A DNA stretch of 64,000 nucleotides, taken from an uncultured Bacteroidota bacterium (GTDB lineage Bacteria; Bacteroidota; Bacteroidia; Bacteroidales; GCA-2748055). Positions within the stretch are counted from its first letter, which is position 1. The number at the start of each line of letters is the position of its first letter. The DNA lies in contig CAWCAK010000008.1 of assembly GCA_963793455.1 (NCBI GenBank), positions 298,480-362,479 of the forward strand, in the 5' to 3' direction. Shown one piece after another: positions 1-64,000 of this stretch. A model generated the notes under the pieces. That model was not told where the DNA came from. It ran no database searches and was given only the letters and a program-made list of their open reading frames with translations. The translations under genes were made by a program, and so were the position numbers.

Positions 1-1
1 G

Positions 2-1321
2 CCCAATGTGATTATTATTCTGACAGACGACCAGGGATATGCCGATGTGGGTTTTAACGGGTGTAAAGATATTCCAACTCCCAACATTGACCGTATTGCC
101 GGCAATGGCGTCAAGTTTACAAGCGGATACGTGACCTATGCGGTTTGCGGCCCGAGCAGGGCCGGATTGATGACCGGACGGTACCAGGACAGGTTCGGAT
201 TCGGGCGGAATCCCCTCTTTGCCCCCAATGATCCTGAGCAGGGATTGCCCCTGAGTGAGGAAACCCTGGCATCTGTATTGGACAGGGCTGGTTACCAGAC
301 CATGGCTATCGGAAAATGGCACCTGGGTGCCCATGAAAGCCAGCGGCCCTTAAACAGAGGGTTTGATGAATTTTTCGGTTTTTTGACCGGGGGACATCAG
401 TATTTTCCTGAACGCTGGACACTGAGGGACATTTCTGAGGTAAATTCACAGTATGCTGCCTACAAAACAAGGTTGCTTCAGAATGACACCAGGGTAGACG
501 AACAGGAATACCTAACCGATGCTTTATCAAGAGAAGCAGTAAGTTTTGTTAAAAGAAACGCCGGCAATCCGTTTTTTCTTTACCTGGCTTATAACGCTCC
601 ACATCTTCCCTTGCAGGCCACTGATAATTATTTGCAGAGATTCACGCACATAAAAAATGAAAAGAGACGAACCTATGCCGCCATGCTGAGCGCTGTGGAT
701 GACGGTGTGGGAAAACTTTTAGATCATTTGGAATCCCTCGGAATCCATGACAACACCATTGTTTTCTTCCTTTCCGACAACGGGGGTCCTTACGATAAGA
801 ATGGATCAAACAATGATCCCCTGAGGGAGGGAAAAGGAAGCTTATACGAAGGTGGTATCAGGGTCCCGTTTGCCATGCAGTGGCCAGAACAGATTCCGGG
901 AGGCCAGATATATGATCAGCCGGTTATTTCCTTAGACATATTCGCTACCGTTGCTGATTATACAGGGGCTGTACCAGAGAAAGCACTTGATGGAGTCAAT
1001 CTTATCCCGTATATATTGGGGAAATCTAAGGGTACTCCGCATGAACATCTTTTCTGGAGAAAGTATGACAGTGAATCATATGCGGTAAGAAGTGGAGATA
1101 CCAAGCTGGTGAATATGAACGGAGTGCAGGATGAATTATACGATCTTGCGGAGGATATCAGCGAGCAGCAGGAACTGAGTATTGAAGAAGAACTGCAGAG
1201 GTTGTTAAGTGCAAAAAATAGATGGGAAAGCATGATGATGGATCCGGTATTCCTGGGCTTATCGCAGAATGATAAATACAATAAATTGCATCCTCATCGC
1301 TTTGAAATTAAACCATATTGA
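2..1321 (+). CDS. Formylglycine-dependent (S1) sulfatase, arylsulfatase-like; 5' end lies outside the window
   Basis: Frame is open from the window edge (PNVIIILTDDQG). Motifs CGPSRAGLMTGR, GKWHLG, SDNGG and KGSLYEGGIRVP. Confidence 0.93.
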   Translation, partial: PNVIIILTDDQGYADVGFNGCKDIPTPNIDRIAGNGVKFTSGYVTYAVCGPSRAGLMTGRYQDRFGFGRNPLFAPNDPEQGLPLSEETLASVLDRAGYQTMAIGKWHLGAHESQRPLNRGFDEFFGFLTGGHQYFPERWTLRDISEVNSQYAAYKTRLLQNDTRVDEQEYLTDALSREAVSFVKRNAGNPFFLYLAYNAPHLPLQATDNYLQRFTHIKNEKRRTYAAMLSAVDDGVGKLLDHLESLGIHDNTIVFFLSDNGGPYDKNGSNNDPLREGKGSLYEGGIRVPFAMQWPEQIPGGQIYDQPVISLDIFATVADYTGAVPEKALDGVNLIPYILGKSKGTPHEHLFWRKYDSESYAVRSGDTKLVNMNGVQDELYDLAEDISEQQELSIEEELQRLLSAKNRWESMMMDPVFLGLSQNDKYNKLHPHRFEIKPY

Positions 1322-1339
1322 TCATAAAATAGGTAAACC

Positions 1340-2932
1340 ATGAAATCCACAGCATATGATCTTTTGAAGCTCTTTTTGATCCTGGCACTTTTCGTTTATA
1401 CAGGTTGCAATAGATCTGACATTCCGGAAAAACCCAATGTTGTTTTCATCATTTGCGATGACCTGAATGATTATCCGGGAGGTTTCGGTGGCCATTCCCA
1501 GGCGAAAACACCGAATATTGACAGGCTTGCAAAGTCAGGAATTACATTTATCAATGCACATAGTAATGTGCCAGTTTGTTCTCCGTCAAGGAACAGTTTG
1601 TTTACGGGTGTTTATCCGCATAAATCAAAAGATTTTGGCTGGACAAAGCACTTTGAACAACCGGTATTAAAGCATAATAAGACGCTTATGGAATACTTTG
1701 CAGAGAATGGTTACCATGTTGCCGGAAGCGGGAAACTGCTGCATCATAACAGAAAGGAGTACTGGGATGAGTGGGGCGTGGATATCAATAATTATGGACC
1801 CCTGGCTTTCAATGGCAAAGAACCTGTTGGTCACCCTTCTGTTCCAGAACCTTTTCGAAGCATTGGCCCGATAGATGGTTCCTTCGCCCCCATTTCTGAT
1901 GTCCCGTCTTTTCCGGATAGTGTATCCGGAGGGAACAGGACCGGTTGGCTTTACACAAGGGATACAGAAGATTTCTTAGAATATACGGATGAAAACAACC
2001 GGGATTTGCTGCCCGATGAAATGCATGCAAAGTGGGCTGCCGGGAAAATTGCTGAACTGGAAAAGCAGGAGAGCAACCAGCCATTTTTCATGGGCATTGG
2101 TTTTGTTCGTCCTCATACCCCGTTGTATGCTCCCAGGCGGTTTTTCGATATGTTCCCCATTGATGGAATTGAACTTTCAGAAATACTGGAAGATGATGCT
2201 GAAGATACCCGTTACAGGAATATTTATCCTTCAGATATCAAAGGATTGAGGTATTACCGGACGCTGAAGGAGTCATACGGTGGAGATGCTGAGTTGGGCC
2301 TGAAGCATTTTTTACAGGCTTACCTTGCATGTGTGGCCTTTGTAGATGAGCAGATAGGAATTGTGGTGGATGCTGTGAACAACAGCAAATTCAGGGACAA
2401 TACCATCATTGTGCTGACAGGCGACCATGGCTGGCAAATGGGAGAAAAAGAGTACCTGTTCAAGAATTCACCCTGGGAGGAAAGTACCCGTATTCCTTTA
2501 ATTATCAAGTCCCCCGGGACAAAGGCCGGAAAGAAGGTGGATCATCCGGTTTCACTTATCGATCTTTTCCCAACCTTCACTGAGTTATGCGGATTAAAAG
2601 GAGATAACCGGAAAAACGAATCAGGAGGGCAGATTGACGGATACAGTCTGTTGCCTTTTCTCAGGGATCCCAACACATCAGACTGGGACGGACCTGAGGG
2701 AGTGCTTTCTATGATTGGCGTTGGGCTGAACCAGGAGGATGTGATGAAACAAACCTATTCTTACCGTACCAGGGATTGGCGCTACATTCTTTACATGGAT
2801 GGCACGGAGGAGCTGTATGATCATCGGAACGATCCGTATGAATGGAAGAATCTTGCCGGTGAAAATGACTATCTGGCAAAAAAGCTGGAGTTGCAGGAAG
2901 CGATGATTAAAATGATTAAAGACAGTAATTAA
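1340..2932 (+). CDS. S1 sulfatase, iduronate-2-sulfatase/choline-sulfatase-like, probable lipoprotein
   Basis: Lipobox-like LFVYTGC. Motifs PNVVFIICDDLND, CSPSRNSLFTG, GFVRPHTP, GDHG and WEESTRIPLII. Confidence 0.92.
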   Translation: MKSTAYDLLKLFLILALFVYTGCNRSDIPEKPNVVFIICDDLNDYPGGFGGHSQAKTPNIDRLAKSGITFINAHSNVPVCSPSRNSLFTGVYPHKSKDFGWTKHFEQPVLKHNKTLMEYFAENGYHVAGSGKLLHHNRKEYWDEWGVDINNYGPLAFNGKEPVGHPSVPEPFRSIGPIDGSFAPISDVPSFPDSVSGGNRTGWLYTRDTEDFLEYTDENNRDLLPDEMHAKWAAGKIAELEKQESNQPFFMGIGFVRPHTPLYAPRRFFDMFPIDGIELSEILEDDAEDTRYRNIYPSDIKGLRYYRTLKESYGGDAELGLKHFLQAYLACVAFVDEQIGIVVDAVNNSKFRDNTIIVLTGDHGWQMGEKEYLFKNSPWEESTRIPLIIKSPGTKAGKKVDHPVSLIDLFPTFTELCGLKGDNRKNESGGQIDGYSLLPFLRDPNTSDWDGPEGVLSMIGVGLNQEDVMKQTYSYRTRDWRYILYMDGTEELYDHRNDPYEWKNLAGENDYLAKKLELQEAMIKMIKDSN

Positions 2933-2943
2933 GCACATTAATT

Positions 2944-4149
2944 ATGAGATTTTCAACACCCCTTTTGATTGCAGCAATCCTGACTTCTATTACTTCCTTT
3001 AATGATTCGGATTGTAAAGAACAGATCCCCGCAACAGACTTACATACTGGAAGGGATCCGGTTGCTGTCGATGGCTGCCGGTTCCAGCCTGGAGAACTGT
3101 GGTTGGACAATCATGGAGTTCATATCAATGCACATGGTGGGGGCATCCTGTTTTATAACGGCCTGTACTACTGGTTTGGAGAACATAAAACCGAAGGAAC
3201 AGAAGGCAACCGGGCCAATGTGGGTGTCCACTGTTACTCCTCAAAAAATCTATGTGACTGGAAGGATGAAGGGATCTGCATGAAGGTTTCCATGGATACC
3301 TGCAGCCTGATCGCCAGCGGATGCATCATTGAACGCCCCAAGGTGATCCATCATCCGAAGTCCGGGAAATTTGTCATGTGGTTCCACCATGAACTGAAAG
3401 GACAGGGTTACACGGCCGCTATGACAGGACTCGCAGTGGCAGATAAGGTCACGGGGCCCTATACGTATCAAAAGAGCCTCCGGCCAAACGCCGGAACCTG
3501 GCCTGAAAATCTCAGTGAAGAACAGATGCAGGACACAACAACTCCGGATCATATGGAAAAAGAGACCGGGGAATGGGAGGCCGCTATCCTTGATGGCCTT
3601 TATGTCAGGCGTGATTTTACAGGAGGTCAGATGGCACGCGATATGACCCTTTATGTTGACGATGACGGGAAGGCCTATCACATCCATGCATCCGAAGAGA
3701 ACCGGACATTGCATATTTCTGAACTCACGGACGATTACCAGGATTTTTCCGGACGTTATATCAGGGCAATGCCCGGAGGCCATAACGAAGCTCCCTCCCT
3801 GTTCAAATATAAGGAGAAGTATTACATGATCACCTCAGGATGCACAGGATGGGCTCCGAATGCTGCCAGACTGCTGGTGGCGGATTCCATCATGGGGGAG
3901 TGGACCTATCTGGGGAATCCTGCCATGGGTGATAACGCTGAAATTACGTTTGACTCACAGGGTACTTTCATCATCCCGGTCCATGGACAATCCGGGGCAT
4001 TTATTTTCATGGCTGACCGGTGGAGGCCGGATAATGCCATTGATGGGAGGTATGTATGGCTGCCTGTATTGTTTAAAAACCTGGACCAGCCCTACTTGGA
4101 ATGGATGGATGAATGGGAGCCTGGGACAATCCATCACCTGGCGTTTTAA
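2944..4149 (+). CDS. Glycoside hydrolase family 43, resembling GH43_24 exo-beta-1,3-galactanases
   Basis: Signal peptide. Motifs INAHGGG, YYWFGE, IERPKV, RDMTLYVDDDG, EAP, SGCTGWAPN, SQ and ADRW...YVWLP. Confidence 0.85.
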   Translation: MRFSTPLLIAAILTSITSFNDSDCKEQIPATDLHTGRDPVAVDGCRFQPGELWLDNHGVHINAHGGGILFYNGLYYWFGEHKTEGTEGNRANVGVHCYSSKNLCDWKDEGICMKVSMDTCSLIASGCIIERPKVIHHPKSGKFVMWFHHELKGQGYTAAMTGLAVADKVTGPYTYQKSLRPNAGTWPENLSEEQMQDTTTPDHMEKETGEWEAAILDGLYVRRDFTGGQMARDMTLYVDDDGKAYHIHASEENRTLHISELTDDYQDFSGRYIRAMPGGHNEAPSLFKYKEKYYMITSGCTGWAPNAARLLVADSIMGEWTYLGNPAMGDNAEITFDSQGTFIIPVHGQSGAFIFMADRWRPDNAIDGRYVWLPVLFKNLDQPYLEWMDEWEPGTIHHLAF

Positions 4150-4251
4150 TCCAGGTCATGGGTCCTTGAGTGACGTCCCCCGGATAAACTGAGCCGATCT
4201 AAATTGGAGATATCCGGACAATTTTCGTATTATTAATGAAAACAATGAACC

Positions 4252-4752
4252 ATGAAAAAATTAACCGGTTGTTTCTTATGTTTACTTTTCTTTGGCATGA
4301 TTGTTCATTCCCAGGAAAAAAAACCTGATATTCAGACTTTTACATCTCAGTTTGAACGGATAGAAATCATTCGGCTGGGGCCCGGTACCGATATGCTGGA
4401 AGGCTTAGATATTGCCATTAAAGAAAGCAAGATCAACAATGGAATTATTCTGGCTGGAATTGGCTCTGTTACTGATTATCATTACCATGTGGTGACCAAC
4501 AGGACTTTCCCTGTCCAGGAAGAAGATCCCGAAGCCGCGGTTCCTATGGATCTGACATCTGTTCAGGGATATATTATGAATGGAAGGATTCATGCGCATA
4601 TGACATTATCAGACGAAAACAGCATGGTAGGCGGACATGTTGAACCGGGTACCATAGCCTTTACCTTTTTTATCATTACTGTGGGTGTATTACCCGACGA
4701 TTTGGTTGTAGGTAAACTTGATACTCCTGATTATAAGTATCCATCCGAGTAG
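4252..4752 (+). CDS. DUF296 / PPC-domain protein with N-terminal signal peptide
   Basis: IRLGPGTDML, GIGSV, and the His triad HAHMTLSD...GGHV typical of the AF0104/PPC fold. Hydrophobic leader MKKLTGCFLCLLFFGMIVHS. Confidence 0.8.
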   Translation: MKKLTGCFLCLLFFGMIVHSQEKKPDIQTFTSQFERIEIIRLGPGTDMLEGLDIAIKESKINNGIILAGIGSVTDYHYHVVTNRTFPVQEEDPEAAVPMDLTSVQGYIMNGRIHAHMTLSDENSMVGGHVEPGTIAFTFFIITVGVLPDDLVVGKLDTPDYKYPSE

Positions 4753-4763
4753 GAACTTCACCT

Positions 4764-5963
4764 ATGGAACAAATTAAAAAATCCGCATTATTCAATGCAA
4801 GCTGCATGGCATTGGCTGTCACAGCAATGGCTTTTGCCACCCGGGCAGGGATGATCGGTGATTGGCGTGAGGAATTTAATCTAACCGCTGAACAGGTTGG
4901 ATGGATCATAGGAACTGCTTTCTGGGGATTTACCCTGGCCATGGTCATTGGTGGCCCACTGGTGGATGTCATTGGCATGAAGAGGATCATCTATATCGCC
5001 TTCGCCTGCCATGTTGCCGGAATTGTATTGACTATCGCAGCCACCGGTTTCTGGCCACTGTTCATTTCAACACTATTCATCGGCATTGCCAACGGGAGTG
5101 TGGAGGCTGCCACCAATCCACTGGTCACGGCAATGTATCCCGATCAGAAAACCAAAATGTTGAACAGGTTCCATGTATGGTGGCCTGCGGGTATTATTAT
5201 CGGTGGATTAATGTTCCTTGCCCTGAAAACAATGGGATTTGGATGGAGAATGCAAATGGCTGCCATACTGATCCCCACTGCCTTATATGGATTTATTTTC
5301 ATGAGGGCCAAATTCCCGGAAACTGAAAGGGTCACATCCGGCTATACATACAAAGACATGCTCAGGGCGGTGGTGTCACCCCTCTTTATTTTCATGGCCA
5401 TCTGCATGGCCATGACAGGAGCAACTGAGCTCAGTACGAACCAATGGATGACCAACCTGCTTGAAGATGTCATGGGTTCCCAGGGAATTAATTCCATTCT
5501 CCTGCTTGTCTGGATATCCGGCATAATGGCTGTGGGAAGGCAGCTGGCGGGTCCCATCATCCACAGACTATCTCCAAGTGGTGTATTGTTGGTATCGGCC
5601 ATCGTTTCGGGAATGGGTATTTGGCTCCTCAGCCATTCCAATGGTTTATGGAGTTTTGGCGCGGCAGCCATATTTGCCGTCGGTATCTGCTATTTCTGGC
5701 CCACCATGCTTGGTTTTGTCAATGAGAACATCCCCAAGAGCGGAGCACTGGGACTGGCCATCATGGGTGGAATGGGATGGCTTGGCGGAGGTATATCCCA
5801 ACCTTTGCTTGGCAGGTATTATGATACCCAGTTTGCAGCCTTGAATGATGCCCTGGCCGCTGGCTCGGCCACGCTCAGGATCATCGCCGTCCTGACAATC
5901 ATATTAACGGTTACCTTTACTTTCCTTTATTTCAGACAAAAAAAACGGAAGGCCAATGTATAA
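4764..5963 (+). CDS. MFS transporter (sugar-type)
   Basis: About 12 hydrophobic segments. Motif A-like GGPLVDVIGMKR; NRFHVWWPAG and FWPTMLG. Confidence 0.88.
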   Translation: MEQIKKSALFNASCMALAVTAMAFATRAGMIGDWREEFNLTAEQVGWIIGTAFWGFTLAMVIGGPLVDVIGMKRIIYIAFACHVAGIVLTIAATGFWPLFISTLFIGIANGSVEAATNPLVTAMYPDQKTKMLNRFHVWWPAGIIIGGLMFLALKTMGFGWRMQMAAILIPTALYGFIFMRAKFPETERVTSGYTYKDMLRAVVSPLFIFMAICMAMTGATELSTNQWMTNLLEDVMGSQGINSILLLVWISGIMAVGRQLAGPIIHRLSPSGVLLVSAIVSGMGIWLLSHSNGLWSFGAAAIFAVGICYFWPTMLGFVNENIPKSGALGLAIMGGMGWLGGGISQPLLGRYYDTQFAALNDALAAGSATLRIIAVLTIILTVTFTFLYFRQKKRKANV

Positions 5964-5999
5964 CAGCCAATACTGTTCTATTCAGCTAAAATTAATAAT

Positions 6000-7865
6000 A
6001 TGAAGAAGTTAATAATTATAACTGCATGTTTTTCTGGTATATGTCTATTATTTTCATGCAAAGCCAGTCCTGAAAATAACATGGTCCATGTATATGAAAT
6101 TCAAGAATTAATATTCACTGCAGAAAATGCATATGAGAATGCATATGAAGAAGTTGACTGTTGGGTGAGACTTCAGGGGCCCGGTTTCGATAAACGTGTA
6201 TATGGTTTTTGGGATGGAGGACAAACCTTTAAGGTCAGGGTTGTTGCAACAACGCCTGGTAACTGGTCGTGGGAGAGTAAAGCAAATCCTGAAAGTGATC
6301 AAGGTTTAAACGGAAAATCGGGATCATTCAAGGCAATTCCCTGGACCGACCAGGAAAAAGAGGCCAACAATAACCGCCGTGGTTTTATCCGTCCCACTCC
6401 CAATGGTCATGCACTCCAGTATGCTGATGGTACACCATTTTTCTTTATTGGCGACACATGGTGGTCAGCTTCAACCTGGCGCTATCCTCTTACCGGTAAT
6501 GCACCCCGGGAAAACTGGGATCCGGGACCTGAAGGTCATTCATTTGAAAACATGACTTTGTACCGCAAAAAACAAGGATACAATTCAATGGCAATGATTG
6601 CCTGCTTCCCTAACTGGGCAGCTGATGGGCTGCCGCCCAGGGTGGTGGATGAGCAGGGAATAGGCATTCGCCAGGCATGGGAAAAATTCGGAGTTGGAAC
6701 GGCGAAAGATATGCACGATGAAGCAGGTAATCTTCCCTTCGAATTAACGAAAAACGTACCCATGGCTGATTTCGATAAAATCAATCCTGCCTATTTTCGA
6801 TCATTGGATAAAAAAATGGATTATCTGGATTCAATCGGTTTTGTACCGATGTTAGAAACGGTCCGTCGGGACCATGGCCCACCCTGGAAAGCATACTTTG
6901 AATGGCCAGATTCATTTGTGAGGTACATTCAGTATATTGTTGCAAGATATGGAGCATATAATATCATCTTCAGCCCCATCCATCTCGACTGGATCATCCC
7001 CACATTTTGCCTCCCAAGTGAAGATTTTAATGAAGCGATCATTGCCTGGCATGATCAATACGGCCCATTGCCATACGGGCAACCTGTCACTTCCTTAATA
7101 AATCCGGCAACCCACATCATTTATGGCACCGGGGAGAAGGCCCCCTGGCTTACCATGCACTCCGTAGGGAATAACCCACGAAACAATGGCTTTTTCCCCA
7201 TGCTGGAAGAACAATTCAAAATTGAGCCGCCCATGCCGACTGCAAACCTGGAACCCTATTATACAGGATGGAAGTCCATTGTCGGAGGTGAAGAAATTGA
7301 ACGAAATTCAGACCGGGATAATTATTTTTCCAGGTCCCAGGCATGGGGAAGCGTATTATCAGGCGGATTGTCAGGACATATGTATGGTACGGGTGCTTAT
7401 GACGGGACAACCGTTGGTGAAGAAGAAGGTGAAAGGCCCATCATTTGGGATGCACTAAAATATACCGCCGGTGAACAGATAGGATATCTGCGGCGGTTTA
7501 TTGAATCCGAAGGAAACTCTTTTCAGAAACTGCAACTGGCATCTGGAAATATTCACCCTCGCAAAAGTCAATATAGCAAACCTCATGGTGGCTTTGACGG
7601 ATGGTCGTTTATGATGTGCACACCCGAAAAAGAGCTGGCGATGCTCTATTTTGAATCTAAAAGCGCTGTTCCTTATTTAACAGGATTTCTACCTGATAAG
7701 GAATATAAATTAAGCTGGTTTAATCCCATCAATGGTCAATGGTTAGAAGATGCTCAGATACTGTCAACCGACGCAGAAGGGAAACTACAGCTTAAACAAT
7801 TTCCCAACCAGGAAATCATTTCTAACCAGGACTGGAGCCTCAAACTGAACTGTATCAATCCATAA
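6000..7865 (+). CDS. DUF5060/DUF4038 lipoprotein (GH140/apiosidase-like TIM barrel, putative glycoside hydrolase)
   Basis: Lipobox LLFSC. Motifs GFWDGGQTFKVR, ADGTPFFFIGDTWW, ANLEPYY and C-terminal WFNPING. Confidence 0.75.
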   Translation: MKKLIIITACFSGICLLFSCKASPENNMVHVYEIQELIFTAENAYENAYEEVDCWVRLQGPGFDKRVYGFWDGGQTFKVRVVATTPGNWSWESKANPESDQGLNGKSGSFKAIPWTDQEKEANNNRRGFIRPTPNGHALQYADGTPFFFIGDTWWSASTWRYPLTGNAPRENWDPGPEGHSFENMTLYRKKQGYNSMAMIACFPNWAADGLPPRVVDEQGIGIRQAWEKFGVGTAKDMHDEAGNLPFELTKNVPMADFDKINPAYFRSLDKKMDYLDSIGFVPMLETVRRDHGPPWKAYFEWPDSFVRYIQYIVARYGAYNIIFSPIHLDWIIPTFCLPSEDFNEAIIAWHDQYGPLPYGQPVTSLINPATHIIYGTGEKAPWLTMHSVGNNPRNNGFFPMLEEQFKIEPPMPTANLEPYYTGWKSIVGGEEIERNSDRDNYFSRSQAWGSVLSGGLSGHMYGTGAYDGTTVGEEEGERPIIWDALKYTAGEQIGYLRRFIESEGNSFQKLQLASGNIHPRKSQYSKPHGGFDGWSFMMCTPEKELAMLYFESKSAVPYLTGFLPDKEYKLSWFNPINGQWLEDAQILSTDAEGKLQLKQFPNQEIISNQDWSLKLNCINP

Positions 7866-8004
7866 AATGAATGATTCCAATGCAGGTTCAGTATAAAGAA
7901 CCCTGCTGGAAACCGGGTCAGATGGTCAGGAGAAACCGGCATTGATCCTGTCCCGGATCCACCGGCGGTTCATCAGGAACACCAGGGTCTCCTGGAGGCA
8001 TCCT
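7848..8004 (+). repeat. 157-bp direct repeat, left copy (putative target-site duplication)
   Basis: AACTGTATCAATCC...GGAGGCATCCT is identical to 8897-9053 and ends immediately before the left TIR. Confidence 0.95.
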
Positions 8005-8017
8005 CCTGTTTTCGTCA
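8005..8017 (+). repeat. Left terminal inverted repeat (13 bp)
   Basis: CCTGTTTTCGTCA is the reverse complement of 8884-8896. Confidence 0.93.
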
Positions 8018-8124
8018 TTGGGACACCCTGGCCGCTTATTCACAAGATTTTGTCCTCTCCAGACTGAATCCCTGGGCACACAGGCGTGAAGGAAGGGGCA
8101 TAAGACAAAGGCTACTAAGTGCCT

Positions 8125-8421
8125 TTACAGGTTCAGTTTCCTTGGATCCATCTGGTTTCCCCTGAAGCTGGCCAGTTCAACACATTCACCATTGAAGCGG
8201 TAGTACAGCGTTGTTTGAGGGCTGATAACACAACGCCTGAGGTTTTTTCTTTTATCTGAAAAAGGAAAAAGCCTGGGATTGATTGCTATCAGATCGATCA
8301 CCTCTTCAAAATAGATATCCACACGGGCAGCTACCACTGCACCAAACTGTTCTGAAACATAATCAAGGATAGCCTCGTACTCCCCGTAGGCTCGTTTGGA
8401 GTAACGTACAGGAAATGACAT
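8125..8421 (-). CDS. Type II toxin, RelE/ParE family
   Basis: 98 aa, basic. Pattern VRYSKRA..EYEAILDY...NPRLFP...LRRCVI...TTLYYR...FRGNQMDP; lies downstream of a small acidic gene. Confidence 0.85.
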   Translation of the reverse strand: MSFPVRYSKRAYGEYEAILDYVSEQFGAVVAARVDIYFEEVIDLIAINPRLFPFSDKRKNLRRCVISPQTTLYYRFNGECVELASFRGNQMDPRKLNL

Positions 8422-8431
8422 AATCGAGAGA

Positions 8432-8662
8432 TTAGAACTTATATTTCGCCTGGATCCTCTCCCTTACCTCAGAACGGCTAAGAGACTCCCCACGATCCAA
8501 TTGTTCCAAGCCCTCCTCGATGGCTTCGCGGTCTTCTTCACTTATCTGATCCCACCAGTCAGATCCTTCGAGTTGCAAGGCTTCCAGCTTTTCGATCAGC
8601 TCTGACTCCTGTATCGAAGATATCCAGTTGATAAGGTTCAGTTTCCTGACCTCCAGATTCAT
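8432..8662 (-). CDS. Putative antitoxin (Bacteroidota addiction-module type)
   Basis: 76 aa from ATG 8662 (the ORF track extends it to 8701), acidic. MNLEVRKLNLINWI...DWWDQISEEDREAIEEGLEQLDRGE; ends 10 bp upstream of the toxin. Confidence 0.8.
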   Translation of the reverse strand: MNLEVRKLNLINWISSIQESELIEKLEALQLEGSDWWDQISEEDREAIEEGLEQLDRGESLSRSEVRERIQAKYKF

Positions 8663-8710
8663 GATGGATGAAAATTGATTTGATGTAAAGTTACGATTCA
8701 TATTGGTTAT

Positions 8711-8794
8711 TTAAAATGATGGGGCTTCTTGAGTTGATTCTGCAGCTCCTGCACATACCGTTCCGCTCTTGTTCTTTTTCTCCCGTACAAACAC
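8711..8794 (-). pseudogene. 5' remnant of an IS1634-family-like transposase
   Basis: GTG TTT GTA CGG GAG AAA AAG AAC AAG AGC GGA ACG GTA reads (M)FVREKKNKSGTV. This resembles the MF(V/I)RxKKNxSG start I recall for Bacteroidota IS1634 transposases. It starts about 100 bp inside the element end and stops after 27 codons. Confidence 0.65.
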
Positions 8795-8883
8795 ATTATA
8801 AGTGAATGGGACACCCGAAAACGTCAGAAACAAAGTGCTATATCGCTGATTATGTTTGTTTTAAAAAGACACTCCGGGAAGAG

Positions 8884-8896
8884 TGACGAAAACAGG
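8884..8896 (+). repeat. Right terminal inverted repeat (13 bp)
   Basis: TGACGAAAACAGG, immediately followed by the second 157-bp repeat. Confidence 0.93.
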
Positions 8897-9053
8897 AACT
8901 GTATCAATCCATAAAATGAATGATTCCAATGCAGGTTCAGTATAAAGAACCCTGCTGGAAACCGGGTCAGATGGTCAGGAGAAACCGGCATTGATCCTGT
9001 CCCGGATCCACCGGCGGTTCATCAGGAACACCAGGGTCTCCTGGAGGCATCCT
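8897..9053 (+). repeat. 157-bp direct repeat, right copy
   Basis: Identical to 7848-8004. Contains the functional 3' end of the flavoprotein gene. Confidence 0.95.
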
Positions 9054-10003
9054 TTCATGGGACCTGCCCGCCGGAACACCTTCATGACCCTCTCCAGGAT
9101 CCGGTTGTACCTGATCACCTGCCGCAACAGTTCGGGCTCATGGGAAGGATCCAGGATCATCCGGGCCACTTCCTGCCCGGACACCAGCGACTGGTAAATG
9201 CCTTCCCCTGTAAATCCGGATGCAAGCCCGGCTGCCTCTCCGGCCAGGAAAACATTCCCGAAACGCACACCCCTGTAATCGCATGCAATGGGATAGGATT
9301 CCAGCGGGGCATCCCCCGGATCGATCTGCTTCTCCTTCAGCCACTCCCGTAGGTTCTCCTTCACCTCCTGGTGTGATACCCTCCCGGGATCGCAGCAACA
9401 TCCTGCCACAATGCTTCCCCTGTGCGGGAATATCCAGGCATACCACTCATGGAACCTGCGGTGGTCAAGGAAGATCTCCAGCACCGGATCCACATGCTCC
9501 ACCGGGATGGTATACTGAAATCCGATGAGTCTCTTTTCTCTCTTCAGGCCCAGGTGCCTCCTGACAACCGATGCGTACCCGTCTGCCCCCACCAGGAATC
9601 TGTAACCAAACTCCCTCCCGTCCCTCAGGGTGACCTTCTCCGGTCCGGTCCCTGTTACCTGGCTGCCGGTGAGCACCTCCACCGAAGTACCCTCCAGCAG
9701 GCTCCGCTGGTAGGCCCCCAGCTCTTTCCGGTCCACCGTGAAAAGGTAGGGTGCCGGAACCACTGTGTCGGCCCGCCTGCGCCTGGAGTGAATGGCTGCC
9801 CTGGAAATGCTGTGCGCGATCACATTCCGGGCAACGGCAGCACCTCCATGTCCTTCAGGGTGAGCCCCCCGGCACAAAGCTTGTCCCCGAATATGGTCCC
9901 CTTTCTCCAGGAGCAGGACCTTCAGGCCTGATGGAGCCAGGGTACTGGCACAATGGAGCCCGGCCGGGCCCCCTCCAACGATCACCACATCGTAACTGTC
10001 CAC
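8975..10003 (-). CDS. NAD(P)/FAD-dependent oxidoreductase, geranylgeranyl reductase family (contains a compensated frameshift pair near 9825-9900)
   Basis: Rossmann motif DVVIVGGGPAG; LVGADG, YAWIFP and LAGEAAGLASGFTGEGI. The conserved GDKLCAGGLT motif is present in a shifted frame. Confidence 0.85.
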   Translation of the reverse strand: MDSYDVVIVGGGPAGLHCASTLAPSGLKVLLLEKGDHIRGQALCRGAHPEGHGGAAVARNVIAHSISRAAIHSRRRRADTVVPAPYLFTVDRKELGAYQRSLLEGTSVEVLTGSQVTGTGPEKVTLRDGREFGYRFLVGADGYASVVRRHLGLKREKRLIGFQYTIPVEHVDPVLEIFLDHRRFHEWYAWIFPHRGSIVAGCCCDPGRVSHQEVKENLREWLKEKQIDPGDAPLESYPIACDYRGVRFGNVFLAGEAAGLASGFTGEGIYQSLVSGQEVARMILDPSHEPELLRQVIRYNRILERVMKVFRRAGPMKGCLQETLVFLMNRRWIRDRINAGFS

Positions 10004-10022
10004 AATGATAGCATTTCAATGA

Positions 10023-12397
10023 TTAAGATATTTTCCTGATCACTCCCGTGGCTCCGTCCAGAAGAACCCGCTCCCCGGTCTCAAAGAACCCGAGGGCGCC
10101 TTTGGCATTCACCACCGCCGGGATTCCGTATTCCCTGGCCACAACAGCCCCGTGCGAAAGGGGGCTCCCGATCTCGGTAATCAGTCCCGATGCCAGGCTG
10201 AAATAGGGTGTCCAACCCACATCGGTGTACTGGCAGACCATGATCTCCCCCTTTTCCAGTGTATCGGCATCTTCAAGCTTCTCCACGATGCGGATCCTGG
10301 CCTCAATGGCCCCTGCACTTACAGGCAGCCCTTTCACCGCGTTGCCATTAATCCTGATCCCCGGGGCGTCCACCGGTAAAGGTTCAGGAAAGCCCATGAC
10401 AAACATCCGGGAACTTCAGTTTGAAGGACTCCGGGAACAATATCCTGCGTTCCTCCGCAAGTTCCTTCCATTCAGGACTCCGGGACTCAAGATACTGCCC
10501 AAGTTCCCCGTGTGTCAGGAAAAATACCTGGTCTGTATCTGCCAGCAGGCCACTCCCGACCATCATTTCAGCCAGCCTCAGGTAGCCTTTTTTCACCTGT
10601 TGCTGTACCTTCACTGCCATGGATTTGGTGTATTCCCTCCTGGCCACTGCAGCCCTGGCGGGCGGGAGTACTGAAGAGAGGATCCGGCGGGTCATCCAGC
10701 CCAGCTTTGACAGGATCTCCTGGCGGTGTTCCGTGTAACTGATCCTTGCACCTGCCTCTCTGTTTCCTGCCCTGAACCGCTTACGGATCAGGCTGTAGAG
10801 TTTTTCCGGATCCTCCTTCCAGCTTTTTTCCCTCAGTTCACCCTCACGCACACACCGGTGGCCATGTTTCTCCATCAGCTCTGCCAGGCTCCTGCGAAAC
10901 TCCCCAACAACGGGGGAACCGCCTGGATCATCCCCGGATTGTATCCACTGCTCAACCTCCACTGAGCCGTTGTATTTTTCGCATAGCCGTTCGATGGAAC
11001 GTACCACATCCGCACTTTCCACCTCCTGCAGATCAGACATCAGGGAGGCAGCATCCCTGTAATGGGCAGTATCTGGTTTCTCTTTACCGCCGCTCAGAAT
11101 GGACATGAGGGCTGACTGGTAGCTGCCCGATTGGCTGCTGGCACAATAGTGGTGGGCATAGGCCTCATTCAGCACATCCAGACTTCGGTCCAGCGCTGCG
11201 TATTGTCCGGCAGGATCTGCACACTCCTTCACCGAGTAAGACCGGGCGAGCTCCTCAAGTTTCTTCATGCGTTTCACGCCGGAGGCCAGGTACCTGAATT
11301 GCCTGATCTGGTTCCAGAGCCTGACCGGAAACGGTTTGGGCGCTACCGGGCGGTAATCACCAAAGGTTTCCCCAAGGGTATCGCCCATGATGGCAAATTC
11401 CACACGCCTCCCTCTTGTTCAGCAAAACAGCCTCTGATATATCAACCAGCCGGGTCATGCTGAAGAAGATGTGGTTATAGAACATGCCGAAATAGAGCGT
11501 TTCATCCGTAAATTCCTTCAGCGCCCCGCATGCAATATAGAAATCCTGGAGCCCCACCTCGATGGCCCTCCCGAATACCGAGTAGGTCAGCGGGGTCACA
11601 GGGCCGGGCATCATTTCGCCGATATTGGCCCGGGTAAAGACCTCGTTTTCACAGTACAGCTCACTGTCCAGTTCATTGAGGTGTACCCTTTTCAGGGTGG
11701 TGACGGGCCTGGCCTGAAGCCAGAAAAGGGTTCCGTTCCGGTCAATGGCCCACTCCAGGTCCATGGGACGCCCGAAATGGCCGGCGATCTGTTTCGCTTC
11801 CCGGAATATCTTCCCGATCTCCCGGTCATCCAGCAAAGCTCCCTTCTGCAGGACCGTACCGTTGCGGGAAAGCAGGACCTGCTCACCCGATGTGGTCCCG
11901 GCCATCAGTTCCTCGCCCACCCCTGTGGTCACACTGATCAGCCACTGGTCGGTCCGGTGGTTCACCGGGTTGGCGGTAAAGATCACCCCGGATCTGATGG
12001 CATGGACCATCTGCTGGATCACCACAGGGAATATGGCTCCCCTGTCCACCCCGAAATGCTCCCGGTAACTGCCCACCCGCTCCCGGTCGGCCGATCCCAC
12101 ACATTTCTCCACGGCTTCCCTGATCTCTTCCGGTGTCCTGCAGTTGAGGTACGATTCGAATTGCCCTGCAAAAGAGGTATTTCCTCCATCCTCGGCAAGG
12201 GCCGACGAGCGCACAGCCACCTCCGTAAAGGATGCCGACACCAGGTATTCCTCCAGCTCTGCCTTCCAGGAGTCCCCCTCTTCCGGGATCAGGACAATCC
12301 CTCCCGGCACATTCATTCCCAATTCCATCAGACGGGCCAGTCCGCGTGCTTTCCCCCCTGCTTCAGAACGGTTGGCTTCAGCCAGTGGCAATATCAT
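10023..12397 (-). CDS. PEP-utilising dikinase-like enzyme (PEP synthase / rifampicin phosphotransferase / YvkC / PigC architecture); split into three ORFs by frameshifts near 11400 and 10390
   Basis: N-terminal ATP-grasp motifs GGKARGL, AVRSSALAEDG, SFAGQF, DLEWA and LQARPVT. Central NIGEMMPGPVTPL. C-terminal His-swivel TDVGWTP...GSPLSHGAVVAREYGIPAV. Confidence 0.88.
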
Positions 12398-13388
12398 AGT
12401 AGACAGGATTTAATCCAAACTCCGCAACGCCTTTACCGGGTACACCATCAAATGTAAAATCCCCCATCCCCTCCCGGATATGGTATACACCATCCATCAC
12501 AAAATCAAAATACCGGTGCATGGCCACCTCCAGCAGGTGGGAAGAACCATCCCGGAATCTGAACGGTATGGTGGTTTCTGACGGTATCAGCGGATCGGAT
12601 GCAAACGACTCCATGCCGGGCAGTTTTCCGAAATGGGTAACCTGATCACCCCGGGTGAGGTAACCTGCCGAAAGCTGTCCCAGGAAATCATAGGTGATCA
12701 TGCTCAGGTTGAACGCCTCCCCGTTGTCCAGAACCCCGCCCAGCCATACATGCCTTTTCCATGTACTCCAGTCCCGTGCCCCCCAGCTGTGGTCCCTGAC
12801 CGATCTCCAGTCCACCGGGATCTCCTCCCCGTCCAGTATGATGGTCCCGCTGAGCCTGCCCCCCTGTTCCAGGTGCACTTTTTTGATCTCCTTCAGTTGC
12901 CGGAAGTACTCCTTCGTCCATTTTTCCCCGGCAATGACAGGAGCCATGTCGGAGGGACGGGAGATCTGCTTGAAGTTCACCAGGGGCCGGGTCCCTTCAA
13001 AGGAGAGGTCCAGGGTAACCTGGTGGGGTGCTCCATCCCTGGAAATGGTGCCTGAATAGGTGATCAACCACCTTTTTCCGGGTTCCTTGCATGCAAAACA
13101 GAGGTTTCCCAGGCGGAATCCGTCCCCCTCGGTAAGGGTGAGGTCTGTGAGTTCAAACGTTCCCTTTCCGGGAAGGTAGAAGGAGAGCCAGTATTCCGGT
13201 TCCCTGTGGGTACGGAAAGCCATCCTGACCACCATACAGGAGCCATCCCCTCCCCTCCCCAGGAAGTAGGAACTGTCATTAAATAACGGTTCATCCGGAC
13301 TGGAATGCTTTGATTCCAGTTCCGTAACGGACATACCTTTCTCTTTCAGGCTGCGCCTGATCAGGGCTGCCGCAAGGGCTTTTTTCAT
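12378..13388 (-). CDS. Hypothetical protein with RDHSWG motif (tocopherol cyclase / AttH / lipocalin-like double beta-barrel)
   Basis: Motifs NDSSYF, HLEQGGR..G.I, RDHSWGARDW and terminal GKGVAEF. Overlaps the dikinase start by 20 bp. Confidence 0.65.
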   Translation of the reverse strand: MKKALAAALIRRSLKEKGMSVTELESKHSSPDEPLFNDSSYFLGRGGDGSCMVVRMAFRTHREPEYWLSFYLPGKGTFELTDLTLTEGDGFRLGNLCFACKEPGKRWLITYSGTISRDGAPHQVTLDLSFEGTRPLVNFKQISRPSDMAPVIAGEKWTKEYFRQLKEIKKVHLEQGGRLSGTIILDGEEIPVDWRSVRDHSWGARDWSTWKRHVWLGGVLDNGEAFNLSMITYDFLGQLSAGYLTRGDQVTHFGKLPGMESFASDPLIPSETTIPFRFRDGSSHLLEVAMHRYFDFVMDGVYHIREGMGDFTFDGVPGKGVAEFGLNPVYYDIATG

Positions 13389-13490
13389 GAGAATTTCAAC
13401 TAGTTAACAGACAACAAATATAGGAGAAAACCGAGAATACCCATATGGATGAATTTTACTATTTTTCCACCTTCATTTAAACAGACACCC

Positions 13491-16241
13491 ATGATCCGCG
13501 TACCCCGACTGATGATGGCCGCACTGCTGGCCATGACCGTACCGGCCACCTGGTCCCAGGAAAAAAAGGCACTGACCATGACCGACATGATGAAATTCCG
13601 GCAGGTTGAATCACCCTCCGTCTCTGATGACGGAAGGTGGGTGGTGCATACTGCCAGGCCCGACCGCGGGGACCCGGAGGTGCTGGTCTACGCTACTACT
13701 GATAAGACCAGGCGGGCCATCCTGAGGGGAGAAAAGCCCGTACTATCGGGTGACGGCCACTGGGTGGCCGCCATTCATGCGATACCGGCCGAAAAGCGTG
13801 TTGCTTTAAAACCTGGTGCTGAGAACCCACCAAAGCCTGGCATGGCCCTTCTGAACATAACCAGCGGGAATATCCAGATCTTCGACAGTGTCCAATCCTT
13901 CAGTTTCAGCAATGACAGCAGGTGGCTGCTGTACCTTGGGTTCAGCAGGGATAAGGCAGGTAAGAAGGGTCAAAGAGAAAAGGAAGACCGGTTCCGCGCT
14001 GGTTGCCAGGTCCCTTGACGGCAAACCCGGGTTAACCTTTCCATTCGTCATGAATTCCAGCATCGACAGTCTCTCCCGGTACCTGGCCTACGTGGTGGCC
14101 GATACCTGTGGAAAAGGGAACGGGGTATACGTGGCTGACCTGGCCGATCCGGCCTCCAAACCTGCGGCCATTTACAGGGACAGTGCAGCATGGGCAGACC
14201 AGCTTACCTGGAACAACCAGGGACAGGCAACTTGCCTTCCTGGCCGGAATCTACAATGAAGACCACGGGAAGGAGGACGCTGTACTGCACCTCTGGTCAC
14301 CCGGGAAGGAAGCTTCTGAAGTGGCACTGGAGGACGGGAATCTGGAAGAGGGATGGAAGGTTTATCACACCAACAAGCTGCATTGGTCCGAAGACGGGAA
14401 GGGCCTTTTCCTGGGGATCAAGCCCATATCGGAGATCGTGCCGGAAGAAAAAGAAGAAAAGGATTCAGTGGTGAACCTGTTTGATACGGAGGAGATCCTC
14501 TCCGACCGGGGAGTGGATGTGTGGCACTGGAACGATCCCTTCATCAATTCCCACCAGAAAAAGTTGTGGAAACAGGAAAAAGAGAGGAGCTATACGGGCC
14601 TCTACCATCCCGCGAAAGACCGGTTTACAGCCCTGGCCGATCAGGAGATGCCGGATGTCAGGATCCCGGTGAACAGCCTGCGGCTGCTGGGGTTCCTCCC
14701 AGGTACCCTATGCCAAAAGGATGACCTGGGAGGGCAGGTTCAGGGATTTCTACCTGGTGGACCTCCACACGGGGGAGAAGACCCTGGTGTGAAAGAACAG
14801 GAACACGAAGATTGGACTCTCCCCCGACGGGAGGTTCCTGGTGTACTACCGGGCGGGCGACTGGCACCTGGTGGATGCCTCCACACTGGAGGAGCGGAAC
14901 CTGACCGGATCCCTGGATGTTCCCTTTGCCGATGAGGACTGGGATGAGCCCGCCGATGTGCCGGGTTATGGCGTCGGCAACTGGCTGGACGGATCTGCCG
15001 CGGTGCTCATTTACGACAAGTATGATATCTGGATGTTCCCCACAGCCGGTGGGGCGGCGGTCTGCCTTACCGAAGGAAAGGGCCGTTCAGCACAATACCA
15101 GTTCAGGATCAGGATCCTGGACAAGGAAAAAAAATACCTGGAGACCGGCGACCACGTCTTCCTGACGGCTTACCACGATGCAAAGAAACATACCGCACTC
15201 TACTCCATGAAAGCAGGGAAAAGCGGTGTGGAGCCAGTGGTAGAGGGCCCTTGGGAATACACCCTGGTTGCAAAGGCCAGGAAGGCGGACAAAGTGCTGT
15301 TCACCCGCCAGTCCTACACCGAGTTCCCAGACCTGTGGATCACCGGTACCAGGTTCAGGAAACCTGAACGCCTCAGCGATGTGAATCCGCAGGTGGCCGA
15401 ATTTGCCTGGGGAGATGCTGAACTTGTGGAATGGTCCTCTGTGGACGGTACACCCCTGCAGGGGATCCTGATCAAACCGGGCAATTATGAACCGGGCAAG
15501 CGGTACCCGGTGCTGGTATACTACTACCGTTTTTTCACCGACCGCCTCTACGATTTCAACCATGTGGCGGTGAACCACAGGCCCTGTTTCCCCTTTTACG
15601 CCAGCAACGGGTATGCCATCTTCCTTCCCGATATCCGCTTTGATGTGGGCACACCCGGGTATTCAGCCACCAAATGCCTGGTCCCGGGGGTTCAGAAGAT
15701 CATCAGTATGGGCGTGGCCGATCCGGATGCCATCTGCCTCCACGGACATTCATGGAGCGGGTACCAGACCGCCTTTGCCATCACACAGACCGATATCTTT
15801 GCCTGTGCCATCGCCGGGGCTCCCGTTTCAAACATGACCTCGGCCTACAGCGGGATCCGTTGGGAATCGGGACTGGCCAGGCAGTTCCAGTACGAGAAAT
15901 CCCAGAGCCGCATCGGCGGATCCCTGTGGGAGACCAGGGACAAGTATATAGAGAACTCCCCTGTATTCTTTGCCGACAGGATCGACACCCCCCTGCTGAT
16001 CCAGTTCGGGGACGCGGACGGGGCAGTTCCCTGGTACCAGGGGATCGAGCTCTACCTGGCCATGCGCAGGCTTGAAAAGGAGTGTATCTTCCTGCAGTAC
16101 CGCGGAGAACCCCACCACCTGAAACAGTATGCCAATAAACTGGACTATACCCTGAAATTCAAGCAGTACCTGGACCACTACCTGAAGGGTGAACCAGCGG
16201 CTGACTGGATCAAAGAGGGTGTACCCTACAGGGGAAAATAG
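13491..16241 (+). CDS. Secreted S9 (prolyl oligopeptidase / acylaminoacyl peptidase) family peptidase, split by several frameshifts
   Basis: Signal peptide and beta-propeller repeats (SDDGRW, SNDSRW, SEDGK, SPDGR). Catalytic GHSWSG, DGAVPW and EPHHL. ORF pieces: 13449-14018, 13888-14259, 14108-14935, 14841-16241. Confidence 0.88.
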
Positions 16242-16291
16242 GTGGTGCCGGAGAACCTTGCTATCTTAGCTGAAACCTAAAACCGTTGATC

Positions 16292-16582
16292 ATGTTTGTG
16301 ACCATTGTCCATGTAAAAGTAAAGCCCGAACACGTGGAGGATTTTATCGCAGCCTCGGCGAAAAACCACCATCAGTCGGTCAAGGAGCCCGGGAACGTAA
16401 GGTTCGATCTACTCCAGGGTACAGAGGATCCCACCCGGTTCGCCCTGTATGAGGCTTACCAGGACCAGTCTGCCTCAGCCGCGCATAAGGATACAGCCCA
16501 CTACCTGGAGTGGAGGGAAACCGTGGCCCCGTGGATGGCCGTTCCCCGCGAGGGGGTAAAATACAATGGATTACTTCCGTAA
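16292..16582 (+). CDS. Antibiotic biosynthesis monooxygenase (ABM) domain protein, LsrG-like
   Basis: VHVKVKPEHVEDF...N...S.KEPGNVRFD...F.LYEAY...AHK.T.HY..WRETV..WM..PR. Confidence 0.85.
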   Translation: MFVTIVHVKVKPEHVEDFIAASAKNHHQSVKEPGNVRFDLLQGTEDPTRFALYEAYQDQSASAAHKDTAHYLEWRETVAPWMAVPREGVKYNGLLP

Positions 16583-17972
16583 AAATGCAATGATGAAATC
16601 AGCAAACAACAAGGTCTCAGTTTTTGAAAAGATAGGGTATGGTTCAGGGGATTTTGCCTCCAACCTGTTCTGGCAGACATTCATGTATTTCCTGCCCATT
16701 TTTTACACCGATGTATTTGGCCTGCCAACCAGCATTGCGGCCCTGCTGTTTGGCTTATCCAGGATCCTGGATGGGTTTACGGATCCCCTGATGGGAATGA
16801 TCGCCGACAGGACCAGGTCACGCTGGGGAAAATTCAGGCCCTACCTCCTCTACGTTTCGGTTCCCTTTGCGGTGATCGGGATCCTCAGTTTCACCACGCC
16901 CGGTTTCGGTCTTACGGGCAAGATCGTCTATGCTTTTGTTACCTATAACCTGATGATGATCCTCTATACGGCCATCAACATACCCTACTCGGCCCTGATG
17001 GGAGTATTGTCGCCGGATTCACAGGAGAGGACCAGCATCTCATCCTACCGGTTCATCCTGGCATTCGGTGCCGGGCTTTTTGTCACTGCATTCAACAATA
17101 CTTTTGTGAATTATTTCGGGAAGGGTGACGATGCCCTTGGGTATAAATACACCATTATCCTCTATTCCGCACTGACTGTTGTGCTTTTCTTTTTTGCATT
17201 CATCTCAACCAGGGAGCGGGTTGTCCCCAAGAAAAAGGAACACAACAAGATCAGCATCGACCTGAAGGACCTGGTAACCAACAGGCCCTGGATCATCCTG
17301 CTGCTGGCCGGTATTTTTACCATTTTCTACGTCTCCATCCGGAACGGTGCCATCGCATACTACTTCAAGTACTACGTGGATATTAAAACCATCGATTTTG
17401 CCCTTTTTGGCCGGTCATTCAGCTACGATTTCTCATCGGCTTTCATGGTGATCGGAACCATCGCCGGGATCCTGGGGATCTCGGTGGTGAAACGGTTCTC
17501 CGACCTCATCGGGAAGAAACAGGCCTATATGGTGCTGATGATCCTGTCCACCGCGCTGACCAGCACTTTCTTTATCCTGAAGAACGACCAGGTTTTCGGT
17601 ATGTTCGTACTTCAGATCCTGGCCAGCCTTTTCATGGGTCCCACCTCTGTCCTGGTATGGGCCATGTATGCCGATGTGGCCGACTATTCTGAATGGAAAA
17701 ATGGAAGGAGGGCCACGGGACTCATATTCTCCGCATCCACCATGGCCCAGAAATTCGGATGGTCCCTGGCCGGGGTGGTTACCATGGCCCTGCTCTCCCT
17801 GTTCGGGTACGAGGCCAACATGGCGCAGTCCCCGGAATCGCTGACCGGGATCCGGGCGCTGATCAGCCTGATCCCATCACTGGGCAGTGCCATCTGTGCC
17901 GTGCTTATCCTTTTCTATGCGCTGGACGACAGGTTCATGAAGAAAATACAGAAGGAGCTTGCAGAAAAGTAG
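16566..17972 (+). CDS. Glycoside-pentoside-hexuronide (GPH) cation symporter, MelB/UidB/XynT-like
   Basis: Motifs EKIGYGSGDFASN, DPLMGMIADRTRSRWGKFRPY, NIPYSAL and ADVADYSEWK.GRRATG. Confidence 0.92.
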   Translation: MDYFRKNAMMKSANNKVSVFEKIGYGSGDFASNLFWQTFMYFLPIFYTDVFGLPTSIAALLFGLSRILDGFTDPLMGMIADRTRSRWGKFRPYLLYVSVPFAVIGILSFTTPGFGLTGKIVYAFVTYNLMMILYTAINIPYSALMGVLSPDSQERTSISSYRFILAFGAGLFVTAFNNTFVNYFGKGDDALGYKYTIILYSALTVVLFFFAFISTRERVVPKKKEHNKISIDLKDLVTNRPWIILLLAGIFTIFYVSIRNGAIAYYFKYYVDIKTIDFALFGRSFSYDFSSAFMVIGTIAGILGISVVKRFSDLIGKKQAYMVLMILSTALTSTFFILKNDQVFGMFVLQILASLFMGPTSVLVWAMYADVADYSEWKNGRRATGLIFSASTMAQKFGWSLAGVVTMALLSLFGYEANMAQSPESLTGIRALISLIPSLGSAICAVLILFYALDDRFMKKIQKELAEK

Positions 17973-17987
17973 GGATGCCGGTATCCG

Positions 17988-20366
17988 CTATTTTCTGGCA
18001 ACCACCATAAATTCACCATTGCTCTCAACCGATACCAGGGTCTTGTTGGTCTTCTCCAATTTAATGGTCTCGTAATCAAGGACTTTACCGGAAGAGTCCT
18101 GGATTTCGATGTGTGCCTTGTTGAAGTTTTCAAAAACCAGTTCTGCATGTACCGGACTATGGAAATGGAAGGAAGCCTCATCTGGTGTGCATGCATAGTC
18201 CTGCAATTGTGCCGTTGACGAATAGAGCCTGAATCCGTCAAAAGAGGCACCTCGCTCTATCTCCAGGCGATTCACGCCAAACCGCATAAGGCTTTCCGGA
18301 ATTTGCAGGGTCCATGGTATCTCCAGGCCATTCAGGGTGTATCTCTTTACAACATCTCCGGTTCCGAAGGCATGTGCATCAAAGGATGATACCCTGAACT
18401 GGAAATTGTCCATCTGATCTACATTATTGCTGGCCCGCACCCCGATTCCCATGGGCATATTCTGAATGATCTGTGCCGAAACCGAATAAAAAAAGCTTCC
18501 GGCAGTAAAAGGCAGGGATCGCCAACTCTCCTCTCCTTTATTGACCTCGGTAAGTGCACCGGACATGGGGTACTTTGTTGTGTGCATGCGGGCTTCATTT
18601 ACTTCATCTTTAAGCATACCCACATAGTCATCACCCGGCATCCCGTATTCATATAAAATACGGGACAGGGTATTCCAGGGGCAATAGCCATAGGTCCTTA
18701 TTTTAGGCCAGGCATCCTGGACCATCCATGCACTTTTTAATTGCAGGTCGGCAGCGGGATAGAAAGGGCCCAGGGAGAGGGCCCATGCATACTCCCAGTA
18801 GTCGGCACCTCTGGCAAAAGCCTGCCATTTATCGGTTCCGTCATCGAATTGCAGGTATTCGGAATAGAGAAAGCCATTGGGATCCACATATTTCTCTCGT
18901 ATGGTGTTCTGAATGGTCCGGGCAATCCCCAGGAAGCTGTCAGAAAGTCCGTCGTCAAGGTCAGGCCTCTGGTCGAGCATAACAGCTGCCATGTTGAGCA
19001 GGTTGTAGGTATTGACCATGTTGTACAGGCTGGCTGATTTACGGATACTCCTGCCTTCCTCACCCACATGGTGACCATGGTTTTCGTAATTTCCGTTTAC
19101 CACATCATAACCGAAATAGGGATTGTCCTTGAGCGTGGTTTCCCCCCTTGTGTCACTGACAATCATCCCCATCTCACTGTTCCATGCCTTTTCAATAAAG
19201 TCATTGATCGCGTTAAGAAGTACCATAAACTCCTCCCCACGAAGCAGGTCTGTCTGACCGGTGGTCTGGTAATAGGTGAACAGTGATAATGTTGCATAAT
19301 AGATGCCATCGTCTTCACTCTTGGTCCAGCGGGAACCCACCATCTGGAGAAATTCAGTCACTTTTTCACCGTCTGGCTTCGTGGTTACGGAAGGATTGTT
19401 CAGAAGAAACGGGGTCCAGATCTTGATCAGTTCGGTATTTCCCGCACGTGCCATCAGTGAAGAGGTCAGGGTACCGTCCCGCACCCAGATCAGATAATAG
19501 ATGCGGTTTAAAGCACCGAAGCAGGCTCCTCCCTCATCAATTCCCGAGTAGACGATCCTGTGATTCAGATCAATGACCTCCTGGAATTCAGGATTGTTAA
19601 AATGAACCAGCCCGTTGTTCATTTTCAGGTCCAGTATCGCCTCATTGCGCCCGGTCAATGCCTCCAGGGACAGCCCTCCAAGGCGATTCACCACCCGGTC
19701 GACCTGGTAGATGTTCTCCTCTCCCCCGACGATGATAACCTCATTTTCAAATATCTGCAGCACATACTCCCCCGAGGAGGTAACACGGAAACGGTTCTCC
19801 TGAAGGCTGTTGAACTTGATAAACGAGACCACCTCCTCTCCCCGGTCAGAAAACTTTTCGGTCAGCAACCCGTTCTGAATGTCAAAATCCTGGTGAGGTT
19901 TAACCGCAATAAGCAGGGGGGATCTTGCAGCAATGGCAAAAGCATTTTCATCCGCAATATTGATGACTGTAATGTCATTCTTTGCATCCCATGGCGTTTT
20001 GACACCCAGCCGGGTAACGAACGGATCATAGTCCCAGCGATGAATATAGCGCTCCTGGATCTGTGGAAACCGGAATTGCGTAAACAGTTCCGTATAGTTA
20101 TCCCGGTTGGAAAAATTCCTTGCTGCAAACTCTTTTCTTCGATAGGCATTGGGTTTATAGATGAATTGCAGATCGGTTCTGTCCTCAAAAAACATCATGG
20201 TCACCCGGTTGCCACACCGGTTTTGCAAAATGATATTCCGGGGTGCCTCCTCGATCATCGGATTTGAATAATACCCGGACATTGAGCCTCCCGTATTGAT
20301 CTTCTGGGCACTCAGCGTGGTGGCACCAAGGACCACCAGTGTAAGAAAGAGCTGTTTTCGTATCAT
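17988..20366 (-). CDS. Secreted hypothetical protein with probable six-hairpin (alpha/alpha)6 glycosidase domain (GH15-like)
   Basis: Signal peptide and a GH15-like YYLIWVRDG motif, followed by a helical region with EDDG and YWEY; beta-rich termini. Confidence 0.55.
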   Translation of the reverse strand: MIRKQLFLTLVVLGATTLSAQKINTGGSMSGYYSNPMIEEAPRNIILQNRCGNRVTMMFFEDRTDLQFIYKPNAYRRKEFAARNFSNRDNYTELFTQFRFPQIQERYIHRWDYDPFVTRLGVKTPWDAKNDITVINIADENAFAIAARSPLLIAVKPHQDFDIQNGLLTEKFSDRGEEVVSFIKFNSLQENRFRVTSSGEYVLQIFENEVIIVGGEENIYQVDRVVNRLGGLSLEALTGRNEAILDLKMNNGLVHFNNPEFQEVIDLNHRIVYSGIDEGGACFGALNRIYYLIWVRDGTLTSSLMARAGNTELIKIWTPFLLNNPSVTTKPDGEKVTEFLQMVGSRWTKSEDDGIYYATLSLFTYYQTTGQTDLLRGEEFMVLLNAINDFIEKAWNSEMGMIVSDTRGETTLKDNPYFGYDVVNGNYENHGHHVGEEGRSIRKSASLYNMVNTYNLLNMAAVMLDQRPDLDDGLSDSFLGIARTIQNTIREKYVDPNGFLYSEYLQFDDGTDKWQAFARGADYWEYAWALSLGPFYPAADLQLKSAWMVQDAWPKIRTYGYCPWNTLSRILYEYGMPGDDYVGMLKDEVNEARMHTTKYPMSGALTEVNKGEESWRSLPFTAGSFFYSVSAQIIQNMPMGIGVRASNNVDQMDNFQFRVSSFDAHAFGTGDVVKRYTLNGLEIPWTLQIPESLMRFGVNRLEIERGASFDGFRLYSSTAQLQDYACTPDEASFHFHSPVHAELVFENFNKAHIEIQDSSGKVLDYETIKLEKTNKTLVSVESNGEFMVVARK

Positions 20367-23300
20367 TACCTTTTAATAAATGATTGTATCATGGAACCCC
20401 TGTCAGCATCAAGTTTGATGAGGTATGTACCGGGCACAAGCTCCCGGGTGTTAATGTGGGCAATCTTGTCTGCGCTGATCTTCTTATGCAGCAGCACCGT
20501 CCCGGATAGATCCAGGATGCTGTATGCGTCGAACAGGCAATTCGAGGAGGTGGAAACCGAGATCATCTCCCCTGCCGGGACCGGGTAGATCTTCACTTCA
20601 CCGGCTTCATATCCGTCCATACTGCTGGACAGATCCATGGTGACATCAAATGTCACCGTGGTGGTGTCTGTACCCCCGTTGGATGTGCCACCATCATCAT
20701 GAACGGTCACTTCGATGGTGGCCGTACCATGCTGCTCATAGAGGTTCAATACCAGGGAGCCTGATTCCTCTCCCGGTATATAACTGACCTCAGGGGAGAC
20801 AATTGCTTCATCGCTACTGGTAGCTGTAACTGTAAGCTGTTGATCAAGTTCCGGATCTCCGTCCCGGATCCCGTCAATGGTAACAACATACTGAGGAACA
20901 TATGATGTGAACTTTGTATCCTCCGGAACATTGATGGAGGGTGGATCATTCACCGGTTCAACAGTCACATTCAATGAGAGCGTAGCGGACTGATCGCCGT
21001 TGTTGCGGGCCGTCCCCCCCTCATCCAGAAGGGTCATGAACAGGGTTGTCGCCCCGTTCATATCCGGTTCCGGCCTGAAACTGACCGTTCCGCTGGTTTC
21101 AGCACTGATGTAATTCACATCCGGATCAGGGATCAACAATGTTTTGCTGCTGGAGGCAATGATGGATAATCCCTCACTGTCCCCGTCACCATTGGTGATA
21201 CCCGAGAGGTTGATGGTTTGCAGTCCGGCATCCTCAGGCAATACAAGGTTTTCCATTTTATCCATTCCGGGCGCTGCGTTTATCTCCTCGAACACCTCAA
21301 CTTCAAAGGTGATGATGTTGGAATCGGCACCACCGTTTTCAGTGCCTCCGTCATCTTTCAGGGTAACCGAAACAACCACCGTTCCAACCTCATGGGGCGT
21401 AATGGACAGGGTCCCCTCTGATTGATCAGACATATAATCTGCCACCACGGTGGCTACAGATCCGTCACTGGATGCGGCGGTGAGTATGATGGACTGCTCC
21501 AGGTTGGGATTTCCATCTGAAATACCGGTCAGATCGACCTGGATGGGGCCATCCTCCAGCGAAACGACCTGGTTGGTGACCGGATCGATCAAAGGTGCCA
21601 TATTATCCACCAGGCTGTAAAGGGTGACCACACTTCTGGGGGCCATGACCAGCTGATCTGAAACGGGTACCTGTTCTTCCCATGGTTCCTCCCGTTTTGA
21701 GGAGATATGCCTGAAGCGGGGTGGCAGGCTTTCTCCCTCCAGCTGAACCAGCCTCGGCTCAAATGCCGTATTAATGAGTGTCACCGCCAGGGCATCCGTG
21801 GTTTTATTCTTAAACCCGATGGACAACACCTTCTCATCTGTTGATGACGCTTCTATCATCACATCCCCGGGATTTGTAAACCGTGTATAGTGTTTTGTAA
21901 CCGCCTGCAGGTGCTTTTGCGGAGCAATGAACTGGGTACTGTTCAGATCTGCCCATCCGTTGGCCTGGGCGAATTTAAAGATCATGTAGTAACCTCCGGC
22001 CACACCGAATGCACCTTCCATAAACTGGGGCCGGCCGTTCCATGCCACTCCCCATTCTCCTTCCCAGGTATCAACCCATCCTGAGGACTCGGTCATCCAG
22101 AGGTCTGTGGCTGCTGTTTTCTGAAACAGGTTTTGCAGGTTTATGTACGCATTTTTATCAGCAAATCCATTCCCGATACCATTGGCTGTGTATGCGTGAA
22201 AACCTATGACACCCATGTGATCCCTTGCGGTATCATCATTGTTCACGGCATTGATACGGTCAGTCAACCAGCCATACATGTAAACATCCTCCGACATCAG
22301 GATCTTTGTATTCAGGCCTTCAGCTTCAAATACCGGGCCCACCACATTCAGGATGTCTACAAATTCAGAAGCCGTAATCTGGGTTGATGGATAGGGTTCG
22401 TTGAATTGAGGTTCGTTCTGGATGCTGATGGCGTACAATTCAACCCCGGCCTTCTCTTTGATCATTTTGACCACCTCCACCAGGAATTCGGCGAACTCAT
22501 CATAGTAACCGGGATCAATATGGTTGTTCCCGATCCATGATTCACCGTCAAAGGGGAACTCCGATTTATTGGTCTTCATCCATACAGGGGGCGTAAGGGG
22601 CGTATAGAAGAAGTGATGGCAACTGGTGTTTTCGTGAATGAGCCTGATGTTCTGAAGGCTCCTCTGGTTGGGGATCAGGTTATCCCTGGCAATGACGCCG
22701 GGATCCGCATTGTCGTTGACCGGTTCGATGTAATCAAAATCCCCAAAGATCCTCATCATGCTCCAGTTAAGGTCGTTGATGGTATTGATCATGCTTTCCG
22801 GCTGGTCATCGGATAGCACCCCCCCGATTCCCCTGAACACCTGGTATTCGGTAGCCGGATCAATGGTGACCACTGCTGATCCTGTCTGCTCCCCGACCAC
22901 CAGCACGTTGAAGGAAGTTGTATCGGGGATATCATCCTCCCTGCGAAGGTTGTTGGCGATAATGCTGATCCTGCAGCTGCCGGTCCCCGGTCCCAGGGTA
23001 TATTCCAGTGCTGCTGTTCCTCCTGCCACATGGCCAATTTCAACACCATCTACCAGTGAAGTATTGGATACCCTATAGGTGAGTTCTGTGTCGCCTCCTC
23101 CTTCTCCATTTGAAATGCCGGTAAGAAGGACGGGAGTTGGTTCCTCTCCCTGCCGGACCACCTGGTCAGGTATGTCATCAATGGTATTCCGGGGGGGGTC
23201 AATGACGACCGCAGAATCGCCCATGCGGATCTCATCGATCCAGTAATCCCCCTGCACTGCATAAAACCAGCGGTTATCCAGGTTGATCAATACGCTTGTT

Positions 23301-25319
23301 TATCCGGGTACTGTCCACCTGTCCGTCCTCATCCTCATAAAAGGTATTTGAAAAATCAACAAAGAACTCCTTTTGCAAACCATCTTCCGGAGTGCTGAAC
23401 TTCTGCTGTGTATTGATATAAGCACCATCCGTATCCTGGTCCCACAGCATGATGCTGACCTCGGTTTCGTTATTAATACCATTGTCGTTTTCAGTGCTGT
23501 TCCTGAAACGGATGGTCATATAGGGCGCAGCAGAGATATCCAGCTCTGAGCCGCCTGTGATGGCACCCACGCTCCACCACATCCCCGGGTATGAGTTGGC
23601 CGGATAATCACAGTGAACGTACAGTTCCCCGTCTTCTATGGAGAGGTTGTAACCTTCTTCGGCAGAGAACCCATAGTCAGCCGGCAATCCGCCCGGTTCA
23701 AAATCCACCACCAGTCCGGTTACAGGTACCTCGAGTGCAGATATGGTAAAGCGCTGTTCATAGGACGCATCACCGTTGTTTCCGGCATTGCCACCATCAT
23801 CTGTAACACCCAGGGTGATGACAGAGGACCCAAGCACTCCGGAGAGCTGGAAGGAGAGTTGTGCTTTGCCATTGGCCACCGGACCCATGGTTACATCAGA
23901 TACAACAGACTCCGCTGAACTGACCACGGCCCAGGTCAGTATCTGCGACCCATCATCCCCGTCGGAAATACCTGATACAGGGATCGAGTGCGTCCCTGCA
24001 GTACCCGGAATCCCGATATCATTGATTTGTTCAAACAGGGGGGGATGATTGATGCTTTCGTAGATGGTTACATCAAAGCTGTAATCCCTTTGATCAATTC
24101 CACCATGCAGGCTTCCTCCGTCATCAGCCAGGCCAACTGTGATATAAACGCTATTTCCGGGAGAGGCTGCCGGATCAGGAGCCATTTCAATGAATCCATC
24201 CAGATAGAGTGGGTCGAAAAAAACATCCGGATCGGGAATCTGGGAAGGATCTGAGCTGGATGCCGTCACGGTTATGTGCTGATCTGCCTCCCCATTACCG
24301 TCGTTGATGTTCAACAGCGGGATCTTCAAAGGCACCCCGGCAACGGCCATCTGGTCTGAAACAGTGTCCATAGCAGGGGCTGCATTTGCAAGGGCGCTCA
24401 CTTTGAAGGTCATCTCTTTATCGTTCTCTGCACCGGGAGAGGATACCACCACGGAGATGGTGGCGTCCCCGGTCACATTGTCGTCGGGTGACAGGGTCAT
24501 GGTGCCATATCTGTCCCCGGAAACATAGGTTACAACAGGGTCGGGGACCAGGAGTTTGTCAGAACTGGTGGCTGTAATGGAAATGGAGCCTGTATCGTCT
24601 GCTCCGTCAGTGATGTTTCTCAGTTTTACTTCCCGGGAAGGCGTTCCTGTTTCCATCACTGTCCATTCCTGGTCAGGAACGGTTGAAATGGCCGGGGTGT
24701 TGAATGCGTCGGATCCTGCCCTGAGATTGTCAAAAAATACCCGGGGGCCGGGCCTGGTGGTTCCCGGGAAGTATCCCAGCGGATTGGGCAGAAAATGTAT
24801 ATTGCTGACGGCACTTAAAATCTCTGCATCAGTAAGGGTAACAGGACCGGTGATCCCGTTGAGCACCGCACCCGATTCAAGGTTAAAGGAGATGCCGGTA
24901 AAATCATAGCTGTACTGCTGAAATACCGCTGATTCAACAATCTCCTGTTCAGCTCCGAAGGCGTATGGCAGCACACTGATCCGCTGAGGGTAGAATACCG
25001 TATATGCCTCTCCTCCCTCTCCATCCGTATAGTGAATACCCACGGCCACAGCCAGAGCCAGGCTGAAATTAGACCTGATATCCAGGCTGATGAAAGGATG
25101 GGCAGACATATCGATGGCGGAAAAATTGTAGTCAAAGGCATCCCATAAGCCTGTGCGCTCCCCTTCAATCAGCAATGCCCCGTCAGATTCCAACAGGGTA
25201 TAGCTATATCCCTGCCACCCAATCAGGGTGTCATCCTCAAACGCTTCAACGATTCCTGTCTGGGAGCGTACCGGTAGAGAGAGCAATAATCCAAGGAGGA
25301 GGTAGAGCAAATTTTTCAT
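20366..25319 (-). CDS. Large multimodular T9SS-secreted GH30-like glycoside hydrolase with about 7 cadherin/Ig-like repeats and CBM-like domains (one gene, frameshift near 23290)
   Basis: Signal peptide. Repeats of the form P...DQ...GI.DG...TA.SS...V...DDGG. Catalytic SIQNEP and WMTES, plus FHAY. C-terminal IYPVPA...PGTYLI...FIKR T9SS domain. Confidence 0.8.
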
Positions 25320-25379
25320 AACAGCATGGTTTGAATGTCGGGATGCAATGCTGCCCCAAATTACACCCTATGCAGGTAT

Positions 25380-25406
25380 AATGCTCTTAAAGCATTAGCA
25401 AATGCT
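25380..25406. promoter_or_regulatory. Candidate operator: palindrome AATGCTCTTAAAGCATT plus an extra AATGCT half-site
   Basis: About 60 bp upstream of the GH30 gene; 15/17 identical to 39085-39101. Confidence 0.35.
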
Positions 25407-25448
25407 TCCACTATTTTCACGTTGAATGGAGGGTTTCCGCTATGAAAC

Positions 25449-26957
25449 CTACGATCCGGTCATCCCCTTAATCTGCTCCAGTTTGGTGGGACCGAAGGAT
25501 ACATTGAGTTCCGTATCCAGGAATACCTGGCTCCCCTCAAACCGGAATGTAAACTTCACCATATGAGGGGTCTCAATATATGGAATGATCACAACATAGG
25601 TGTCAGGGGCCTCCCATGCACCACTCACAGCAATCTCCCTCGAAACAAGGGCAGGATTGGCCAGGATTCCCTTCTCCCAGGAACCGTATCCCGCTTTAAA
25701 GGTTTGGTCGCCCTCTGTCGTGGTGATGGTAACTGCAACGGGTGTGGCCTGAAAATCGACAGATACCGCCTGGATAAAGGGACTGCCGGGATCCATCGTA
25801 TAATTCTTTCCGGAGACCTCCTCTGCCACCGGGGAGCTATCTTCACCCATGGCACACCCGAGGACCAGTCCCTGAAGCTTACCCTTCAGCAGCTCCGATC
25901 CTTCCGGGTCAGCTGGCAACGGATTCTCCTTCATGGCGGGCAGCAGGTATTTCCATGCAAGATTCATGATCCCCTGCATATCATTGGATCCGGAGGTAAT
26001 GGCCAGTACGGCATCATATTCAGGCATGACAATACAGAATTGTCCGAAAGCGCCATCTCCCCTGTAAAAGTCATGGCGGCACCTCCAGAACTGGTAACCA
26101 TAGCCCTGCTCCCAGTCACTTTCAGGGTTACTCCCGTTGGATGTTTGCAGCGTGGTTGCCTCCTCCACCCAGGATTCCGGGACCAGCTGTTTTCCGTTCC
26201 ACCTTCCCTTCTGAAGGTATAATTGCCCTAATTTGGAGATGTCTTCAGTCTTTATGCTCAATCCCCATCCCCCTGTATTGATACCGTCCGGGTCCGTCTC
26301 CCAGGTGGGATCCTCAATGCCCAGTGGCTCAAAAAGCCTGGGTGTCAGGTAATCCAGCAGGGTTTTCCCCGCAACCTTCTGAACGATGGCCGAGAGCATG
26401 TATGTGGCACCGCTGTTGTACACAAAATGTGTTCCCGGCTTAAACTGGACCTCCCGGGCCAGGAAACCTTCAGCCCATGATTGCCCCCCCATCATTCCGC
26501 CACTGGTGCCCCACTGGTGTCCCGAATTCATTTTCAAAAGGTCCCTGATGCGCATGGCTTTCAGGTTGTCAGAGGGTTCAGCCGGGGCCTGTTCGGGAAA
26601 GAAAGAGATGACCGGATCATCAATGCTCAACAATCCTTCTTCCTGCGCCATCCCGATGGCCGTCGATGTAAAACTCTTGCTGAGGGAATAGAGCATGTGG
26701 GGAGTGTCAGGATGATAGGGCGCCCACCAGCCCTCTGCAACGATCTTCCCGTGGCGCCTCAGCATCAGGCTGTGAATGGCATCCGGTTGTTCCTTCTCAA
26801 GGGCCTCCACCAACTCCAGGATGGACCGCGAGGAGATACCTTCGGCCTCAGGGGTGCTGTAGCCAGGGGGTAAATCAGTATTGTCTTTCAGCGTGGATGA
26901 GCAGGCCACCAATCCCAACAGGAATATGGGGAGCAAAGCAGCGTGGATTCTCTTCAT
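25449..26957 (-). CDS. Serine hydrolase, beta-lactamase class C / PBP-like superfamily, lipoprotein
   Basis: Lipobox LVAC; SxxK (SLSK), YNS, GYGYQFW and RGDGAFGQ. Confidence 0.88.
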   Translation of the reverse strand: MKRIHAALLPIFLLGLVACSSTLKDNTDLPPGYSTPEAEGISSRSILELVEALEKEQPDAIHSLMLRRHGKIVAEGWWAPYHPDTPHMLYSLSKSFTSTAIGMAQEEGLLSIDDPVISFFPEQAPAEPSDNLKAMRIRDLLKMNSGHQWGTSGGMMGGQSWAEGFLAREVQFKPGTHFVYNSGATYMLSAIVQKVAGKTLLDYLTPRLFEPLGIEDPTWETDPDGINTGGWGLSIKTEDISKLGQLYLQKGRWNGKQLVPESWVEEATTLQTSNGSNPESDWEQGYGYQFWRCRHDFYRGDGAFGQFCIVMPEYDAVLAITSGSNDMQGIMNLAWKYLLPAMKENPLPADPEGSELLKGKLQGLVLGCAMGEDSSPVAEEVSGKNYTMDPGSPFIQAVSVDFQATPVAVTITTTEGDQTFKAGYGSWEKGILANPALVSREIAVSGAWEAPDTYVVIIPYIETPHMVKFTFRFEGSQVFLDTELNVSFGPTKLEQIKGMTGS

Positions 26958-26988
26958 TTTTAGTTTTTTTGACAATTCATATTGATGG

Positions 26989-28329
26989 CTAATCCCCTGC
27001 AATGCAATAGAGGTACGCGACTCCCCTCAGATAAAGTTCATCGCCAATGACAACAGGGGATGCGTAGAAGGTATCGCTAATCGGGTTCACGGACAACACT
27101 TCAAATTCATCCCCATGCTTCACCACACAGGTGTTACCGTTGATTCCGGTGATGTAGATCCGGCCATCCACCCCGAGGGGTGAGGTAAAAATATTCCCTA
27201 TACCCTCCAGCTTCTGACTGCTGTAGTATACAGTTCCATCATAAGCATCAAGGCATGTCAGGTACCCGTTATTCCCCTTCAGGAAATAGAGCCTGCCCTC
27301 CATCAGAACCGGGGAGGGCGTATAGGGCGTATCCTGGTCATGTTTCCATACCACCGCCTCAGCATCCGTGATATCCCCCCGTGCCTTCGAAAGATCAATG
27401 GCCAAAAGGGCGCTCCCCCGGAAACCGCTCATCAGGTAGAGCAGTCCACCGGCATAGACCGGTGTTGGGATCACGTTCCTTGTGAGACCGCTGCATTCCC
27501 AGATGATCTTACCGGTGGCCAGGTCATAGCTTCTCACCCTGTTTGTTGCAGGGGTGATGAGCTGTTCTGTTCCCTCATAGTCAATCACTGCCGGCGTGGC
27601 CCACGAACTCACCTCATCCCTGTCAGCTTCCCAGATGACCTCCCCGCTCCTCTTTTCCAGTACATGCACGGAGGATTGTCCCTGGTGGTCCCTGACCAAT
27701 ATCAGTTTGTCCTTGTACAAAACAGGTGAACTGCCTTCCCCGAAACTCATCACCTTCTCCATCCTGCCAAAATCACGTTCCCACAGGATCTCACCCTTAA
27801 GGTTCAGGCAGTAGAGGCCGTGGGACCCGAAATAGGCATAAATAAATTCTCCATCGGTCACAGGGGAATTGGAAGCCCAGCTGCCAAATTTATGCGTATG
27901 GCTGTGAGGCAGCTCCTCCCGTACATTCGTCTGCCAGATGATACTCCCATTTTTCCTGTCGACAGCAATGACGGCAAATTGATGAATGTATTCTGTCTTC
28001 ACCGGGGACATCCACTGGTTACTCCCCTGGTCCTCCCCGGTTTCCCCGGCCTCAACCTTTTTGTCCGTTTTAACAGCTGATAACAGGATCATCAGATCTT
28101 CCCAGACGACAGGCGTTGCATGGCCAATACCAGGAATCGCTGTCTTCCATTTGATATTCATGCTGTCATTCCATTCCAGTGGGGGATTACCGGCAGGAGC
28201 CACACCCGTAAGCAGAGGTCCCCGCCACTGGGTCCAGCTCTGGCCGGGTTCCCGGGGATTCTCCTGTGCCGGAAGATTTCCTGCCAGCAGCAGCAATGAC
28301 AGTGAAAGCATGAGCATTTTCTTCATCAT
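26989..28329 (-). CDS. PQQ-binding-like beta-propeller repeat protein (BamB-like)
   Basis: Signal peptide, WTQWRGP, repeated SSPV/TPV and G..(I/L)W blades, terminal LYLRG...LYCI. Confidence 0.85.
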   Translation of the reverse strand: MMKKMLMLSLSLLLLAGNLPAQENPREPGQSWTQWRGPLLTGVAPAGNPPLEWNDSMNIKWKTAIPGIGHATPVVWEDLMILLSAVKTDKKVEAGETGEDQGSNQWMSPVKTEYIHQFAVIAVDRKNGSIIWQTNVREELPHSHTHKFGSWASNSPVTDGEFIYAYFGSHGLYCLNLKGEILWERDFGRMEKVMSFGEGSSPVLYKDKLILVRDHQGQSSVHVLEKRSGEVIWEADRDEVSSWATPAVIDYEGTEQLITPATNRVRSYDLATGKIIWECSGLTRNVIPTPVYAGGLLYLMSGFRGSALLAIDLSKARGDITDAEAVVWKHDQDTPYTPSPVLMEGRLYFLKGNNGYLTCLDAYDGTVYYSSQKLEGIGNIFTSPLGVDGRIYITGINGNTCVVKHGDEFEVLSVNPISDTFYASPVVIGDELYLRGVAYLYCIAGD

Positions 28330-28417
28330 TATATTTCTGAATATTAATCGAATACCGTCTTTGAGATAGCAACAATATAGTCTATTTTTATGAGTCCCAT
28401 CTCATACAACCATCTCA

Positions 28418-29086
28418 ATGACACTGTACAACCGGTACATATACCCTGCTGCCATGGATTCTGTCTGCAGCAGCCAGCATATGATCCAGCAACGAAGGAA
28501 GATCATTCCGTAGGCTGAAGGCAGGGTGCTGGAAGTCGGTATCGGTTCCGGCCTGAACCTGCCCTTCTACTCCGGGGAGCTTGTCAGGCACCTCACCGGT
28601 ATTGATCCCTCCAGGCATAACTGGAACAAAAACAAGGTGAATACCGGCAACCTGCCATTTGCATTTGAATTCATTGAGGCACATGCAGAACATCTGCCTG
28701 CCGGTGATGACACCTTTGATACCATCGTAATCACCTTTACCATGTGTACCATTCCCGGTATTCACCGGGCATTTTCTGAAATGCGCAGGGTATTGAAGAG
28801 AGGGGGGAAACTCCTTTTCTGCGAACATGGAAGGGCCCCGGAAAGGTCCATGCAAACCTGGCAGCATATGGTCAATCCCATCTGGAGGTGTGTCAGCGGG
28901 GGATGCAACCTGACCAGGGACATACCCGGGATCATCAGGGAGAACGGATTCAGAACAGCCTGGATGGAGTCCGGGTACGTTCACAAAAGAGGGATCGGCG
29001 GCTACCACTACTGGGGGGAGGCCAAAGTACAATCAGGGGAATGGAACCCGGGAAGATGTTTCATCCAACCGATACCGGACGAATGA
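28418..29086 (+). pseudogene. Class I SAM-dependent methyltransferase with an in-frame TAG at 28511-28513
   Basis: ATG 28418 reads MTLYNRYIYP...RRKIIP*AEGRVLEVGIGSGLN, in frame with the 28526 ORF. Motifs FDTIV.TFTMCTIP, RRVLKRGG and EHG. Confidence 0.75.
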
Positions 29087-29136
29087 GGAAAAATACTAAT
29101 TTTATGGAACCAATTACAGGTTTAAAAACTTAAATC

Positions 29137-29709
29137 TTGGGGAAAATAAAAAAATCAGGTTATTACATGTTCCTGCTCGCAGTCCTGCCCTGTTTACTCA
29201 CTGGCATGATACAGGGGCCGGAAGCAGGAACCACAAACCGGATGCAATCTCAAACAGATACCATGACCATTGAGTACAATCCCATCGGGGTATTTCACAG
29301 TCCGCTTACCCGGCAATCGGGTGCGCCCCGGCAAGGTGCCCTGGAGCCCACCATCAAGGGTTCCATCGAGATCTTTGCCCCTTATGTGGATGCATTGAAG
29401 GAACTGGACAGGACGGAGTACATGATCGTGCTCTACCACATGCATATATCCGGGAACTGGCATACGCCGGTCAGGCCCCCGGGAAGCACCCATGATTTCG
29501 GTCTTTTTGCCACCCGCTCTCCAAACCGGCCCAATCCCATCGGCTTTGCCGTCATCCGGCTGGACCGGATCGAGGGCTCCATCCTGCATGTCAGCGGGAT
29601 CGATGCCTTTGACGGTACGCCTGTCCTGGATATCAAACCCTGGCTCCCGTCTGTGGACTGTCCGGGATACGGAAAGCCATCGTCCATGGAAAAGGAGGTA
29701 GGGCTGTAA
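29137..29709 (+). CDS. tsaA: TsaA/TrmO-like tRNA (t6A37) N6-methyltransferase domain with hydrophobic N-terminal extension
   Basis: Motifs PIGVFHSP, APRQG, GLFATRSPNRPNPIG and DAFDGTPVLDIKP. Confidence 0.82.
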   Translation: MGKIKKSGYYMFLLAVLPCLLTGMIQGPEAGTTNRMQSQTDTMTIEYNPIGVFHSPLTRQSGAPRQGALEPTIKGSIEIFAPYVDALKELDRTEYMIVLYHMHISGNWHTPVRPPGSTHDFGLFATRSPNRPNPIGFAVIRLDRIEGSILHVSGIDAFDGTPVLDIKPWLPSVDCPGYGKPSSMEKEVGL

Positions 29710-29737
29710 TCACACTACAGACTGCCCTGCAATGCCG

Positions 29738-31710
29738 TCAGTCATTCTTCTTCAGGACCACCGCAAATCCCCCGCCCTTTTTCATGGGGATCACCAGGCT
29801 GTCGCCTGAGGTGACCTGTTTTGTTTCATGAATATAGTCCTCTGCCAGCTTGTTGGCGTTGATCCCGTCCCGGAAGACCTCCGCTTCGTAGGTCCCGTCA
29901 GTAAACCCTGAAAGATCGATGGTGACATCCCTTTCGTTCCAGTCGGTGAGCCCCCCGATATACCAGTTGTCCCCTTTCCGCCTGGCAATGACCGCAAACT
30001 CTCCCAGCTTGCCGTCCAGGGCCACCGTCTCATCCCAGGTGGTGGGAACCTCGGAAAGGAAACCGAGGATGTCGGGAACCTTCTCATACCGGGTGGGTGC
30101 ATCGCACAGCATCTGCAACGGGGCAAAATAGACCACAAACATGCCCAGCTGGTGGCAGCGGGTACCATAACTCATCGGGTTCTCGAAACTGGTATGGAAC
30201 TCCCCTTCCACCGCGTTTTTCATGGCACCCGGGGTATAGTCCATGGGACCGGCCAGCATGCGGGTAAAGGCGATATCCACATTGTGGCCGGGTGTATTCC
30301 GGGACTGAGGAGAACTTGTTGTATTCGTTGCCCCTTACAGCCTCGTAATTGATCAGGTTGGGAAGGTCCGGTGGAGGCCCGTGGGCTTGCTGCAGCCGTG
30401 GTAGTCCACCAGCAGGTGGTATTTGGCTGCTTCCCTGGCAAATCGCTCATAGAATTCAATGGCCAGCTGGTCATCCCGGTCGATAAAGTCCACCTTGACC
30501 CCGGCAATCCCCCAGTCCCGGAGCATTTTAAATACCTCATCCTTCTGCCTGTCGATGGTGTGCCACACTGCCCAGAGGATCAGCCCCACGCCCTTCTCCC
30601 TGGCGTATGATGTAAGATAGGGCATATCCACCGCGGGATTGGGGAGGAACAAATCGAACTGGTCAGACCACCACTCGTCGAGGATCACATAGCTGATGCC
30701 GTTGGCCGCTGCAAAATCGATGAAATACTTGTAGGAAGCCGTGTTCACGCCCGTTTCAAAATCAACCCCCTCCAGGTTAAGCGCGTTCCACCAGTCCCAC
30801 GCCACCTTCCCCGGCCTGATCCAGTCAGTTTTGATGGCGGCTGGCCGGGACAGTTTGTATACAAGGTCCGAATCGAGCAGGTCGGTATCCTTCCTGGCAA
30901 TCTTCATTACCCGCCAGGGGAACTCCCTCTTCCCGTCGGTTTTCGCGATATAGTCAGCCCGCTCGGTCACCACCAGGTTGAAATGCCTGGTGCCGCCAAG
31001 CTCTTCCTTCAACGGGATAGCGTGGAAAACTTGCCGCAGAACCTGTTCCAGCTGTGGGCTGAACGTTTGGACAGGTACATGCCCGGATAGCTGAAAAGGT
31101 CCGCCTCCATGATGGCCAGCTTCAGCCCCGGCATGGAGACCACCGAGGGGAGGCTCACCAGGTTCTCAGGCCTGATGGCTGTGATCCGCTGCCTGGTGTA
31201 CATCTTTTCATAGGAGGTGGTGTAGGAATCCACGATATGATTGATCATCATGTGGTTGTCATGGAACCGGTAGGAAACCTCTTCGTCGTAGACGATCAGT
31301 TCCCCCTTGAGGCCGGTCACAAAACGGTAAGCCACCCCATCGTCGAATGCCCTGAAAAGAAGGGAGTAGCCTCCCTCGAATCCGAGCCTGAGCTGGTTGT
31401 AGTGGTCCCTCACCTCTTTACGGATGCCCCAGACCGTGGCAATCCTCTGGTCCACTGTGGTGATCTCCTGAGAGGCCAGTTGGGGATCATGGCCCAGGGT
31501 CCCCTGGCTGGTGGTCATGGAGATGGGCGATGGCGCCATCACCTCGATGCCATCCACCTCAAGGCTGTAGTAGATCCGGTCGGTTACCTGCACCTGAACC
31601 CGGATGGTTTTATCGGGTGAAGAAACATCGTAGATTTCCTGTGCCATGGTGCAATTGACCATAAGGAATCCCGCCAAAAGCAACATCATCCTCCTGAGCA
31701 TTCTTTTCAT
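29738..31710 (-). CDS. Glycoside hydrolase family 97 (copy A), split by frameshifts near 31020-31040, 30360 and 30300
   Basis: Motifs SSPD, DDGVAYRF, FPWR, WIRPGKVAWDWW, GVKVDF, DYHG and FTRMLAGPMDYTPG. Confidence 0.9.
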
Positions 31711-31754
31711 GATTTTCTGGTATTTAAAATATAGTTAAGATTTTCAACGCAAAT

Positions 31755-33275
31755 CTAATGGCTTACGGTGACTTCCCCAAGGGAAATATAATGGTCCCGG
31801 TCTAGGGCTGAGCTTTCCAGGGCCAGGAATACATCCCGCTGCGGGCCTGATTCAGTGTCCTTCAGCTTGAATTTCAACTGGTAGGTCCCCTCCTCGATAT
31901 TCCCGGGCAGGCTGAAGGTATAGTTGGACTGTATGGTCTTGCCCGGAAGCCATGAACGGTTCCCCGATTCCCCGATAATGATCCTGTGCTGGCACCCGCC
32001 ATTGCCGTTGTCCAGGTAGAGAACCATGCTGAAATTCCGGTACGACGGGGCCACACCCCTGTTCAGCCAGGTAAAGGTCAGCTCCTGTTCGCCCCGGCCA
32101 AGGCGGGTCGGGTAAGAGGCGGAAACAGGGAAATACCAGTACCCGCACCTGTTGAGCAGCTCCACGGCCAGGTCCGGGTTGTCTGTCAGGAAATCCTCCG
32201 CGAAACCGTGGTGGCCTATGTAGGTGGCGTGCATGATCTCCAGCGATCTCCGGAAGAACTCGGCACCCGGCGCCCCCAGTTCCGGCACGGTATCACACCC
32301 GTTCTTTCCAAGCCAGTAGCCGTTCCTTTTTACACCGGCATAGTGTTCCAGTTCCAGGATGACGGGTTTCTCCAGGTAGAGCGGATCATAAAAGTGGGGG
32401 TGGCTGATGCTCCAGTGATCCCTGTACTTCTGCAGGTGCCAGGCGACCATGGGACTATCGTCCCTCAGTGTGATCCCGTGTGAAACAGCATAGTCATACA
32501 ACTCCTTTACTTCCTGATCCTCCTTGTTCCAGAAAAGCAGTGCGTCGGTGGCAACGATCTGTGTATGCTTGTAATTCTTCAGGTAAACATCCATGCTGGC
32601 CTTTACATCCTCCACGGTGGGCGGAATCTTCGTAGAGGCATTGGTATGCCCCTCCCCGTAATCCCCGATGCTCCCCACGTCCACATACCGGACCCATGGC
32701 TTATCATCATACCGCGCAGCGAATGCCCGGTGGAACTGGTCCAGTTTCTCCAGGTAGACCGGGTCACTCCAGTCGGGCGACCAGGCCTTCAGTCCATTCC
32801 GGGCTTTTACATCAGTTCCGTGGGCACCTGCCTTCCTCACCCAGTATGGTGTCCCATATATCACCCCGTCCACCACCTGGTCGGGAACCCCATCATGCAC
32901 CCGGTGTTCCTTGCTGATGATCCTGAACGAGATCCCGTATCCCAGGGGCACATATTTTTCCACCACCTCGTCAATCAGGTGCCAGTCAAACTCCCCTTCA
33001 CGCGGTTCCAGGAGGCTCCATGCAAGCCGCAGGTAAAGGTGGTCCATTCCCGGAAAGGTGGCGAACAGGGAATCATCGGTAACAGCATAACTTTCCAGGT
33101 TGATATCGATCAGGTGCTGGTACCAGCCTTTCCCGGGATTCTCCAGCGGGGAAACAGAATCCCACAGGGGCATGAAATCCCTGGTTGCCATCTGTGCATC
33201 CGGTGGATTACAGGATGTGATCACAAAGACCACGGCAAGGAGTATCAGTCTGAATGCCTGTGAAACCTTCTTCAT
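31755..33275 (-). CDS. DUF4832/DUF4874-type lipoprotein (GH5/GH42-like TIM barrel), copy A; shown artefactually fused to the upstream gene in the ORF track
   Basis: Has its own ATG and lipoprotein signal MKKVSQAFRLILLAVVFVITSC. Motifs ENPGKGWY, YLRLAWS.LEP.EG.FDW, GSIGDYGEGH, LRDDS and WLNRGVAP. Confidence 0.78.
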   Translation of the reverse strand: MKKVSQAFRLILLAVVFVITSCNPPDAQMATRDFMPLWDSVSPLENPGKGWYQHLIDINLESYAVTDDSLFATFPGMDHLYLRLAWSLLEPREGEFDWHLIDEVVEKYVPLGYGISFRIISKEHRVHDGVPDQVVDGVIYGTPYWVRKAGAHGTDVKARNGLKAWSPDWSDPVYLEKLDQFHRAFAARYDDKPWVRYVDVGSIGDYGEGHTNASTKIPPTVEDVKASMDVYLKNYKHTQIVATDALLFWNKEDQEVKELYDYAVSHGITLRDDSPMVAWHLQKYRDHWSISHPHFYDPLYLEKPVILELEHYAGVKRNGYWLGKNGCDTVPELGAPGAEFFRRSLEIMHATYIGHHGFAEDFLTDNPDLAVELLNRCGYWYFPVSASYPTRLGRGEQELTFTWLNRGVAPSYRNFSMVLYLDNGNGGCQHRIIIGESGNRSWLPGKTIQSNYTFSLPGNIEEGTYQLKFKLKDTESGPQRDVFLALESSALDRDHYISLGEVTVSH

Positions 33276-33294
33276 ACTTTCTGTTTTCTTGTAT

Positions 33295-36029
33295 TTAAAA
33301 TCTGACCTTGATCGGTTTCTTCCCCGGCCTGTTGAGAGGCTCCATCTCACCTGATTCCCACCAGCTTTTCCGCTTCCCGGCAGGCCGACCCGGACCCTGT
33401 AGCTACCATTGCGGTCGAATACCCCGGGACTGTATGTCCCTGGGGTGATCCTCCTCGTGCTGACCACCTCGCCTGTCTCCACGCGGATCACCTGGACAAC
33501 CGGGTTTTCCGGGGCGGAGATCTCCAGTTCAGGCAGCCAGGCGACAGGCGTCCTGCCGTCAAGCGCATCACCCTCCAGCGTCACCGGCCAGCCGGCGAAC
33601 TGGAATGCATCATTACCCGGCTCGGCATTATAGGGCCAGCACTCCACCTTCACTTTCCGGTCTGTCTTGTTGAAACGGACGATCCCGTACCCGTCTCCCA
33701 GGCAGGGCCTGCGCTGGTCCACCATCCCGTTCTCCAGCTCATCTGCCGGGAGGACAAAGCGCTGGCGCAGGTGCTGGTCAAGCAGGGAGCGCCGCTCCGG
33801 ATTGGCCACTGCGATCATCCGGAACAGGTTCCCAAAACCATCCTGGAATTCACCGGTATAATCCGGCGCCCCTGGTTCCCTGTCCATTCCCGCTGTTTCC
33901 GGATAGAACCAGCGCCAGAAGTAGTTGCCCATGGCGGGCACAGCAAACTGGTAGACCCCATCAGAGGGCTGTTCCACCCCCAGCCTGGCAAACGTACCCA
34001 GGTGCTGGTCACCGCTCAGGATAAATACCCCCGACCGGCGAAGCAGGTCAATGAGTTCATCCCGCCTGTTTTTCGGGAAACCATTGGAATCCGAGTCATC
34101 ATTGATGGTTCCGTCAAAATTCACGCTCATGGAGGCATAGATGGTCTGGCTCACCATGCACTTGAACTGCTGGCCTGTCCATTCCTTGCCCCACTCCTCC
34201 AGCATGGCCATCTGGCCCTGCCCCAACAATACCTGCTGTTCAGGATCCTCAACCTGTGGCGGGGTTTTGAACTTCCGGTCCTCCATCACAGCAAACCCGA
34301 TGCCCCCCCATGTAAATTTGGTATAGTAGTTGGAAATCCCCTGGCACGCGGGGACCGGTTCCCACGGATCGGGCAGGTGTCCCGACATGGTCTTGTGGAC
34401 CATGTTAATAAAAGCGGGTGAACGGAGGTATCCGCCATCCCTGTTATACCCGGTCAGGTTGGCCCTGCCCCCCCATCCCCAGAAGTTCCCCTGGTAAATG
34501 TCGTGGTCGTCGGGCTGCACAATGGCCGGAAGATGGTTGGTCAGGTCCCTGAAGGACCAGACCCAGACCAGCCACTTGTATAGATAGTCCTCAAATGGAC
34601 TGATGCTCCAGTCCTTGGGGGTAGGCTTGTTCTCGTATACCTGGTCGCCCGTGAAGAAAAGGATATCCACCCCCTGTTTCCCGATGGCCTCCACCTCGTG
34701 GTTGAAAGGGGACCATACGTTGGCCGGGGTCCACCGCCCGATGAGCACCTCCCCTTCCGCAGCCGGCCGTCCCGCATAATGGGGCGAACGGCCAATGGCC
34801 CCCATGCCGGTAAACCCGGCTATACTGACCTCCGGTTTGTCCACCGGATCAGCCGTGATCCTGGTCGGATAGTAGGAAACCTCTCCGTTCCAGTCCCGGA
34901 ATACCACCCTCACATCGCTTTCCTTCGAACTGTTCCAATCCTGCACCCGGAAAACCACCTGGTAAGTGGGTCCTGCCACCACCTCCGGGCCGGCAATTTC
35001 AGACCATGTCCCTTCTTCAGTCTTCTGTTCCAGGTGGGCCAGCAGGCGCATGCGCGGCATCCTGCCAGATGTGTTTCCAGCATTACCGGTTTCCTCAAGT
35101 CCCGGAAGGTAGGTCTCGTACCCCATGTGCATGAACTGTGCCGATAGTTTGAGGGTATTATCCGACACGGAATAAAGCGTTCCTGCGATGGGACCGTATG
35201 CTCTTTCGGGGAAATAGGCGAGCCGCTCCCCGCCCACGCTGAAGTGGCGAAAGTTGTGGTTCATTTTCGTACCTGCCTGGTGGGAGACAAGGGCCACGGT
35301 ACCCAGGAGCCGTTGCTCCCCGACTCCCTTCAATTCGGTGACAGCCAGCAACTCTTTGGTACCTGCATCCCAGACGGCGAAACGCAGGGTGTATGTTCCC
35401 TTTCCTGCTGGATTGGCATCCAGGCTCAGGATCACCTCGGATGAAGGATCCCTGCCCGGTGATTCCTTCAGGTCTTCGGATTTGAGCTCCGGGTACCTCG
35501 CACTGTAGGTCTCTGCCGACATGTCCCGGAATCCCGGTTTGCCCTTCCCGTCGGTGCTGATCACCGCCAGGATCCCTCCTCCCTTGCCGGGGTAATGGTG
35601 GACCAGGGCCGCTCCGCGGTGGTCCAGTTTCCCCTCTCCCGCCCCGATGAGAAAACCTGCAAAACTCCCCTCTCCGCTCCCGTTCTCTGTTTTGAGATTG
35701 ACCTGGAGATGAAACGGGGACCGCTTGTTAACCAGTTCGCGGGTGACCAGGTGAGCAGTCCTGCAGTGGGCATCCGCGGACGCGTCCGACCTCAGGAATC
35801 CCCCGTTCACTTCCCAGTCCTGCAGCCTGTTGCACCAGAAACCGGGACCGGCCCAGCGTCTTTGGGGAACACCCTCCCAGGCGGATACCCGGTGTAAGCC
35901 CTCATTCAACTGAATATCTGCAATATCGTTTCCTCCTGCAGGGGAATCAAACTGACCGGTTTCGGCATACGAAAAAATGGCCGGCCATGCCATGATGACC
36001 GACAACATAAAACACGTTGAATATTTCAT
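33295..36029 (-). CDS. PhoD-like (alkaline phosphatase D family) metallophosphoesterase with large N-terminal beta-sandwich region; 3' end frameshifted near 33365
   Basis: Motifs FFTGDQVYE, PDDHDIYQGN, EDRKFK, DSNGFP and LSGDQH. The alternative frame gives WWESGEMEPLNRPGKKPIKVRF* with its stop at 33295-33297. Confidence 0.78.
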
Positions 36030-36042
36030 TGTTGTAAAGTAC

Positions 36043-36106
36043 TATCTTTGCCCCTAATCCCGGGACAGGGAGGATATGCAAAATTGTTGCAAAGTTAGTA
36101 CATTTG
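36043..36106. promoter_or_regulatory. Divergent promoter region with Bacteroidota -7 elements on both strands
   Basis: TATCTTTG (+, 36043-36050), TAACTTTG (-, 36090-36097) and TACATTTG (+, 36099-36106). Palindrome TGCAA-N5-TTGCA at 36077-36091. Confidence 0.55.
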
Positions 36107-36115
36107 ACCATTGGA

Positions 36116-37438
36116 ATGGATGAGCATGCTGCCATATTGTATTGCCTGAAGAGGATCGAGGAGAAGACCGGGTGGAAGCCGATCAGCGAGTGGACAGACC
36201 ACGATTTTAAGCTGCTGAAGAACCAGATCTACGAGTGCTCCAACATTTCCATCAGCACCCACACCCTGAAACGGCTCTTCGGGAAGATCAAGTACAAGGA
36301 CAACTACACCCCGCAGCACGCTACCAAGGACGCCCTGGCCACTTTCCTTGATTACGGATCATGGGAGGAGTTCGTCAGATCTTCCCCGGACGAAATAAGG
36401 GCGTTCACGGAACAGAACGGGAACCAGGAGTTGAAAACCGTTGAGAAGAAGAAGACCGGGCGATCCATGAAACAGGTATACTGGCTGGTATCTGCTGCCG
36501 TGCTGGTGATCGCCGCCACTGTGGTGATCCTCGTCCTTGCCGGGAACCGGAAAATCCCCCCGTTCTCTTTTACCATTAAAAACGCGGAAGACTCCCTGCC
36601 ACACACCGTGAGGTTCACCTATGATGTGACCGGTATCAGATCGGACCAGGCGTTCATCGAATTCGATTTTACCCACCCCATCCTGGGAAACGAGTTTATC
36701 CTGGCGGACAACAAAAACTCCTTCGTCAACCACACCTACCAGGTACCGGGCGTGTACCACCCGAGGCTGATGCTCGGTAACATGGCCCTGGACTCGCTGG
36801 TGGTGGTTACAGAATCGGAGGGCTGGGTCTCCTTCTACCAGAAACACACTGAAACAGACAGGTACTGGTTGGACAACATGTTCATTAACCTGAAGTTTGA
36901 TGGATTCCTGACCTTCAGCCGGCCGGATATCGTGAGGCAGGGACTCGACACCACCGGGATCTATTATACGACGCACCGGAATATCCGGGATTATGGCCTC
37001 CCGGGAGATAATTTCAAGCTGGAAACCCGGTTTGTCAACAGTCCGGAGAGCGGTGGCATCAGCTGTTTTGACGCCTCGTTCACGGTCGTGTGCGAGCACT
37101 CCGATTCATATATCAGGATGATGGAGGAGAACTGCTCCCAGTTCTGCAGGCTTAAATTCGGAGAGAAATACTACGATGGAGTGACCAGTGACCTCTCCTT
37201 TCTCGCCCGGGACCTGACCCGGTGGAATCTCCTGAGGATCGAGGTAATTGATAAACAGGCTGCTGTCTATTTCAACGATGAACTGATCCATGAAGAGGCA
37301 TTCACCCAGGAGCCAGGAAAAATCAAGGGATTGAATATCCGGTTCAAAGGCTCAGGGCTGGTGGATTACCTGCTCCTTACTTCAGTCGAAGGTGACACTG
37401 CCTACTTCGCTGACTTTAAGGAGAAGGCACACCTATAG
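36116..37438 (+). CDS. Membrane-anchored protein with N-terminal HTH-like domain, single TM helix, PKD domain and C-terminal ConA/lectin-like domain; candidate one-component regulator
   Basis: Helical N-terminus with ISTHTLKRLFGK; TM WLVSAAVLVIAATVVILVLA; PKD-like HTYQVPGVYHP; C-terminal WNLLRIEV...VYFNDEL. Confidence 0.6.
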   Translation: MDEHAAILYCLKRIEEKTGWKPISEWTDHDFKLLKNQIYECSNISISTHTLKRLFGKIKYKDNYTPQHATKDALATFLDYGSWEEFVRSSPDEIRAFTEQNGNQELKTVEKKKTGRSMKQVYWLVSAAVLVIAATVVILVLAGNRKIPPFSFTIKNAEDSLPHTVRFTYDVTGIRSDQAFIEFDFTHPILGNEFILADNKNSFVNHTYQVPGVYHPRLMLGNMALDSLVVVTESEGWVSFYQKHTETDRYWLDNMFINLKFDGFLTFSRPDIVRQGLDTTGIYYTTHRNIRDYGLPGDNFKLETRFVNSPESGGISCFDASFTVVCEHSDSYIRMMEENCSQFCRLKFGEKYYDGVTSDLSFLARDLTRWNLLRIEVIDKQAAVYFNDELIHEEAFTQEPGKIKGLNIRFKGSGLVDYLLLTSVEGDTAYFADFKEKAHL

Positions 37439-39006
37439 CACCTCCGCCCTTCCCAGGGTAATGTAGTGCTGGTCATCCATGGCAGCCTTCTTCAATCCAA
37501 CGAACACGTCCCGTTGCTGATCCTGCGGTTTCGTATCCTTCAGCTTGAACTTCAGCACGCAGGGACCTTTCGCCATGTTTGCAGGAAGCCGGAAAGCGTA
37601 GGTCGATGCGTGTTTCTCACCGGGCATCCATCCCGTGTTCCCCGCGTTCCTGACCACCACATGTACGGGCTCCCCCCCTCCTCCGGTTCCAGGCAGAGGA
37701 TCAGGCTGAAATCGCGGTATGATGGGGCCACACCGCGGTTGAGCCATGTCATGGTAAGGATTTGCTCGCCTCTGCCGAGCACGGCCGGGTATGTTGCCTG
37801 AACAGGGAAATACCAGTACCCACAAAGGTTCAGCAACTCACCGGTCAGGTCCGGGTTCTCGGCCAGGAACTCCTCTGCGTAGCCGTGGAACCCGATATAG
37901 GTGGCGTGCATCACCTCGATGGACTTCCGGAAGATCTCCGCACCCGACACACCCAGGTCCGGGATCACCTCCTTCCCGTTCTCCCCGATCCAGCATCCGC
38001 CCCGCTTCACGCTCCCGTAATGGGCGAGCTCATGGACCATCGGTTTGGTCAGGTAGAGCGGGTCATAGAAATGCGGATGGCTGACAGTCCAGCTATCCAT
38101 GAATTTTTGAATATACCATCCCACCATGGGGCTGTCGTCCCTTAATGTGATCCCGTGGCCAGTGGCATAATCATACAATTCCTGCACATCGGCTTCATCC
38201 TTATGGTAATAGAGCAGATCATCGGTCACCACCAGCTGGGCATGCTTGTAATTTCTGAGATGCACATCAATATTGGCCTTCACCTCCTCCACAGTGGGAG
38301 CAATGCCGGTGGAGGCACTGGTGTGCCCCTCCCCGTACTCCCCGATGCTTCCCACATCCACGTACCTGACCCAGGGCTCAGCGTCATACCGTGCCGCAAA
38401 AGCACGGTGGAAGTTGTCCAGCTTTTCCAGGTAGACCGGATCATCCCAGTCAGGCGACCAGGCATACACATCTTTGGTCCTTTTGCTCAGGGAAACGGTT
38501 CCCTGTGCCCCCGCCTGCCTGACCCAATAGGGTGTCGCATAATTCACCCCGTCCACCACCTCGGGAACCGCCTCGGGATAGCCCCTGCGCTCCTTGCAGC
38601 TGATCCGGAAGGAGATCCCGTATCCCAGGGGCACGTATTTCTCTACCACCTCGTCAATATAGTGCCAGTCATACACTCCCTCTTCCGGTTCCAGGTAGCT
38701 CCACGCCAGCCTGATATAGAGGTGGTCCATTCCCGGAAAAGTGGCAAAAGCGGAATCATCCTGCACCCCGTAGCGGTCGATCCCATTGTCGATCATATGG
38801 TGGTACCACCCCTTGGCCGGGTTCTCCAGTACCCGGGTGGTGTCCCATGCTTCCCTGAAATCAACCGTGACCGTCCCACCCATCGTGGAACCGCAGGACC
38901 TTATCCAGAGGAGAGATACGATCACACTGCACATCAGGATAAAAAAGGTAAATACACCGCGTTTTCTGAAGGATTGTTCCATGAGTGGTCGGGGTTTGGT
39001 GTTCAA
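37433..39006 (-). CDS. DUF4832/DUF4874-type protein, copy B (frameshift in a G-run near 37675; alternative ATG at 38982)
   Basis: Motifs ENPAKGWY, YIRLAWSYLEPEEG, GSIGEYGEGH, LRDDS and WLNRGVAP. The C-terminus continues in ORF 37433-37825. Confidence 0.78.
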
Positions 39007-39037
39007 TATAAGGCATATGGCCTTTTCATTTTAGTTT

Positions 39038-39051
39038 GGCAACCGATTGCA
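39038..39051. promoter_or_regulatory. LacI/cre-like palindromic operator candidate GGCAACCGATTGCA
   Basis: Deviates from TGNAANCGNTTNCA only at the first base. Intergenic, upstream of DUF4832 copy B. Confidence 0.35.
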
Positions 39052-39084
39052 CAGGGATTGTACAGATTTTGAAATATTGGCAGG

Positions 39085-39101
39085 AATGCTCATAAGGCAT
39101 T
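39085..39101. promoter_or_regulatory. Palindrome AATGCTCATAAGGCATT (operator candidate or weak hairpin after the GH97 stop)
   Basis: 15/17 identical to 25380-25396. Confidence 0.3.
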
Positions 39102-41045
39102 TTATCCGGGTCCCGGCACAACCGTGCCCACAAATCCGCCAAAAGGCAATACAGGGATCGTTAGCTCCTGACCTTCAGGAAGCTGGTATTCCTCTTTCGC
39201 CAGCTCTGCAGGACCGCTACCGTCTGCAATGATCTTCAATGTGGATGCAGTTTCCATAAAAGGAAGGCTGAAGGAGATCTCCCTGGCTTCCCTCTCGCCG
39301 TTGATGCAAGCCACATACCATGTTTCCCCTTTCCTTCTTGCCAGCACCACATGCTCCCCGGGAGAGCCCGTCAAGAACCTGGTCTCGTCCCAGGCCACCG
39401 GCACCTTCTTCAGGTATTGGATGGCAAATCCGGGTAGCCCCAGGTATGATTCCGGGTTATCGCAGATATGGGTGATCCCCGACTCGAAAACCACGGCCTG
39501 GGCCAGCTCAAAGGCGTAGGTGGTGAGGTGGGGGAACTTGCGGTTGGAGATTCCCACCGGGGTAAAATCCATGGGGCCTACCACGTTGCGGGTGAACACC
39601 GAAATAACCTGGTGTGCAGGTGATTGCTCCGGAAAGGTTTGATTGTACCGGTAGGCCTCCTGTCCCTTGATGGCCTCCATGGACATCAGGTTGGGGTAGG
39701 TCCGCCTCCATCCCCTGGGCAGGGTGCACCCGTGGAAGTTGACCAGCAGCTCATTCTCTGCCGCGTCCCTGAGGATACCCGTGTACTGGTCAATGATGCA
39801 CTGCTTGTCGCTGTTGAAGAAATCCACCTTGATCCCCCTGATCCCCATGTCATGGATCCTTTTGAACTCCTCCCTCCGTTTTTCAGGTACGTACATGGCC
39901 GCATTCCGGGCCTCCTCGGGTGTGTGCCTTCTCCCGCCCGAGTTATACCATACCAGCAGGCCCACTCCCTTCTTATCCGCATACTTCACCAGCTGTTCAA
40001 TATCGCCGCCGGCCATCTCCGGCCAGCCAGCATCCACCAGGCTGTATTCCCATCCCATCTCCGCAGCCAGGTCCACATACTTTTCAAGCACTCCATAATC
40101 CCTGGCACCAAGATCTTCCGACCACCAGCTCCAGGATGCCCTTCCCGGACTGATCCATGAAATGTCCTCAAGCCGGTTCTTCTCAGCCAGGTGGGTGACC
40201 ATATTGGATTCTACCACAGGGCCGATCCCCTCAGAAATGACAATAAAACGCCAGGGCAGAGCGGCAGGCAGCTCGACCACCGGTTCACCGGGACAACGGC
40301 CCAGGGCCTCCTCCTCTACCGGAAGGCTTACGCGGTAAACACCCCCGTCACAATCACCCTCCAGGTGCACGCCACAGTAGTTCTCATCCAGGCCCGACTC
40401 GGAAACCAGCATCCAGCACGCCCCAGTTTTGAAGAGCATGGGGAAAGCCCATCCGTTGCTCCCTTCCGGGGCCGGAGCACCCACCTCCATGGGGCCCTGG
40501 TAATAGGTCTCATAGGCAGGGGATGTGCCCGAAACCCTGTCATAGGGATGCATCCATGCCTCTCCCTCCGGAACCCGGAAACCGGTCAGTTCCCGTGCTA
40601 CCGTCACATACTCGCCCGGTTGACCCGGAAGTGTATACCGGAACGCCACCCCATCATCATATGCCCTCAGCACAAGTCCCAGCCGGGTCCCGCCGGGAGA
40701 CTCGAACAGGAGGGAGATCTCGTTAGAATGGCTGCGGCATTTGAGCTGTTTCCCCGAGGTAAGGGTGTACTCCTCGTCCACCACTTCTACCTTCGAAACG
40801 CTTTTAAACACCAGTCCGCCGGAAAGATCATCTTCCTCCAGCACGATCCCCAGGGGGGATGACTCCATGACAGGCGAGCCCTTCAGGATGATGTTGTATT
40901 GAAGTACACCTGAATCATCCAGTGCCACCTGAAGGGCCAGGTGGCCGTCAGGGGAATCGACTTTCCATGCATGTTCCGGGGAACTGCAGGAAAAGATCAT
41001 GCCGGCCAGTATCAAGAACGAAAATGTTCGCATGGTATTCCTCAT
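39102..41045 (-). CDS. Glycoside hydrolase family 97 (copy B), lipoprotein
   Basis: Lipobox IFSC. Motifs SPDG, YDDGVAFRY, PGRASWSWW, GIKVDFF, NFHG and FTRNVVGPMDFTP. Confidence 0.92.
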   Translation of the reverse strand: MRNTMRTFSFLILAGMIFSCSSPEHAWKVDSPDGHLALQVALDDSGVLQYNIILKGSPVMESSPLGIVLEEDDLSGGLVFKSVSKVEVVDEEYTLTSGKQLKCRSHSNEISLLFESPGGTRLGLVLRAYDDGVAFRYTLPGQPGEYVTVARELTGFRVPEGEAWMHPYDRVSGTSPAYETYYQGPMEVGAPAPEGSNGWAFPMLFKTGACWMLVSESGLDENYCGVHLEGDCDGGVYRVSLPVEEEALGRCPGEPVVELPAALPWRFIVISEGIGPVVESNMVTHLAEKNRLEDISWISPGRASWSWWSEDLGARDYGVLEKYVDLAAEMGWEYSLVDAGWPEMAGGDIEQLVKYADKKGVGLLVWYNSGGRRHTPEEARNAAMYVPEKRREEFKRIHDMGIRGIKVDFFNSDKQCIIDQYTGILRDAAENELLVNFHGCTLPRGWRRTYPNLMSMEAIKGQEAYRYNQTFPEQSPAHQVISVFTRNVVGPMDFTPVGISNRKFPHLTTYAFELAQAVVFESGITHICDNPESYLGLPGFAIQYLKKVPVAWDETRFLTGSPGEHVVLARRKGETWYVACINGEREAREISFSLPFMETASTLKIIADGSGPAELAKEEYQLPEGQELTIPVLPFGGFVGTVVPGPG

Positions 41046-43180
41046 AGTATCATGAATTTATGCGTTTGGATTATCTCCTGGCCATTCCTGACCATGGCGA
41101 TGTAGATACCCGGTGACAATGCCTCCACCGGGATGTAAACGGCTGTTTCACTGGATCGTTCCACCGACCTCACCTGCTTTCCAAGCAAGTCGTAGAGCGC
41201 GACGGAGGATTCCCCCCTTTCCTGACCGAAAAATGCCAGGATCCGCCGGGGATTACCCGCCAGAATGAGATGAACATCCATCATTTCTGCAGGTTGCCGG
41301 TTTTCTTGCAGGGAAGTGGCCACGGAATCAAAACGCGCATAAAGGATCCAGTCCCGGTCCATGGTCAGGAGCAGGGGATTCTCCCCACTGGTCAAATCGC
41401 CGGTCCAGTTCCGGAACTCCCAGCCTGTTCCCGGGGTGGCTGTCAGGGTGACTTCAGTCCCCCACACCAGGCTGTCCCCCTCTGGGGCCATCCCCACCGT
41501 TCCGCCCCCCCCGATCCCCACGGTCAGGGTATGGTAGGCCGGGCTGAAACGGGCAACCAGCTCCGTGTTTCCGGTAACGGTCAATTCAAGGGGATTCTCG
41601 TCACCCGTGTAATCCCCGCTCCATCCGGAGAACTCCCATCCCTCCTCCGGAACCGCGGTCAGGATTACCCCGGTCCCGTATGTGTATTGTTCCAGTACAG
41701 GATCCTGTTCGATCTCTCCGTTCCCGAGCACACCCGTTTGCAGGCTGTAGTATTCCCGGACAAAGCTGGCCTTGACAGAGGCCACGGAATCGGCAAAAGT
41801 CACCTCTGCGACACTGCTTGTTGAATCGGTGATGACGGCATCCCCACCGGTGACCGACCAGTGGCTGAAACGGTACCCGGGGGGGATCACGTCCACCCGA
41901 ACCAGGGCTGTACCTCCCGGGGTGACCATCCACCTCTCCTGTGGCACCACTCCGGCCCCGGGAGTCCCGTCTGTTGTTACTTGTAAGGACCGGGCAGGGG
42001 ATAGTTCAGGCGCCAGTGGCTGCAGGGATTCCCCGCCTCCCCCAACGCTCCCTGGTCCGTTGTTATCCACGATATGCAGATGGGGCATGATGCGCACCAT
42101 GTCCCTGTACCAGGGGTTTCCTGATTGGTCCTGGGTCACGAAATCGTACCCGTACTTTTGTTTGAATTCCACCGGCACACACCCGTTGGGCCCATCTTCC
42201 GCGGCGATCATCATCCTGGCCCAGGGTACACCTTCCACCTGGTAGGCCCCGTAATTCTGAAGGGTCCAGGCGATCTTCCTGCCCGGTTCCGTCTCCAGCC
42301 CGAGGCTATCGATATCGATCCACGGTGGAATGGCCCTCAGGCACCCGATCTTCGCCTCGGGCTCGGTGCTGTTATAGCTTTCGGCTGCATTGGAATCGTG
42401 CTTCCGGGCAGGCCAGCGAAACCCGGTATTCGTAACATGGTCATAATAGAGGTAGTGGTTTCCCGGGAAACTGATCTTCAGGGCATGCCGTATGGGTCCT
42501 GCCCCGGGTGCCAGTTCACCCACCCGGATGGCCCCGCCCAGGGAGCTCAGGCCAGAGCCCCCGTGGTTTCCCAGGCGTCCCTCCCCGTACAGGTCCGTGT
42601 CTTCAGTTCTCGAAATACTTGTCCCTGTGCTTATTAACCCGGTAGTGATCACGCTGTCACTGCACACCTGGAAAGGCTGGGTCTGCACGATGTTCCTCCC
42701 GTCTGCCTTCAGGATCGCCCCGGGATTGTTGGGTCTCGTGCCGTAAAACGTGGTGATGTATCCATCGGGTACCGGGAGCCGGATCCACACTTTCTCGGTA
42801 GCCTTCTGGCATCTTGTTGTGTGATTGGTTCCGTCTATCCATTTATAGATGGTCCCATACACGGGCCGGATTGTCTCGTCCGGGGTCATGATCAGGATAT
42901 CGAGGTCTACCATGATCCCGTCAATATGGCCCGGGCTGACAGGCTGGGGAGTGTATGTAGCCCCCGTACCAATGGGCATGTTCCAGAAGGAGTATGTGTC
43001 AAAAGGCCAGGAATAGGGATCCCTGTATTCCACCGAATCCACTGCCACGTCCACCCTATCCATGAACTGAAGTGGACGGGCCCCTTTGCCAGGGCCGTCA
43101 CCGTGACCTGCGAATCCTGTTGAAACTGCCATCAGGACCATCAGCCCTGACACTATCGCTTCTCTCAGGTACCGGGTCAT
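41042..43180 (-). CDS. T9SS-secreted protein: uncharacterised N-terminal enzyme-like domain, InlB-B/bacterial-repeat domains and CTD (paralogue B)
   Basis: Motifs RDPYSWPF..SFWNMPIG, HGGSGLSSLGG, IRHALK, RWPA and YGAY. Repeats GT.V.LTA.P..GW.F..W.GD. C-terminal YDLLGK...PGIY. Confidence 0.75.
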   Translation of the reverse strand: MTRYLREAIVSGLMVLMAVSTGFAGHGDGPGKGARPLQFMDRVDVAVDSVEYRDPYSWPFDTYSFWNMPIGTGATYTPQPVSPGHIDGIMVDLDILIMTPDETIRPVYGTIYKWIDGTNHTTRCQKATEKVWIRLPVPDGYITTFYGTRPNNPGAILKADGRNIVQTQPFQVCSDSVITTGLISTGTSISRTEDTDLYGEGRLGNHGGSGLSSLGGAIRVGELAPGAGPIRHALKISFPGNHYLYYDHVTNTGFRWPARKHDSNAAESYNSTEPEAKIGCLRAIPPWIDIDSLGLETEPGRKIAWTLQNYGAYQVEGVPWARMMIAAEDGPNGCVPVEFKQKYGYDFVTQDQSGNPWYRDMVRIMPHLHIVDNNGPGSVGGGGESLQPLAPELSPARSLQVTTDGTPGAGVVPQERWMVTPGGTALVRVDVIPPGYRFSHWSVTGGDAVITDSTSSVAEVTFADSVASVKASFVREYYSLQTGVLGNGEIEQDPVLEQYTYGTGVILTAVPEEGWEFSGWSGDYTGDENPLELTVTGNTELVARFSPAYHTLTVGIGGGGTVGMAPEGDSLVWGTEVTLTATPGTGWEFRNWTGDLTSGENPLLLTMDRDWILYARFDSVATSLQENRQPAEMMDVHLILAGNPRRILAFFGQERGESSVALYDLLGKQVRSVERSSETAVYIPVEALSPGIYIAMVRNGQEIIQTHKFMIL

Positions 43181-45246
43181 TGCTTGATAAACCTGAAGGT
43201 GGAATACTCATTTTCATTGATCAGGGCACGGGCAAAATAGATCCCTGTGCCAAAGCTGCTGGTGCTTACACGGATCTCTCCCCCCCTCCCGTCGGGATAA
43301 CGCTGACAATCCTTCCGTTCACATCCAGGATGTGGATTCTGCCGCTCATTTTCCCGGCCGGAAACCTGAAGAGGAGCGCCTGCTCAGCAGGCAACTGGAT
43401 CATCTGAACTGTTGAACCTGCATCATCCTCCGCATGTTCACCCGGTTGACCGATTGAAGTGGCGACCTGGTCGTATGAAGCATAGACGATCCAGTCCCGG
43501 TTCATGGTCAGGGACAGCGGATTCTCCTCGCTGGTCAGATCCCCGGTCCAGTTCCTGAAAACCCAGCCTGTATCCGGGATGGCAGTCAGGGTTACCTGCG
43601 TACCGCTGGGCAGGCTGTCCCCCGCTGGTTCGGTTGTAACACTTCCCTGGCTGGCAGATCCGGCCACCAGGTTGTAATAGATCCTTGTAAAGCCGGCTGT
43701 GATATGGGTGTCCCCGGTGATGGTAACCACCAGGGGATTCTCCGTACCGGTACGGTCTCCCGACCATCCGGCAAATTGGTACCCTTCAGCCGGTATGGCT
43801 GTCAGGGTGACTTCTGTGCCGAACGGGTAGGTTTCCAGGACGGGATCCTGCCCGATGGTTCCGTTATCCCCTTCGGCAGTGGTGAGCGTGTAGGATTTCA
43901 TGACAAAATTGGCACGCACCACCGCGTCGGTTGAATCAAGGATCACCGATGTGGATGGGCTGGCGGTATCAAAAATGGTGGCCGATCCCTCCAGCAGGGA
44001 CCAGTGGCTGAAGGTGCATGCCTGAGGGTCCGTCGTGTAGGCGGCGATCCTGGTCTCGATCCACCGGCTGGCCTCAAAGCTTCCTTCCGGTGAAGCGATG
44101 GCCCCGCCGGTACCGTCTGCCTGCACGGTCAGCCGGCTGGTGGGATAGAATTCAGGGGCTGGATCCGCCCTGGGCTCACCCCCGCCTCCGATGGACGACG
44201 CCGCGTTGTTGTCCACCACGTGCAGGTTCAGGAAAATCCGGTCCATGTCCCGGCCCCAGGGGGTGTTCTTGCTCCCCTCCTTGAACGGGAATCCCCAGTC
44301 GCTTCTGAACTGGTCGGTGAACCTTCCTTCGGGCGACCACTCGGTGATAAACGCGTAGACATCCCAGGCGGTGTTGTCGACCAGGTAAGCACCATAGTCC
44401 CGCATGGCCTCCGCCAGGATCCGGGCCGGCTGGGTCTCGAACGACAGCGAGTCCAGGTCGATCCAGGGAGGAATGGCCAGCAGGGCCCCCATTCGGCACG
44501 CCTTCACCGCGGGTTTGGTCCGAAGGGTCCCGTATGATCCTGCTGCCCCCCCGTCGGCTGTTGTAGCGGGCCAGCGGAACCCCCCGGTGGTTTCATCGTA
44601 GTAGACGTTCTTTTCACAAAAGAGGTTCACCTTGAGGGCATGGCGGATGGGGCCCGATCCCGGTCGCAGGTCCCCCAGCCTGAGCGCCCCCCCGATGGCC
44701 GACAGGCGTGATCCGCCGTGGGCACCATAATATCCCGTGCCATAAATACTTTCCGCTGAAAATCCCGTCGTACTTCGTGGTCCCGATCTCGCCTGCCTCA
44801 CAATGCGCGAATGGCTGTGTTTGCCGGATGGTAAGGCGGTCAGGCATCAGCACGGCCAGTCCGCTGTTGGGGGTAAGCCCGTCCCAGGTGTCGGGGCTCA
44901 CGATGAAATCATGGGGGACAGGGGCCGAGAGCATGACGGCCCCCTCGGCCGGGCACCTGCTTTTGGTACGGTCCCAGCCGGCGTAGTTCTTATGGATTTT
45001 CATGATCCTTGCCTCGGGCCGCATGACGATCACATCCTCATCTACGGTCATCCCCCGGCTCATGGCCCGCTCGATGCCAGCGTGCACGTACACCGCATCA
45101 CTACCGACGGGGGTGTTCCAGATGGAGTTCACAGAGAAGGGCCATTTCAGCGGGTCCCTGTACTCCTGTCCCGCCGCCGGCTGGCTCAGAGACACCATCC
45201 CGGCCAGGCAGGCCACTAATATGGAGAATTTATCCGAAAATCTCAT
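43177..45246 (-). CDS. T9SS-secreted protein, paralogue A of 41042-43180 (frameshifts near 44760 and 43283)
   Basis: Motifs RDPLKWPFSVNSIWNTPVG, HGGSRLSAIGG, IRHALK, RWPA and YGAYLVD, with the same repeats. The shifted tail GTGIYFAR...FIKQ* ends in an ATGA overlap with the next gene. Confidence 0.75.
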
Positions 45247-45323
45247 GTTACAAGAATTAGCACCCCTTTCGGTTAACAACCGGGGCAAGGGGCTGCCTCT
45301 GATCAACGGCTTCTCCGGGCAGA

Positions 45324-47180
45324 TCAATCGAAATACCGGATATACCAGTTTTCCTCATCGAGGAGCAGGTTATACATGGCCTCCCTTCGTTCCTGGGGGA
45401 ATTTGGCAGACACAGTCTTTGCCAGGAAGGCAGGATCATCCCTCCGTTTGGCCACCCTGACCAGGTCGAAGAAACGCTCCCCTTCGAAAGCCAGTTCCCG
45501 TGCCCGCTCGTCAAGAATTTTCTCCTCAAGAACCAATTGCTTGGCAGACAGGTTGTTGAAGAGGTCCCTGTACCCTGTGATCTCGTTTGTATAAGGATCA
45601 AAGTAATACTCAATGTTCGACACCCTGATCCGGTCATCCCCCCTTCCAAGCTGTACCCGGCCCCGGACCCCTCTCTGGGGCCTGCCCGGGTCGGTGCTGT
45701 AATTGCTGCCGTCATTGAGGATATTGACAGCGTACTGGGTATAGGTTCTTGGCGGCCCTCCCTCGGAAAAGGCCCAGTATGTATATACCTCAGCCATCCA
45801 GAGGTGGATGCCGGCAGCCCGGTAGACAATGAAATCGGCATCCTCGTCATAGATGTCCTTGGACAGGGAATATTTCCACACCACGGGATAGTATCCCTGC
45901 ATGATGTTGTCATAGGCCCTGTAATCCTCAAGCGCTCTTTTCTGAAGCGCCTGCATGACCATGGAGGCCTCCAGGAACTGGGATCCGTTGTAATAGGTAT
46001 AGGAAGCTCCCGGTCCCCTGTACTGGTCACCGGGTTTTCCGGGATTAATAACCCTGGTATTCTGCGGGGCACCATCGACGAAATTGATATTCTGACCGCG
46101 CCATACGGTCTCCCACATATCGATGGCTACCTGGGATGGTTTCAACTGGTAAAGGTGGGGGGATTCCGTCTCAAACATGTCCTGCAGGCTATGCTGCTGC
46201 CGCTCACCTTTGCTGAAAGGCAGGGTGAAAATGTGTTCCACGTTGTTGATGTCCGGGAATATGCTCTTCCAGTTGGAACTCAGGAACGTATTATCGATCT
46301 GGTACCTGAACGCATCCGTACTGTTGATCATGATCTTCCTGAAATTTGCCTCGGCACTGGCCAGGTCCCCCTGTGTAAGGTACATATGGCCCAGCAGTGC
46401 GTGGTATGCATAGGTGTTCCATATGGTGATCTCCCACGTCGCATCATTGTTCTCCACATAATGGTTTACACCCACCGCTTTGACTTCATATACAAGTTCG
46501 TTGATGAACGCATCCAGCACAATCTCCAGGTCCAGGTATTTCTTTTCCAGCTCAATGGTGTGGTTGTAGGTGGTGTCGTTGTAGAACCCATCCTTTGCAA
46601 AATCGATGTACACACTGTCGATATAGGTCCCGGGTGACTCCACATATGCCAAGATCTCTTCCACTGTTTGCAGGGATTCATAGATATAGGGAACCTTCCC
46701 GTATATCCTGACTGCCATGAAATAGGCCCAGGCCCGCATGCAGAGCACCTCTCCATAGAGCCTGTCATAGTTGGTCACGGCACTCTCCGGGTCGACCACT
46801 TCCGGGTGGCTCTTCTGAAGGATACCGGCCAGGTTGTTGCATGCGCCAATCAGTTCGAAGAACTTGGTGGGAGAAGCATACTTGTTGCCTTCAGAAACAT
46901 TGAAATCGTGGATCTCAACCATGTCCGCATCGGCGTTCTGGGTAACTGTCAACAGGTCACCCCTCAGTTCCCCCAGGACAATGATCTGCTCCACCAGCTG
47001 TTGCTGGATGGCATAAAGTCCCATTTCAGCTGCCCGGAACTCATACCAGTCTTTGAATAACCGTTCCTCGGTTACGGCAAGGCCCTGCTCCGGTAAAAAG
47101 AATTTTTCACACGACGTTATGCAAATGCCCGACACAAAAACAATTCCCGTAATGAGTAGTAATCTGAAGTTCCGCATCAT
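45324..47180 (-). CDS. susD: RagB/SusD family outer-membrane glycan-binding lipoprotein (pair 2)
   Basis: Lipobox ITSC. Motifs LGELRGD, RAWAYF..VRIYGKVP and DERARELAFEGERFFDLVR. Confidence 0.92.
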   Translation of the reverse strand: MMRNFRLLLITGIVFVSGICITSCEKFFLPEQGLAVTEERLFKDWYEFRAAEMGLYAIQQQLVEQIIVLGELRGDLLTVTQNADADMVEIHDFNVSEGNKYASPTKFFELIGACNNLAGILQKSHPEVVDPESAVTNYDRLYGEVLCMRAWAYFMAVRIYGKVPYIYESLQTVEEILAYVESPGTYIDSVYIDFAKDGFYNDTTYNHTIELEKKYLDLEIVLDAFINELVYEVKAVGVNHYVENNDATWEITIWNTYAYHALLGHMYLTQGDLASAEANFRKIMINSTDAFRYQIDNTFLSSNWKSIFPDINNVEHIFTLPFSKGERQQHSLQDMFETESPHLYQLKPSQVAIDMWETVWRGQNINFVDGAPQNTRVINPGKPGDQYRGPGASYTYYNGSQFLEASMVMQALQKRALEDYRAYDNIMQGYYPVVWKYSLSKDIYDEDADFIVYRAAGIHLWMAEVYTYWAFSEGGPPRTYTQYAVNILNDGSNYSTDPGRPQRGVRGRVQLGRGDDRIRVSNIEYYFDPYTNEITGYRDLFNNLSAKQLVLEEKILDERARELAFEGERFFDLVRVAKRRDDPAFLAKTVSAKFPQERREAMYNLLLDEENWYIRYFD

Positions 47181-47193
47181 GCTGCAAAATATT

Positions 47194-50100
47194 TTAGAAT
47201 CCCAGCCTGGCACCAATCAGGATGTGCCTGGTTATGGGAGTTTGTCCGTAATCAATGCCCTGGTTCACCTGCAAATAGGAGTAAGCGAATTCGGGACTGT
47301 ATCCCAGGTAATTTGAAAAAGTAAACAGGTTCAGTGCCGAAGCATAGAATTCTGCATTCCGGAAGACCAGGAACTTGTCCGGGATCGTGTAGCTCAGGTA
47401 GAGATTGGCCAGCCTGGCATACCTGCCATCCTCGATCCACCGGGTGGAGAATGCCGCATTCCCCATGGGATCATTCCATGTGGCTTTGGGCACGTTTGTC
47501 ACCTGTCCCTCCGATTGCCACCTGTTCAGCACATAGGTGCTCTGGTTCTCCAGACCGGTCATGCTTTCGTTCCGCGAGCGGACATAATTGAATGCCTCGT
47601 TCCCTGACACGAAATCAAAGTGGACAGACAACTCCCAGCGCTTGTAGGTAAAGGTACTGGAAAGCCCTCCGGTATAATCGGGAAGGGCCGACCCGATGAC
47701 GGTTTTATCATATCCGTTGATCACGTGATCTGGTTCCCCCGAGGGACCGGAAATATCCCTGAATATGGCATCGCCAGCGCCAAAGGCCACTCCCTTGTCG
47801 TTGACCAGTCCGGCAGAAGCCGCCGCCTCCGAGGATGCATATACGCCCTCAAAAATGTAGCCGTAAAAGCTATTGGACTTCTCGCCCACCATATTCACGA
47901 TTTCACCACCTTCAACGTGCGTTATCAGCTTGCCGCCCTCGATATCTGTAATCTCATTGGACAGCGCGGAGAAGCAAACATTGATATCCCATTTGAAAGA
48001 AGCCCCGTCCACGATCCTCAGGAATGCAGCCAGGTCCCACCCCCGGTTTTCCAATGTACCGTTGTTTACGGGCCTGGTTTCCTGCCCCAGGTAAGCGTTC
48101 ACCGATGATGAATAGACCAGCAGGTCACTGGTTGTGGAGTTGTACAGGTCAATACTTGCACGGAAACGGTTCCCCAGGATCGCCGCGTCCAATCCGGCAT
48201 TGACCTGATTCACCGATTCATAGGTTAACCGGTCGTTGTGCAGGATGGCAGGATAGAGTCCAACAGCCAGCCTGTACCGCTGGGCCTGGTACCAGTTCAG
48301 GGAATTGGTTTCTCCCACGTCATCGTTCCCCATTTTCCCATAGGAAACCCTCAGCTTCAGCTCCTCGAGCCAGTGCACGGGATCCATGAATGATTCATTG
48401 GAGATTCTCCATCCAAGACCGGCAGAGTAGAACAGGCCCATGGGCTGGTTGAAGATATTCACCGTATTGTCGGCATGCCTCCCGATCCGGGAAGAACCGT
48501 CCAGGGAGACCGTTGCATTCACCAGGTATTTATCACGGTAGGCATAGGCCAGGAATTCGTAAAAGGAGAGCCAGTTCCAATCGGTGTTTTGGCCACCCAT
48601 ATCCCTCAGGATGTTGGTCCCGTTGTTCAGCCTGCGGTACTCATCGCTTTCATGGGCATTCTTTGTCAACCCCCAATCATACTGAAAACGGCTGGTGCTC
48701 AGGTTCATTCCGGTTGAAGACCTTACCTGGTGGTCGGTGCCGAACTGCCTTGCATAGTGGAGATAGGTATTGTTATAGACGGAGATCAGCTGGTTGTTTG
48801 ATACTTTGGCCACATTGTAGGCTTCATCCCTGAAATAGAGCTCCATACCGTGGTTGGGCATGAAGAGTTCTTCCTTCTGCGCATTGTAATTCAATCCAAG
48901 CAGCGATATCAGCGACAATGACTTGGCAATATCCATCTCCAGGCGAAGGGAGGAGATGAACTGGTAATTCCTGACCTTGGCCTCATAGCTGCTGATGGTT
49001 GCCAGGGGATTGCTGACGCCAAGCTCCTCCACTTCAGAAAATATATTGATCTCATTGCCATCCGGATCATACTGGAAAGGATTCAGCATGGGGGATTTGG
49101 CCAGGCTGGTGGCGATGGGGCTTGTTTCCGATACGATGGCAGACTCCTTCAGGATGGATGTGCCGTAGTTGAAGGAGACCCCCGCATTCATTTTCATCCA
49201 GCGGAATATGTTCAACGCGCTCACAAACCTGATGTTGTATCCGGAATACCCTGTCTCCTTGACCACACCCTCCTGGTTGGTGTAGCCGAAAAAGAGGCCG
49301 TACCTTGCAATTTCATCCCCGCCCTTCACATTGAGGTTGATGGAGCTCGAAAGTGCATTCTGGAATATGTATTGCTGCCAGTCGGTGTTGTGCTGGTAAT
49401 CAATGTACCCGTCATCATCCGGTTCCAGGTAGAGCCCGGGATACTCCTCTGTGATCTGTTCTTCAATCTTCCCGGTGGTGAACAGAACCTCATTGACCAG
49501 GGTCTTGTGCTGGGTGGCATTCATCTGTGGGATCGTTTTCTGTGGCGCCAGCCTGAACCCTCCTGAAAAGCCCAGTTCGAATTGGGTCTGGGTGGCACTT
49601 GGATCAAGGGTCTCGATCAGGACCAGCCCGTTGGAGGCCTTTGAACCATATGCGGCCAGGATGGCCGGGTCCTTGATGGCCGTAACGGAGGAGATCCCCT
49701 CCGGGCTGATATTCAACAGGGGATTTGTGGCAAAGCCGTCCACGTTCGAGCCAAAAAGGCTGAAGGGGGTGACGGGCAGTCCATCCACCAGGTAGAGTGG
49801 CTGATTTCCAGCATTGATCGATTGAGGCCCCCTGTTCAGGACCACTGTCCCGCTTCCGGGATCCCCCGAACGGTTGGTCACATGCAATCCGGCCATCCTG
49901 CCTTTAAAGAACTGGTCAATACTGATTGCTCCCGACTTATTGACATCCTCCAGGTCCAGTTGCGCATGAGCGGCAATCATATCCTTCAGGACCATGGTTT
50001 GTCCCAGGATGGTCACCTGGTCATCCCCTGCCCGGATCCCGACGGGAGAGAGGTAAACCTTCAGCTCCTGTTGCCCGTTTAGCTTGATCCGCTTCTTTTT

Positions 50101-50364
50101 ATGATCACCCGGGGGGGTCACCATGAGCCAGGCACCGGATGAAGGGACCATCAGCTGGAATCCTCCGTCCTCGCCCGTAACCACGGGCATGGAAGTGGAT
50201 CCCTCTATCCCGATTGAAACCTGTGAAAGGGGCTTGCCCGAGGTTGAAACCACGCTGCCGGTGATCAGAAGCGTGTCCTGACCCAGTGCCTGGCACATGC
50301 CGGATATCATCACTATTGCAGAAAGAGCTGCAACGCTCAAAACCTTGTTGAAAACTTGTTTCAT
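47194..50364 (-). CDS. susC: SusC/RagA family TonB-dependent transporter (pair 2)
   Basis: Plug SGDPG...PLYLVDG...YGSKASNG; DGSSR, LKLRVSYG, N.GW, FSTRWIEDG.Y.RL; C-terminal Phe. Confidence 0.93.
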   Translation of the reverse strand: MKQVFNKVLSVAALSAIVMISGMCQALGQDTLLITGSVVSTSGKPLSQVSIGIEGSTSMPVVTGEDGGFQLMVPSSGAWLMVTPPGDHKKKRIKLNGQQELKVYLSPVGIRAGDDQVTILGQTMVLKDMIAAHAQLDLEDVNKSGAISIDQFFKGRMAGLHVTNRSGDPGSGTVVLNRGPQSINAGNQPLYLVDGLPVTPFSLFGSNVDGFATNPLLNISPEGISSVTAIKDPAILAAYGSKASNGLVLIETLDPSATQTQFELGFSGGFRLAPQKTIPQMNATQHKTLVNEVLFTTGKIEEQITEEYPGLYLEPDDDGYIDYQHNTDWQQYIFQNALSSSINLNVKGGDEIARYGLFFGYTNQEGVVKETGYSGYNIRFVSALNIFRWMKMNAGVSFNYGTSILKESAIVSETSPIATSLAKSPMLNPFQYDPDGNEINIFSEVEELGVSNPLATISSYEAKVRNYQFISSLRLEMDIAKSLSLISLLGLNYNAQKEELFMPNHGMELYFRDEAYNVAKVSNNQLISVYNNTYLHYARQFGTDHQVRSSTGMNLSTSRFQYDWGLTKNAHESDEYRRLNNGTNILRDMGGQNTDWNWLSFYEFLAYAYRDKYLVNATVSLDGSSRIGRHADNTVNIFNQPMGLFYSAGLGWRISNESFMDPVHWLEELKLRVSYGKMGNDDVGETNSLNWYQAQRYRLAVGLYPAILHNDRLTYESVNQVNAGLDAAILGNRFRASIDLYNSTTSDLLVYSSSVNAYLGQETRPVNNGTLENRGWDLAAFLRIVDGASFKWDINVCFSALSNEITDIEGGKLITHVEGGEIVNMVGEKSNSFYGYIFEGVYASSEAAASAGLVNDKGVAFGAGDAIFRDISGPSGEPDHVINGYDKTVIGSALPDYTGGLSSTFTYKRWELSVHFDFVSGNEAFNYVRSRNESMTGLENQSTYVLNRWQSEGQVTNVPKATWNDPMGNAAFSTRWIEDGRYARLANLYLSYTIPDKFLVFRNAEFYASALNLFTFSNYLGYSPEFAYSYLQVNQGIDYGQTPITRHILIGARLGF

Positions 50365-50376
50365 TCTTTCCTTGAA

Positions 50377-51927
50377 TTAATAGGGCACGAATTCCATGTA
50401 ATCGAGGACCAATCCCTTTTTGTCAACATTGCCCGGGCCCACATATTCAAAGCGGACCGTCACATTGTCATATTCCGTGTGGTTTTCCACCCAAAAATCG
50501 AATTTATTGAACCTTCCGTCAGGCTTGTAAAAGCCCCCGGCAACACTTGGCAGAATCCCTCTCCTGAGCACATACTCGTACCAGTCGAATTCCTGCTTGA
50601 CCAGCTCGTCATTCACATATATGTTATAGATCCCGCCGATATCCATGTGGGTCCCCACAACTACAAGGTATTTGGAAGCGGGGAATATGGCATCGGTCCT
50701 GAACTCCAGGTCGAAAGTCCCCGTGTAGTCTTGAGGGAACCGAAGGGTAATGATGGAATCATTGGAGCCAAAATCAAGGTACTCCCGCTGAGGTGCAAAA
50801 GCCCTGGTACTTGAAACGGAGACACCCGGCCTCCAGTCAAATTTATTGATCCCCGTCTCCACAACAAGCCATTCCGCTTCGAATTTGTAGGAACCCATGA
50901 AAAGGGTGTCGGGGATGCTGAAGTCGGTGTAATCGTATCCATAACCGTTGCTGCAAAGGGTTTTAAATGCAGGCTCGTAATCGATGACCACACTGTCTCC
51001 CAGGATGTTCATCAGTTTATGGGAATAGATGTCCTCCGGATCCGGGTCCCGGAACTCTTCCTCTTCGACCATGTTCATGAAAAATCCCCGGTCCAGCAGG
51101 AACGGGACCAGCACTTCCTCCTGCCAGGTAACGGGGATGTCCCTGTGGTTGTTATAGACGCCCCCCAGCTTCTGCGCCATCTCGGTCAGGCCGGTTTCAT
51201 ACTGCTCCTTCCCGGGATAAACCAGGGTTGCCGTTGTGGCCCTGAATTCTTCCCTTACCGGGAAATACAGCTCTTCAAAAGTGTTGTAGATAATGGCAAC
51301 CGTATCATAAATGGTGTTCCCAAACTCATCAAATCCTATGGGTTTGCTCAGCTCCTTGTCCAGGATGATCGAATCCTGGTCTTCGATATACCCTTTCAGA
51401 ACAGGGTTGTTTTTTGCAATATACTGGAACAGGTTATCCTTTGGCTCGGCCACCTGATTGATAATAAAATACTTGCCATTCTGGTAGAGCGGGCTCTCAT
51501 AGGTCACTTCTACCCCGTCGAACAGGGTGGTATTGCCCTCGCGCTGGTACAGGGCATATTTCTCAAGCATGGTCTGAAGCTTTCTTTTCCCCTGCACAAA
51601 ATTGGACTGGATATAGTGTTTCGACAGGTGGTATTTCAGGATATCAACGGTACTGACCACCGAATCGATGATCTGGTAATCACCGAAAGCAGCATTGTCC
51701 GGTATAAACAGTGTATAGGTATTGTTGCTCCGGAAAAGGGTATCCAGCTCCTGCTCCTCCATCAGCTGAACAAAGGAAGAGAGTTCCGCCACCTTGCCGA
51801 TGGCTTCCCACACATTTTCATCGATGGTCTCGGGTTGTTCCCCGTAATGCTCGTCCCACTTATACTCACAGCCGGAAAGCAGCAGCAACAGTAAAGCAGC
51901 AAAGGATATTTCATATAGATATTTCAT
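50377..51927 (-). CDS. Fasciclin (FAS1) domain lipoprotein with C-terminal CBM-like beta-sandwich
   Basis: Lipobox LSGC; YTLFIPDNAAF, ILKYHL, SNGYGY and terminal LDYMEFVPY. Confidence 0.8.
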   Translation of the reverse strand: MKYLYEISFAALLLLLLSGCEYKWDEHYGEQPETIDENVWEAIGKVAELSSFVQLMEEQELDTLFRSNNTYTLFIPDNAAFGDYQIIDSVVSTVDILKYHLSKHYIQSNFVQGKRKLQTMLEKYALYQREGNTTLFDGVEVTYESPLYQNGKYFIINQVAEPKDNLFQYIAKNNPVLKGYIEDQDSIILDKELSKPIGFDEFGNTIYDTVAIIYNTFEELYFPVREEFRATTATLVYPGKEQYETGLTEMAQKLGGVYNNHRDIPVTWQEEVLVPFLLDRGFFMNMVEEEEFRDPDPEDIYSHKLMNILGDSVVIDYEPAFKTLCSNGYGYDYTDFSIPDTLFMGSYKFEAEWLVVETGINKFDWRPGVSVSSTRAFAPQREYLDFGSNDSIITLRFPQDYTGTFDLEFRTDAIFPASKYLVVVGTHMDIGGIYNIYVNDELVKQEFDWYEYVLRRGILPSVAGGFYKPDGRFNKFDFWVENHTEYDNVTVRFEYVGPGNVDKKGLVLDYMEFVPY

Positions 51928-51940
51928 CCCCACGGTATCA

Positions 51941-53503
51941 TTAGTATGGTTCAAATCTTATATAGTCCCAGATGAATCTCCCCGGAATAAGCGAGGAAAC
52001 CTCGATGGTATGCTCGGAGTATTGAAGGAAATCGACGCTCCCCAGTTCGATGTCGGCATAGGTACCGGATCCCTCGGATGCGGTTGCCAGGTCGATAAAT
52101 CCCCCCACCTTCCTGCCATCAATGGTGATCTGGATCACAGCGTTCTGGTTCGAATTCCCGTTGGCCCTGAGGAAAGCATTATACCGCCCCTGCACTATCC
52201 TGGGGATCCGGTAGGATATGATAAAATCTCCGTTAATTCGCAGGTAGTCATCATTCCATGCATTTTCGCTGGGATCCCCCTTATAATAGGTCAGCTCAGC
52301 ACCAAACCAGCTGATCCTCAGGAGGGAAGCAGTATCCTCGATCAGGTATTCCCCCGGAATAAGACCGTATTCATTGAGCAGGGGCTCTTCCAGGAACTGG
52401 TAAGTTTTAATGGCCCTGGTAGGCTTCTCCAGTTTCAGTACACGGTCGATAAAATGAATGGCCCCGCTTCTGGTCAGCAGGTTGCTCTCATCATAATAGA
52501 ACCCGATATAATCGACATAGGCAGTGTCCCCTTGGTTGACAATGGTATCATACACGGTCTTGCCTTTGTTAATGGCGAGATCGATTCCGTACCCGTTGAT
52601 GTTGACGGGTACATCTCCAAAGGTGCTGTAATTGGTCGCTTTACCTTCGAAATCATCCAGGTAATAGTTGCCCTCGATTCCGTGATAGGCCACAAAGGTA
52701 TGGAGGGGATTCTGCGGATCCGTGTAATCATTGCTCCCCGGGCTAATGGTATCTGCCAGGTCCCCGAAAGAGTAAATACCCCTCTTATGAAATATGGAAT
52801 CAGCTTCAAGCAGAAGTGTGACAGCATTTGAATTGGCCAGGGAATCATTGGCAATGAGGCTGAAAGCATCCTCCAGTCCCGTTGCTTCCACCGCCGCGAA
52901 GAAGATGGAAAAGGCGGGATCGGACCCCAGCCACTCGTAGGTGGTATAGGTGATGGGAAGCAGCATTTTGCTGAGCACATGGACAAAACCATTGGATACC
53001 TCAATGTTCGATTCCGTCACAGGTGCCTGGTTGTTGATCACATAGTAGGCCGTGTCTTTCTCCAGTACCACCTGCACGGTCAGGTAGTTGTTGGAGAGGG
53101 TCGGTTCTGAGAATGCGCCAAAGGGAAACTCATCCGTTTTGAACGCACGGTTGATCACGTGGAACCTGCTGATGGCTGATGTATAAACCTGGTCCGCCAG
53201 CAGGTCATCAAGGGTGTTGTACCGGTCGGTTGAACTGATAAAATCGGCGATGGCCCCATCGGTGGGCAGGAAAAGGGTATAATCCTCACCATTGGGGTTG
53301 TAGGCACTCAGGGTCTTGTCAAGTCCGCCGCTCTCCAGGATCTTCAGAAAGCTGGAATAGGCCTCCTTGTTCTCTACTATATAGTCATACATGGTGAACT
53401 CCTCGAGGTCCTCAAATGATGCCTCGATGGTCGGATCCTCGCATGCAGTCAGCAATAGGGATCCTGCCAGTACTATCCAACAATATATCGCTTTATTCAT
53501 CAT
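51941..53503 (-). CDS. Tandem fasciclin domain lipoprotein (DUF5108-like C-terminus)
   Basis: Lipobox LTAC; YTLFLPTDGA, SNGFVHVL, SGAIHFIDRVL and terminal WDYIRFEPY. Confidence 0.82.
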   Translation of the reverse strand: MMNKAIYCWIVLAGSLLLTACEDPTIEASFEDLEEFTMYDYIVENKEAYSSFLKILESGGLDKTLSAYNPNGEDYTLFLPTDGAIADFISSTDRYNTLDDLLADQVYTSAISRFHVINRAFKTDEFPFGAFSEPTLSNNYLTVQVVLEKDTAYYVINNQAPVTESNIEVSNGFVHVLSKMLLPITYTTYEWLGSDPAFSIFFAAVEATGLEDAFSLIANDSLANSNAVTLLLEADSIFHKRGIYSFGDLADTISPGSNDYTDPQNPLHTFVAYHGIEGNYYLDDFEGKATNYSTFGDVPVNINGYGIDLAINKGKTVYDTIVNQGDTAYVDYIGFYYDESNLLTRSGAIHFIDRVLKLEKPTRAIKTYQFLEEPLLNEYGLIPGEYLIEDTASLLRISWFGAELTYYKGDPSENAWNDDYLRINGDFIISYRIPRIVQGRYNAFLRANGNSNQNAVIQITIDGRKVGGFIDLATASEGSGTYADIELGSVDFLQYSEHTIEVSSLIPGRFIWDYIRFEPY

Positions 53504-54969
53504 CAGAACTGGTAATATGGGTTTTGAACCAGGGCCCTGTTCCGCTCCATTTCATTTTCATGGATGGGGAAATACCAACCCAGTGGATTTGTGAGTTTCA
53601 GTGCCAGGATTCTTTTCTGTGTGGAAGGTACGTTCCTGATCACTGTTTCAATCAGTTTGTCCTTCCTGCTGTAATCGTTCCTTCTGCCCATCCTGAGCAG
53701 GTCAAACCAACGCTTCCCTTCAAATGCCAGTTCCCTTGCCCGCTCTTCCAGGATCGCATCCTCGAAGGCAGTGGGGCTTTCAGGCAATATGAGAACAGGC
53801 ACATCTGCCCGGATCCGGACTTCATTGAGGGCAGCCTGCGCTTCCGTGTACCGGCCAAGCTGGGAGAGCGCTTCAGCTTTCATCAGCAGGATCTCCGCAT
53901 ACCGGTAGACCATCCAGTTGCAGCTTCTCTGGTCAGCACCCGACCTGACAGTGGTACCGTCCGGCAGCCTGCCTACGTATTTCCAGATGATGTAATCACC
54001 CTCCCCGTACTTCTTGATGGAGACCCCGTCTCCCCGGTAGAGGTCCACGGTGAACTGGGGGTTGAACAGCTCAAGGGTGAAGTCACTGGGATCGTACTGG
54101 TGGGCGTTGACCTGGGTAATGTTGTACATGCTGTTCTCCTGTCCACGGCTCTGTTCGAACTGAAATTCAAAGATCCCCTCGATGCTGTTTCCGGGGGAGA
54201 AGAGCTCAAACCATTCCACGCGGCCCAGAAGCTTGTATCGTTCCGATTCCTCGATCTTTGCAATATGCCCAAGGCAAGCCTCGTATTCAAAATTCCACAG
54301 GGTGATATCGGCGAGCAATGCATCAAAGGCAGCAAGGGAAGCCCTCCCCTTGTTCTCCTCCAGTGTGGGAAAAGCATCCCCGGGGGCAAAATTCCGGTTG
54401 GCCAACAGGTCCGACTTGATCTGCTCGATCACCACGCTTTCGTCCGACTTGGGCAGGTAAAAATCCACCTCGTCGTTGTCACTGGGCTCCAGGACCAGTG
54501 GAACTTCCTTGAAGATCCTCACCAGGTAAAAATAACTGAGGCTTCTCAAATAATAGGCCTCGGCCAAGAATCCCTTGAGCAGGTAGTCATTGAAGGTGTC
54601 ATCCTTTTCCTGGACCTCGGGCGCATTCTGGATGACCTCGTTGCAGTAGTTGATGACCTGGTAGAATTTCTCCCAGCTGCAGAGGGGATTATCGGGGTAA
54701 ATATTGCTTTCCATCACCTTCAGCTCCTGAGTCGACTGGCTGTAGTCCCCCACGATCATGTCGGCCCTGAGCTCACCGTATTTAAAAAAGAGCTCATCCA
54801 TGGCAGCCATTGATTCATAGGCCCCCATCAGCACCGATTCCACATCTTCCTTCTTGTTCCAGAATTCCTCCCTGATCAGGCCGTCGGGTGGAATCAAGTC
54901 GAGCCAGTCCCCGCAACCCGTCATCATGAGAAATGCTGCCAATACTATAGATCGAATGGTTCTCTTCAT
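53503..54969 (-). CDS. susD: RagB/SusD family lipoprotein (pair 1)
   Basis: Lipobox MTGC. Motifs GELRAD, AEAYYLRSLSYFYLVR, YRYAEILLMKAEA, ERARELAFEGKRWFDL and LVQNPYY. Confidence 0.93.
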   Translation of the reverse strand: MKRTIRSIVLAAFLMMTGCGDWLDLIPPDGLIREEFWNKKEDVESVLMGAYESMAAMDELFFKYGELRADMIVGDYSQSTQELKVMESNIYPDNPLCSWEKFYQVINYCNEVIQNAPEVQEKDDTFNDYLLKGFLAEAYYLRSLSYFYLVRIFKEVPLVLEPSDNDEVDFYLPKSDESVVIEQIKSDLLANRNFAPGDAFPTLEENKGRASLAAFDALLADITLWNFEYEACLGHIAKIEESERYKLLGRVEWFELFSPGNSIEGIFEFQFEQSRGQENSMYNITQVNAHQYDPSDFTLELFNPQFTVDLYRGDGVSIKKYGEGDYIIWKYVGRLPDGTTVRSGADQRSCNWMVYRYAEILLMKAEALSQLGRYTEAQAALNEVRIRADVPVLILPESPTAFEDAILEERARELAFEGKRWFDLLRMGRRNDYSRKDKLIETVIRNVPSTQKRILALKLTNPLGWYFPIHENEMERNRALVQNPYYQF

Positions 54970-54988
54970 CTCTTGCCTGCTTAATATC

Positions 54989-57900
54989 TTAAAATCCAAC
55001 CTGAATACTTAAAGTGAATATTTTCGGGGGAGGCGTGTTGGCCCTGTCCTCCCCGATCCAGAAGGGATCTGAAGCATCCTGAGGGACCTCGGGATCCTGT
55101 CCTGTATACCGGGTAAAGGTGAGCAGCTTGCGCCCCACGAGAGAAAACTTGGCACTGTTGATACCCAGCCGGTCACAGATCCTGCGGTCAAGGTCATATC
55201 CGATCCGGATGGAATTCAACCGGATAAAATCACCCTGCTCAATGTACCTGTCCGATCCGAGGTTATTGGCCGGGTGGTTCAGGTATGCCCTCGGGAGCAT
55301 CCCCTCCTCATCCTGGCCCTGTACCCTCCACCGGCTCAGAACCGCCTTGCTCTGGTTGTTGCGGTTGCTCATGCTCTGGGTTTCAAGGGCAACCCTGTTG
55401 ACGATGTCAAAACCGGCACGGTAATAGAAGCTGCAGGAGAAATCGAAATCCTTCCACCTGACCAGGGTCCCGAATCCTCCCACGTAGTCAGGATTCGAAT
55501 CCCCGATAAACACCACATCGTTCAGGTCGATCTTGCCGTCATGATTGATATCTTCATACATGGCATCACCTCCCTTGAACTCGTAAGTGCCCGCATAGGT
55601 GAATGGGATGGGTTCGCCGTTCCCGTCCACCAGGATGTTGCCATCGGCATCCAGTGCCACCACATCCTCATCCGAAGGCCATACTCCCAGGTAGCGGAAT
55701 CCGAAGAACGAACCGATGGGCTCCCCTTCCACCACTCTTTTGGGGTATTGCCCGTTGGAGATGGAGATGTCCTGCTCTGTATTGAAGTTTTCAGGAAGTT
55801 TGTTAAAAGAGTTGATGTTCCTGGAGATATTGGCATTCACGGACCAGAGGAAATCGTCCCTTGCGGATAATCTTGAAGTCCGACATCATTTCCCAGCCCC
55901 TGTTCTCCAGCTCACCCCCGTTCAGGTACCTCAACTGGCTAAACCCGGAGGAGTATGGAATGTCGTAACTGGGAAACAGGATATCCTTGGTCACCTTGTT
56001 GTAGAGATCACCCTGCAGGTAGACCCTGTCCTTGAACATATTCAGGTCCAGTCCCAGGTTCCATGAGTAAATGGATTCCCACTGCAGTGCGTTTAACTGG
56101 ATCTGGGTAGGAACCACGGAAAGGTTATCGATGTAGCTCCCTGTGTATGTTGATTCGTAGGTGGCAAACCGGGCGTAGGCATCCCTAGGTTGCCTGCCCG
56201 ACAGGCCCCAGCTTGCCCTGAAAAGGCTCTCCCCGAGCCATTCGAAACTGCTGAGGAAGGCTTCACTGGAAAATCTCCACCCAGCCGAAACGCCCCCGAA
56301 TTTTCCCCACCGGTTGGCCGATCCGAACGAGGAATGGGCATCTGACCTGAAAATGGTCTGAAGCATGTAACGGTCCCGGAGCTTGTAGTTCAGGTTCACC
56401 AGTATGCCCAGCTCCCGGACCTCGCTGGAGCCGTTCCCTATCCAGTTGATCTGCGGATCGATGGCCGGGTCCACGATCTCCGTACTGGGGGAACGGTTCC
56501 CCTGGAGGCTGACCCACTCCGACTCAGACTGGGAGGTGATCCAGTTCACCGCACCGGTGAGTACGTGGTCGGTATTCTTGAACGGGCTGTTAAGAGCCAG
56601 CTGTGTCTCTGTTTTCAGGGAGGTGTTCAATGAATTCCCTTCCACCGAACGGTTCACGGCACCACTGAGCCAGTCCGCTCCGATGGCATTGTAAGGTACA
56701 AAACTGTTTGATTTTGTTCCGGCATACTGAAAGGAGAGCGATGTCCGGAACGACAACAATTTGGAGATCCTGTACCGGAGCTGGAACGTATTCTGCAACT
56801 GGTTCATGGAACGGTCGTCCTGGCCAAGCTCCGCCAGTGCCACCGGGTTGAAATAGGTGGTGCCGGATCCCTGGTAACTGTTGATGGGTGTAAAGTACTC
56901 ACCGGTGGGATGGCCATCCTCATCATGTTCCCAGACGGTCATGTTGGGCGCTTTGACGTAGGCCATGGCCCTTACATTCCTTGCTCCCCATAACTGGGCA
57001 TTCCTCCGGGTATTGTTGTTGGTGTAGTTGAACTTCACAGAAAAGGAGAGGTTCCTTGTGAGGAAATAATCGAGGTTCACCCTGGTGGAAAACCGTTTTG
57101 AATAGGTATTGATGGTGGTGCCCCCCTCGCTGACATAGTTAAAGGAGGTGAAGTACCTGGTCCGCTCCCCGCCACCGGTGATCTTGAAATAGTTATCATG
57201 GGTCACCGAATTCTGTGTGATGGCACCAAGCCAGTCCGTGTTGGCCGTGTAGTTATAGAAATCGGCATAGTCCCTGTCATAGGCAATCTCGGGAGGAATG
57301 TCGAATACTCCCCTGGCGTTGTGCCACTCCTCCAGCTGAAGCATGATGTACTCGTCTCCGTTGAGCATGGGAATGGGATCGGGCTGTATGTTGGTGCTGT
57401 TCCGGTACTGGTAATCGAACATAACCTTGCCCATCCTGCCCCGGAGGGTTTCGATCATCAGTACCCCGTCGGCCCCCTTGGAGCCGTAAATGGCTGTGGA
57501 GGCTGCGTCCTTCAGGACCTCAATGGACTTGATGTCCTGGACGGCGATATTGATCAGCTGACCAATATCTTCCGCGTCGGCCGATGTGAGGTCGAAACTT
57601 TCGGATACGTTCTGCTGGGGGATCCCGTCAATGACGATGAGTGGCTTTGCATTTCCCATGGAGCTCAGGCCCCTGATCACCAGCTGGGATCCTGATCCCG
57701 GGTCCCCGGAGTTGCTGATAATATCCACACCGCTCACCTTTCCCTGCAGGGCATCTGCCGCAGATACTGCCCCGATCTCTCCCATCTCGGAGAAATCGAT
57801 CTTTACGGTGGCGGCCGCATTATCCCGGTCGTCGATATTGGTCAGCCGGCTGCTCTCCCTGGCCTGGGCGGTGATGGTCACCTCCTCGATATCCAGTGTG

Positions 57901-58205
57901 GAGGGTTCCATTTCGATCATGACAGGATTGTTGGGATCCACAGGTACATCTGCATTGGCATACCCGATGTAGCTGACCCTGACTTTGTTCCCGGGGTTTT
58001 TCATTTCAAGGACAAAATCACCGTTCAAGTCGGAAATGGTACCGTTTACAACCCGCTCTTCGCTGTCGTACTCAATGATGGTGGCACCGATAATGCCCTC
58101 CTGTTCTGTCTTGTCGATCACCCGTCCCCTGACGATGGTCCTGGTCTGGCCATACGCATGGGACAGGCTGAACAACACCAGTCCAAAAAGTAGTAATTTC
58201 TTCAT
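54989..58205 (-). CDS. susC: SusC/RagA family TonB-dependent transporter (pair 1), frameshift near 55850
   Basis: N-terminal carboxypeptidase-regulatory-like domain (SYIGY); LQGKVSGV, PLIVIDG, IEVLKDAASTAIYGSKGADGV, SSFG..NRWG, DINHDGKID and YTGQDPE; C-terminal Phe. Confidence 0.93.
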
Positions 58206-58209
58206 CTTT

Positions 58210-60516
58210 CTAATTTGAATCCAGGTCCTCAAATACAAGCACCTTGTCAATGGAGTGTATCACACCCGAAGTGACAATGGCGGGAAATGCAGCTCCAACG
58301 TCCCCGGTACGGTTCACGACGATATAATTTGTCTGGGGCGATTCCTCCATTGAGAGATAGTCATCACCACTCTTACCGGGGAAAACGATCTCGTCATTTC
58401 CTGTCTCAAGATATATTTTCGAATAGACCGTTCTGTACGGGGTGGTGGCCTCATCAATGCGGGCGGTTTCATAATACCCTGAAGGCATGCGCCCGTCGGT
58501 GAAGATCAACTCCCCCTGAATGAAATGGGTCAGCAGGAAGTTGCTGAGCTCCCCGGTTGACAGTGAATCTGTGGGGAAAGCATTGAGCACGCTGTCACTG
58601 GGAACGAACACGGTATACACCTGGTTATCACCGACGAAGGTGTACGTGTACTCCTTTGCGTTGGCCAGTCCTGCTTTCACCATCAGCTGATGAAATACAG
58701 GATAGGATGTTACTATTTTATTATACAGGGAATTGAGGTTAAAGCTGAACCAGTTCTGTATCTCCCATGTGGTTCCGTTGTCGGCATCCGTGCTGATCTG
58801 AACGGGGTAACTGGGATCCTGCATACTCCCCTTGAATCCGAAAGTGGTGGGTGCCGTTCCGCTCACCTCCCCCGTTTCGTTGTTGACGATGATATGGTTC
58901 CCCGCCAGGTTTTCAATAAACTCTTTCCTGGCATTGCCCCTGGGATTATCCAGCGCAATGTGATTAAACAACAGGGTCCTGAGCTCCCCCTGGGAAAGGG
59001 TTTGCCCCACCGCGGCGTCGTCCGGCACGAGCACATACGCTCTGAATCTTTCATTACTGTAATCATAAGTCAGGGAGGAATCAACTCCCAGGCTGATATC
59101 GCTCTCCACGAACAGCATGTAGTTCTTATCCGCGCGTTTCAGTGCCGGCAGCACCTCGGACGCTTCAATGGCAAACATGGCCGTGGAGAACTTCCGTTGA
59201 AGGAATACCGGACCCGTGACAGATTTGAACGCCCTGGGGACGATGGTCTTGTTCACCCCTATAAAGGTGCAGTTGCTCCCGAATTCCTTCTCCACCACGG
59301 TGGAAGGATCAATCTTCACGTAATCCAGTTCACCGTTGTAATAGCCCTCATCAAAATCCGAGGGGTAGATCGCGTTGGTGGAGAGGTGGGTGTTTGCGAT
59401 GATCCGTTTGAAGTAAGGCGGACTGCTTTCCAGGTTCCCCCAGCGCCCCTCCCCTACCAGGTACTCATTCAGAAACGCATCGAATGCCTCGTCGGTGGGT
59501 GCCACGAGACCATGGTGGTACCTGATCGTAACATTGTCGGGTAATCCGGTGGTGCCTTTCGGTGGATTGGTCTTCTCGTTATGAATATCAAAGGCCAGTT
59601 CAGGATAGGTGAGGTCAAAAAGGGAATCCACGGCCAATCCCTGATCAACCCCGGTCTGATCATTGGTCTTTTCCAGGTTAAACTCGAACTCCGGGAAACG
59701 GTTGACAACCTCATAAAATTTCTTGTACGACTTGCTTCCACCTGATTCGGACATGATCTCCTGGCCATTTCTCAGCGGGGACACCACCCTGTCGATCTCG
59801 TATATAAAGCCATTCTCTGCAAAGATCTCCTCCCCGGCGATCTTTGCCCCCGCGTAATAGAGGTCCCCTCCTCCCTCATAGGGCCTGTCAAAATAAAATT
59901 CATAATCCCCCGGCTGCAGGTTATAAATACTGAAATACTGGTCAAAGAACACGGGGGCATATTTCCTCGATTCCTGTATCACCCTCCTTCTCAAGTCACT
60001 CTCCAGGGTATCGACAATGATCACCCGCTGGTCCCTCTGATTATACCCTACGCCTACGACCCAGTCCTCCTCCAGCAGCAGGGTTTCCCGCTTGAAGCCC
60101 TTGGGTTGGTCATTTTCCGGGTCATCGGGATCGATCCACCCCCGCACATCCAGCGATTGAAGCTGGATCTTGCTCCATGGGTTCTGCACAATATGGTACT
60201 TGACAATCCTTTTCAGTTCATTGATGGGGATCTCCTCCAGTGAATTGTAAAGAGCGTGCTCCTGAAAATACCGTGTGAATGCCCCATCCGTAGGGGCAAA
60301 CAGTGTATAGCTTCCTGAGACATCGATGATGGTATCATACCCTGTCAATTCAATGGCCCTTGTAAAGGTCTCGAATCCCTCCTGTTCCTTCAGGATGGTG
60401 AAGACCTTGCCTGCAAGCCAGTCCGGCCGCTTGTATATATCATCCATCTCTTCCTTGCATCCTGTCAGCAGGAACAGTACAGACGCAAGAAGCAATATGG
60501 GGATCTTTCGGTTCAT
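58210..60516 (-). CDS. Multi-fasciclin domain lipoprotein
   Basis: Lipobox LTGC. Repeated FAS1 motifs YTLFAPTDGAF, NGFIYEIDRV, APTDEAF, YTVFVPSD and SGVIHSIDKVL. Confidence 0.85.
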   Translation of the reverse strand: MNRKIPILLLASVLFLLTGCKEEMDDIYKRPDWLAGKVFTILKEQEGFETFTRAIELTGYDTIIDVSGSYTLFAPTDGAFTRYFQEHALYNSLEEIPINELKRIVKYHIVQNPWSKIQLQSLDVRGWIDPDDPENDQPKGFKRETLLLEEDWVVGVGYNQRDQRVIIVDTLESDLRRRVIQESRKYAPVFFDQYFSIYNLQPGDYEFYFDRPYEGGGDLYYAGAKIAGEEIFAENGFIYEIDRVVSPLRNGQEIMSESGGSKSYKKFYEVVNRFPEFEFNLEKTNDQTGVDQGLAVDSLFDLTYPELAFDIHNEKTNPPKGTTGLPDNVTIRYHHGLVAPTDEAFDAFLNEYLVGEGRWGNLESSPPYFKRIIANTHLSTNAIYPSDFDEGYYNGELDYVKIDPSTVVEKEFGSNCTFIGVNKTIVPRAFKSVTGPVFLQRKFSTAMFAIEASEVLPALKRADKNYMLFVESDISLGVDSSLTYDYSNERFRAYVLVPDDAAVGQTLSQGELRTLLFNHIALDNPRGNARKEFIENLAGNHIIVNNETGEVSGTAPTTFGFKGSMQDPSYPVQISTDADNGTTWEIQNWFSFNLNSLYNKIVTSYPVFHQLMVKAGLANAKEYTYTFVGDNQVYTVFVPSDSVLNAFPTDSLSTGELSNFLLTHFIQGELIFTDGRMPSGYYETARIDEATTPYRTVYSKIYLETGNDEIVFPGKSGDDYLSMEESPQTNYIVVNRTGDVGAAFPAIVTSGVIHSIDKVLVFEDLDSN

Positions 60517-60568
60517 TTCCAGGTTATTTTAACATATGGTCAGGATCTCCCTGTCCATCCCGAATAAG

Positions 60569-60603
60569 AAGGAAGGGCAATGGGCACGCCATTACCCTTC
60601 CTT
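60569..60603 (-). terminator. 15-bp stem-loop between the giant T9SS gene and the first fasciclin gene (terminator, attenuator or mRNA-stability hairpin)
   Basis: AAGGAAGGGCAATGG-GCACG-CCATTACCCTTCCTT, with one G.U pair on the minus-strand RNA and a weak U tail. Confidence 0.6.
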
Positions 60604-60640
60604 AAACTGTCAATAAATCAATCCGACAATGATGCCTCGC

Positions 60641-63600
60641 CTATTCTGATTTGATCAGTTTCAGCTTCCTTACAAGGCTTCCATTACCCTCTACCGTAAT
60701 GAAATACATGCCGGCAGGCTCACCCTCCACTGAGAACATCTCGCTGGAGGAGACGGCGATCCTCTCCAGGACAACCGCACCCCGGGCACTGTACACACGG
60801 ATATGATCGCCCGCGGACAGACCCTCCAGGTGGAACATGCCACTGGTCGGGTTCGGATATACCCTCAGCTCTTCAGCCTGCAGGGGATCCATTCCTGTAA
60901 TGGAGCTGATGGAATAGTAGGCAACGGTAACCCCGTTCTCCGCGGTCACCTTCACCTGGTCACCTGAGACCACGATATCGGAAGACTGCTTGGCAACACC
61001 CTGTTCGTCAAGCACCTCAAGCGTTGACATGGGTGCTGCTACCAGGTTACCGGTCAGCGTGGTCACATCCGTATTGGCAGCCACGCCGGAAATAGACATG
61101 GCGATCTGGCTGACCTCATATACTTCAGAAGTCACATACGCCAGGTAATTGGCCAGTTCATCCAATCCGAGTATTACCAGGTTGTAGTACCGCTTGGTCA
61201 CCCCGTCAAGTGCGGTTACTTCCACGCGGTCGTCCATGTAGATGTTCCCGAAGGTCCTTTCAAAGCCATACTTGTCAAGGAGCCTGATGGTGGCACCTGC
61301 CGAAGGGGTCAGGCTGTTCAGGAGGGTCATCGCGTTGGTACCGCCAGGAACAAGCGAGATAACCGAGAGTCCCTGATCAACCTCGTAGAAATCGGAGGTA
61401 ACGAACAGGTCACCCTCCTCACTTACCGGCAACAGCTGGTACTTGATCATCGTCTTCAGGTCCTCGGCGGTCACCTCCAGGTAAATCTTGTCCGATACAT
61501 GAACGTCGACCTGGACCGTATCGAAGTTAAGCACCTTGAAGGGTACAAAGAAGTCCTTGTCATCCACAATGATCCATTCTGCTCCTGCAGGAACAACCAC
61601 GTTAGCCACCACGCCAGTGAGTGTCTCACCGTACGGGATATCCGTGACGAATCCTACCGAACCGGCAATGGTGATCTCGTATACATCCGAGGTTAGCACG
61701 GCATCGCTGCTCAAACCACCGGCGGTCACCATCAGATGATAGGTGGTCTCATGTTCCTTATCGGCAGAAAGCACTGTAAGGGTGGCACCCTCAGGAACCG
61801 GAGTCGAACCGGTGATCACAGTGCCTCCGGCATCCTTCACCGTGAGGGTTTGTCCCTCGTCCTTCTTGATGATGCCTGCCTCGAAATCAGTAACAGTGGT
61901 TCCGGTGACCACACCCCTGATCCTCAGGTTATCCCCCTGGTATCCATCATCGACCAGGTAGGTGGTGGAGATAACAAATGACATGAATGCGGTCACTTCA
62001 TCCATTTCGTGGGAGCCCAGCCAGCCCAAAACCCAACGCTGTGCATCACCCCAGCTGAGGAAATTGGAATAGGGTGGCTCTAACAGGTGTTTATCGGAGA
62101 ACAGGGCGTAAAACTCGCTGGAATCATTGGTAACCTTGGCTGCTTCAGAGAATCCCTCCGGCTTTCCTTTAAACACATGCATCTTCCTGAAGTGGGTAGC
62201 CTTGTGCCCCTTCACCTTCGGCTCATCGATCCCTGTCTGCATATCGCGGTTCATATAATCATACTTGTCCGATCCATCCATAAACCCGAAGATGTCGATC
62301 AGGGTGAAATCCTGCGGATCGGTGGCCGGTTTATCACCGTTGTAAACCGAGTCGTTATCAATCCTGAAAAGGTAGTAGTTGCCGTTCCACAGGTCGATGG
62401 CTGAACCATTCCTGGGATTTTCGAAATTCGAGAACGCCCAGTCGGTCCAGGGGTGCCATGTGGTATCCCTGAAGTTCACGTCGAACTGCGCCTGATTCCA
62501 GTGGTACAATCCATCATCCGCATGCGGAACGCGGTTACCGGCAGATGCCACTACGAAGACGTCCCCACCGTAAGTAATGGGATTCACCGTCAGGTCCTCC
62601 TTGAAGAGGCCTGGAGTGACCACCCAATCGCTGGAATCCACGAAACTCATCCCGGGAATGTACTTTCTGAACCTGTCGGCCCAGTCGGTAAATGAAGTGA
62701 CCACATCGGCCGGGGAGGTTCCCGGGGCAGCACTTGCGATCATGTAATGGCTCATGTTGATCTGCTCGGTACCCGGATTCATGTATTCAATGGCATTGTC
62801 CCAGTTCTCGTACTGCGCCTCGTTGCAATACTGCGAAATAAACGGTTGGGCACTCCATGGTTGCACAGCAATGGGGTCCTTCTCCTTCTCAAATACCACG
62901 AAATAGGTGATTTCGGAGGAATCGTCCTCGGCAACACAATGAAAGGTCATGGTCCGTTCTTCAAGGCTGCCCAACAGAGTCTTGGGCCTGGTTACCTCGA
63001 TCCGGGTATTTACGTTCACCGGCTTGGCAAGCAGGTGTGGAGTACCAGTGACATAATAGGGCACCTTGAGCGTATAGCTGGTATTGCCCGTAGAGAAATT
63101 GGGGATGGTATCACCTTTCCACCCGAAAGCATTGTAAGTGAACTCATCAATATCGGGCCACCTGATGCTGGCCAGGTTTGGATTCCTCGAAGCCCGGTAA
63201 ATATCCGTCTTGATATAATAGTCCTTCACATCACTGTTCTCGGCGGTCACCCTCAGCAGGTCCCCGTCTTTTACATCTGCCCTGACCTCATTATTCAATG
63301 TCACAAACTCCCAGGTGGCAGCTGGTGGTTTTTCCAGATAAAGTAACAGGCTATCCATGCGGGTCCCGTAAGGAATATCATAGATCGTATCCATGGCTAA
63401 GCCCTCTGTCACCTCATAGGGATTCCCACGGTGTACATTGTATAACATGGTTGTCCAGTTCATGCTGTTCTTGGGAACCACGATGTTGGCTCCCGGTTCG
63501 GGATCCCTGACCACCATCGTGAAATCTTTCACGTCCATGTCGTTTCCGCAGACATACACCGTGAGGATATCCCCGTTCCGGGCGGCCACGAAAGCCGAGT

Positions 63601-64000
63601 CCTCCCGCTCGGGAGAGAAGGTGTAGTGCCAGGCCACGCCCGGCTTGCGATCCATCTGGTACATGACCGAGTCGTTGTTCCTGAATCCCCAGGGTACCGA
63701 GATGGTCCCGGCCGCGTAATCCACCACCACGTCGGGATTGTGTGAGGTCAGCGTGTTCTCATCCAGGTTGTAATCATCATGGTTACCTACCGTCCAGAAA
63801 AGACCCCGATCGAAATCCTCAATAAATGGTGACAGGTTGGGAACCGGCATCCACTCCGATTCGGCCAGGTCGTTCCCGGCAGCGTTCTCCCAGTCCAGGT
63901 TCCCCTCCTTGACGGAAAACTTCCGTATCAGGTGGTGCGTTTCGGTGGCATTGTCGACCCCTGCCACCTGCCTGTGGCCCGTGATGGGCGCGGTGTTATC
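60641..64000 (-). CDS. Large T9SS type A sorting-domain protein with lamin-tail-like and repeated beta-sandwich/beta-grasp domains; 5' end outside the window
   Basis: Frame open to 64000. LTD-like FISQY...NAIEYMNPG...MSHY. Repeats (G/N)T.V..L...L...GD.L.VTAE. C-terminal VYPNPTSG...AGMYFI...KLIK. Confidence 0.8.
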   Translation of the reverse strand, partial: DNTAPITGHRQVAGVDNATETHHLIRKFSVKEGNLDWENAAGNDLAESEWMPVPNLSPFIEDFDRGLFWTVGNHDDYNLDENTLTSHNPDVVVDYAAGTISVPWGFRNNDSVMYQMDRKPGVAWHYTFSPEREDSAFVAARNGDILTVYVCGNDMDVKDFTMVVRDPEPGANIVVPKNSMNWTTMLYNVHRGNPYEVTEGLAMDTIYDIPYGTRMDSLLLYLEKPPAATWEFVTLNNEVRADVKDGDLLRVTAENSDVKDYYIKTDIYRASRNPNLASIRWPDIDEFTYNAFGWKGDTIPNFSTGNTSYTLKVPYYVTGTPHLLAKPVNVNTRIEVTRPKTLLGSLEERTMTFHCVAEDDSSEITYFVVFEKEKDPIAVQPWSAQPFISQYCNEAQYENWDNAIEYMNPGTEQINMSHYMIASAAPGTSPADVVTSFTDWADRFRKYIPGMSFVDSSDWVVTPGLFKEDLTVNPITYGGDVFVVASAGNRVPHADDGLYHWNQAQFDVNFRDTTWHPWTDWAFSNFENPRNGSAIDLWNGNYYLFRIDNDSVYNGDKPATDPQDFTLIDIFGFMDGSDKYDYMNRDMQTGIDEPKVKGHKATHFRKMHVFKGKPEGFSEAAKVTNDSSEFYALFSDKHLLEPPYSNFLSWGDAQRWVLGWLGSHEMDEVTAFMSFVISTTYLVDDGYQGDNLRIRGVVTGTTVTDFEAGIIKKDEGQTLTVKDAGGTVITGSTPVPEGATLTVLSADKEHETTYHLMVTAGGLSSDAVLTSDVYEITIAGSVGFVTDIPYGETLTGVVANVVVPAGAEWIIVDDKDFFVPFKVLNFDTVQVDVHVSDKIYLEVTAEDLKTMIKYQLLPVSEEGDLFVTSDFYEVDQGLSVISLVPGGTNAMTLLNSLTPSAGATIRLLDKYGFERTFGNIYMDDRVEVTALDGVTKRYYNLVILGLDELANYLAYVTSEVYEVSQIAMSISGVAANTDVTTLTGNLVAAPMSTLEVLDEQGVAKQSSDIVVSGDQVKVTAENGVTVAYYSISSITGMDPLQAEELRVYPNPTSGMFHLEGLSAGDHIRVYSARGAVVLERIAVSSSEMFSVEGEPAGMYFITVEGNGSLVRKLKLIKSE

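What the first reader, a model, noticed from the sequence alone, without database searches (positions are those of the whole stretch)
7848..9053. Transposase-less IS1634-type cassette carrying a toxin-antitoxin module, flanked by an exact 157-bp target duplication
Seen: an 892-bp segment (8005-8896) bounded by perfect 13-bp inverted repeats (CCTGTTTTCGTCA...TGACGAAAACAGG), with identical 157-bp direct repeats abutting both TIRs. Inside are only an antitoxin and a RelE/ParE toxin; there is no transposase. Established: IS1634 (Mycoplasma) and IS1549 (Mycobacterium) have short TIRs and make unusually long, variable direct repeats. Inference: this is a non-autonomous derivative in which an addiction module replaced the transposase and which moves using a transposase supplied in trans. 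The identical repeats suggest a recent insertion. Long direct repeats make excision by recombination easy, so the TA could counter-select that loss, giving a self-stabilising mini-transposon. I do not recall this architecture being described.
Basis: partly seen in the sequence, partly recalled or inferred. Interest (0 to 1): 0.88.

Follow-up and report, generated by a model that had tools for sequence, protein, structure and literature searches.

The report
Transposase-less IS1634 cassette carrying toxin-antitoxin
An 892-base mobile cassette that has swapped its transposase gene for a toxin-antitoxin pair sits between two exact 157-base copies of its landing site, and it belongs to a wider family of such cargo-carrying cassettes derived from an IS1634-type insertion sequence.

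Summary
Two exact 157-bp repeats (7848-8004, 8897-9053) abut perfect 13-bp inverted ends of an 892-bp insert. The insert holds a ParE-type toxin and an upstream antitoxin, and no transposase.

The IS1634 reading is supported.
- The insert keeps 46 bp of the 3' end and 144 bp of the 5' end of an IS1634-family insertion sequence, including the first 13 transposase codons.
- Intact elements with the same ends (1635-1727 bp, 504-539 aa) occur in metagenome contigs. Four tested transposases score 345-357 bits on the IS1634 model.
- A second TA copy lies elsewhere in the genome between a different, 271-bp repeat, so the cassette moved after losing its transposase.
- Sister cassettes in the genome and genus carry no gene, AbiEi, YhcG/DUF1016 nuclease or Rpn-like genes. 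Their flanking repeats are 21-564 bp.

Two caveats. No intact matching transposase was found in this 82%-complete genome. Many metagenome copies have no flanking repeat.

The idea that the TA protects against repeat-mediated loss is untested and not required, because gene-less sisters also persist.

The closest concepts are mobile insertion cassettes (MIC231) and IS1634/IS1549 long repeats. This is a new variant of known kinds. This scan noted the family twice before.

The parts
7848..8004 (.). Direct repeat copy 1 (target-site duplication). It holds the last 18 nt of the apiosidase-like gene (6000-7865, +) and a spare copy of the last 79 nt of the FAD-oxidoreductase gene.
8005..8017 (+). Left terminal inverted repeat CCTGTTTTCGTCA (the 3' end of the parent IS)
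8005..8050 (+). 46 nt retained from the 3' end of the parent IS (89% identical to nt 1-44 of the intact IS in L142). Contains the subterminal motif GGGACACCC at 8020-8028.
8125..8421 (-). ParE/RelE-type toxin, 98 aa
   Evidence: Pfam PF05016, 24.6 bits against cut-off 23. Weak PDB ParE matches, best E 0.0077. 102 homologues, many named ParE or RelE/ParE toxin by their sources.
8432..8701 (-). Antitoxin candidate, 89 aa (76 aa if it starts at 8662, as gene callers chose). No Pfam, NCBIfam or PADLOC family.
   Evidence: Predicted complex with the toxin scored 0.78 against best control 0.22.
8756..8794 (-). Remnant of the transposase gene: its first 13 codons (VFVREKKNKSGTV, with the start codon changed to GTG)
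8753..8896 (-). 144 nt retained from the 5' end of the parent IS (77% identical to nt 1507-1651 of the intact IS in L142). Contains a second GGGACACCC at 8808-8816.
8870..8885 (-). Inward-facing hairpin followed by a T run (terminator-like), directly inside the right inverted repeat
8884..8896 (-). Right terminal inverted repeat (the 5' end of the parent IS)
8897..9053 (.). Direct repeat copy 2. It holds the functional last 79 nt of the FAD-oxidoreductase gene (8975-10003, -).

Best explanation
The 892-bp segment is a non-autonomous derivative of an IS1634-family insertion sequence, that is, a mobile insertion cassette.

Inferred from sequence:
- An internal replacement removed all of the transposase gene except its first 13 codons and put a ParE-type toxin-antitoxin operon in its place, in the same orientation.
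- Both terminal inverted repeats, the subterminal GGGACACCC motifs and the 5' leader with its hairpin were kept.
- The cassette was then moved by a transposase made elsewhere. This follows from two copies at two sites with different duplications.
- Repair synthesis across the gap gave the two exact 157-bp copies. Because the duplicated stretch holds the 3' ends of two convergent genes, both genes stay complete.

Proposed, not shown: the two ends joined to target strands at points 157 nt apart.

The TA is best read as one of several interchangeable selfish or defence-type cargoes of this element family. Any extra role in holding the insertion in place is possible but unproven.
For: Structure: exact 157-bp repeats abut perfect 13-bp inverted repeats.

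Family in the same genome:
- The 13-mer, with up to 1 mismatch, occurs 29 times.
- It bounds a second TA copy (972 bp), an AbiEi cassette (1178 bp) and five 480-500-bp gene-less elements.
- Repeats abutting the ends were found at 8 of the 9 pairs tested. They measure 157, 271, 262, 165, 185 (offset 150), 564 and 227+196 nt, plus a short split one.

IS1634 link:
- The only IS1634-family transposase locus in the genome (NF033559, 191.6 and 128.6 bits) is a broken copy. It has related ends (CCTGTTTTGTGCG plus GGGACACCC) and a 294-bp exact repeat.
- In 80 metagenome loci carrying the exact 23-nt left end, 18 elements of 1635-1727 bp have a matching right end. Fifteen of these 18 carry ORFs of 504-539 aa.
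- Four such ORFs score 345-357 bits on NF033559, cut-off 100.
- One intact IS (L142, same locus as L178) has a 108-bp exact repeat.

Derivation: cassette nt 749-892 and 1-46 align with the two ends of that IS, including the first 13 transposase codons.

Spread:
- The left-end motif is in 21 of 49 genomes of the genus, with 0 hits for the reversed control.
- It is in 5 of 401 genomes drawn across the order.
- Relatives' cassettes have abutting repeats of 21, 37, 47, 62, 69, 185 and 244 nt: 7 of 20 loci examined. Most of the rest are cut by contig ends.

TA pair:
- Pfam ParE and source names.
- Predicted complex 0.78 against best control 0.22. That mark was reached by 58 of 80 solved complexes and 2 of 110 mismatched pairs. 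Runs agree in at least 94% of contacts and partner pLDDT is at least 75. The counts hold only roughly because my own alignments were used.

Against: - No intact transposase with these exact ends was found in this genome (82% complete) or in the 49 genus genomes. The G045 copy with identical ends is broken, and the intact G062 copy has the end variant CCTGTTTTCCGAA.
- Intact matching elements come only from metagenome contigs of unknown hosts.
- Long repeats are not universal. One own-genome element (C12) has none. Of 40 evaluable element/partner rows from metagenome contigs, only 3 have an abutting repeat (108, 108 and 38 nt). At least 12 copies with several hundred bases of flank on both sides have none, not even a few bases.
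- Independent reads do not bridge the left junction of this locus.
- The toxin's Pfam score is only just above the cut-off, and the antitoxin has no named family.
- The TA cassette form was seen only in this genome. The closest TA homologues elsewhere (L005/L228, L227) lack the inverted repeats and the direct repeats.
Confidence: 0.9

Rival explanations
1. One reading: the TA cargo is there because it counter-selects deletion of the cassette by recombination between its long flanking repeats. The element would then be a self-stabilising mini-transposon.
For: Long identical repeats are good substrates for deletion. The second TA copy (contig C9) has a 1-nt deletion that truncates its antitoxin after about residue 71, while its toxin is intact. 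The predicted toxin interface uses antitoxin residues 48-89. The window copy's antitoxin may therefore be needed to cover two toxin genes.
Against: Gene-less 480-484-bp sisters sit between 165-, 185- and 564-bp repeats that are 98-99% identical, and the AbiEi cassette sits between 262-bp repeats, all without a TA. Cargo across the family is varied. Two TA copies in one cell would normally cross-protect. The C9 frameshift lies in a run of C and could be a sequencing error. No experiment was done.
Confidence: 0.2
2. Assembly artefact: the 157-bp repeat and the insert are a mis-join or a collapsed or expanded repeat in a metagenome-assembled genome.
For: The genome is a 15-contig, 82%-complete assembly. 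Public contigs bridge the right junction by only 29 nt and do not bridge the left junction.
Against: The same architecture, inverted ends directly abutting long repeats, recurs at 7 other places in this genome. It also recurs in 7 loci of other species' genomes and in independent metagenome contigs. Both flanking genes are full length, and the oxidoreductase aligns end to end with an orthologue.
Confidence: 0.03
3. The insert entered by homologous (Campbell-type) integration of a circular DNA that carried a 157-bp copy of the locus, not by transposition.
For: A single crossover also leaves an insert between two direct copies of the shared stretch.
Against: Each of the other loci has its own local sequence duplicated, of a different length, always starting exactly at the conserved inverted ends. 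Every circle would have had to carry a different piece of chromosome joined precisely to the ends. The ends are those of a DDE transposon.
Confidence: 0.02

Closest known systems
IS1634 (Mycoplasma mycoides) and IS1549 (Mycobacterium smegmatis), IS1634 family of DDE insertion sequences
   Same: Short (13-bp) terminal inverted repeats that fit the family end consensus C-----YT. Long flanking direct repeats of variable length (8-514 bp in print; 21-564 bp here). Autonomous relatives with the same ends encode transposases scoring 345-357 bits on the family model.
   Different: This element has no transposase and carries a TA operon. Its host is an environmental Bacteroidales-like bacterium, judged from the source names of toxin homologues. 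Most family members in print make 5-6-bp repeats. Many metagenome copies of this group show no repeat at all.
MIC231 / IS231 mobile insertion cassettes of Bacillus cereus (Chen et al. 1999; De Palmenaer et al. 2004). I saw these only as entries in the reference list of PMC2266710 and as the term 'MICs' in PMC4133298. The details are recalled.
   Same: The ends of a known IS bracket passenger genes with no transposase, and the cassette depends on a transposase supplied in trans.
   Different: The parent IS belongs to another family (IS4/IS231, 10-12-bp repeats). No long duplications. As far as I recall, the cargo there is not a TA.
Toxin-antitoxin pairs in Tn3-family transposons (PMC7157771; title and start of abstract seen in the listing). 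Tn4662a has a TA (PMC4133298, passages seen).
   Same: A type II TA travels as cargo inside a transposable element.
   Different: Those are autonomous paste-and-copy transposons with transposase and resolvase and 5-bp duplications. Here the TA has replaced the transposase.
MITEs and transporter IS (tIS), as defined in passages of PMC4133298 and PMC9330008
   Same: Sister elements of 93-104 bp and 480-500 bp with the same ends are MITE-like. Passenger genes within IS ends recall tIS.
   Different: MITEs carry no genes. tIS keep their transposase. This cassette has genes and no transposase.

Membership tests
IS1634 family (as an autonomous IS) | Encodes a DDE transposase of the IS1634 family | tested here: not met
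   No transposase ORF in 8005-8896; only the first 13 codons remain. It is therefore a derivative, not an IS. Elements with the same ends do encode one: 345-357 bits on NF033559.
IS1634 family (as an autonomous IS) | Terminal inverted repeats that fit the family end consensus C-----YT | tested here: met
   CCTGTTTTCGTCA has C at position 1 and T, T at positions 7 and 8. Consensus taken from Table 1 of PMC2266710.
IS1634/IS1549-type behaviour | Long flanking direct repeats of variable length | tested here: met
   157 nt here. 165-564 nt at other own-genome copies. 21-244 nt in relatives. 38 and 108 nt in metagenome contigs. However, 37 of 40 evaluable metagenome rows have none.
Mobile insertion cassette (MIC) | Ends of a cognate IS, passenger gene(s), no transposase | tested here: met
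Mobile insertion cassette (MIC) | Moved in trans by the cognate transposase | tested here: inconclusive
   Two copies at different loci with different repeats (157 and 271 nt) imply movement after the transposase was lost. No intact cognate transposase was found in this genome. No assay is possible with these tools.
Type II toxin-antitoxin, ParE/RelE superfamily | Toxin matches the ParE/RelE fold family | tested here: met
   PF05016 at 24.6 bits, cut-off 23. PDB ParE chains at E 0.0077-0.17. Homologues named ParE or RelE/ParE toxin by their sources.
Type II toxin-antitoxin, ParE/RelE superfamily | Small adjacent antitoxin that binds the toxin | tested here: inconclusive
   An 89-aa ORF lies 10 nt upstream on the same strand and has no named family. 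The structure model supports binding, 0.78 against best control 0.22. This is not a measurement.
Type II toxin-antitoxin, ParE/RelE superfamily | Toxicity, and its neutralisation by the antitoxin | not testable with these tools
   Needs expression in a laboratory strain.
MITE | Small and non-coding | tested here: not met
   892 bp with two genes. Sister elements of 93-104 bp and 480-500 bp would qualify.

The most novel reading that the evidence does not exclude
This group of IS1634-type elements, with CCTGTTTTCGTCA ends, acts as a cassette shuttle for defence and addiction genes in Bacteroidales-like bacteria. On this reading:
- The two short ends have been refitted repeatedly with different single-gene or two-gene cargoes: ParE TA, AbiEi, YhcG/DUF1016 nuclease (PADLOC candidate PDC-S02), Rpn-like nuclease, and others.
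- The long, variable stagger of insertion lets the element land on gene termini and promoter regions while leaving a complete copy of each neighbouring gene.
- TA cargo specifically protects an insertion from deletion between its own long repeats.
Probability: 0.2. Interest if true: 0.65.

Novelty: new variant of a known kind. Interest (0 to 1): 0.45.

Why it matters
How IS1634 and IS1549 make duplications of tens to hundreds of bases has no published model (PMC2266710). This family offers a natural series of at least 17 insertions with repeats of 21-564 nt, together with intact candidate transposases and defined minimal ends (46 and 144 nt). That makes the question testable in a simple transposition assay.

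It also shows that IS ends can be reused as a vehicle for TA and defence-type genes in environmental Bacteroidales-like genomes. Long duplications can make insertions at gene ends harmless. Annotation pipelines would miss both points, because the cassette has no transposase.

Tried and rejected
- Public reads. Only 3 coded runs hold small shares (0.15, 0.11, 0.05) of the stretch. Their contigs are short. None spans the whole insert, none bridges the left junction with this flank, and no empty-site contig was seen. This says nothing either way about an empty allele.
- Empty site in relatives. The left flank matches DNA in only 3 of 48 other genus genomes. None has both neighbouring genes together, so no orthologous unoccupied site could be read.
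- Intact autonomous copy in the genus. Searches with the G045 element and with the family model found none with identical ends.
- TA cassette elsewhere. Not found in 80 metagenome loci or in the relatives' loci. The two closest TA homologues in the species-genome collection lack the ends.
- Protein atlas for the antitoxin. Best score 0.83, below the 0.9 level, and only unnamed Bacteroidota clusters.
- Promoter scan. 1 sigma-70-like site against 1.7 expected, so uninformative. Bacteroidetes-type promoters are not covered.
- Labels for two cargo ORFs (345 aa and 284 aa in relatives). No Pfam hit. Only a weak PADLOC MkoB hit for the 284-aa ORF, E 8.2e-5. I leave them unassigned.
- Integron cassette or phage-type integration was considered and dropped, because the ends are inverted repeats of a DDE transposon and the flanks are duplications of local sequence. 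No integrase search was run.
- Not run: Rfam, and a structure prediction of the toxin alone.
- Not available: ISfinder, and the supplements of the papers cited. Additional file 10 of PMC2266710 lists IS1634-family ends and could name this group.
Full report
OBSERVATION

Positions 7848-8004 and 8897-9053 are identical over 157 nt. They directly abut a perfect 13-nt inverted repeat, CCTGTTTTCGTCA, at 8005-8017 and 8884-8896. It is 14 nt if the flanking T/A is counted.

With up to one mismatch allowed, the 13-mer occurs only at these two places in the 64-kb window. Shuffles give 0.06 matches on average.

The 892-bp insert is 45% G+C, against 51-53% for its surroundings.

On the minus strand the insert carries two ORFs:
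- A 98-aa ORF at 8125-8421. It passes Pfam's ParE_toxin threshold, 24.6 bits against 23.
- An 89-aa ORF at 8432-8701, 10 nt upstream of the first.

There is no transposase-sized frame.

The duplicated 157 nt contain the last 18 nt of an apiosidase-like gene (6000-7865, +) and the last 79 nt of a convergent FAD-oxidoreductase gene (8975-10003, -). Both genes remain full length. The oxidoreductase aligns over residues 1-342 with an orthologue in a related species.

THE INSERT BELONGS TO A FAMILY IN THE SAME GENOME

The window lies in a 15-contig, 4.46-Mb genome estimated 82% complete. The 13-mer, with up to one mismatch, occurs 29 times in it. Pairs in inverted orientation bound:
- a second TA element (C9:102660-103631, 972 bp);
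- an 1178-bp element with a 263-aa gene (C8:110659-111836);
- five gene-less elements of 480-500 bp (C8, C9, C12, C5, C2);
- a partial element on C4.

I compared 1.5 kb of left flank with 1.5 kb of right flank for nine pairs. Direct repeats starting exactly at the element ends were found at eight:

| Element | Repeat length | Identity / note |
|---|---|---|
| Window TA copy | 157 nt | 100% |
| C9 TA copy | 271 nt | 97.0% |
| AbiEi cassette | 262 nt | 92.4% |
| C8 gene-less element | 165 nt | 99.4% |
| C9 gene-less element | 185 nt | 98.9%, offset by 150 nt on the right |
| C5 gene-less element | 564 nt | 98.2% |
| C2 gene-less element | 227 + 196 nt | complex |
| C4 partial element | 23 + 26 nt | split |
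| C12 gene-less element | none | - |

A genome-wide self-comparison found the same set. It also found a 1681-bp insert on C11 between 294-bp exact repeats.

LINK TO IS1634

The C11 insert starts with CCTGTTTTGTGCG followed by ATGGGACACCC. It ends with the inverted 13-mer, 23 nt before the second repeat copy. It holds the only IS1634-family transposase match in the genome (NCBIfam NF033559, 191.6 and 128.6 bits, cut-off 100). That gene is broken by frameshifts and stops.

In the genus:
- An intact 502-aa transposase (G062, contig of 1733 nt) scores 368 bits on the same model. It has the end variant CCTGTTTTCCGAA.
- A 1620-bp element with exactly the cassette's left end (G045:C5) carries a broken transposase of the same kind.

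In the 80 loci I could read:
- 18 elements of 1635-1727 bp have the matching right end.
- 15 of the 18 have a single ORF of 504-539 aa. The other three have ORFs of 354, 439 and 483 aa.
- Four of these ORFs score 345-357 bits on NF033559.

Autonomous elements that share these ends therefore exist.

HOW THE CASSETTE WAS DERIVED

The cassette was aligned with an intact element (L142, 1651 bp, 511 aa).
- Cassette nt 1-46 match the IS 3' end (41 of 46).
- Cassette nt 749-892 (window 8753-8896) match the IS 5' end (113 of 147). This stretch includes the inverted repeat, a hairpin with a T run, a second GGGACACCC motif and the beginning of the transposase gene.

Window 8756-8794 on the minus strand translates to VFVREKKNKSGTV. 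This is the N-terminus of the intact transposases, except that the start codon is now GTG.

About 700 bp of cargo thus replace the rest of the transposase gene, in the same orientation.

IT MOVED AFTER THAT

The C9 copy has the same cargo and the same breakpoints. It differs from the window copy by 12 substitutions, a 1-nt deletion and an 81-bp stretch bounded by a 7-nt direct repeat (TCCTGCA). It lies at another locus, between a different, older-looking repeat (271 nt, 97%).

The simplest history is that a transposase supplied in trans copied the TA cassette. On that reading the window copy, with identical repeats and the 81-bp deletion, is the younger one. This order is an inference.

THE CARGO

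Toxin:
- It has 102 homologues of 55-153 aa. Many are named 'plasmid stabilization system protein ParE' or 'RelE/ParE family toxin' by their sources, from Bacteroidales and Prolixibacteraceae records.
- It gives weak PDB matches to ParE chains, best E 0.0077.

Upstream ORF (antitoxin candidate):
- It has 43 homologues of 59-89 aa with no family name.
- The protein atlas gave only unnamed Bacteroidota clusters at scores up to 0.83.

Predicted complex:
- It scored 0.78, against 0.22 for the best of three controls.
- That mark was reached by 58 of 80 solved complexes and 2 of 110 mismatched pairs. These counts hold only roughly because my own alignments were used.
- The runs agree in at least 94% of contacts, and the partner's pLDDT is at least 75.
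- ParE-antitoxin complexes have been solved, so part of this pass may reflect likeness to them.
- The interface uses antitoxin residues 48-89.

The C9 copy's 1-nt deletion lies in a run of C and truncates its antitoxin after about residue 71. It could be a real mutation or a sequencing error.

Related TA pairs outside the cassette:
- G002 (L005, the same record as L228; 85-87% toxin identity over two aligned pieces) and another MAG (L227, 71%) carry the pair without the inverted repeats or flanking repeats.
- A distant paralogous pair lies at C8:35979-36519.

The cargo therefore looks captured from the ordinary chromosomal TA pool.

THE WIDER FAMILY

The left-end motif, with up to one mismatch, is present in 21 of 49 genomes of the genus, with no hit for the reversed control. 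As an exact match it is in 5 of 401 genomes drawn evenly across the order, or 3 of 236 genera.

Cargo next to the left end, among 17 relatives' loci read and the metagenome loci:
- AbiEi (PADLOC 206 bits for the own-genome copy);
- a YhcG/DUF1016 nuclease (Pfam 104 and 183 bits; PADLOC candidate PDC-S02);
- Transposase_31/YhgA-like (Rpn-type) genes (Pfam 100 bits), in the opposite orientation;
- two ORFs without a Pfam hit;
- internally deleted transposase remnants;
- an ORF that looks IS200/Y1-like by eye (L148, L176; not scanned);
- no cargo at all (93-104-bp and about 500-bp forms).

In 20 relatives' loci, seven cassettes have abutting repeats of 21, 37, 47, 62, 69, 185 and 244 nt. One complete element (the G045 IS relic) has none. 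The rest are cut by contig ends or lack a recognisable partner end.

RESULTS AGAINST A SIMPLE PICTURE

Among 44 element/partner rows from metagenome contigs, 4 had flanks too short to judge. Only 3 had abutting repeats: 108 nt twice (probably one locus seen twice) and 38 nt. One more had a 61-nt repeat displaced by 57 nt.

At least 12 copies with hundreds of bases of flank on both sides have no repeat, not even a few bases. They include three full-length elements (L177, L180, L184).

The stagger therefore appears to range from none to 564 nt. Alternatively, repeats are lost or mis-assembled in short-read contigs. I cannot tell which.

No intact transposase with exactly these ends was found in the host genome or its genus.

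Public runs hold only fragments of the locus. A 100%-identical 80-nt contig covers 8846-8925, and others cover 7749-7876 and 8896-8995. None bridges the left junction, and no empty site was seen.

MECHANISM

Shown by sequence:
- IS1634-family ends;
- loss of the transposase gene, with retention of both ends;
- two insertions of the same cassette with different duplications;
- intact neighbouring genes.

Inferred:
- mobilisation in trans;
- gap repair as the source of the duplication;
- relative ages of the copies, judged from repeat identity.

Proposed, not shown: the two element ends join to the two target strands at positions far apart, perhaps because joining is uncoupled or uses single-stranded or gapped DNA. 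The literature I read states that no model exists (PMC2266710, passage).

In all seven own-genome insertions examined, the duplicated stretch covers gene termini or a divergent start region, and the flanking ORFs keep their reconstructed empty-site length, or exceed it in one case (608 aa becomes 687 aa beside the C5 element). This may reflect survival of harmless insertions.

Flanks tend to be T before the left end (17 of 18 full-length copies) and A after the right end (13 of 18). Either the ends are one base longer or the target is mildly preferred.

COMPARISON WITH WHAT IS KNOWN

- IS1634 family. Published features are sizes of 1500-2000 bp, end consensus C-----YT and 5-6-bp repeats. IS1634 and IS1549 are exceptional at 8-514 bp (PMC2266710, passages). 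Other members make 6-bp repeats: ISGka5 (PMC8024623) and ISPfe2, which has 13/13 inverted repeats (PMC3281130).
- Transposase-less cassettes with passenger genes are known as MICs. MIC231 was seen only as reference entries, and the term.
- Passenger-carrying IS are known as tIS (PMC9330008).
- TA pairs are known cargo of Tn3-family transposons (PMC7157771, listing only; Tn4662a in PMC4133298).
- Four full-text searches turned up no IS1634-family cassette with passenger genes or a TA. Supplements and ISfinder were not available.

Within this scan, the 484-bp sister in the same genome (note e1-2306231) and a cassette with an IS200-like cargo and 149-bp repeats in another genome (note e1-2294019) were already read the same way.

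VERDICT

The thing is a new variant of known kinds, not a new kind. The self-stabilising role of the TA remains a hypothesis with some evidence against its necessity. Interest is moderate. The main value is a tractable system for the unexplained long duplications and a clear case of IS ends reused as a carrier for TA and defence-type genes.

Noticed in passing
L001:832-2489 (G000:C11:21915-23572; repeats at C11:21621-21914 and 23596-23889): Broken IS1634-family element with the end variant CCTGTTTTGTGCG. It lies between 294-bp exact repeats. 23 extra bases sit between its right end and the second repeat copy.
   Followed up: partly
L015:1280-2251 (G000:C9:102660-103631): Second TA cassette. 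A 1-nt deletion in a run of C truncates the antitoxin, and there are 81 extra bases bounded by a 7-nt repeat. The toxin is intact, with 3 substitutions. If the deletion is real, the window copy's antitoxin may have to cover both toxins.
   Followed up: partly
Seven own-genome insertions (window 7848-9053; L015; L093; L094; L095; L097; L001): In every case the long duplication covers gene ends or a divergent start region. The flanking ORFs are not shortened relative to the reconstructed empty site; one, beside the C5 element, is longer (608 aa becomes 687 aa).
   Followed up: partly
window 8870-8885 (-), and the same position in many family members: A hairpin followed by a T run lies just inside the right inverted repeat and faces inward. 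Several copies keep the stem through paired changes. It may block read-through transcription into the element.
   Followed up: partly
window 8020-8028 and 8808-8816: The motif GGGACACCC lies near both ends in direct, not inverted, orientation. It is kept in the intact elements and in the C11 and G062 end variants.
   Followed up: no
L034:1501-1600; also L173, L175, L182, L119, L126: Minimal elements of 93-104 bp that consist of little more than the two ends. Five of the six (metagenome contigs L119, L126, L173, L175, L182) were tested and have no abutting flanking repeat; L034 was not tested.
   Followed up: partly
Flanks of 18 full-length elements (loci L124-L184): The base before the left end is T in 17 of 18. 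The base after the right end is A in 13 of 18. The inverted repeat may really be 14 nt, or the target may be mildly preferred.
   Followed up: no
G000:C8:381004-383070 and G000:C6:404671-405277 (no loci fetched; outside the window): Two other near-identical direct-repeat pairs: 174 nt around a 1719-bp insert with a 533-aa ORF, and 184 nt around 239 bp. Neither has these inverted ends. Unexplained.
   Followed up: no
G000:C8:35979-36519 (outside the window): A distant paralogue of the same antitoxin-toxin pair (27-29% identity), in the same gene order.
   Followed up: no
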